Of a DNA stretch of 37,075 nucleotides, positions 1 through 37,075 are shown piece by piece (position 1 is the first letter of the stretch; each line of letters opens with the position of its first letter). The DNA lies in IMG/VR virus record IMGVR_UViG_3300036904_000092, positions 1 to 37,075 of that record; one strand, written 5' to 3'. The position numbers were made by a program, and so were the translations under genes. Origin of the DNA: a virus (taxonomy: Duplodnaviria > Caudoviricetes). The notes below the pieces were generated by a model. The model made no database searches, had not been told where the DNA came from, and worked only from the letters and a program-made list of their open reading frames with translations.

Positions 1-44
1 ATAGGCTCCCATGCTGGTTTAAGCGCTGTGCCATATCCTTCAAA
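1..44. repeat. Terminal overlap (copy 1), circular contig
   Basis: Bases 1-44 are identical to 37032-37075, and the methyltransferase ORF reads in frame across the join. Confidence 0.97.
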
Positions 45-386
45 GCCAAAGTTGTTGTGACTTTTCGGGAAACCTGATCCATATAACCACATCATGCAAT
101 CCCTAATCTCCCATCCCGCATCCTCAATGGCACACATAAGCCTATGATGCTTTCTAGTGCCTCCGAAAGCAGCTAACATGGATCCAGGTTTACATATCCT
201 CAAAGCCTCGGACCAAAACTCATTCCCGGGGATGCCATAATCCCAATGTTTTCCCATGAATCTCAAGCCGTAGGGTGGATCTGTCACGATGAAATCAATG
301 GAATTGACATCCATCTTTGCCATTTCTATGAGGCAATCGCCGTGAATTATCATTTCATATTCATCCAGTTCATTCGTCTCTTTCAT
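1..386 (-). CDS. DNA N6A/N4C methyltransferase (beta class), N-terminal part; continues across the origin
   Basis: Manual translation gives MKETNELDEYEMIIHGDCLIEMAKMDVNSIDFIVTDPPYG...LKPAWEP, with the DPPY catalytic motif. It is in frame with the 36392-37027 ORF. An alternative start lies at 353. Confidence 0.92.
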   Translation of the reverse strand, partial: MKETNELDEYEMIIHGDCLIEMAKMDVNSIDFIVTDPPYGLRFMGKHWDYGIPGNEFWSEALRICKPGSMLAAFGGTRKHHRLMCAIEDAGWEIRDCMMWLYGSGFPKSHNNFGFEGYGTALKPAWEP

Positions 387-520
387 ATCTATTTGGGGCT
401 TCCGGTTACTCTAATCCACTTCATATCAGTTCCTCATGTACCAAGCGCCGGCGTTGACCAAATAGAACAAAATGCAACCATAAAGGATTATCTGCGCTGT
501 TGTGTCGAGTATCTCTTTCA

Positions 521-1879
521 TTATCTTCCTAAAAAAGGTTGCTGAGGACCATTGAACCCTCTTTGTTTGGGTCCGTATCCCGCATTGTTTTTCATTTGCA
601 TAAGCTTTTCAGGCGTCATACTTCCAGGCCCTCGTCCATATTCGACTCTTGCAGTTGCCATATATCTTGCAGCGTCAGCCATGTGAGAAGTCCAGTCATG
701 TGTTGGAGTCTCTGAGTATGCTTGAGTCTTCTCGTTGTATTTCTTGTGGTAGTTTTCCAAACACTTGATTAAATGTCTACACTTGTTCTCATCAATGAAA
801 CATATGTTGAGTAAACTTCGCGTAAACTCTATTCCTGCCGAAATGTCATGAGGTCTTGGAAGAAGTGTAGTCTTTAACCCTAATTCCTCTGCTATTCCTT
901 GGGTGGTTTTACCCGTCTGAATAGATCCTGAGCCCGCATCGTGAGGAAAATAATGAGCACCATAAGCATAAGGCTTACCCTGAATATGTTTGACATAATG
1001 GCTTATCCCCTCTCCGAAGTTCTCGTATGCATCAATGATTCTGACTTCTCCGCCGACGTCTTGCCAAAAAACGATGCTCGTGCTGTCTCCAAACCCGTGA
1101 TCCCAAGCAGTATTAACAAGAGAACGAGGCTCCCAAGCAACATTACATATCCTGCCATCATCTCTTGCTTTTTCGATAAGTTTGCCATAGTAAGAACCCT
1201 CCACGCCCCGGCTAAATGAACAATAGAATTCCTGTTGAATGAGCTCGTCGCTCATCCCTTCTTTCTTTGCTTGCTCCATGTCTTCTTCGTTTAAGACATT
1301 CGTATCTTTAATTGTGAGAACCTCAGAGAACCATTTGTCCTTGTTCGCTCTCGCCATGCTCAGAAGGTCGTAGAAATGGTTCTTCCCACGCGGTGTACTG
1401 ATGAAGATGGCGTATCCTTTGTTTACGTCTAGGATAGGCCGAAGATAGTCCCAAGCGGCTGGTGATTGTATCGCATATTCCGAGAAGACAATGATCTTTG
1501 GGTTCGTACCCACGAGGCTGTCGATATTGTCTGAGCCGATTAGTTGCAATGTAGAGCCATTGACCAGGTTTATCTTTAACTCCTGCTTGTTTTTGGAAAG
1601 TACTATCTCGTCTGGTATGTAGTCGAAAAACCTGAACCCTTCGATTGTTATTGAGTCCCAGATGACTTTCTTCGCTTGTGAATAGGTAGGAAGTATGTAG
1701 AAACATGTACAGACCTCAGTGAGGAGTTTCTTGATAACCCAATTAAATATAGTAAGATCCTTTCCGCTTCTACGATGCCAGCAGAGAACCCCCCTCTTAA
1801 ACCCTGAGTCTAACGCTTGAAGTACGTGAAGTTGATAAGGACGGGGATCGAATCTATAAGGAATGTCTATTGTGAGCAT
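521..1879 (-). CDS. terL: Terminase large subunit
   Basis: RPYQ motif, Walker A-like HRRSGKD, Walker B IVFSE, coupling motif ISTPRG, and nuclease AWDHG...SHMADAARY. Confidence 0.95.
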   Translation of the reverse strand: MLTIDIPYRFDPRPYQLHVLQALDSGFKRGVLCWHRRSGKDLTIFNWVIKKLLTEVCTCFYILPTYSQAKKVIWDSITIEGFRFFDYIPDEIVLSKNKQELKINLVNGSTLQLIGSDNIDSLVGTNPKIIVFSEYAIQSPAAWDYLRPILDVNKGYAIFISTPRGKNHFYDLLSMARANKDKWFSEVLTIKDTNVLNEEDMEQAKKEGMSDELIQQEFYCSFSRGVEGSYYGKLIEKARDDGRICNVAWEPRSLVNTAWDHGFGDSTSIVFWQDVGGEVRIIDAYENFGEGISHYVKHIQGKPYAYGAHYFPHDAGSGSIQTGKTTQGIAEELGLKTTLLPRPHDISAGIEFTRSLLNICFIDENKCRHLIKCLENYHKKYNEKTQAYSETPTHDWTSHMADAARYMATARVEYGRGPGSMTPEKLMQMKNNAGYGPKQRGFNGPQQPFLGR

Positions 1880-2310
1880 GCTTCTTTGCGCGCATAATCT
1901 ACTAGGTTGATCTGGATTGGTGTGGTTTTTTGGTCTTTATCTGCTTTCAATTCGGCTTCAAACGCCTTTTCTTCTCTAATATCTTCACGAATGTCGTAGT
2001 CATAATTCCAAATCGTTCCTCGGTAAATAGAAGGATCTAAATTAAATTCTCCTTTTGTTGCACCATGAGAACTTTTAAGCCGATTAATACCAATTTGTTC
2101 TTTAGCTTGAATGTACGATGCAGAAAACCCGGGGTTTTGTTTTGTCCATTCTCTAAAAATTGCTGAGTTTAATCCAATAGATGTAGCAAACTGTGGAACA
2201 GTTAGTGCATTTGGGTTGTTAGTGGCCCATACAACAAAGTCCTTTCCTATTTGTTCAATTTGGTCGGGATCTTTTAATGTTGGTCTGCCCCCAAGATTAA
2301 CCATCAGCAT
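1867..2310 (-). CDS. terS: Terminase small subunit
   Basis: Lies directly upstream of and overlaps terL, has an N-terminal GGRPT and a helical HTH-like segment, 147 aa. Confidence 0.75.
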   Translation of the reverse strand: MLMVNLGGRPTLKDPDQIEQIGKDFVVWATNNPNALTVPQFATSIGLNSAIFREWTKQNPGFSASYIQAKEQIGINRLKSSHGATKGEFNLDPSIYRGTIWNYDYDIREDIREEKAFEAELKADKDQKTTPIQINLVDYARKEACSQ

Positions 2311-2438
2311 TTCCCTTTCATTTTCATTTTGGCTTTGTCGATAATTTTGTCATGCTTCTTATCAGCTTTTAGCAATAAAGCCTCTTCTTTGACCACTTTC
2401 TTCGTATCTTTCTGAAGTTTTTTAATTTTTTTGTCCAT
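2304..2438 (-). CDS. Small Lys-rich protein (44 aa, [14 protein letters not shown]...)
   Basis: Manual translation; TAATG coupling with the upstream ORF. Confidence 0.65.
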   Translation of the reverse strand: MDKKIKKLQKDTKKVVKEEALLLKADKKHDKIIDKAKMKMKGKC

Positions 2439-2569
2439 TATTTCTTCCTTGCTTTTCCGGCTTTATTCATCGCCGCGGCAATTGCTTGTTTTTGTGGATG
2501 CCCGCTTTTTACCATTTCAGATATGTTTTCACTAATGACAGATTTGCTTTTCCCTTTCTTAAGAGGCAT
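2438..2569 (-). CDS. Small basic phage protein (43 aa, [33 protein letters not shown]...)
   Basis: Manual translation; resembles small basic proteins often found near terminase genes; coupled to the next ORF. Confidence 0.75.
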
Positions 2570-2575
2570 ATTTCT

Positions 2576-2833
2576 TTATACTCCGCTTACTGGCACTGAA
2601 ACATCTGGATCAATATTAGGATCATTTGTGAGATCCTCATCACCTAAATCCTGAGCATGTCCCACACTAGAAATATTTGTAAAGGTCATTGTGCAAGAAG
2701 AGAGACTCCAAACAATAATAATAGTCAAAAATATCATAACAACCATTCCAATATTAACAAAAAGTGTTTCGTGAGAAAGGTCGTTTTCAATTTTATCATA
2801 ATCTAGCTCAGAGATTTCCTCATCAATCTTCAC
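2576..2833 (-). CDS. Small membrane protein or lipoprotein
   Basis: Hydrophobic helix followed by a lipobox-like LSSC. Confidence 0.55.
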   Translation of the reverse strand: MKIDEEISELDYDKIENDLSHETLFVNIGMVVMIFLTIIIVWSLSSCTMTFTNISSVGHAQDLGDEDLTNDPNIDPDVSVPVSGV

Positions 2834-3033
2834 TTTGCTGCCTTAGGGGTATGAGGTTCTGAATCATGTTTTGGATGGGTTTCTGAGACTTTAATGGCTC
2901 CATCTTTTGCTTTGACTTGGAAGGATCTTTCTTCAGAAGCTTCTTTTTCTGTGCAAGCGGCAAGGGAGACAAGAAAGGACACTAGGAAGAGGCCTCGTAA
3001 GAATAGCATTTTAGCTCCTATATTTGATCGCAT
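2830..3033 (-). CDS. Putative lipoprotein
   Basis: Signal-peptide-like FLVSFLVSLAAC with an LAAC lipobox. Confidence 0.6.
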   Translation of the reverse strand: MRSNIGAKMLFLRGLFLVSFLVSLAACTEKEASEERSFQVKAKDGAIKVSETHPKHDSEPHTPKAAK

Positions 3034-3764
3034 AATGGTTGATGATAAATTTCGTTAAATTTTGGATATTTCTTTTTGATTGTCGAAAGGAAGCTGGCAT
3101 ATCTTTCAGCAAGTTCACTTATGAGCAAGGCGGCCTTTGTGAGTTGTTTTCTATAATGGTTTGGATCTTCTTGCAGCTTGTCGAGATCAGGGTCTTGATC
3201 AACAAGATTAGCGAATAAAGACAACTCATGAGTGATCTCCATTAGATCTCTAAACTCGCATGGGGAAAGCGTTTGCAATATAGCGTCAGCGGTCTCATGG
3301 ATATCGAGAGGTTTTTTGGGCATGACAGTAATCTCCGTCCTAGGATTTAAGCTATATCTTTTTTTCGCGGTGATGTCAACAATTTGTTTGTCATCGGCAA
3401 AAATAATTCCATTTCCGGCATCTTCGTACATCTTGATGAGATTGGATAGGTCGGGCTTGGTATTATGCTCCTTTTCGGCCAAACCCCATAGGAGGCGATT
3501 TAAGCGCTTATTTGAGGTTGAGGCTGGTATCGGCATGTAAAACGTCATTTCGACGGCCAGCGAGGCTGCAAATGCGTTTCTTGAGGGTTCCATGGAAACA
3601 GTCTTGTCTTTGGAATTGAAAGCTTCTCTCAATTGTGTCGTCATCGTCCAGGAAATGGTTTTCTTTTGTTTCTCCTGGGGATCGTATTCCATTGAGATGT
3701 TACCGCGCCGAACTGTCCGGTGGCGTGCTTTGGCTATTGGGACCCCTGGGATGGTGAATTTCAT
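3018..3764 (-). CDS. rusA: RusA-family Holliday junction resolvase with C-terminal extension
   Basis: IPGVPIAKAR N-terminus and KPDLSNLIKMYEDAGNGIIFADDKQIV, which matches the RusA KPDxDN...DD motif. Confidence 0.88.
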   Translation of the reverse strand: MKFTIPGVPIAKARHRTVRRGNISMEYDPQEKQKKTISWTMTTQLREAFNSKDKTVSMEPSRNAFAASLAVEMTFYMPIPASTSNKRLNRLLWGLAEKEHNTKPDLSNLIKMYEDAGNGIIFADDKQIVDITAKKRYSLNPRTEITVMPKKPLDIHETADAILQTLSPCEFRDLMEITHELSLFANLVDQDPDLDKLQEDPNHYRKQLTKAALLISELAERYASFLSTIKKKYPKFNEIYHQPLCDQI

Positions 3765-3787
3765 TCTTCGACATTTCCTTGGTTTTT

Positions 3788-4708
3788 TTATTTTTGGTTT
3801 AGCGATTCCGCATAATTGTTCTTACAAGCTGCTTTGATCCATCTTGCAGGATTTAAAACGGGATCGATCTTTTTGCCTTTTTCATGTTCGAGTTGTGTTT
3901 CGCACATGAGATCTAGTTGCTCTTGAAAATACACTATGCCATAAATGTGGATTAGATTCTCGAAAACCTTTAGTGGAATTACCCAGTCGTGACCTCTTTC
4001 GTATTCGTCGTAATGTCGTCCTTGCTTAATCTTCCTAGTTTTGAATGCTTCTTTTTGACTCCATTCCTGGAGTTGTTTAGCTGAAAGCTTGTCTTGTTCT
4101 GAGATATTCGATTTATGAACAGCTGCTACTGCCAAAGAAGGAGTAGAGGTAGTTGTCTTCTTTAAAGGGTTATTCTTAAGATGTTCTTCTTTATAGGCAC
4201 CGTATGCCCTACCCTCAGGCACCGTATGCCCTACCCCTTGGGCACCATATGCCTGAGGTGAGGCAGGTTGTGCCTGAGGTGGGGCACCGTATGCCCTACC
4301 CCCTTTTTCATCTTTGAAAAAGTTCATGTTTTCTGGCCAAATATCATTGATAAGAATCATATTTGTATCTTTATCTCCACACTCGGTAACTCTAGTGGTT
4401 TTATTTATTAAAGGTTTTTTTAAGATCGGATCTATTTCACACAACTGGTTTATCATTTCCTTAAAATTTCGGTAACTCATACCCGACATAGCGGCTAATT
4501 TTGTGTAGGATTTAGTGCATTGTCCATGATCGCCAGCAATTCTTTTTAAAACGCAGTATGTCGCAATTTTATACGCAGACCAACCTAACTCATAGATAAT
4601 ATGAGGGATTTGAGAAAAGTAATTGTGTAAAGAATTGTCTTGAACACGAAATCGTTCATTGTTGTGGTTGACGAAATGATCGTCATTTGGTATGGTAGAA
4701 TTAATCAT
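3788..4708 (-). CDS. Replication initiator, lambda O/DnaD-like architecture
   Basis: N-terminal wHTH-like region (YCVLKRIAG...SYTKLAAMSGMS) and a central low-complexity linker encoded by DNA repeats. Confidence 0.75.
   Translation of the reverse strand: MINSTIPNDDHFVNHNNERFRVQDNSLHNYFSQIPHIIYELGWSAYKIATYCVLKRIAGDHGQCTKSYTKLAAMSGMSYRNFKEMINQLCEIDPILKKPLINKTTRVTECGDKDTNMILINDIWPENMNFFKDEKGGRAYGAPPQAQPASPQAYGAQGVGHTVPEGRAYGAYKEEHLKNNPLKKTTTSTPSLAVAAVHKSNISEQDKLSAKQLQEWSQKEAFKTRKIKQGRHYDEYERGHDWVIPLKVFENLIHIYGIVYFQEQLDLMCETQLEHEKGKKIDPVLNPARWIKAACKNNYAESLNQK
4196..4301. repeat. Iteron array, putative replication origin
   Basis: GGCACCGTATGCCCTACCC occurs at 4196, 4218 and 4283, with variants at 4241 and 4262. 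The core is GGCA-N5-TGCC, spaced 21-23 bp, inside the initiator gene. Confidence 0.8.
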
Positions 4709-4876
4709 ACGAACTCCTGATAAAGTTTGTTTGGGATAATCATTTTTGATCTCCTAAAGGGTTAAAAAGGATTTTAGTGTCTTTCATATCTATTTCCTTT
4801 TTTAGGTATGTTAGGTGCGGTTTTCAATGTAAGAACTGAAGCCTCACATAAGTAAGTTTTTCGTGGTCAATTCTGT

Positions 4877-4909
4877 TACCGGCGACTTTCGAGTCGTCGG
4901 TTTTTCTTT
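4877..4909 (+). terminator. Intrinsic terminator-like hairpin
   Basis: ACCGGCGAC-TTTCGA-GTCGTCGGT followed by TTTTCTTT. Confidence 0.6.
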
Positions 4910-5143
4910 ACAAATAATGTCGATATCCGCCAAGATTACCGATAAGTTTCAAAAAAGACCGTTTAAGACACACTTAAATGGTCTTTTTCATTGGTTTGCT
5001 AGAATCAATGGAAACGTTGTTGTATTCCTGCGGGCTATGTCAAAGTGGCATAGTCCGATTTTAACGCTACTCCCCTCATGATTTATCTTCCACTAAATAA
5101 CACTTGCGCTTTATTCTCCCCTCGAACGATGTGACTTTAGGAC

Positions 5144-5176
5144 AGGGGATGGTATGTATGTCATCCCCTCCTTTTT
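5144..5176 (+). terminator. Hairpin at the 3' end of the HTH gene
   Basis: AGGGGATG...CATCCCCT followed by CCTTTTT. Confidence 0.5.
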
Positions 5177-5496
5177 CATTTGTTCGTCCTGAATTCTAGC
5201 TGTTCTTCTTTTACCCCTTTAACTTTTTTTCTCCTTTGCACGTGGGGATTTTTCTTGCTTTGGTTGATGTTTAAGGGTTTTTTCACCGGGTTTACCCTTA
5301 GCATCATCAGCTCGACTGCCGTGACTTTTCCGTTTGTAGCCTTCTCGATTCTGAGAGCCGTCGGGAATGAAACATGACGCCTAGCGTGTATTAAACTGCT
5401 CATATAACTAGCGCAAACTCCGCAAATCTCCGCAAATTCTTTTACTTCGATTCCTGTTTCTTTTCTTAGCTTGTAAAAATAATCATATAAATCCAT
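5176..5496 (-). CDS. XRE/Cro-like HTH transcriptional regulator
   Basis: EFAEICGVCASYMSSLIHARRHVSFPTALRIEKATNGKVTAVEL is Cro/YdaS-like; the gene is divergent from the early operon. Confidence 0.85.
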   Translation of the reverse strand: MDLYDYFYKLRKETGIEVKEFAEICGVCASYMSSLIHARRHVSFPTALRIEKATNGKVTAVELMMLRVNPVKKPLNINQSKKNPHVQRRKKVKGVKEEQLEFRTNK

Positions 5497-5514
5497 AGAT
5501 ACTCCTTTTGTGTG

Positions 5515-5610
5515 ATGATATAAGGTAAGCAGGATGTAGGATTTAAGTCAACAGGAAGTTTTTCTTTTTTTATGTGTTGACATAAATAATCTACATGCAT
5601 TAACGTTGAG
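5515..5610. promoter_or_regulatory. Divergent sigma70-type promoter region
   Basis: TTGACA at 5577-5582 on the plus strand and TTGACT at about 5546-5551 on the minus strand; both spacers contain CTACAT. Confidence 0.55.
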
Positions 5611-5629
5611 TTAACAAGGGTGAATAGGT

Positions 5630-5839
5630 ATGAACACAGACCAGAAAAGGAAAATTCTAGTTAAGTGCCGACAAGTCGGAGCTTACGAATATGTGTGCAC
5701 ACCAGCTTGTGAGTTGTCATTTCTAGCATGTCAACTTGTCCGTCAAGACTATCTAGATGGAACGCAAGTAAAGATTCTCGAATTAATGGGATTCGAGATC
5801 ATCATTCTTGAGCAGGAAAACAACTACAACGGAGACTAA
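5630..5839 (+). CDS. Hypothetical early protein
   Basis: First ORF after the promoter; overlaps the next ORF. Confidence 0.65.
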   Translation: MNTDQKRKILVKCRQVGAYEYVCTPACELSFLACQLVRQDYLDGTQVKILELMGFEIIILEQENNYNGD

Positions 5840-6227
5840 TATGGGATATCATCCAGCTGATATATGGGAACAACAAGCAACTGATGAACGCGAGCAATAT
5901 TTACAGGACACTCTTGAAGAAGGACGTTTTCAAGATGCGAGGGAAGACACTCTTTACAAGTTTAGCGAGAACAACTCAAACGTGTCTAAAAAGGGCGTCG
6001 AAGCTTATGCAAAAATGTGGGCCACAGCTTATCTTGGTCCTGATAATGAAATAGGCAAAGAAGCAGACATATTAGCAACTGAGTTGGAACTTGACTTAGA
6101 GGATGCATACCTTATTCTTTGGAAGCGAGATGAATATCTCAACACCCTAAGCAATTACGAAAGAGATAAATTTTTAGACTTTTCAGCATATTTTAACGGA
6201 GATTATAACGGAGATGAAGATGAGTGA
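5808..6227 (+). CDS. Acidic hypothetical protein (true start probably the ATG at 5841)
   Basis: GGAG Shine-Dalgarno before MGYHPAD; GTGA coupling to the HNH gene. Confidence 0.7.
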   Translation: MSRKTTTTETNMGYHPADIWEQQATDEREQYLQDTLEEGRFQDAREDTLYKFSENNSNVSKKGVEAYAKMWATAYLGPDNEIGKEADILATELELDLEDAYLILWKRDEYLNTLSNYERDKFLDFSAYFNGDYNGDEDE

Positions 6228-6757
6228 TAAAAAAACATAGAAAACTAAAGAATGATCTTACAGGAAGAACACTCCATCACTGGAATGTTCTTCGGTATTT
6301 CGGTAACGAAACATATTTATGTAGATGTAAATGCGGAAAAGAAATGCCTGTAACTTCTGGATCATTAGGTAATGGAAGATCTAAATCTTGTGGGTGTTAT
6401 AAAAGCCCTCCTGATTATGAATATAATGAGAAAGTAAAAACTAGACTTTTGAAAAATTGCACTTTTATGCCTAGTGGTTGTTGGGATTGGATCGCGAATA
6501 TCGTCCCAAATGGATATGGACAAACAACCTATAGAAGAAAAACAGGACAAAGAGCTCATCGAATTTCTTGGCTTGTATGGAAAGGTAATATACCCGAAGG
6601 TCTATGGGTTTTGCATAAATGTGATAACCGAAAATGTATAAATCCTGAGCATCTATTCCTCGGGAACCACGAAGAAAACATGAAAGATATGAAACTTAAA
6701 AATCGCGCGTGTAAAGGTGAAAACTCTCACCTCCATGCTTCAAGGAGGAAAAAATGA
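6224..6757 (+). CDS. Free-standing HNH endonuclease (HNH_3-like)
   Basis: CRCKCG...SKSCGC N-terminal module and RAHRISW...VLHKCDNRKCINPEHLFLGNHEENMKD. Confidence 0.9.
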   Translation: MIKKHRKLKNDLTGRTLHHWNVLRYFGNETYLCRCKCGKEMPVTSGSLGNGRSKSCGCYKSPPDYEYNEKVKTRLLKNCTFMPSGCWDWIANIVPNGYGQTTYRRKTGQRAHRISWLVWKGNIPEGLWVLHKCDNRKCINPEHLFLGNHEENMKDMKLKNRACKGENSHLHASRRKK

Positions 6758-7587
6758 GTCTTATCGTACAAACAGAAGAGAAAAACGAAAATCTTCTTTC
6801 AAAAATTGATAATATGCAAAAATGCGTTAAGGCGCTAATGCAAACCAAGCACTACCAAGCATTAGGAGAAGCAGGCCTCTTTGCGATGCTCCAGAAGGCA
6901 GAAAGCCTTGGAATGCCTCAAATGGAAGCAGTTAATGGTGGGCTCTATGTGGTCAATGGAAAAGTTGGAATGTCCACTGAAGCTATGGCCTCAATGATAC
7001 GAGCAAAAGGTCATAGTATCATAAAGGACCCCAAAAGCAATGATAATGTTTGCATACTTCACGGCAAGCGCGCCGACAATGGAGATACTTGGACTTGTCA
7101 GTTTTCCATCGACGATGCGAAACGTGCTGGTTTATTTAAAGGTGTTTTTGAGAAATATCCAAGTATTATGTGCTATAATAGAGCTTGCAGTATGCTCGCA
7201 AGACAGCTTTTTCCTGATATTATCAAAGGCGCCGGGTATACCTTAGAAGAATTGCATGAAATAAAAGACAGCAAAACCTACTCGCAAACAATACCCGTAA
7301 AGTCTGAACCTGTCGAGATAGAGAAAATCTCTTCTGAGCAGGCTATAGAGTTGATTGCAATATTAGATGCCTGTGATGCGGAATATCAAGCTAATGTCCT
7401 TAATTTCATTAGAAAGGCGCCTCATAGTTGTGTCACGCTTTATGATTTACCTGTATCTCTTTACGAAAGACTGAAAACCAGCTCTATCAAAAAGAAGGAA
7501 GAAGCGGAAGAGGAAGCTATAAATAAGTTCATGGCAGCTAATCAGGTTGTAAAGCCGCTTGACATTGAAGCAAAAACAGAGGTCTAG
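6754..7587 (+). CDS. ssDNA-annealing recombinase (RecT/Red-beta-like)
   Basis: LGMPQMEAVNGGLYVVNGK...FSIDDAKRAGL...KYPSIMCYNRA...LFPD; near a YqaJ exonuclease gene. Confidence 0.78.
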   Translation: MSLIVQTEEKNENLLSKIDNMQKCVKALMQTKHYQALGEAGLFAMLQKAESLGMPQMEAVNGGLYVVNGKVGMSTEAMASMIRAKGHSIIKDPKSNDNVCILHGKRADNGDTWTCQFSIDDAKRAGLFKGVFEKYPSIMCYNRACSMLARQLFPDIIKGAGYTLEELHEIKDSKTYSQTIPVKSEPVEIEKISSEQAIELIAILDACDAEYQANVLNFIRKAPHSCVTLYDLPVSLYERLKTSSIKKKEEAEEEAINKFMAANQVVKPLDIEAKTEV

Positions 7588-7593
7588 AATATT

Positions 7594-7643
7594 TGTGTTG
7601 CCTTTATTTCAACAAGTGTTATAATGGAGGCAACACACATTAA
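7594..7643 (+). promoter_or_regulatory. Palindromic promoter cassette, copy 1
   Basis: TTGCCT-16-TATAAT with extended TG, embedded in an inverted repeat of about 20 bp (TGTGTTGCCT...AGGCAACACA). Confidence 0.8.
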
Positions 7644-7657
7644 CCCCAGGAAAAGGC

Positions 7658-7828
7658 ATGGAAACTTTAGACAATCTTATTATGAACACACAGGATGTTT
7701 TAGATATCTTAACTAGCTCTGAACTTTCTGATTCAGAAAAAATTGAAGAACTTGTTTGCGAAGGCTATGATTATGAAGATATCATTCAGTTGGCTCTTCT
7801 TGTTGAGAACGGAAAGAAACAAAAATAA
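7658..7828 (+). CDS. Small acidic protein (56 aa, METLDNLIMNTQDVLDILTSSELSDSEKIEEL...)
   Basis: Manual translation; AGGA/AAGG Shine-Dalgarno; bracketed by the two promoter cassettes. Confidence 0.75.
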   Translation: METLDNLIMNTQDVLDILTSSELSDSEKIEELVCEGYDYEDIIQLALLVENGKKQK

Positions 7829-7831
7829 CAG

Positions 7832-7880
7832 GTGTTGACTTTATTGTGACAGGTGTTATAATGAAGTCAACACACATTAA
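7832..7880 (+). promoter_or_regulatory. Palindromic promoter cassette, copy 2
   Basis: TTGACT-16-TATAAT within a 19-bp hairpin, GTGTTGACTTTATTGTGAC-AGGT-GTTATAATGAAGTCAACAC. Confidence 0.82.
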
Positions 7881-7899
7881 AACTTAAAGGAGAAAAGTA

Positions 7900-8214
7900 A
7901 TGGTTTATTTTGATGTTTTACTTATTATCTTATGGACATTTTCTATAGGGTTGAATTTTATGTATAGAAAGTTTTGTGATGATAAAATTAAAATGATTGA
8001 AAAAAAAATTGATGACCAAATAAACGTTCAAGCAGAAAATGCTCACTATACTGTAGAAAGGCTTCACGTTTTGAATAAATCAAATTCTGAATCTTCTTCT
8101 CTTCTTCTTTCGTTAGTTGAAAAGATAAAAGTACTAGAAATCTCTATGGATGCCTTGAAAAAATCAATGCCTTTGAAGAAAATCGTTCCTGCAAAGAAAG
8201 GTGGTAAGAAATGA
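7900..8214 (+). CDS. Membrane-anchored coiled-coil protein
   Basis: N-terminal hydrophobic helix; AAGGAG Shine-Dalgarno. Confidence 0.75.
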   Translation: MVYFDVLLIILWTFSIGLNFMYRKFCDDKIKMIEKKIDDQINVQAENAHYTVERLHVLNKSNSESSSLLLSLVEKIKVLEISMDALKKSMPLKKIVPAKKGGKK

Positions 8215-8405
8215 GCGATCAAGCCCTTCAAATTTTAGCATTATTTTTAGCTAATGCCGGATTAATAGTATGGTTCCGCGCTGAATCAAGAGCCGATTGG
8301 CGACACATGGACAACAAACTAGATTCTTACATGAGAGAGATGCAAGAAGAGCGCAGAGATTTCCATGATCGCTTATGTACCATTGAAGAGAGGAACAAAA
8401 AATGA
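8211..8405 (+). CDS. Small TM plus coiled-coil protein
   Basis: LQILALFLANAGLIVWF helix followed by a charged helix; ATGA coupling on both sides. Confidence 0.75.
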   Translation: MSDQALQILALFLANAGLIVWFRAESRADWRHMDNKLDSYMREMQEERRDFHDRLCTIEERNKK

Positions 8406-9256
8406 GCGCACTAATTCAAGGAAGCCCTGAGTGGGTTCAAATGCGTCAGTCTATGATAGGCGCGAGCGATGCAGCTGTAATTCTCGGATTAAGCAAGTGG
8501 GCTACTCCTTTTCAACTCTGGGAACAAAAGCTTGGGTTAAGAGATGTTGAAATCTCCTCTGCTATGCTTAGGGGAACAGCGATGGAGGAAGAGGCTCGTA
8601 AAGAGTTTGAAAATCTTCAAGGGGTCAATGTGTTTCCCGAGGTGGTATTTTCAAAAGTTTATCCTTGGATGATGGCAAGTCTAGATGGTATTTCTTTGGA
8701 TGGAAAAACCGTCGTAGAGATCAAATGTGTCAACAAAAGGGATCATCAAACCGCGTTAGACGGTCATGTTCCAGACCATTATTACCCTCAATGCCAGCAT
8801 CAACTCGCTGTAACGGGACTCCCCTTCATGTACTATTTTAGCTATGACGCTATGAACCCTGCTACAGTTACAGTTCTTAGGGATGACGTCTTCATTGCTG
8901 ATATGATTGCCAAAGAGAACGAGTTTTATCGCTGCATGATGGAATTCGAGCCACCCTCTCTTTGTGATAGAGATTATGTCGAAAGAGATGATGAAGAATG
9001 GAAAAAGACTGCTGATATGTATCTCTCAGCTCAAAAATCTAGGAAGATCCTTGAAGACCATGAAGAAATCTATCGAAAAGAGCTTATCCGACTTTCGGAA
9101 GGAAAGAATTCTATAGGCGGGGGAGTCAAGGCCACTCGTTTTCATCGCAAAGGAAATGTTCAATATGCTAAAGTTCCCGAATTGCAGGGGGTGAATCTAG
9201 AACCTTACAGGAAACCGCCTGTTGAAACATGGCGTATTGGGGAAGTCGATGAGTGA
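8402..9256 (+). CDS. YqaJ-like viral recombination exonuclease (lambda exo family)
   Basis: QGSPEW...IGASDA...ASLDG...VEIKC...QCQHQL motifs. Confidence 0.93.
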   Translation: MSALIQGSPEWVQMRQSMIGASDAAVILGLSKWATPFQLWEQKLGLRDVEISSAMLRGTAMEEEARKEFENLQGVNVFPEVVFSKVYPWMMASLDGISLDGKTVVEIKCVNKRDHQTALDGHVPDHYYPQCQHQLAVTGLPFMYYFSYDAMNPATVTVLRDDVFIADMIAKENEFYRCMMEFEPPSLCDRDYVERDDEEWKKTADMYLSAQKSRKILEDHEEIYRKELIRLSEGKNSIGGGVKATRFHRKGNVQYAKVPELQGVNLEPYRKPPVETWRIGEVDE

Positions 9257-9524
9257 ACAGTTATTGCTATTTCATTACGAGAAGACGGATATCGAAGAGC
9301 TTGATGAGAGTCTTACACAGGTTATAGAGAAATTAGACCGGTATCGTAAGAGTATGCACGCAAAAATTAGCACCCTTTCAAGCCAAGTGCGAACTTTAGA
9401 AGCTCGAGTAGACGTTCAAGACGCCCAACTTTACATCTTAAAAACATTTATCGATAAACATATGTCGATAAAAGAAGAAAAATTAGACATGTTTCAAGAA
9501 TCTGGATACGGACTGGATATATGA
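9222..9524 (+). CDS. Coiled-coil hypothetical protein (start probably the ATG at 9249)
   Basis: ORF track; coupled to its neighbours. Confidence 0.65.
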   Translation: MKHGVLGKSMSEQLLLFHYEKTDIEELDESLTQVIEKLDRYRKSMHAKISTLSSQVRTLEARVDVQDAQLYILKTFIDKHMSIKEEKLDMFQESGYGLDI

Positions 9525-9817
9525 AAAAGCTTATGTACGCAGTGATTTTCCTTATGTACGCAGTGGACTACGTACATAGCGCAGAAGTCAGAGAGGAACA
9601 GCTTTGGAAATACGAAACAAATGTCTATGAAGAATTTCAAACTTTTAAGGAATATTTAGATTTCAAGGCGAAAGAATCTGAGACACTCGCCACACATCCA
9701 AAACTTCCAGAAGAGCTCCCCAGTTATCCTACAATGCGTTATTTTTATTTCAAGGGGAAGTTGGCAGCCTATCAAGATTGCATCAACTGGCAAATATACG
9801 AGTCTTCGATAGATTAG
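9521..9817 (+). CDS. Hypothetical protein with signal-peptide-like N-terminus
   Basis: MKKLMYAVIFLMYAV...HSA; last gene of the plus-strand block. Confidence 0.65.
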   Translation: MKKLMYAVIFLMYAVDYVHSAEVREEQLWKYETNVYEEFQTFKEYLDFKAKESETLATHPKLPEELPSYPTMRYFYFKGKLAAYQDCINWQIYESSID

Positions 9818-10278
9818 TTTAAAGCCACCTGATTCGCATATTGATACATCTGATTTATCATAAGATAAAATTCTTGGATAGTTATGGTGACAGGCGAAGC
9901 TCTTGCTGTAAACGCAGCTGAGACAACTGAGGGGACATAGTTGATATTCATCACTGTTGTGCCTTGAGATGTTTGATTGTACGTGATGTGTTTGACACCT
10001 GCAAATGTTTCTGAGATTTGAAAATTGCTCAGTGGGAGAATATTTCTAAATTGCGCAGCCGTTGAAGGGAAATTCGTCTGAATTAGAAAGAAGAAAGCAT
10101 TCAGATATTGAAAATACAAAGCAAAGTCGCTCTTAGATAGACTGTAAGAGCTTATTGCCTGAAAAGTTAGGGCGTTGCTAGAAAATGTTATTTGATCAAC
10201 CAATGTCACGCCTGTAAAAAAACTTATCGTTTGCGTTGAACCAACGAGGTCAACAGTTGTAGTTTGTGTGAGCGCCAT
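9814..10278 (-). CDS. Virion or tail-associated protein
   Basis: Thr/Ser-rich, at the end of the tail operon. Confidence 0.55.
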   Translation of the reverse strand: MALTQTTTVDLVGSTQTISFFTGVTLVDQITFSSNALTFQAISSYSLSKSDFALYFQYLNAFFFLIQTNFPSTAAQFRNILPLSNFQISETFAGVKHITYNQTSQGTTVMNINYVPSVVSAAFTARASPVTITIQEFYLMINQMYQYANQVALN

Positions 10279-10299
10279 ATTTTACCCCTTAATTTTTGA

Positions 10300-11613
10300 T
10301 TAAACAACGCCGAATAGGCGGAAAGTACCGCTAAATGTGCTAGCATCTGACATTAAGAAACGAAGTCCGTTTACTGTTGCTGTCGTTGATGTTAGTCCTG
10401 AAAAACTCGCATTAAGGATCCCGACGGTATCTAAATAGTTTGTCTGTTTTCCATTTATCGTTTTTTGTAGCGTATTGCTGTCTAAGTTGTAGAGATTGCA
10501 CCAAAAAGTCGATGGAGCTGTAGCGTCCGTGCTGTTGTTATTGATGACCTGCAATGTAGATGCTTGACCACCCGCATTTCCTCCGGAGCTTGTGAATCCG
10601 ACAGCCGTAGTGTTTCCAGTGCTTATATAAGTAGATCCAGCATTTACCGAGAGTTGTAGAATACCCGTGTTCGTAAAAGACGAACTTCCTAATATCGAAT
10701 ATCCTTCTAGATAATAATAGGAATAACCCCCAAAACCTGTCGTGAAGTTCACCGCCGCAACACCGCTTACTGTCTGAGCCTGTAGGAGTACTTTTGAACC
10801 GGGACCAGTTGGGCCGGCTGAAGTTCCAAGCTGTTGTGTGACTGTATCAACTGTTACGAAGACGGGATTTGCTGTTGTGTTTCCATTTATTCCGCAAATA
10901 AAGGCTTTGCTAAGTTGTCCAGGGCCCGTCCCAGTCCCTTGACCGATAATCATTTGATTGCTAACGCCTATCTGACCTAATCCACTATGATTTATGTAAA
11001 TATTATTAGATTCCGACCCATTTAGGTAATAGCCTGCTTCATATCCTAAGCAACAGTTTTGAGTCCCACTTAGAAGATTATATAAATTCCTATACCCGAT
11101 TCCGACGTTATAATTTCCATTAATCATCGCCGCCATGCTGTTATTGCCTAGAGATGAATTTTGTATTCCTGTTGTAAGGCTATACATACACGCAGAACCG
11201 CAAGCAACGTTATTTACACCACTTGTTAGTCCGTTCAATACATTATCACCTATTCCAGTATTAACAGTCCCCGTAATAACTGAACCTGTGGATTGAGCGC
11301 CGATAATTGTGTTGCCATTAGAATCAGTGACGTTAAATTGTAGTGTTGTTCCTGAGCCATTGAAGGTACATGTTGTTGTTGCCGCTTCGCCTGCTTTGAT
11401 TGTAATTACACTTCCGGTTACACTCCCCGTGTCGCCGTTAATTGTTACTATTCCACTTGAGGAGGGAGTTTTAAAACTTGGCGCCACGCCTGTTCCGTTT
11501 GATGTGAGTATATCACCAGATGTACTTCCATCAATTCCAGTGAAAACTGAAACTCCATCGAAATATTGTACACCTTGCTCATTGATATTTAAACTATTTG
11601 CTGGGCCTGGCAT
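10300..11613 (-). CDS. Tail fibre or receptor-binding protein
   Basis: GDILTSNGTGVAPSF motif, repeated N-x-x-x-G beta-roll units (NTGIG, NVACG, NSSLG, NVGIG, NCCLG), and a C-terminal SGTFRLFGV. Confidence 0.8.
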   Translation of the reverse strand: MPGPANSLNINEQGVQYFDGVSVFTGIDGSTSGDILTSNGTGVAPSFKTPSSSGIVTINGDTGSVTGSVITIKAGEAATTTCTFNGSGTTLQFNVTDSNGNTIIGAQSTGSVITGTVNTGIGDNVLNGLTSGVNNVACGSACMYSLTTGIQNSSLGNNSMAAMINGNYNVGIGYRNLYNLLSGTQNCCLGYEAGYYLNGSESNNIYINHSGLGQIGVSNQMIIGQGTGTGPGQLSKAFICGINGNTTANPVFVTVDTVTQQLGTSAGPTGPGSKVLLQAQTVSGVAAVNFTTGFGGYSYYYLEGYSILGSSSFTNTGILQLSVNAGSTYISTGNTTAVGFTSSGGNAGGQASTLQVINNNSTDATAPSTFWCNLYNLDSNTLQKTINGKQTNYLDTVGILNASFSGLTSTTATVNGLRFLMSDASTFSGTFRLFGVV

Positions 11614-11622
11614 GATAAATCC

Positions 11623-12123
11623 TTATGCTAATGTCCAAGATCCAAGGGACGAGATGGCGTGCCAAGAGGTATCAGCGACACGATAGGTTAATGTTAAAGT
11701 AGATCCTTCTGCCGTGCTAGCCGCTGTGCCTGCTACACTAGATAGATCGGCTCCGATGTTGATTTGTTGTCCCGCAGCTGCTTGTACGGTGACTACAGAG
11801 GCACTATCTACATAAAGAATGATCGTGGATCCATTGACAAGGCCAGCCGTTGGAAGATTGCAGGTTAAAGTTCCTGTGCAAAAGTAACCATTCTGCGGCA
11901 TCGCTGAGAAAGTAACGGCTTCGTCTGTCCAAGGAAATCCGTCCGTAACTACACTAGCTGTTACAGTACTGCCAAAAGCCGAAAAGACTATTCCATTCCC
12001 ATTTGCAAAAGTCAAAACTCCTGCCGCCGGAACCGCAACTCCTGTTAATGGATTGGTGATAAACGATTGAGCAACACTCGGCGGTAAACTTCCCCCTGTG
12101 GCAGCTTTATAAATCTGGCTCAA
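11623..12123 (-). CDS. Virion structural or tail protein
   Basis: Small-residue-rich beta protein in the tail operon. Confidence 0.6.
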   Translation of the reverse strand: MSQIYKAATGGSLPPSVAQSFITNPLTGVAVPAAGVLTFANGNGIVFSAFGSTVTASVVTDGFPWTDEAVTFSAMPQNGYFCTGTLTCNLPTAGLVNGSTIILYVDSASVVTVQAAAGQQINIGADLSSVAGTAASTAEGSTLTLTYRVADTSWHAISSLGSWTLA

Positions 12124-12135
12124 AATAACCCCTCT

Positions 12136-12444
12136 TTACGTTTTGTTATATGTGTAAGAGATCGAGAAAAATCCTGATGCACCATTTCCATAAAATGATG
12201 TCCCTTTAGGAAAAGCCGTTAAATCTTGATCTAAAATCATAGCTTCGCCAGCTGGGAATGTGTGCCAAAGATTCGCGGCATTCGTGCCATTAATATATAA
12301 AGCTACTGAGGCCGTTCCTTGATTATCCAGAATCAATTTACATGGATTAACTGGAAGCGTACCTATCAGAATTGCGCTTCCTGTCATGGTTGCTGATATT
12401 TCTGTGCCAGGTAAACTTGCCTGATTATTCCAAAAATTTGACAT
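12136..12444 (-). CDS. Small virion protein
   Basis: Position and composition. Confidence 0.55.
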   Translation of the reverse strand: MSNFWNNQASLPGTEISATMTGSAILIGTLPVNPCKLILDNQGTASVALYINGTNAANLWHTFPAGEAMILDQDLTAFPKGTSFYGNGASGFFSISYTYNKT

Positions 12445-12446
12445 TT

Positions 12447-12668
12447 TTAACCTTGAGTTACTTCTTGTTGAAGGTCTGGTGAAACATCTGTTGTTGGCAA
12501 TACCGGGGGCGCTTGAGTCGCCTGAGCCTGTTTTCCTGCTAGAAAAGACCCAAATTGCGCATTAGATTCTATTGCATCTGCCAGAGGTGAATCTGGATCG
12601 CATACAAAAAGATAATCTTTTCCGTTGATCGTGTTTTTAAGTTGTGATTTCATCGAGAGCATCTTCAT
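12447..12668 (-). CDS. Hypothetical protein, possibly a fibre chaperone
   Basis: AGGAG Shine-Dalgarno; follows the fibre gene. Confidence 0.5.
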   Translation of the reverse strand: MKMLSMKSQLKNTINGKDYLFVCDPDSPLADAIESNAQFGSFLAGKQAQATQAPPVLPTTDVSPDLQQEVTQG

Positions 12669-12724
12669 TCTCCTGGTTTAGGTTGATTGAAAATTATCTT
12701 ATCAACCAACCTAAATTTTTTCTA

Positions 12725-14455
12725 CTATGAAAGAATCCAAACGTTGATTAAGACGTTATCACCTGCACCCAAAGCTCCAGCACCATTGTTTTTTGTATGG
12801 ACAATGATCTGGCCTGCTGATTGTGTGATTCCTAAATAACCCATTCTAGCATCATTTGTGGATGCATTAAGGTTTGCTATAGTCACAATAATTGCAGATG
12901 TAGTCAAAATCTTGCTAGATACAATAGTAAAGTCTTGCACTCCGGCTGATGCTGTCGTAAACCCCGTCCATGTGGTGCAAAGAACTCTACTATTCAGCGT
13001 AACCGTTACTGTTGCTGAAGCAGTAGATGCCGTGTCTGGGGTTACTGCAACCAAGCCGGGTGTTGTGGCGCCTGTTGCTAGAACCATTCCTCCTGTTCCT
13101 GATTGAAGGGTTAGCGAAGCTGCTCCAGTCAATGAACCTAATGTTACGACGTTTGCTGCGGCTCCATCACCGATACCAATTGTTTTCGCTCCCGTTCCAC
13201 CATGACCGATTGTAACTATTTGAACTCCTGTTCCTGGTGCAATAGCTACCGTCCCTGTTTGCAAACCTGTACCACCTACTGTAATGGTCCCTGTAGTCAT
13301 AGCTGCACCGATATTTACTGCACCCGCAACTTGAACGTTGGCTATATTTACAGTTCCCGCTCCAGCACCATTTGCTATTAGCACGCTATTCGTTCCTGAA
13401 GAAGAACCGATAGTTAAAGCCCCTGTCTGCGCGGTTCCACCTATCAAGATCGTTCCAGTGGTAAGACTTGGTCCCACTTGGAACTTAGAAGACACGACTC
13501 CATCTAAAAGCAAGTCGTGAGCAGCCGCCCCTGTTCCTACAAGCAAAGATACATTGGTTGTTGAAGTTGTATTGCCTATTACAACCACGTTTGCTGCTGC
13601 ATCATTACCTATTAAGATGCCTGTAGTGTTTGCATTACCTAAGATCTGAAGACCGCTTGCTGACGTTCCAGCATCTACTATAATAGCCCCTGACGCTCCT
13701 GAGCCACCGATGGTTGTTGTGCCTGATCCTGAAGCGTTGATAGACACGGTTCCAAGAGCTGTAAATCCTGCAAGTGTTTCTAGACCTGTGATCGTTACTC
13801 CGCCAGTTGCATTACCGATTGTAACCGCGCCTGTACCTCCAGTTCCTATTGCTGTGACAGCTGCCGTAGTCGTATTAATATTTGTAGTGCCTTGTAGAGC
13901 TGAAGTTCCTGTAACTGCTAGGTTGCCATTAGTTAAAGTCAAGTTGCCTAAAGATAGTGTTGCATTACCTGATGACACAAGAAGATTACCTGTTGTTACC
14001 GTCAAACCTGAACCAGCCGTTACTGTTGTTCCTGCTGATACTGACCCGGGAAAAGAAACGCTTCCTGGTAGTGAGATCGCGATAGAATGTGTCGCCGCAT
14101 CTCCTGTAACCACGATTTGCGATGCAGTTCCGAGTATTTGGATATTTCCACTTCCTCCTGCCGGGGAAACGACGATCGTTCCATCTGATAGGGTATTTAG
14201 AGCACCAGCTGCACCAGCTGTCACTGCTGTCCAGTTAGGAACACCTGCCGTGTTACCTGATTGAACGTAAAGATTTCCAGAACCCGCAACGCCATTCACA
14301 TTCATATCTAGACTTGAGAGCCATAAATACCCAGCGGCGTAATTCGCATCGCTTGTGTTATTTGGGTTGCGTCCTGCAACGATTAAAGGCGCCTGAGACC
14401 CGCCTTGGGGCATATCATTGTATTGGAATGGACAGGGGATCATTGGGCTAGACAT
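12725..14455 (-). CDS. Gly/Thr-rich fibre-like virion protein
   Basis: Extensive x-x-I-G beta-strand repeats (TAIGTG, VTIGNA, VTIGHG, IGIGDG); AAGGAG Shine-Dalgarno. Confidence 0.75.
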   Translation of the reverse strand: MSSPMIPCPFQYNDMPQGGSQAPLIVAGRNPNNTSDANYAAGYLWLSSLDMNVNGVAGSGNLYVQSGNTAGVPNWTAVTAGAAGALNTLSDGTIVVSPAGGSGNIQILGTASQIVVTGDAATHSIAISLPGSVSFPGSVSAGTTVTAGSGLTVTTGNLLVSSGNATLSLGNLTLTNGNLAVTGTSALQGTTNINTTTAAVTAIGTGGTGAVTIGNATGGVTITGLETLAGFTALGTVSINASGSGTTTIGGSGASGAIIVDAGTSASGLQILGNANTTGILIGNDAAANVVVIGNTTSTTNVSLLVGTGAAAHDLLLDGVVSSKFQVGPSLTTGTILIGGTAQTGALTIGSSSGTNSVLIANGAGAGTVNIANVQVAGAVNIGAAMTTGTITVGGTGLQTGTVAIAPGTGVQIVTIGHGGTGAKTIGIGDGAAANVVTLGSLTGAASLTLQSGTGGMVLATGATTPGLVAVTPDTASTASATVTVTLNSRVLCTTWTGFTTASAGVQDFTIVSSKILTTSAIIVTIANLNASTNDARMGYLGITQSAGQIIVHTKNNGAGALGAGDNVLINVWILS

Positions 14456-14557
14456 ATTGTCTCCTTTGTTGTTGATTTATCCAATATATGACATATTCAA
14501 GATTACAGAAAAATGTTGTCGATTGCGCATGTTTACACATCCTGATGGGGTTGCTCA

Positions 14558-14767
14558 ATGCAAGAGTTTTATTCGATAAAAGAATTGGCCGCCCACTTTG
14601 CTTGTCATCATACAACAATCAGAAGGGCGATCAAAAAGGGCTTCATAATAGCTCTACGACTTAGTGACTCAAAAAGAAGTCCCTATAGGATTAGCATTCG
14701 AAGCATCAACGAAATTCACGCCTCTATCATAAGAGAGCTTGCATCTAAATACAAAAAACCTCTATAA
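14558..14767 (+). CDS. Excisionase-like (HTH_17) DNA-binding protein
   Basis: FYSIKELAAHFACHHTTIRRAIKKGFIIALRL...YRI pattern. Confidence 0.8.
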   Translation: MQEFYSIKELAAHFACHHTTIRRAIKKGFIIALRLSDSKRSPYRISIRSINEIHASIIRELASKYKKPL

Positions 14768-14794
14768 ATAAGGTTAACTATAAAGAGGTATTAA

Positions 14795-14962
14795 ATGGAT
14801 ATTTTAAACTTTGTTGAAAAATTTAATTGGCAAACAATTGTAGCAGTGTTTGTTATGACATGGTATTTCACGCACGACATTAAGGTCGCAATTGAAAAAC
14901 AATCTGCTAGGACAGATAAGCTCTATGAAATGTTCGTGGATTTACTAAAGGATAGAAAATAA
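14795..14962 (+). CDS. Small TM protein (55 aa, MDILNFVEKFNWQTIVAVFVMTWYF...SARTDKLYEMFVDLLKDRK)
   Basis: Manual translation; GAGG Shine-Dalgarno; one TM helix plus an amphipathic helix. Confidence 0.75.
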   Translation: MDILNFVEKFNWQTIVAVFVMTWYFTHDIKVAIEKQSARTDKLYEMFVDLLKDRK

Positions 14963-14963
14963 A

Positions 14964-15506
14964 ATGGAAAAAGTTGAAAAGAAAATCTATGAATATATCA
15001 AAACAGAGTCTTTCTTAAAATGTTCTTTTCTAACAGAAGAGGCCAAACATGTTGTCACTCTTCATCTAAAAGACAATTTAAGTTATGTCGAGATTTCGCG
15101 AAGAATCGGAAAATCTGCGCAGATGGCTAAAGTCATTTTCACTAAAGCAATTAAAATGCTGCGATTATCTCTTAATGAAAAGCACTCAGATCTCTTAATT
15201 GAAGATAGCCTTTTAAGTAATAGAGTCAAAAATAGTTTCTTTAATGATCCAAATATTAAAACACTAAAGGATTTTGACAAACTTCCTGTCTCTAAAATTT
15301 TGAGAAGAAATCTAGGTCAAGCAAGTGTATTAGAAATACAAAAATACATTGAAGATTTAGGATTGTCTTTAGCATATCCTGAGCAAGAAACGATTTTTAT
15401 TCTTCCAAAAAACTTTAACAAAGATCTTTTTGCTGACTTTTCACCTAAGGATTTGATTCGTTGGATAAATAATCTTGGCGTCCTTTTGCAAAAAAGGATT
15501 ATATGA
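14964..15506 (+). CDS. Putative transcription factor: sigma70 region-4-like HTH plus RNAP alpha-CTD-like domain
   Basis: LTEEAKHVVTLHLKDNLSYVEISRRIGKS...KAIKMLR, then IEDSLLSNRVKN...IKTLKDF...NLGQASVLEIQKYIEDLGLSL. Confidence 0.7.
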   Translation: MEKVEKKIYEYIKTESFLKCSFLTEEAKHVVTLHLKDNLSYVEISRRIGKSAQMAKVIFTKAIKMLRLSLNEKHSDLLIEDSLLSNRVKNSFFNDPNIKTLKDFDKLPVSKILRRNLGQASVLEIQKYIEDLGLSLAYPEQETIFILPKNFNKDLFADFSPKDLIRWINNLGVLLQKRII

Positions 15507-15555
15507 CTATTTCTTAGTTTTCTTCTTAGCATGGTTCGCCAAAAAGTAGAGAATT

Positions 15556-16962
15556 TTAATAAGTTCTTGGCTTTTTGGCTTGTTTTTTTCTTTCTGCATG
15601 GCGTTCCTTTGCGGCTTTCTTGGCTAATTCCAAGGCGTCATAGATTGTTTCGTATTTATTCTTGTATTCATTGCCCTTTCCACCTCTAGAAGCCTGAAGT
15701 TTCATGATAAGTTTATGAAGAGCGGCTCCAATTGGTGAAGTTGTTCCCGCCTCCCAAGCTCCTATATAATTTTGTCCGGTTGATTTCCTTTGCGTTAGAA
15801 GGCTCGTGAGCTCTTCTACATCTTCCGGGGATATATCATCATACGCATAGAGCTTGTCGCTGCCATGAGGCTTATAAGCCAATTCATTGTTGATAGGATC
15901 ATATCCAGCCCATTCAACATTTCTAGAGACTTGCTGTCCTGATTTTTTTTCGATGCCTGAGATCAAGTCGTCGTATAGGTCTGCGAGTTCTTTTTCTGGT
16001 AAAGGAGATTCGATAAGTTCATCAACAGGCACCTTATGCTTCTTTCCATCCACATCTATAAGCGCCTGTCCATTTCGGACTTCAAGAACCTCGCCAATAC
16101 CCTGAGGAGATGCTACGGTGGATTTTTTCTCTAAAGGTCGTGATTCTTCAACCTTTGGCTCTTTTCCTGGGGAAATTTCATCTTCTTTTGGCTGTTTAGT
16201 AAGGTATTCAGCAATGACGTTCTCGAAATCTTTTCCTGCTTTCTCTTCAATATCCTTAGCAAGCTTTGGGTGAAACTTCTTAAAGAAGGCCGTAACACCC
16301 TCAGCATCGTTTCCCGACTTTATTAGCTCATCTACCTTCTTCTTTGATCCAAGGTTTTCTAACACGTTCGCTACATCTATAGTTTTTACTTCAGGTTGCG
16401 CCATATTAGCAACTGGTGTTAAATTGGTGTCAACAGGTGTTGTATTTACAGGAGGTTGTTGAGATGCTTGGTTTAGCGCTTGGTTTTGGTTTTGTGTTTG
16501 TAAAGGATTTTGTCGGAGAGAAGAAGTTTGCGCGAGCGGATTTGCTGCTTGTGTTATATTCTGTTGCATCCCTGTGGCTTGTTGTAGACCCTGACCCTCT
16601 GTTCCGATTCCTGGTGCGGCTCTTAAAGCTGTAGGGATTGCTCTGGATAAGGCATAAACCCCTCCCGTTGCTGCTGCCGTTGCACCTAATGCAAAATTTG
16701 CAGCTCCTTTTAATGAGGGATGAATTGAATGTTGAGCAGTCTTATAAAGATTTGATGATTTATTGACTTGTTCTTTTTCTGGAGCAAATCTTGCTAATTT
16801 CTTTTCATTTCTAGAGATAAAATTCAATACGTGCTCTGTAGTATGTCCCGCTTCTAATGCTGAGGTTATCTGTTGAGCAAGTTTTGGATTGGTTTCCGAT
16901 AGATATTTCAGAATTTTTTGTACGCTATAACCTGAATTTAATGCCTGTGTTATAGCTGTCAT
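15556..16962 (-). CDS. Putative internal virion (ejection) protein with KTSC-like C-terminal domain
   Basis: Third of three helical Q/A/G-rich genes; contains SRNVEWAGYDPINNELAYK...LYAYDDIS. Confidence 0.6.
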   Translation of the reverse strand: MTAITQALNSGYSVQKILKYLSETNPKLAQQITSALEAGHTTEHVLNFISRNEKKLARFAPEKEQVNKSSNLYKTAQHSIHPSLKGAANFALGATAAATGGVYALSRAIPTALRAAPGIGTEGQGLQQATGMQQNITQAANPLAQTSSLRQNPLQTQNQNQALNQASQQPPVNTTPVDTNLTPVANMAQPEVKTIDVANVLENLGSKKKVDELIKSGNDAEGVTAFFKKFHPKLAKDIEEKAGKDFENVIAEYLTKQPKEDEISPGKEPKVEESRPLEKKSTVASPQGIGEVLEVRNGQALIDVDGKKHKVPVDELIESPLPEKELADLYDDLISGIEKKSGQQVSRNVEWAGYDPINNELAYKPHGSDKLYAYDDISPEDVEELTSLLTQRKSTGQNYIGAWEAGTTSPIGAALHKLIMKLQASRGGKGNEYKNKYETIYDALELAKKAAKERHAERKKQAKKPRTY

Positions 16963-18503
16963 CTTTTTCCTCTAATGTAATTTACTAGAGAATTCCAACC
17001 TAGATTAGGTATCATCCCAAATGCTGCCAATTCTGGAGACTCTCCGAAACCACTAAAAATTTCCCATAAAGGTCTCATTCTTGGAATATTTGCCTCTTGA
17101 ACTTGACCTTTCTGAAATTCAGATAATTTTAAACCTTTATTTTGTGCTTCCGTAAGTGATTTTCGAAAGTCTTCTAAAGTTCCCCCTGAATCTAATACCA
17201 TCGCTCGGACTAGGATAAGATCATCTTTCTCACCCATCCTCATCATTCTATCTGTTAGATCAGAAACATATTTTTCATGCTGTTTTGGATATGCAGCATT
17301 ATATTTTGCATTTCCTTGAGGAGCTCCTTTGATCTGAGTATATTCTTTCGGCGCCTCTAGAGAATGAATAGAGTTTAAAAAAGGTTTACTGGTTTGGTCC
17401 CCCCATATCATCGAATGGAATTCTTCATTTCCCATGTCTTTATTGATAATCGCATCTTCTTTAACTGCATCAATCATGCCTTTTTCTACTAGTGGTTTGT
17501 AGATTTCTTTTTGATTTTCTATGTAATCTTTAACCCCATTTTCTGTATGGAAAGGAGCCATTGAGGGCACTGCATTCAAAGCATCCAATTGGTTTATGTC
17601 ATTCTGAAGAAGAGCCATTGCATTTGTGTGCATTTGTTCTGGAGTCATATTTACAGGAAGAGCCCCTGCATATTGATTATATTTGTTCTGGAGTGTTTCT
17701 TTTGTTTTAGGGAATTCTTCTCCATACTTATTCAGGTGAGGAGCGAGCCGTTGAGGTGTACCTTGTGTGAAATTATTCCATTTATCTTGGATCTGTGCCC
17801 TTTTTTCCTTATCAAATCCATATTTTGAGAGAGCTTCATTGTATTTATTTTTTATTCCTTCTCTAACCCTATCCACAACATTATTTATCACGTTTGGATT
17901 CTTGTATTTTTCCATCAGTTGATTTCTGATTCTTCCTTCTTCTTCCGGAGTCAAGTCTTGCTTTATTTCTGAGTCAAATGTAGCAATATTTCCGTATTGT
18001 GTCGCAGGATTTACTAGATCTGGTCTTACTTCGGCTAGATATTGATTGGCTATTGCGTCAATGTTATCAGCTGACTTTCCTGATACTTCTGGAGGTTGTT
18101 CACCCTGTGTTTCTTTTGCAATGGGTTGAATAACATTCTGATTGGGTGTTGGTGATCCCTCTCCTTGTGGCATAGGCTGTGGCGCTTGTGCACCATTTCC
18201 CGACGCTTCCCCTAATGCGTTTCCTAGTTGCCCTGTAGAGGCTAAGTCTGTATAAAATTTACCGAGTCCTGATCTTTCAAGGGGGGGATTTAAAGTATAC
18301 GCTCTAGCTAAAGCGGGTAAAATTTTCGAGATATCTCCGTTAGCTCCTGCGAGCGACTTTTGCAATTCATCTATCGCACCTAAGCCTCTTTGCCTTTGCA
18401 TGTGCCCTTCGACAGCACCTGGAAGGGTTTGGGATAGGTTGGAACCGATTTGCTGGCCTATAATGTCCCAGGGGGTCCTTTCGGCCGGAATGATGGATAC
18501 CAT
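16959..18503 (-). CDS. Putative ejection or DNA-transfer protein
   Basis: Helical and Gln-rich; position after the nozzle gene. Confidence 0.6.
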   Translation of the reverse strand: MVSIIPAERTPWDIIGQQIGSNLSQTLPGAVEGHMQRQRGLGAIDELQKSLAGANGDISKILPALARAYTLNPPLERSGLGKFYTDLASTGQLGNALGEASGNGAQAPQPMPQGEGSPTPNQNVIQPIAKETQGEQPPEVSGKSADNIDAIANQYLAEVRPDLVNPATQYGNIATFDSEIKQDLTPEEEGRIRNQLMEKYKNPNVINNVVDRVREGIKNKYNEALSKYGFDKEKRAQIQDKWNNFTQGTPQRLAPHLNKYGEEFPKTKETLQNKYNQYAGALPVNMTPEQMHTNAMALLQNDINQLDALNAVPSMAPFHTENGVKDYIENQKEIYKPLVEKGMIDAVKEDAIINKDMGNEEFHSMIWGDQTSKPFLNSIHSLEAPKEYTQIKGAPQGNAKYNAAYPKQHEKYVSDLTDRMMRMGEKDDLILVRAMVLDSGGTLEDFRKSLTEAQNKGLKLSEFQKGQVQEANIPRMRPLWEIFSGFGESPELAAFGMIPNLGWNSLVNYIRGKR

Positions 18504-18512
18504 AAGTTACTC

Positions 18513-19199
18513 CTAATAAGTGCTTTGTGCTTGTCCTGGATTTCTGCTGATATATCCTCCATAAGGATTGCTAACATCGCCGCCTCCCGCGTTTTGGTTT
18601 TGTCCAAAATAGGAATTTGCTGCACCAGAAGCAGCAGCGCCAGCTATTTGACCCCATCCACCACTTGAAGGAGGTTGATAAGTGTTCTGGGTAGGGTTGA
18701 GGATTGATTGCAACTGTTGCATCCAGTTATTTACAGGCTGCTGGCCATATTGTAAAGCTTGATTTACACCTTGTTGCTGCATATTTCCTCTAAGAGCCGC
18801 TATGTTCGTGCTTAGATTGCTACCTTCTCGTGCTAACTGGTTTCTGAAGCCTGTAGAACCTAATGAGCCCCCAGTACCTTGAGAGGCAAATCTGTTTGCA
18901 AGATCTGGAACTGTTTGTTCGTTAAATTGCCTTTGCAAAGGTGCTTCGAACTTATTCCAGAATTCAGGATCGTTTCCAAATAAATTTGAAAGCCATTCAC
19001 TCCCCTGTTGGTAATTTCCGTTTTGCGTTATGTCTTGATTGGGACCGCCAGTTCCGCTTCTTATCTGTTGAAGAATCTCATCCATTCCCTTTAACTGGTT
19101 CTTGTTATACGTGGAACCATGTTCTCCTTTTGAACCTGTGAGAGCACCTAACCCACCTGAAAGCAAACTTCCGAGAAGCATCATCATCGAAGTATCCAT
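18513..19199 (-). CDS. Putative DNA-transfer (pilot/ejection) protein
   Basis: LLGSLLSGGLGAL N-terminus, Gly/Gln-rich, GGSLGSTG; typical of the first podovirus ejection protein. Confidence 0.68.
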   Translation of the reverse strand: MDTSMMMLLGSLLSGGLGALTGSKGEHGSTYNKNQLKGMDEILQQIRSGTGGPNQDITQNGNYQQGSEWLSNLFGNDPEFWNKFEAPLQRQFNEQTVPDLANRFASQGTGGSLGSTGFRNQLAREGSNLSTNIAALRGNMQQQGVNQALQYGQQPVNNWMQQLQSILNPTQNTYQPPSSGGWGQIAGAAASGAANSYFGQNQNAGGGDVSNPYGGYISRNPGQAQSTY

Positions 19200-19328
19200 A
19201 GAATTTCTCCTTTATCTTTTTCTCAAAGATAACACATTGCTAAATTTTCAACATAAAAATTGTATTTGCAGTTAAATCCCTGAATTCTTAAGGTGAAGTT
19301 GTCTTCTCATATAAGACCTTCTAGGGTT

Positions 19329-19354
19329 GGCCGGGTGCGTTGCCCGGCTTTTTT
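19329..19354 (+). terminator. GC-rich terminator hairpin
   Basis: GGCCGGGT-GCGTT-GCCCGGCT followed by a T run on the plus strand. Confidence 0.7.
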
Positions 19355-19862
19355 ATTTACCATTCCTGAGATATTGCACGACAATGAACCCTGAGTATCC
19401 AACTAGGCTACTTGTAATCACTATCTGCGTATCGCTCATTGTGAATGTGATATTTGGATTTCCTTGGCTATAAAAGCTGAAATAATCGCCCGTTCCAGGT
19501 GTAGAAGGCGGCTTACTTGCCGAACCCCAAACTTGTGTGACTACGAAATTCTGATCTATTCCAGTAATAGGAAATGTTGGCGTTCCTGTTAATGTTATCG
19601 TCTGGCTCGTCATATTAGGAAGGTAAACGATCGCTTGAAATCCGTTTCTCTGCTCATTTGTCTTGAGGTAAGACCAAGTTTGGCCATTAAAATTTTCTGA
19701 AGGAGTGAAAGTTCCAATCATCTTTTGGTTTATCACATCTGCATAAGCAGAAAACTGGTTATTGAGAAACCAATTTAAGTCTTCTTTGTCTTCGGGGATA
19801 TTTAACGTTGTTCCCAAGAAAGGAGAAAACTGCTCGCTAGGATTCTGATCTGGAGTCGTCAT
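19353..19862 (-). CDS. Tail-associated protein
   Basis: Coupled to the nozzle gene; beta-rich. Confidence 0.6.
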   Translation of the reverse strand: MTTPDQNPSEQFSPFLGTTLNIPEDKEDLNWFLNNQFSAYADVINQKMIGTFTPSENFNGQTWSYLKTNEQRNGFQAIVYLPNMTSQTITLTGTPTFPITGIDQNFVVTQVWGSASKPPSTPGTGDYFSFYSQGNPNITFTMSDTQIVITSSLVGYSGFIVVQYLRNGK

Positions 19863-22381
19863 ATCAAACGTCCTCCACGTCGCATTGTAAACATCATTGC
19901 CAGCAATTGAAATGCGCTTTGACTTATCGCATTTACTGCCATTTGACGATCCGAAAGAGTCAATTCTATTTGCACTGTTTGCGCTATCACGTCTGCAAAT
20001 AACCGTGAAATCGTTTCTTCTCCATAACCTATTTGATATGGATTTACAGAAGTTGTGACAACATTGCTCTGAGGGTTATCTGAAATAGGTTTATTGGCTA
20101 CTATGTCTGAGGAGTCAGCAAAAACATTACATATAAACTGTCCACTTTGGGTTCTGTCTATGTAAAAGTCTATCTTGCTTAATCTCGTCCTCTTGTCCTC
20201 AGGTAGGAAGTTGAAGATTTTAGAGAGGAGACTGAAATTGCTTATCTTTGTTATCTGCCCGCTTCCCGTGTATGCTCCTGTTGTGCTTATTGGATTTAAA
20301 GTTTGATCTTCATCAACAGCAACGGTTCGCACATAAACAGGGGTAGACACTATAGGAGGACTAAAATTAATGACCAATGCCCCTGTTTGATAGTTTATCG
20401 TTCCTGACCCTCCAGTGCCAATAAGATTTCCATCTAGATTTGTATCTTCAAACTGCAATGCACCTATGTTGATTTGGACCGATCCGGCAAGGATAGGAAC
20501 ATAACTTAAGGTAGTACTGAAAGATACTCCTATAGCTTCTGGGAATGATTCATAACCATAATCAAGTAGGTTAAAGGTGTTTTCATCTACAACAGAGATA
20601 CGGAAATTCCTTCCATTTAGCGTTATCCCTTCTGTGTAAGTTGGGGTTGTTACTCCACTCAATGTAATCCAAGATTCATCAGGCAAGTTGTGATTAGCGC
20701 AAGTAACCGTAAACCCTGAGATATTCGATATATTTAGAGAAGGGGCATTTGAAACACTTTCCCTGTCGAGTTGGAAAACAAAACCTTGCTGATTTCCGGC
20801 TATGACTACTTCATTTCCGCTAAGTAAAGAAGATGATCCCCATGTTACATCTGTATATGATGACCATTCATCAGTCAATGTTGCCCAAGTTTGGTTTGTC
20901 CCGGATAGATTGTAATAGTAGCCCAAGCATGTGTAGCAATCATCAAAATATGACCAGTTTTTGGTGTCATAATTATAAACCAAGAGCAAGTCTGGAAAAG
21001 TGCCATTTGGATTAGATCCACTAGGATACGTCCAATAAATGAGTTTTGAACGGAATGTTCTTATTCCATACACCCTTTTCAGGCCAAAATTAGTTTGCCT
21101 TATTTCAAAAATATCTTCCGGAATTTTTTCATCTATCCTGACAGTGTCATTCGCATCACTAATGATAGCTCCTCTAGAACCTATTGCCATTAACCCTTTA
21201 TCCAGAGGAATCGTGCTAAATGTACAATCACTTCCAAGTTCTACATTCACTCGTTCCCAAACGAAAGGATTTACAGTGTTATTTACGAATCTAAGACGCC
21301 AAGTGCTGCGATTGAAATATACCACGAGAATATCTCGAATGAATTCAGCTGCTACGATTTGCTCATTCGTAGGCGCATCATTGGCGCCCCCTCTACCAAA
21401 TATATCATCTCTTGCTGCTTGCGGCTGATAGGATTGTAAATTTGGAGTATTAGGCACAGGATTGCTATAATAAGGCGTTCCAATCTGTGTCCACCTTGCT
21501 CTATTAGGGAAGTTTTGCAAATTTGAAGATGAAGAACCTTCCCAGGTATTAAGAAAGACTAAGTACCCTCGGTATGGGAAAATCAATAAAGCTCCCGCAA
21601 GAGCATTATCTGGATCTACAGGAGGATTATAATTCACCCATGTTGGACCAACTGCTGTCGAAGACCCATCAGGATTAACATTACTAGTATTCGCATAATA
21701 TCGTATTCCATCTTGTCCAGTGACCGTTCTTGTTGTCGACAAAGCAACACCTGTATTCGCGATACCTGGCGTAAAAGCGCCAAGGCCATCCGTTGCAGTA
21801 ACAGTAAAGGGGTTACCAGCTACTGTAACAGTTCCCTGGCGGAGATTATTTGGTAATGCTGCTCCTGAGACATTCAGGAAATAGATAATATCATTTACCT
21901 GGAAAGTATTTCCTGCCGAGGTGACTTGAATTGTGTTTCCAACCGGGTTGGCAAACAATGAGATTGCATAACCATTTAGGCCCGGTACTGAATTTGTGGC
22001 CCAAAAAGCATTTGCATAATTTGTTGTATAAAAAAACTGATAGTTTGTTCCACTCCATACCACTGGCATTACTGATGCCAGGTTTACGAAAGCCGTTCCA
22101 TTATACGAATAGGCTTGTGTCTGATCGAAAGCTATTAGTATTCTTTGATTTGCCCCAACCTCTTGAGTTCGCAATCCCATCACAGGAGTTCCGTTTGCTA
22201 GATTTCCTAACAACGTCGTTCCTGTTCTTCGGATAGTTCTTCCTCGGAACTGATAGGCATTTACAAGAGACTCAAAAGAATCCTCTGGAATGGAAAAAGG
22301 CTTCTGATCTTTTCTTAAACCTTCTTTTATAGGGCCTATCATAAAGTTTTGTGAAGTCATGATTCTGCTATTGCCATCCAA
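19859..22381 (-). CDS. Tail nozzle or DNA-stabilisation protein (P22 gp10/T7 gp12-like role)
   Basis: About 840 aa and beta-propeller-like (LVNAYQFRGRTIRR, LLVYNYDTKNWS, IAGNQQGFVFQL); true start probably 22360. Confidence 0.7.
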   Translation of the reverse strand: MDGNSRIMTSQNFMIGPIKEGLRKDQKPFSIPEDSFESLVNAYQFRGRTIRRTGTTLLGNLANGTPVMGLRTQEVGANQRILIAFDQTQAYSYNGTAFVNLASVMPVVWSGTNYQFFYTTNYANAFWATNSVPGLNGYAISLFANPVGNTIQVTSAGNTFQVNDIIYFLNVSGAALPNNLRQGTVTVAGNPFTVTATDGLGAFTPGIANTGVALSTTRTVTGQDGIRYYANTSNVNPDGSSTAVGPTWVNYNPPVDPDNALAGALLIFPYRGYLVFLNTWEGSSSSNLQNFPNRARWTQIGTPYYSNPVPNTPNLQSYQPQAARDDIFGRGGANDAPTNEQIVAAEFIRDILVVYFNRSTWRLRFVNNTVNPFVWERVNVELGSDCTFSTIPLDKGLMAIGSRGAIISDANDTVRIDEKIPEDIFEIRQTNFGLKRVYGIRTFRSKLIYWTYPSGSNPNGTFPDLLLVYNYDTKNWSYFDDCYTCLGYYYNLSGTNQTWATLTDEWSSYTDVTWGSSSLLSGNEVVIAGNQQGFVFQLDRESVSNAPSLNISNISGFTVTCANHNLPDESWITLSGVTTPTYTEGITLNGRNFRISVVDENTFNLLDYGYESFPEAIGVSFSTTLSYVPILAGSVQINIGALQFEDTNLDGNLIGTGGSGTINYQTGALVINFSPPIVSTPVYVRTVAVDEDQTLNPISTTGAYTGSGQITKISNFSLLSKIFNFLPEDKRTRLSKIDFYIDRTQSGQFICNVFADSSDIVANKPISDNPQSNVVTTSVNPYQIGYGEETISRLFADVIAQTVQIELTLSDRQMAVNAISQSAFQLLAMMFTMRRGGRLI

Positions 22382-22965
22382 GTAAAATTGTGAGCTCCAG
22401 TCAATCCGGCTTGGTGAATCTGAAGTTGGATACTAGGGGAAGTCATAATCTCAACACTTACCGCTGGAGCAGTTGGTGTTCCGGGGGTTGTCAACACATT
22501 TGATGTTGCTGAGGCCATGATAACTCTTGTAGGAATAGGAGAAAGAACGATAGGGAGTGTAATATCTGAAACAACGCCAAAATAAAACAAGAATCCTCCT
22601 GGAAGAAAGCTATAATAGATTGGCCCTCCTAATCCCACTGAGTTGTAAGTAAGTTGCATTCCTGTATTTGGAATATTGTTTGGTAAAAACTGTGGAATTT
22701 GACAAAACAGTTGAGGTTGTCCTGGAGAAGGCGAAACACCAGAAATAGCATTCTTGTTATATAAAACAACCAAAGATTCTGTAACACCAGGATCAGAGAG
22801 TCTATTTTCTACAATGACAGTAGCATGTTTCGCCTGGTTAGCGGCATTCAAACCTACATGGTTTTCATTAAAGACATTATTGTATACGGCAAAATTTGAT
22901 TGGACTTGAGCCACCTGATCAGCGGGCGAAATTGAGCCTTGAGGTGTAGTAATTGAATATGTCAT
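22357..22965 (-). CDS. Tail protein, paralogue 3
   Basis: Shares NF...F.ENH, QLF and SFLPG..YFG motifs with the two upstream genes. Confidence 0.65.
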   Translation of the reverse strand: MTYSITTPQGSISPADQVAQVQSNFAVYNNVFNENHVGLNAANQAKHATVIVENRLSDPGVTESLVVLYNKNAISGVSPSPGQPQLFCQIPQFLPNNIPNTGMQLTYNSVGLGGPIYYSFLPGGFLFYFGVVSDITLPIVLSPIPTRVIMASATSNVLTTPGTPTAPAVSVEIMTSPSIQLQIHQAGLTGAHNFTWMAIAES

Positions 22966-23582
22966 ATGTTTGCCAATACTATAAAATTAATCGTTGCTTG
23001 CTTAATACCTCCAAGGATTGGGCCTCCTGGATATAAATTTATCTTTGTATAAATCCCTTCTGGACTAATCTCAAAGGTCGTTCTTGGTGTTGCTTGAGGT
23101 TGAGGCCCCAAAACGGTAAAATTCATTGTAATAATGTTTTTGGCTATAGCTGGAATTAGACTTAAAACTATTGGAGTAGTCATTGAAAAATTTCCTGATC
23201 TTCCTCCAAAGTAAACTAATAGTTTTCCTGGAAGAAAAGAAATAAACTGATTTGCTCCTCCAGTTGTGTAAATCTGATAATTTGTATATTGAAATTCTGG
23301 TTGTGTTCCCTGATATTTCATAAATACTTGTTCTGTCTGTCCTTCCACTGTTCTGCAGTAGATTCCAACTTCTCCGTTGTTTACGGGAAAATTAGCTTTT
23401 TGTTCCGGCATTTGAATAATCGTGTGGTTTCCCGCCAAGGATAAAGCATCAATAGGAACGTGATTCATAGCAAAAGCATTGTATAAGGAGATGAAATTAT
23501 TCAAAAACGGCGTTACTGAAGTTGCTATAGCCTCATTAGGTCCTTGTGGTGAATCGGGAGTAAATGAAATGGGATTCGTCAT
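22962..23582 (-). CDS. Tail protein, paralogue 2
   Basis: NNF...FAMNH and SFLPGKLLVYFG. Confidence 0.65.
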   Translation of the reverse strand: MTNPISFTPDSPQGPNEAIATSVTPFLNNFISLYNAFAMNHVPIDALSLAGNHTIIQMPEQKANFPVNNGEVGIYCRTVEGQTEQVFMKYQGTQPEFQYTNYQIYTTGGANQFISFLPGKLLVYFGGRSGNFSMTTPIVLSLIPAIAKNIITMNFTVLGPQPQATPRTTFEISPEGIYTKINLYPGGPILGGIKQATINFIVLANI

Positions 23583-24184
23583 TATATTCCTATAGCCAAG
23601 TAATAGACGTCAAATTGAGGCGCCCCTGCGAATGTTTGGAATCCTATATTGAAACTGCTTCCTGTTATGTTGGTTGGTGCGGCCGCTGAAACAATAGGCG
23701 CACCGACATTATTGCTTGAGTTTCCTACCGTTAAACCTACATATAATAGCGTTGAGGATGGGCTTAAGAGGACATTTTGGCCAACAGTAGGATTGTGAAT
23801 CTTACCCCCATATATTGTAAAAGGCCCAGCCATGAATGAATACTGCTGTGGATAATAAACATCTGGATTTGTGCTTTGCAATCCCGTTAATGGAATAACT
23901 CCTGTCATTTGAATAGGTGTTTGAGCACTACTTGGAGCAAAAAAAAGTTGGGGTATAGAACTAACCAATTTCGAATATAAGGCTATCTCTGTGGCCGACG
24001 TTATTGGATCACCCGCTTGGTGAAAGAAGTTTACTACCTTATGCATTCCGCCAAACTTCGTATCATTAATTGACATATGATTTTCGGAGAAGGTAGAAGA
24101 TATCGTCTGAAAATTCGATCTGATTTGCTGTTGAGATTGCAATGTTTGATCTGATATCGTCGGTATTGCTGGATTATAAGACAT
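23582..24184 (-). CDS. Tail protein, paralogue 1
   Basis: SNF...FSENH, PQLF, SFMAG...YGG and a C-terminal YYLAIG. Confidence 0.65.
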   Translation of the reverse strand: MSYNPAIPTISDQTLQSQQQIRSNFQTISSTFSENHMSINDTKFGGMHKVVNFFHQAGDPITSATEIALYSKLVSSIPQLFFAPSSAQTPIQMTGVIPLTGLQSTNPDVYYPQQYSFMAGPFTIYGGKIHNPTVGQNVLLSPSSTLLYVGLTVGNSSNNVGAPIVSAAAPTNITGSSFNIGFQTFAGAPQFDVYYLAIGI

Positions 24185-24187
24185 AAT

Positions 24188-25285
24188 TTATCCCGAGGTT
24201 CCGCTATATTCGGTTCCAAAGAACCATGAAGCAAGAGGTCTTCCTGGCTGACTAAAGATCGTTGCCGCTCGTTGAGTGCTAAGCTGCTTCAATGTCCTTC
24301 TCTGTGCTTTACATACCTGGTCTTCTAATACTGGCATCAAAGTTGCCATTCCTTCTGGATCTGGAAAATCGGTATAGATCAGTTTTGCAGCAAGACAACA
24401 GATTAAAAGATACCATTCATCAAGTTCAGGCGCGCTTCCCTCTTCAATCAATTGGGTTGGTTGTTGACTTATCTGAAATTCAACTTGATACACTTGCATA
24501 GGAACTGGCCTAAACACTATTTGCTGGTTATAGAAAAGAACATCAACAGGTCTAGAAGCTTGATAAGGCACTACAGCGGCGTATATATCATCTCCCGCTG
24601 GAATTACAGCGTTATTGGCCAATGTGAATCCATATTTCCCAGTAAGGTAATTTATTCCTTGTCCCGGCACAGTAGAATCGCCGACAATATTTCCTTGGGA
24701 ATCAACAAGATTGCCTATATTGCTATTTTCTTGTGGGACGTCTGTAAGAACGATATTGAATCCTGAGTCATCAAAAGACGAGATAATCACAGCTGCCTCA
24801 GTAACGTTGCCAAAGATATCTAACTGAGCTCTTAAGAAAGGAAAGGGCCCTACAATCCCTGTATAGTTATTATTCGGGATTCCATTTCCAGAATTTATGA
24901 TTTGGTTCACAGAAAGATTTGGCCAACGATTGTAAAATGTTGTTTTATCCTGGAAGTATCTGAGAATATAGCCTTGACAGTATACTGGAGGTGTTAATTG
25001 AATATTTCCCGGATATGATTGATTTTGAATTCCCGTCATTGGATTCGTTGGATGGTCTTCGTAGACGAAATCATAAGTATCTACGTTAGGCACAGTATAA
25101 AAAACTAAAGGCTTTGTAAGTTTGAGGTTTTTGAATTCCTCGGGCATATGAATGGTATATGCTAGATTGATGTAATAATCAATCTGAGTCGTTGGCATTG
25201 ACTCTTCAGTATACCTTGCAGTCATCCGACGAACCGTGTTTTCCATCTGTTCTAGACTGACTAACTGTGTATAGGCATAACTCAT
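24188..25285 (-). CDS. Head-tail adaptor (tail tubular A-like)
   Basis: IDYYINLAY N-terminal helix and FRPVP...APELDEWYLLICCLAAK C-terminus; position. Confidence 0.65.
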   Translation of the reverse strand: MSYAYTQLVSLEQMENTVRRMTARYTEESMPTTQIDYYINLAYTIHMPEEFKNLKLTKPLVFYTVPNVDTYDFVYEDHPTNPMTGIQNQSYPGNIQLTPPVYCQGYILRYFQDKTTFYNRWPNLSVNQIINSGNGIPNNNYTGIVGPFPFLRAQLDIFGNVTEAAVIISSFDDSGFNIVLTDVPQENSNIGNLVDSQGNIVGDSTVPGQGINYLTGKYGFTLANNAVIPAGDDIYAAVVPYQASRPVDVLFYNQQIVFRPVPMQVYQVEFQISQQPTQLIEEGSAPELDEWYLLICCLAAKLIYTDFPDPEGMATLMPVLEDQVCKAQRRTLKQLSTQRAATIFSQPGRPLASWFFGTEYSGTSG

Positions 25286-25292
25286 ACTACCT

Positions 25293-25751
25293 CTATGGGC
25301 TCAGGAGATCCTTATTTATCAGATTTCCAGGTTGTCCATCATTATAGATAACACCCTCAAAGCTGTCCTGATTGCCATATGGGAGCGGAATAGGCGGTAA
25401 ATAAGGCCCGCTTGAGTCTGGTATCAGAACCGGAGGCGTATACGCGCTTGGCAAACTTATAGGGTATGCAAAAGGCGTAAAATTACTTGAATCCACGTTA
25501 CAGGTTAAAGTATTTGCTGTCACTGAAATTACCTGAACTTGGAGAGTGTTTAACTGTTGCATTCCGAATATTCCAGGAATGTTGAATCTTATCTTAACTC
25601 CCGCAACATAATTATGTCTTTTAGCAGTCGTGATGACCATTTGCGAAGCTTGAGTAATCGAAGTTATGACTTGCCATACAAAATTCTCGGTTACAGTTTC
25701 CTGAGAATATCCCGGGTAGTACATAACAGAGGATTGTGTTGGTGTTGCCAT
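25293..25751 (-). CDS. Virion protein with E1-FCCH-like beta domain
   Basis: ITSITQASQMVITTAKRHNYVAGVKIRF...GMQQLN...VDSSNF. Confidence 0.65.
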   Translation of the reverse strand: MATPTQSSVMYYPGYSQETVTENFVWQVITSITQASQMVITTAKRHNYVAGVKIRFNIPGIFGMQQLNTLQVQVISVTANTLTCNVDSSNFTPFAYPISLPSAYTPPVLIPDSSGPYLPPIPLPYGNQDSFEGVIYNDGQPGNLINKDLLSP

Positions 25752-25787
25752 ATCTTATCCATGTAAAGCGGTTTTACATGCCGCTAT

Positions 25788-26381
25788 TCAAAAATTCAAA
25801 GGTATGAAGGCGTACTTCTTGTTGCTATTATCCACTTGGTGAATAGAACTTTTTGGTTTATTTGGGTCCATAATCTCATTAGATTGAATGAAATGAGGAG
25901 TGTAGTAGTAATCATTGATTTGATCTACAAAACCTCTAGGTAGAGTATAGACCTTGTTGTCTTCCAACTCATACCATTTCACTGGATCATCTTCATACTT
26001 CATATAAGTAAGTTTCACTGTTTGGCCAGGAACTCTTCGATTAATAAACTTACCTGTAATCTTTACGTTATCCAAAAGCTTTTGTTTTTCAATTTCTGCC
26101 AATCCTGCCGCTTTAGCGCTCGTTGCTGTCGTAGATCTATCCTGAGCTCTTAAGTCGTTAGCATCATGCTCTCGTCTAGGATTAATTAAAGCAGCTTGTT
26201 TCTTTCTTTCTTCAATATCTAATTTCGTAGCCTCTAATTCTACCCTAGCTTTATCAATCTCTTGCTGTAAGCTTTCCAGCTCTACTGTTTGCGTCATACA
26301 TACCTCGGTTTGTTCGTCTATACTCTTTTCTTTGGAATCTACAGTAATAAACTTTTTATGTCTTGCCATTTTTTTCTCCAT
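25788..26381 (-). CDS. Hypothetical head-module protein
   Basis: GGAG Shine-Dalgarno; coiled-coil N-terminal half. Confidence 0.7.
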   Translation of the reverse strand: MEKKMARHKKFITVDSKEKSIDEQTEVCMTQTVELESLQQEIDKARVELEATKLDIEERKKQAALINPRREHDANDLRAQDRSTTATSAKAAGLAEIEKQKLLDNVKITGKFINRRVPGQTVKLTYMKYEDDPVKWYELEDNKVYTLPRGFVDQINDYYYTPHFIQSNEIMDPNKPKSSIHQVDNSNKKYAFIPLNF

Positions 26382-26385
26382 TAAA

Positions 26386-26413
26386 GGGGAAAGGCTTTTT
26401 TATGCCCTTCCCC
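26386..26413 (-). terminator. Hairpin downstream of the capsid/decoration genes
   Basis: GGGGAAGGGC...GCCTTTCCCC followed by TTT on the minus strand. Confidence 0.55.
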
Positions 26414-26447
26414 AGCTTCCCATTTCTGACTATGGGAATTTATTTAC

Positions 26448-27578
26448 CTAGGGATAAGTCTGGCTCGAAGTTATTGCTTTCCACTGCCAAACGTCTGCCG
26501 TTCCGCCTATCAAACCGCCCGTTGTTGCAGAATTCGTTCCATCACCTGCACCGATCAAGATACCACGTGAACCAATGTTTTGCTTAGCAAAGCTAAGAAC
26601 GTCTTGGTTAGCGTAAGGCAAAGGTGCAGGAATAACATTAAATTGTTGGAAGTTATTAATGTTGCCCTCTCCTTGCGGTATCATCACAGGGAATGTAAAT
26701 GGATAACTTGCAGCCAAAGGCCAATGGGTAGGATTAGTACCCGAAGACGTATTAGTAGCAAATACACCAAAGTTAGTGCTGTCAACAGCCAGAGTGACAG
26801 TTTGTGTGCCCACAGCATTATTAGCAGCAATAACGGTAGCCTGGAATGGCAACCCGCTAATCGAGTTAGTAAGCTGAGGAACACCAAAAGCGGTTGGCAT
26901 TTCAAAAGTGACAACGTCCCCTACATAGTAGTTCTGTTGTACCAATAGTGTGACAACCATAGGATTAGCATTTGTAATTTTTGCGATAACCCTATTCTCT
27001 GGATAAACACCTGTAGAGTCAGCTACAAGGTAATTTCCAACCTTTTGAACGAATCCTACTGAAGTTGTAGCTCCAGTACTGTCCAGAAGAGTTGTAAATG
27101 TTGTAGTAGATCCTACAGTAATTACAGTCATTCGAAGTCCGCCAAATTGAGGCGAACTTGTCAAACCATAAACTCTGACGGTATCTCCCACTTGTAAACC
27201 GTGTGCAGTACCTGTTGTCCACACTGTCGTTGTACCTGGGGTAAACGAAGAAACGGCAACTGTGGCATATGCTGTCGGACTATAGCTGTTATATAGCGTA
27301 AATCCATTGATAGCTGCATATCCTGTATTCACAGGCGCAAGAATGCCCGAAACAGTACCGTTTTGCTTAATCAAAGCTGTTCCCGCTTTCATATATCTCG
27401 GGAAAAACTCTGCTTCAGTAATTCTGGTAGATGTTAAAGCACCTGCCGTACTTCCTGATGATACTCCATTCATTGTTAAATTCACTAAACGGAATTCATC
27501 AATTTGATTTGGAATAGGCAGGAAGAAAGGAGTCGAAGCTACGTTAACAAACGAGCCAGTTGTGATTTGTGTACTCAT
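26448..27578 (-). CDS. Capsid decoration or minor capsid protein with two FCCH-like domains
   Basis: Directly after the MCP, strong AGGAGGTG Shine-Dalgarno; contains TAHGLQVGDTV and ITNANPMVVT...YYVGDVV. Confidence 0.65.
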   Translation of the reverse strand: MSTQITTGSFVNVASTPFFLPIPNQIDEFRLVNLTMNGVSSGSTAGALTSTRITEAEFFPRYMKAGTALIKQNGTVSGILAPVNTGYAAINGFTLYNSYSPTAYATVAVSSFTPGTTTVWTTGTAHGLQVGDTVRVYGLTSSPQFGGLRMTVITVGSTTTFTTLLDSTGATTSVGFVQKVGNYLVADSTGVYPENRVIAKITNANPMVVTLLVQQNYYVGDVVTFEMPTAFGVPQLTNSISGLPFQATVIAANNAVGTQTVTLAVDSTNFGVFATNTSSGTNPTHWPLAASYPFTFPVMIPQGEGNINNFQQFNVIPAPLPYANQDVLSFAKQNIGSRGILIGAGDGTNSATTGGLIGGTADVWQWKAITSSQTYP

Positions 27579-27589
27579 AAGTCACCTCC

Positions 27590-28809
27590 TTATAGCGCTA
27601 CTTGCAATGTGCAGCGTAGATTAACGATCCACGACGTGTTAGTGATATTGAACACCTGAGCCATCTTCCAGCCTGCGGTCTGGTAGAGTCTCAAACGTGG
27701 CGACGCAATCTCTGGCGGCGCATAAATGAATTGGGCGCTATAGCCATCCAAATCCACCATGTCATAAGACTCCTGGCCTGGCAAGAAGACGTTATAAACG
27801 TCTGCGCCTAGAGCGGAAGCTGATGGGCTTACTGAACCTAATGAAGACAGGAGGAAACGGATGTTTCTTACTGTTCCCCATTCGGATTGCAAGAGGTTAG
27901 ATTGATTAGCGTAGTTAGCTACGTTAATGAATCCGACCATCTGATCCAAGTCAGCACTCAGGTTGGTATGACCCAAACCAAAGAATGCTGAACGGACTGG
28001 TGCAGTTCCGAATTTCAGTTCGCCTTCTATGATGTCCATGATGAATTGAGCGTTGGCAGTACGCAATAGACGTACAGCCTTAGAGCAATCCAAAGGACTG
28101 ATGTTAGTTGGGTTGTCCCCGTTTGTACCAGATGTACAATTAATCGGAGGTGCACCCCCCTCCATCATACTACGAGCCAATTGGTCTTCGGTTTCGCGAA
28201 GAGATTGGCCTAATGTTGACACTGCACTGTTGAGGACAGGGTCTTCGTTTATGAGCATGCAATTTGTTACTCTATGCTTTCACATAGGGTCTAATCATTT
28301 CTGTTAGACTCTGCAATTTCTTTTATATTTGCAGATCCGACTTTCGCTTCACCTTTCAGTGTCCACTCGCCTAAGTCTGTCACGCTGGCTTTACCCTTGC
28401 GCCTTGTTTGCCCGTCGGCAGTCCAAGTCAATCAGAGCGGATTTATAGCAGGCCATTTCTCAAAAACCTGCTCTTGCAATATTAGATAGGTGCCGTCATT
28501 TACCTATGCTGCAAGAAGATTGGCACGGTCATAAGTTGTTGATACTAACCAATCTACGCGCGCATCGATGTCAAGAGCCACCAGCTGTTGAGCGGCTGGG
28601 TCTACAATACCGTTGCCAAGAGGCACAGGTGCGGTTTCCAAGTTTTGGTATCTACGTCTACGTAGAATATCGCCAGCTTGCTGATCCATTGTGATCGGAT
28701 ATCCCATAGTTGTATGGATAAGATCGGGCATTGGACGCGCAAGTAGCTTCATACTCAGCTGTTGTTGCACAGCTGGTGGTAATATACTTGTGGTTGTTGG
28801 ACCTGACAT
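27590..28809 (-). CDS. Major capsid protein (N4-gp56-like), spliced from exons 28809-28548, 28496-28466 and 28259-27590; 320 aa
   Basis: The exons sum to 963 nt and give an open frame DIDARVDW|Y GTYLILQEQV|MLINEDPVL. Other motifs are RRRRY..L, YANQ...SEWGTVRNIRF and TAGWK; the gene follows the scaffold gene. Confidence 0.9.
28260..28465 (-). ncRNA. Compact group I intron (206 nt, no ORF)
   Basis: The 5' exon ends in U. P1 AGCAGGU/GCCUGCU with U.G; P10 AUG/CAU; P3 UCCGCUC/GAGUGGA; P4 CUUG/CAAG; P5 UGCC/GGCA; P7 GACU/AGUC; P8 CAC/GUG; three P9-region hairpins; terminal G. Confidence 0.9.
28497..28547 (-). ncRNA. 51-nt coreless group I-like mini-intron
   Basis: The exon ends in U and the element ends in G. 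The internal guide CCGU-G-CCAAUCU pairs with both exons. It contains an in-frame UAG, and its removal restores the Tyr codon U|AC. Confidence 0.75.
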
Positions 28810-28836
28810 TTATTTGTCTCCATGAAGAGACAAAGA

Positions 28837-29562
28837 TCACCTTTTTGCTGCTGAAGAAGTCTCTTTCCAAAGGGCCATTTTCTGCTCTTTGGTCATCTTA
28901 GAGTTGGACATCTGTGCCGCAGTCGTGACGGCTTCGGAGCGCACTCCAAGGCTTCCCGTCTTCGGCTTTCCTTCCTTCTCATCGACGCGCTTTTGTTCTT
29001 GAGAAACAGGTTTATCTTTAGCGGCAAGGTTGGCTTTATCAGCCTGGTATGCGGCGCTTTTTTTAATGAGATTATATACCTTTCTCAAAGGATTAGCGGC
29101 TTTTTCGACAGCTTCTCGGTTGTCTTCGTCACTTTTGATATATTTTTCAATATTCTCGGCAGTGACAACCTCGCCTAAGTCAGGAAATTCGGCTCTTGTT
29201 TCAAGAATTAGAAGCTTTTGATCTTTGTCGGCTAGTTTTTGCTCATAAGATGACATCTTCTTTGTCATCGAATTAAACGCTTTTACGAGTTTCTTTCCAT
29301 CGGGAAAGTCTTCGCTTTCTAGCTGTCTATAATCGAAATCTTCCTCTTCTGGCTGTGCTTGAGGATCAGTTCTTTGCTGCTGCTGTTGTTGCAACTGCTT
29401 TTCATAGAACTTTTTCTCTTGCTCAGCTTGCCATAACTGACGTTCGAGGTCTTCTTTTGCCTTTCGAAGCGTAGCAAAGTTTTCTTGCTGCGACTTCTTA
29501 TCATGGTTTTCTACAGCCTGGTCGGCGATTTCAGGGGTAATTACGCCATTCTCTGCTTCCAT
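28837..29562 (-). CDS. Capsid scaffolding protein
   Basis: Charged coiled-coil directly upstream of the MCP; AAGGA Shine-Dalgarno before the ATG at 29562. Confidence 0.75.
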   Translation of the reverse strand: MEAENGVITPEIADQAVENHDKKSQQENFATLRKAKEDLERQLWQAEQEKKFYEKQLQQQQQQRTDPQAQPEEEDFDYRQLESEDFPDGKKLVKAFNSMTKKMSSYEQKLADKDQKLLILETRAEFPDLGEVVTAENIEKYIKSDEDNREAVEKAANPLRKVYNLIKKSAAYQADKANLAAKDKPVSQEQKRVDEKEGKPKTGSLGVRSEAVTTAAQMSNSKMTKEQKMALWKETSSAAKR

Positions 29563-29674
29563 GTTTTCCTTTGAGATTGGTGAAGCCTCATTATGCACCA
29601 TTTGGATAGTGATTAACGACATCACGGATACGTTGATTTAGGATATATCTAAAGTTTGAAATTTATGCAAGAGA

Positions 29675-30184
29675 TTAAGAAGTAAAGATGATAGGTGAAA
29701 CTTTATTCGAAGAATACATTTCGGTTATTTCATTAGGTTTTACAACGTAGTCAGAATCCTTCTCAAGCGTATCTGAGCAGTATCTACGAAGCATTTTCAC
29801 GTAATTTATATCGAATTCTTGAGGGTTTGCGAGGATATACGCAAGCACCTCTTTCTTTGGTATGCACCATTCAAAGTTAACTTTGCCTCCATCCTCGACA
29901 GACCAAAGATAGTGATCATTGCCTTGATATGGACTTGGTCGAGTACGACGACACTGCGGGTAAATATGTAAGGTGTTATTGGCGTAAGGCTCTTTTTGAA
30001 CCCATATGTGGATGTAATATTTTCCTCTAGTTCCCTGGTCATAGTTTCCTTGGACAGCCTCTTCTATGATAGATTTGAACTTAGACATTACCGCTTCGGA
30101 GGTTTCTCCTGCCGACTGGTAATCAGTCTTAGAGGCAGCTTCGACCATCAATTGGCCGTAAGTCTTATCGCTATTCTTGACCAT
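29675..30184 (-). CDS. Hypothetical protein
   Basis: 169-aa globular-looking ORF in the late block. Confidence 0.75.
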   Translation of the reverse strand: MVKNSDKTYGQLMVEAASKTDYQSAGETSEAVMSKFKSIIEEAVQGNYDQGTRGKYYIHIWVQKEPYANNTLHIYPQCRRTRPSPYQGNDHYLWSVEDGGKVNFEWCIPKKEVLAYILANPQEFDINYVKMLRRYCSDTLEKDSDYVVKPNEITEMYSSNKVSPIIFTS

Positions 30185-30350
30185 TCATATACTCTTCTAG
30201 TATTTCAATCTCACACTCTAAAAGATCAATAAGTCGAGAGCACTGATCTTTCAGTGATTTTTCAGGATATTTCTCAAGGGTTTGTTTATATATCTTGCAA
30301 GCTCTTTCCATAACTTCCAGGGATTGTTTTGTGCGATCTTTCAAACTCAT
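30171..30350 (-). CDS. Small hypothetical protein (59 aa, MSLKDRTKQSLEVMER...)
   Basis: Manual translation; overlaps its neighbours. Confidence 0.55.
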   Translation of the reverse strand: MSLKDRTKQSLEVMERACKIYKQTLEKYPEKSLKDQCSRLIDLLECEIEILEEYMNGQE

Positions 30351-30434
30351 CGAATTAGCTTCGCTCCTCCCATATAGAGGCCGTTATTGCTATTCCAAGA
30401 ACCTTGCTGAGGCTTATTCTTGTAACCAACAGGC

Positions 30435-30671
30435 TTATGCAGATTTGGGAGCTTCTTGATCTTTGGGGGTATCATTGTCATAGTTTTCCCTATTTAATCT
30501 TTTTGCTTTTGCAGTTATACGTCGTGCCTTTTCTGTTGATACATTTAAATTTTTTCCTATTTCTTTATAGGTTTTCCCTGAATTTCTAAGGTTTAAAGCC
30601 ATTGTAAGATTAGGGTGTATCATTGTCATTTTAGTATAATTCCTCGTTAAATTTAGAAAGATATTTGGCAA
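30435..30671 (-). CDS. Small HTH protein (start probably about 30628)
   Basis: LNLRNSGKTYKEIGKNLNVSTEKARRI HTH pattern. Confidence 0.6.
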   Translation of the reverse strand: MPNIFLNLTRNYTKMTMIHPNLTMALNLRNSGKTYKEIGKNLNVSTEKARRITAKAKRLNRENYDNDTPKDQEAPKSA

Positions 30672-30840
30672 TTTCTCTTAATTTATTGCACATATCTTCA
30701 ATCATCTCCTTAGAGATAGGTTGGTTGTTTGAAAATTCATAGTCTAAATCAAATGATAGGTTTTGAATCATCTCACAAGCTCTACCTTGTCTTTGCATCA
30801 CCCTGAATATAAATTGTAATGAAGGTAAATCTACATCCAC
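30631..30840 (-). CDS. Hypothetical protein
   Basis: ORF track; coupled to the upstream gene. Confidence 0.55.
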   Translation of the reverse strand: MDVDLPSLQFIFRVMQRQGRACEMIQNLSFDLDYEFSNNQPISKEMIEDMCNKLREIAKYLSKFNEELY

Positions 30841-31028
30841 TATCCACCATGCATTTTCATGTGCTTTGCAGCTTCTTTGAGTGCTTCTTTAGAATGCTTT
30901 TTTCCAAAGGGTGCTGCTTTACCTTCTGCACGCAGTTTGCTTAATCCTACAGCTTTTGGAAGCGGTTCTTTTGAGTGCTTTACTTTGGATTTTAGATTTT
31001 TTACAGCTTTTGAATATGTTTCTTTCAT
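30840..31028 (-). CDS. Lys/His-rich small protein, paralogue B
   Basis: Ends KHSKEALKEAAKHMKMHGG. Confidence 0.7.
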   Translation of the reverse strand: MKETYSKAVKNLKSKVKHSKEPLPKAVGLSKLRAEGKAAPFGKKHSKEALKEAAKHMKMHGG

Positions 31029-31102
31029 AATCTTTACCCTACATTTTTCTTGTTAGCCTTGGAACCATCAGTTCCTTGGCGGTTATTCGTGTAAATTTTT
31101 CA

Positions 31103-31312
31103 TTACCCACCATGTTTCTTCATATGAATCGCTGCTTCTTTAAGCGCTTCTTTCGAATGCTTCATCGAAGGCATCTTATGTTTCTTCATCTTTTCTTTCG
31201 GTTTTATCGTGCTTTTATTTAAACCTGTTGATTCTGCCGCCCAATGGGTTGGCATTATAGATTTATGAGCTTTTGATCCATGTGTTGTATGTTCTGCTTT
31301 TTTCGCTTTCAT
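31103..31312 (-). CDS. Lys/His-rich small protein, paralogue A
   Basis: Ends KHSKEALKEAAIHMKKHGG; AAGGA Shine-Dalgarno before the ATG at 31312. Confidence 0.7.
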   Translation of the reverse strand: MKAKKAEHTTHGSKAHKSIMPTHWAAESTGLNKSTIKPKEKMKKHKMPSMKHSKEALKEAAIHMKKHGG

Positions 31313-31313
31313 C

Positions 31314-31493
31314 TTATCCTTCCCTTCTCTTGTTAGCTTTGGAACCATCGGTTCCTTGGCGGTTATATGATTCTTGCAATGGCAATGGAGGCTTACCGCC
31401 TGGTGGGGTAAATCTTGGCCTTGTATCGCTAAGGTCTTTGTTTGTTGGCACCTTCGGCTTTGCTGCCGATGGGATTATCTTGATCTTTGGCAT
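31314..31493 (-). CDS. Pro/Lys-rich small protein (59 aa, MPKIKIIPSAAKPK...)
   Basis: Manual translation; AAGGA Shine-Dalgarno. Confidence 0.65.
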   Translation of the reverse strand: MPKIKIIPSAAKPKVPTNKDLSDTRPRFTPPGGKPPLPLQESYNRQGTDGSKANKRREG

Positions 31494-31565
31494 AGGTTAT
31501 CCTTTAAAAGTGAAGGGGTGGCCACCAGTGGTCTTATACGCGCTGAAGCCATTCCCTTACACAAA

Positions 31566-31778
31566 TTATTTATTCATCATCTTTTCGCGAGTGTATGGCT
31601 TCTTTGCCAATGAACTTGCATCGTGGCGGTCGATCTTCTCACGAATCTTTTCGTAAGAGTTAGACGCGCCTGCTGGTGGTTTTGGATCGATATTCTCTTT
31701 AATCTTAGAATAATCAGCTCCAGAATTTCCTTTGCCTTCACGACCACCCATAGAGGTGTTTTTATGACTATGAGACAT
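31566..31778 (-). CDS. Small basic protein downstream of the portal (MSHSHKNTSMGG...)
   Basis: GGAG Shine-Dalgarno; overlaps the portal stop. Confidence 0.65.
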   Translation of the reverse strand: MSHSHKNTSMGGREGKGNSGADYSKIKENIDPKPPAGASNSYEKIREKIDRHDASSLAKKPYTREKMMNK

Positions 31779-33798
31779 TTGCTTTCTCCGTTTGTTTGAT
31801 TGCTTTTTCATCTTCCTTTGCATTGATATTTTCTATCAATGAAAATATCTTAACAAAGTCTTCGACTCCCATTGAGCGAACTTCTGCTGCCGCTTTTACG
31901 GTGTTGAGTGTAGCGGAGGTTTTCTCGTGCTCGGACTTATTCATCGCTGTCATGATCTGGAATTGTTCTAAGCGACCTTTCTGCATTCTTTCTTCGGCAA
32001 GAGCTTTATCAGACATAGCTTTTGACTCAAGGGAGTTATTCACTACTTGCTGATTTTGCATCATAAGCTGAGCTTGCTGTTGCTGCATTTGCTGTTCTTG
32101 CTCTTGTTTCTTCTGGATCGCTTCGATCATTTTATCTTTGTCTTGAATCTCAAGATCGCTAAGCAGCATATCCACAGGTATTGGAAGACCATCCTTCCAC
32201 AGGTTGTACTTCTGGAGATAGGCGAGTTGCTTTGTAGTATCTGTAAGAGGAGCTTGAGTCACTACAGCATCATATTTCTGGAAACTCTTATCTCTAAATT
32301 CATTCGTCGGCTCTTCTTCGATCATCTTCCTGATCTTCCCGAGCGTATAGTTTTTCTGAATAAGTGCCCAATGGAGACGACCACAATTCCTTTGGGATAG
32401 ATTAAGGTTGTCAAAGAGTTCCTGTAAGGTAGTGAGAGCAGCACCTTGCCTGAGCTGCTCGGTAATACCCACGTCGCTATCCTCCGCTTGCCCCAAGAGT
32501 TCCGGCGTAACGCCCCCAAGGCTTTGAATATCCTCTTTAAGAAACTGGGTGACTTGGAAGTTTGCCGGGTTAATATTAGCTCCAGGAACATCTCTAATCC
32601 CTTGTTGCATTCTGTTTTTCTTGAAGAATCTTACTTTTCCGGGTCCAACTTTGAAAGCATCTTGATCGTCAATGAGAGAATCTTCTTCAACGTCAACGCC
32701 ACTGAATTGAGCAGCCAGTAGATCCATTTCCAATTGCTTGCGGTAATTGTATAGATATTGTGCATCCCTGAGATTGCGAATAACGCCTTGATAGCGAAAT
32801 GAGTAATTATTATTAGCAAGATCATGATAGGCAACAAAAGGAGTGAAAGGATAAAAGTCAATTCCCAGCGGATTAGGGCCATCATAAAAGCATACACTGT
32901 TGACAATAATCGCAAGATGCACCGTGGGTACTTTTTCTTTCACTATAACGATATGAGGAAACTGATGTTTTAGTCTATCCATCTCTTCTGGAGTGAACTC
33001 TACTTCCGTAGACTCATAGGTTTCAGGGTCTACCAGGAAGGTTCCCATTCTCTCTGTTTGATACCAATATTCATCATATGCAAGGAAACCTTTACGCCTG
33101 ATATTGTATTGTTGAGGCATAAATGTGAACTTGGTGTCGAAATATGCCTGATCATTTAGCATATCAATCTCTGTTTCTCTTCCCGGGAGCATCTCTTTGA
33201 CTTGATCTTTATGGAGATATTTTCTTGTTCGGATGAATTGACAATCGCTTAAGTCCATTTCCCGCCAAAAAGCATCCATCATGATCATATCGGCACTGAA
33301 ACATTCAGTTTTCAAGTCCCCGCAGATAGGATCTCGTCTATAATCTATCCAGGAGTGCATTAATGATAGTCCTGTGATTGCCGATTCTTTGAAGCAATTG
33401 GAGATTGTGTTGTATGTGTCATCGAAGTAATAGGCTGATTGTACCGCTTTAGTAGCTTGTGAGGCTGTATTACTACTTGAACCATGCACCGGCACCATTC
33501 TAGTAGCTTTTCGGCGCTGTCGCTGTCTACCGACGATTGTATTGACTACAGGCATAGCCATATTGAATACATACTTTTGATGATCGTAGCTAAGGCCAGA
33601 ATAAAGATTAAGATATCGTTGGTCGCCAAGATAAACTTTGCGGTCTATGAGCTGTTCGTAGAAGAATAATTGCCATGCAGAAAGGTTTTGGAGGTATCTA
33701 GAGTCGGCTTCTGCGACTATATCACACTTGCCGTCTTTGTAATTTCGGGTGTACACATTTTGAACAATTTGAGAACGCTCTAACATACCTGAAGTCAT
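31768..33798 (-). CDS. Portal protein (P22-like)
   Basis: 676 aa; YLGDQ, FNMAMPVVNTIVGRQR, GVIRNLRDAQYLYN, GVTPELLG; C-terminal Gln-rich coiled-coil barrel. Confidence 0.9.
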   Translation of the reverse strand: MTSGMLERSQIVQNVYTRNYKDGKCDIVAEADSRYLQNLSAWQLFFYEQLIDRKVYLGDQRYLNLYSGLSYDHQKYVFNMAMPVVNTIVGRQRQRRKATRMVPVHGSSSNTASQATKAVQSAYYFDDTYNTISNCFKESAITGLSLMHSWIDYRRDPICGDLKTECFSADMIMMDAFWREMDLSDCQFIRTRKYLHKDQVKEMLPGRETEIDMLNDQAYFDTKFTFMPQQYNIRRKGFLAYDEYWYQTERMGTFLVDPETYESTEVEFTPEEMDRLKHQFPHIVIVKEKVPTVHLAIIVNSVCFYDGPNPLGIDFYPFTPFVAYHDLANNNYSFRYQGVIRNLRDAQYLYNYRKQLEMDLLAAQFSGVDVEEDSLIDDQDAFKVGPGKVRFFKKNRMQQGIRDVPGANINPANFQVTQFLKEDIQSLGGVTPELLGQAEDSDVGITEQLRQGAALTTLQELFDNLNLSQRNCGRLHWALIQKNYTLGKIRKMIEEEPTNEFRDKSFQKYDAVVTQAPLTDTTKQLAYLQKYNLWKDGLPIPVDMLLSDLEIQDKDKMIEAIQKKQEQEQQMQQQQAQLMMQNQQVVNNSLESKAMSDKALAEERMQKGRLEQFQIMTAMNKSEHEKTSATLNTVKAAAEVRSMGVEDFVKIFSLIENINAKEDEKAIKQTEKANVS

Positions 33799-33860
33799 CT
33801 AAAAACCTCGTCATAATTTATTTAAGAAGATACAGGAAATATTTTATTCACGCAACACGC

Positions 33861-33889
33861 TTGAAGTTTGAGAGGCAAGATGATATATT
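33861..33889 (+). promoter_or_regulatory. Sigma70-type promoter
   Basis: TTGAAG-17-TATATT, divergent from the portal gene. Confidence 0.55.
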
Positions 33890-33967
33890 AAAACGGTAAA
33901 AACGATGGTTTTAGAAGGTGAAGGTCGCAGGGATGCGTAGGCCTAGCGACTTTTGCTTTAAATATTT

Positions 33968-34075
33968 GATCGCAAATGTTAATGGGTATTAGCGCTCCAC
34001 TTAACGCGAGTTGGGGAAAAATGGCTATAGATATCCGTGTCATCCCTTGGAAGTTCGAGTCTTCTTGCGATCACC
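33968..34075 (+). ncRNA. tRNA-like RNA with non-canonical anticodon arm
   Basis: 7-bp acceptor stem GATCGCA/TGCGATC plus ACC, T-arm GGAAG-TTCGAGT-CTTCT, and a D-arm-like hairpin with GG. Confidence 0.5.
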
Positions 34076-34091
34076 TTTCGATTTTGGAGGA

Positions 34092-34469
34092 ATGATGCCA
34101 GAACAACCGAAACCCGATTTGACAGCCTATATTGGAATGCTTAAACATGAGATCTCGGAGCACTGCATGAAACTAATGGAACGTATGGATTCTTGTTATG
34201 AAATTGAGAAATCTGAGATGACTGCTCATGTAGACAAGGAGATCACGGAACATGCAAACAAAGAAAACATATTAATTCAAACTAGGACTAAAGAATGTCT
34301 GAAGTTTCTCCAGGAATGGGAAAGTATCATAAAAGATGATATCAGAAAATATGCCGACAAAGAGATCGAGAGAATAATTACATCTATTCGATCCAATTTC
34401 GTGGATCTTGAAAAAGAATTGACAGAAGTTGATAGAATTCGAGATTATCTTAAGGAGCCGAAAGAATGA
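34092..34469 (+). CDS. Helical repeat hypothetical protein
   Basis: GGAGG Shine-Dalgarno before the ATG at 34092; EI(S/T)EH and DKEI repeats. Confidence 0.7.
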   Translation: MMPEQPKPDLTAYIGMLKHEISEHCMKLMERMDSCYEIEKSEMTAHVDKEITEHANKENILIQTRTKECLKFLQEWESIIKDDIRKYADKEIERIITSIRSNFVDLEKELTEVDRIRDYLKEPKE

Positions 34470-34765
34470 CTATAAAATGCGAGAAAATATCTAAAGATGA
34501 AATGCTTGAGGCTATTAAGTTAGGCGTTAAAGAGGCAATTCATGAAATGATGGAAACTGGTGATGGATATACGGGCATAATCATTCGTGATTTTGTACTT
34601 GCTGAACTTAAAGAAGGTGTTATGAGTGGTATATATAGTGCGATGCCTTTACCTTCTGATATTTTAGACTCTATTTCTAACGGAATAAATAACGCTCTTC
34701 CTGATGCTGATGACATTCAAGATACATTATATAGAGCTACTTTTGATGGTATGAAGAAGAAATGA
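34466..34765 (+). CDS. Hypothetical protein
   Basis: ATGA-coupled; AAGGAG Shine-Dalgarno. Confidence 0.7.
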   Translation: MTIKCEKISKDEMLEAIKLGVKEAIHEMMETGDGYTGIIIRDFVLAELKEGVMSGIYSAMPLPSDILDSISNGINNALPDADDIQDTLYRATFDGMKKK

Positions 34766-35043
34766 AAAAACCTTTGACTAAAGACAAAAACAATTGGATG
34801 AATCTTTCTCAAGGGAAAGTTGTTAGTCCCGACCGATCAAATGAAATTGACTTCAGTCCCCTAATTGCACAGATCAAAACCGAGATCACGGAACATGCTG
34901 ACAAAGAGATCGAGAGGATTAATGGTCAAAAAAATGAAAGACTTATTGATGAAATGGAAAAGTTGACAGATCAAATTTCCTATTTAGGTTCAATGGTTCA
35001 TGAATTAGGAATGGAAATTTATAAATATAGAATGGATGATTAA
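34762..35043 (+). CDS. Hypothetical protein related to 34092-34469
   Basis: Shares EITEHA and ADKEIERI. Confidence 0.65.
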   Translation: MKKPLTKDKNNWMNLSQGKVVSPDRSNEIDFSPLIAQIKTEITEHADKEIERINGQKNERLIDEMEKLTDQISYLGSMVHELGMEIYKYRMDD

Positions 35044-35177
35044 ATCTTTAATTCCTGACCACGTCTGATAATTGATCTTATGTATCTACTTATTTATTGA
35101 TAAATGATGAAAGAATTGTGTTAATCATAAAATAACATGTTATTCGATAAATATAGCCTAAAATGAAAGAGAAACTT

Positions 35178-35393
35178 TCAACTTCCATATAATTTTTCTA
35201 CCTGCGTATTTATCCATTTTTCATCTCTAGGCGGTTTGCCTAATTTACATCTTGTGCATGAATAAGATATGATTTTTCCTGAATCCTTGCAAAAATCAGG
35301 CAAAACAAAACATGTAAATCCTTTACATTTTGGGCAAAGCTCAACCCCTTCTATTCCGGAATCGATTTTTTTGGGTTTTATAATATCTCTCAT
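35178..35393 (-). CDS. Small Zn-ribbon protein
   Basis: CPKC...CTRC; AAGGAGG Shine-Dalgarno. Confidence 0.65.
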   Translation of the reverse strand: MRDIIKPKKIDSGIEGVELCPKCKGFTCFVLPDFCKDSGKIISYSCTRCKLGKPPRDEKWINTQVEKLYGS

Positions 35394-35405
35394 TAATTGT
35401 CCTCC

Positions 35406-35738
35406 TTAAAAAAGCACCTTTGCATTGTTCACAGGCCCACTTCTCACCCTGTTGCATCCTTCACATTCGCACCCTTTTTTAGCGATAGGAACATACTCTT
35501 TCGCCTCTTTCGCTTCCTCATCATCTAGTTTCTCACGGACTTCACTATATGAAAAATATTCCCCATTTACAAAAATGCAGCTATCCCAACAACAGTGAAT
35601 TTCAATATCTTTCATGGATTGCCATTTGTTTGTAAGATCTTCTAATTCTTTATAGACAAGTTTGGCTATTCGTAGATTTTTTTTGTGTTCTTCAATATTA
35701 TCCATCTCCATCAATTGTTGATCTTTAATTGTTGTCAT
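35406..35738 (-). CDS. Hypothetical protein with C-terminal CxCxxC
   Basis: CECEGC; TAATG coupling. Confidence 0.65.
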   Translation of the reverse strand: MTTIKDQQLMEMDNIEEHKKNLRIAKLVYKELEDLTNKWQSMKDIEIHCCWDSCIFVNGEYFSYSEVREKLDDEEAKEAKEYVPIAKKGCECEGCNRVRSGPVNNAKVLF

Positions 35739-36004
35739 TAAACACCTTTTCTCTTGTAAAGAAAGTTTAACCTATCATTGAATTCTTTTGCAGCTTTGCA
35801 TCCTTTGCATTCACATAGCGGTTCTCCTTCTTCATACATTCGAATAAATCCATAAAGTGACATTTCTATGCAATCTGCACCTTCAGCTATAAGTTGATCA
35901 AATGTTTTAGGGGGTAACTCAGGTGATTTATCCATCTCTGAATTTGGTCTAGGTAATGCCCTTTCTTCTTTAGGATCCCAATTTGGCTCTATAACAACTT
36001 CCAT
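35738..36004 (-). CDS. Hypothetical protein with CxCxxC
   Basis: CECKGC. Confidence 0.65.
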   Translation of the reverse strand: MEVVIEPNWDPKEERALPRPNSEMDKSPELPPKTFDQLIAEGADCIEMSLYGFIRMYEEGEPLCECKGCKAAKEFNDRLNFLYKRKGV

Positions 36005-36239
36005 AATTTAATCTTAAAACTCAATTGTGTTTATTGGTCCCTTTGGTAATTCGCACCAGCACTCAATTTCAAAACAGGTTCAAACCAATATTTTCTTACC
36101 ATACAATTTTGTCCTTTATGAAATGTTTCAACTTGTTCGCAGAGAACAAATTCTCTTGGATTCACAATTCCTTCATCTTGATAAACTTGAGATAAATAAG
36201 CTTTTCCCCAATCATCAATAATTTGTTTGTGATTTTTTT

Positions 36240-36395
36240 TTATTTCTTCAATCGCATTTCTTTAGTTACTTTCTCTATAAGCTCCTTAGCTTGCTTGTAC
36301 CCTATCTGCAACTTCCTCTGAAGAAACACAATGCTCAAAGATCCGTGCTTCTTCTTCAACTCTCTGGCTTTTCCGGATAGTTCGTCAGTGATCAT
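36240..36395 (-). CDS. Stand-alone FtsK gamma-domain-like winged-helix mini-protein (51 aa)
   Basis: Manual translation MITDELSGKARELKKKHGSLSIVFLQRKLQIGYKQAKELIEKVTKEMRLKK; ATGA coupling to the methyltransferase stop. Confidence 0.7.
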   Translation of the reverse strand: MITDELSGKARELKKKHGSLSIVFLQRKLQIGYKQAKELIEKVTKEMRLKK

Positions 36396-37031
36396 AAATA
36401 ACCTTCCAATCTTTTCACTGCAATTTCACAATACTCTTTCTCTAACTCTATTCCAATAGCCTTTACACCTAATTGCTTCGCTGCGATTAGGGTACTTCCA
36501 GACCCGGCGAAAGGATCAAGCAAAACAGGATTGCCTGGGGGTGCAAGAAGTTTGATTATATATTTCATTAAAGCTAATGGTTTGACTGTAGGGTGAAAGT
36601 TTTCGGATTTTGTAGAATTATCAGGTCTTAATGCATTAGTTGGGCCTTTTTTGGTATTACACACCTTTTCTCCATCTTTGGCACCTTTTTGCTTAAGTGG
36701 CATTCCCTTTAGTCCCTCATTACGCTCTTTGCTCGAAGCTTTGGCACAGTAAAAAAATCGACTTGCACTTATCCCACTCTGCCGATCTAGTTCCGCGGCC
36801 GCTTCTTCGTCTAAAATAAGATTTGCGTGCCATCGACCTAATATAGTTGTTCCAATTTGAAATGATCCTGATAAATTTTTTCCATAAGTATTGTTTCCTT
36901 CAAGGCGATCTGAATTTATTAAAGGACCTTCTTCTGATTCAATCCTCGAATCATCAATATTAATCCCAGCAACTCCCCACTTTTCGGCATTCTGCGCAAA
37001 AGTGCCATCTAGAGGTTTCATCGCCAATATA
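36392..37031 (-). CDS. DNA methyltransferase, C-terminal part (whole gene is 386-1 plus 37031-36392, 341 aa)
   Basis: HPTVKP, VLLDPFAGSGSTLIAA (motif I) and GIELEKEY. Confidence 0.93.
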
Positions 37032-37075
37032 ATAGGCTCCCATGCTGGTTTAAGCGCTGTGCCATATCCTTCAAA
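37032..37075. repeat. Terminal overlap (copy 2)
   Basis: Identical to bases 1-44. Confidence 0.97.

Follow-up and report, generated by a model that had tools for sequence, protein, structure and literature searches.

How does an intron that has no catalytic core leave the messenger RNA of an essential phage gene? The question is raised by a 51-nt insert in the major capsid gene of a virus (Caudoviricetes) whose complete record, 37,075 bp with direct terminal repeats, is called the window here, meaning the whole stretch of DNA that was analysed.

Layout of the capsid gene

Genes for a terminase, a P22-like portal and an N4-gp56-type major capsid protein were identified in the window, the capsid gene lying on the minus strand, to which the coordinates of its parts refer throughout. 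Exon 1 (28548..28809) holds codons 1-87 and one further base. It is followed by the 51-nt insert, designated M (28497..28547), by a middle exon of 31 nt encoding YGTYLILQEQV (28466..28496), by a complete, ORF-less group I intron of 206 nt, designated I2 (28260..28465), and by exon 3 with codons 98-320 (27590..28259; phrog_1357, major head protein). The middle exon is kept in spliced RNA contigs and agrees with intron-free homologues. Left unspliced, the capsid frame ends at a UAG (28504-28506) inside M; after removal of M and I2 it encodes 320 aa and matches homologues. The first-pass annotation, made from the letters alone, had named a spliced product of this size, which is reached when I2 is removed as well as M. 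Its description of M held, and left out I2, which lies 31 nt downstream, together with the clamp helix, the Ala-Ala-stop and the identity of the catalyst.

M is a spliced satellite intron without a core

The insert is preceded by a U and its last base is a G (28497), as had been claimed. An 8-bp P1 with a U.G pair at the cut forms between the final 8 nt of exon 1 (28548-28555) and positions 28517-28524 of the insert, with pair probabilities of 0.85-1.0, and a P10 of 4 bp is present between 28525-28528 and the first 4 nt of the next exon. The two insert strands form one internal guide (28517..28528), in which the P10 strand is followed directly by the P1 strand.

Database searches yielded 41 distinct mini-introns (minis) of 32-79 nt at two capsid sites, 30 of class 87, the window's included, and 11 of class 89. 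In all 30 class-87 minis a U is paired to G in P1 before the 5' site, the terminal base is a G, and four P10 positions are paired between guide and 3' exon. Covariation in P1 and P10, which the first-pass annotation had proposed to look for, was found at P10 position 2 (U-A in 11 and C-G in 19 of the 30, a compensatory change) and at P1 position 8 (paired in 25 of 30, with three pair types); P1 positions 1-7 are invariant, which says little because they were part of the search pattern for the pattern-found loci. At the protein level no gap had been expected at the splice point, and DWYGTY was continuous in all 10 close intron-free homologues listed (P0001-P0021), with no 17-aa insertion. Five more distant homologues have other sequence at this site and likewise carry no 17-aa insertion.

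The absence of a core was also upheld: a P7-type motif was found in 0 of 41 minis, and Rfam matched neither M nor I2. With P1 and P10 present, the core absent and the splice junction seen in RNA, M is a real, spliced, coreless satellite intron. Having no core, it is not a member of group I, yet it behaves like a group I substrate domain; it is therefore non-autonomous, as had been proposed. The likeness drawn earlier to very small fungal rDNA introns is a loose one, since retention of P7 and self-splicing are reported for those (PMC3160393, in excerpt).

Splicing products in metatranscriptomes

Parts of the stretch were present in four of seven peat metatranscriptome runs, of which X1 and X3 miss the junctions. 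The contigs carry no strand information, and each RNA form described here is one assembled contig at a depth of 2-5. Record 9 of run X2 (151 nt, depth 5.3) consists of 28615-28548, 28496-28466 and 28259-28208, with both introns out at the predicted bases. It contains no other letters in 151 nt, and the nearest of 45 intron-free alleles matches it at 119 of 151 positions. The contig skips exactly the 51 nt of M, and the junction whose detection in metatranscriptomes had been suggested is thus present; no letter lies between the flanks in one alignment, and a looser alignment gave 'between: not known'.

In record 14 of run X4 (254 nt at a depth of 2.1, with one other letter) I2 is gone and M is retained, and I2 removal was accordingly found in contigs from two runs, X2 and X4, of two studies. 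Record 10 of X2 (192 nt, depth 3) holds 167 nt of the 3' part of I2, whose G at 28260 is joined directly to the first 25 nt of M (28260 to 28547, no letter between), both ends being exact splice positions. The short side of this join, at 25 nt, falls under the 31-nt bridging rule and lies outside the joint table, and the join is a single-contig hint. As the full-length-circle side pathway gives the same join, it indicates that the terminal G of I2 reaches the 5' site of M, whether on the productive route or on that side pathway. No contig had M removed and I2 retained, and none had the 3' end of M joined to the 5' end of I2, both of which are uninformative at this depth. Among the pieces listed, long RNA pieces at 99% match or better were confined to 25866-29465 of the 20 kb examined, and transcripts therefore fit better than DNA.

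A complete group I intron accompanies the mini-introns

I2 has a P1 with U.G, formed by the final 6-7 nt of the middle exon (28466..28496) and a guide at 28448-28453, a 7-bp P3 (28435-28441/28362-28368), a bulged P7 (28374-28379/28338-28342) and a terminal G (28260), the features of a group I partner. Its boundaries (28465/28260) are one of four U/G-compatible pairs; they yield the 320-aa protein, and the RNA agrees. The core motif of I2 was the sole one found by a motif scan of the 37-kb genome. By motif script, P7 was paired at 4 of 4 positions in 35 of 41 partner introns and P3 was paired in 37 of 41, counts in which 4 partners were not parsed and 2 were mis-anchored.

A protein search with exon 3 collected 80 loci, 20 of which are interrupted, at the base where M sits, by inserts of 36-50 nt that share its helices. 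Both sites could be parsed in 66 of the 80: neither insert was present in 45, a mini and a site-98 intron in 20, and in one (L066) a full intron of 689 nt occupies the mini's site. A mini alone or a site-98 intron alone was seen in 0 of the 66. A mini pattern without a partner requirement gave 126 hits in three collections; 45 lay in capsid genes, and all 45, many of them duplicates across collections, had a downstream site-98 intron. A loose form of the pattern produced 120 chance hits in viral contigs and none in capsid genes. No mini without a complete downstream intron was found.

A search with a partner pattern listed 16 solo site-98 introns, all in divergent clades; the statement that a site-98 intron never occurs without a mini is true only in the close clade and was rejected. 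The same pattern uncovered the second class of mini, after codon 89, with a 26-nt exon. As this class came to light by way of its partner, its co-occurrence carries no independent weight.

A predicted clamp helix beside the partner's P1

Directly after the guide of M lies a strand, X (28509..28516), that is antisense to 28472-28479 of the middle exon. In class-87 minis X forms 8 bp with the exon bases just before the P1 of I2; each of the 8 positions is paired in 28-30 of 30, with compensatory changes at two, and P1 of M, X and P1 of I2 all occur in the minimum free energy (MFE) structure of 29 of 30. In the predicted structure X joins the two P1 helices with almost no linker in a three-helix junction, which would adjoin the strand entering the core of I2. 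A second antisense strand of M, Y (28502..28507), faces 28486-28491. Helix Y recurs as a run of 5-11 bp with covarying cores in 30 of 30 class-87 relatives and is predicted to hold the 3' splice site of M in a loop; in the window this register has a probability of 0.07, and a shifted register is preferred.

The duplex of mini and exon was more stable with its own exon (-15.6 kcal/mol) than with swapped exons (-11.2 kcal/mol), and 0 of 10000 permutations were as low, relatedness being uncorrected; the own exon was the best partner among all exons for 7 of 30 minis. Class-89 minis carry a clamp of 8-12 bp at the equivalent place. L516 and L518 combine a class-89 mini with a core intron that lies 96 nt downstream, site 98 being without an intron. 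Here the clamp pairs with the six bases before the P1 of that intron, with a compensatory change between the two loci, and the same three-helix junction is the MFE structure.

Despite an extra intron in L450, the mini continues to match the exon that adjoins the site-98 P1. There (oriented 1290-1700) the mini is followed by a full intron inside the middle exon and then by the site-98 intron, an order that implies three-step splicing. In L516 and L518 (880-1230 in each) the clamp overlaps the 96-nt middle exon, which folds into a hairpin domain of its own. A strand swap between the 3' end of M and the last hairpin of I2 was considered and dropped; the motif is the Ala-Ala-stop, and it is unmatched in other partners.

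The unspliced frame ends in Ala-Ala-stop

An in-frame Ala-Ala-stop (28504..28512) overlaps the clamp of M, and unspliced RNA of the window encodes a 101-aa fragment ending LLAA, an ssrA-like tail. Read in frame, 38 of 41 minis end in AA-stop and 3 in VA-stop, giving 41 of 41; other frames gave 0 of 82, and shuffles 631 of 20500 (3.1%). The ssrA signal that ClpX reads is a di-alanine at the terminus (PMC9601184, in excerpt), and by analogy the AA-tailed capsid fragment would be sent to Clp proteolysis.

The partners behind the minis have AA/VA-stop in 1 of 41 (0 of 17 in a separate locus count with three mis-parsed rows). It is present in 9 of 16 solo site-98 introns, three of these being near copies, and absent from 7. 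Full capsid introns past codon 36 (codons 78-215, except site 98) have it in 37 of 38, and those at codon 36, mostly with immediate stops, in 0 of 24. Fisher's test of the AA-tail contrast gave p of 1e-5, with relatedness ignored. That partners lack the tail suggests that ribosomes do not reach I2 and hence that M outlasts I2. This argument on order is indirect, because the solo site-98 introns belong to other clades and because 7 of 16 of them, the intron pair of L366 and 24 of 24 codon-36 introns also lack the tail. Among the full introns of L036-L080 (codons 78, 105, 118, 133, 145, 182 and 215) the Ala-Ala-stop is nearly always present, often in the P4-P5 region of the core. In L516, L518, L348, L370 and L379 the AA/VA-stop extends into the downstream exon, whose out-of-frame reading completes it.

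Which RNA removes M

The core of I2 very probably catalyses the excision of M. With somewhat less assurance, we favour an order in which I2 splices itself out and its terminal G then attacks the 5' splice site of M. The catalyst is the firmer of the two claims, since the engineered trans excision-splicing (TES) ribozymes do this chemistry but the circle pathway gives the same join; attack by a terminal G has in vitro precedent in the TES system (PMC2532722, in excerpt). Before M is excised, ribosomes would stop in M and add the ssrA-like Ala-Ala tail to the capsid fragment. I2 would self-splice and remain bound to the ligated exons through its guide. P1 of M would then dock, and the terminal G of I2 would cut at the 5' site of M, leaving I2 fused to M. 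Finally the terminal G of M would enter the G site, P10 of M would form, exon 1 would be ligated and a linear I2-M fusion released. A point against this course is that the released I2 could dissociate before attacking M. We lean slightly towards a wider scheme, a relay of one ribozyme and two introns in which the excised I2 is a single-turnover enzyme on M and leaves the fused I2-M; the satellites would be a mobile class in which splice guides, a retargetable docking clamp and a protein-destruction tag share one strand, and the host intron would carry the homing endonuclease for the satellite's site.

It is possible, if rather unlikely, that the I2 core removes M through the clamp before I2 itself leaves, or in no set order, using free GTP as the nucleophile, and that the I2-to-M join is a full-length-circle by-product that arises when the 3' splice site is hydrolysed. 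The covalent tether of the precursor would make docking simple, the circle pathway does yield an exact join of terminal G to first base (PMC6274462, in excerpt), and the clamp and co-occurrence data fit equally well. The sole partial product seen, however, lacks I2 and keeps M (X4 record 14), and removal of M first would expose I2 to ribosomes, yet the AA tail occurs in 1 of 41 partners whereas other downstream introns keep it. Removal of M in trans by a different ribozyme or by proteins of the host or phage, with a link to I2 through co-homing only, seems improbable: the 37-kb genome has one core motif, the clamp stops at the P1 of the partner and follows the partner's position, and the terminal G of I2 was found joined to M, although the endonuclease families in I2 track the mini's site and could by themselves explain the co-occurrence.

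We give next to no credence to M being a minimal self-splicing ribozyme in which exon sequence replaces the core, a claim made for the 67-nt PaSSU intron of fungi. For introns of the PaSSU type, pairing with the 3' exon and splicing in vitro have been reported (PMC3160393, in excerpt), and M pairs with its 3' exon too, but none of 41 minis has a P7-type motif, their lengths go down to 32-36 nt, and they were never found without a complete neighbour. It is just as hard to believe that M stays unspliced, with stop read-through or ribosome hopping, or with junction contigs that represent DNA of an intron-free strain or template switching. The length of 51 nt is a multiple of 3, DNA can occur in RNA libraries and the contigs are few; against this, the frame is disrupted by related minis of 40, 49 and 50 nt, homologues have no insertion, the junctions fall exactly after U and after G, the long RNA pieces listed match the window at 99% or better and are restricted to 25866-29465, and an allele with M and without I2 was never seen in DNA. 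The preferred reading remains that I2 acts first on itself and then on M.

Origin and spread of the pair

Full introns at the mini's position (L066, L513 and L514) consist of a short ORF ending in AA/VA-stop, then a guide, then a core, and in some minis the 5' part is laid out likewise but no core follows. M is probably what is left of the 5' end of a full intron that occupied its site. In L366 (oriented 1240-1560) complete introns at both codon 89 and site 98 flank a 26-nt exon; this is a candidate ancestral state, and neither of the two introns has an AA tail.

The pair of M and I2 is likely to spread together by homing. An antisense LAGLIDADG family of 19 members is common to solo and partner site-98 introns. 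A first sense family (11 members) was found solely in the partners of class-87 minis and the full introns of L066 and L513, the L066 protein being 86% identical to those of L002 and L062; a second (6 members) was confined to class-89 minis, both those with the core at site 98 and those with it 96 nt away. The sense families track the mini's site, and the mini may therefore protect its allele from the pair's own nuclease. Intron-free alleles showed no palindromic symmetry at the site of the mini (about 2.8 of 10 positions), which lends no support to the idea of an endonuclease target there. In a tree of the neighbouring gene with 60 rows, 17 changes were needed for the mini label, against a shuffled mean of 17.5, at least 15 being forced by strong branches; the label is scattered, as expected of a mobile or repeatedly lost element. 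The site-98 introns of L019, L023, L038, L049, L053, L055 and L069 are ORF-less or short-ORF partners, with unrelated inserts of 90-280 nt where others hold the endonuclease gene.

Comparison with known systems

The group III introns of Euglena are degenerate, non-autonomous remnants of self-splicing introns. Unlike M, they are derived from group II, use lariat chemistry and are presumed to depend on trans-acting factors. Degenerate introns of lichens are protein-dependent (bioRxiv 2021.05.01.442275, in excerpt). The TES ribozymes of the Testa laboratory come close in chemistry: a group I ribozyme without exons makes the first-step attack with its 3' terminal G and becomes covalently joined to the 3' part of the substrate, the kind of join at which the I2-to-M contig hints, after which the flanks are ligated. 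They are engineered, the reaction is described as non-native, and the ribozyme supplies the P1 and P10 guides (PMC2532722, in excerpt), whereas M brings its own guides and a clamp in a natural mRNA. A shortened Tetrahymena core without guides, acting on a substrate whose own strands make P1 and P10 (Sargueil and Tanner 1993, as cited in the excerpt of PMC2532722), resembles I2 in this respect but worked in vitro only, at 10-100 mM Mg and 55-65 C with exogenous G, and had no tether to a neighbouring intron. The group I spliceozyme uses one core to take a non-catalytic intron, up to 100 nt long, out of an mRNA, in E. coli as well, but it is engineered, acts in trans and recognises both sites through its own P1 and P9.2 (PMC4094466, in excerpt).

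Among natural introns, the PaSSU type of fungal SSU rDNA shares small size (56-81 nt), a putative P1 and P10 and pairing with the 3' exon. These introns differ in a reported P7, a pairing that the minis lack, in self-splicing, in their place in nuclear rRNA and in having no partner intron and no peptide tail (PMC3160393, in excerpt). Tandem group I introns around a very short exon are described for Twort orf142 (23-nt exon) and Coxiella 23S (34-nt exon), where one core can use the neighbour's splice site and skip the exon; both cores there are full and the cross-reaction drops the exon, whereas M is coreless and the exon is kept (PMC10136302, in excerpt). A natural coreless intron served by its neighbour was not found in the literature searched, which thinly covers subscription journals, and group I catalysis separated from the excised intron was described there only for engineered systems.

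The separation of a catalytic RNA from the intron that it removes is the central proposed step in the origin of the spliceosome. If the reading of M and I2 is true, they are a natural case of this separation, in an essential phage gene. The system, at about 330 nt, is small enough for one in vitro experiment and would offer a design rule for ribozyme-based RNA excision, namely guides borne by the substrate and a clamp beside the ribozyme's own P1. Minis are invisible to covariance-model searches, and the capsid genes that hold them appear broken.

Other features of the loci and of the window

A mini and its partner on a 2.7-kb contig (L504) of an uncultured Chlamydiae MAG are the only hint of a host; a search of this MAG with capsid exon 3 gave no match. 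Across L001-L080 the capsid gene has at least ten intron sites, with up to five inserts per gene; many of these inserts carry sense or antisense LAGLIDADG ORFs, and Rfam missed the one example scanned. In the window a free-standing HNH endonuclease gene lies in the early region (6224-6757, plus strand). A DNA methyltransferase-like ORF is found at both record ends (36392-37075 and 3-386, minus strand), with DPPY and DPFAGSG motifs identified by eye and a repeated 'GTALKPAWEP', consistent with a circularly opened genome.
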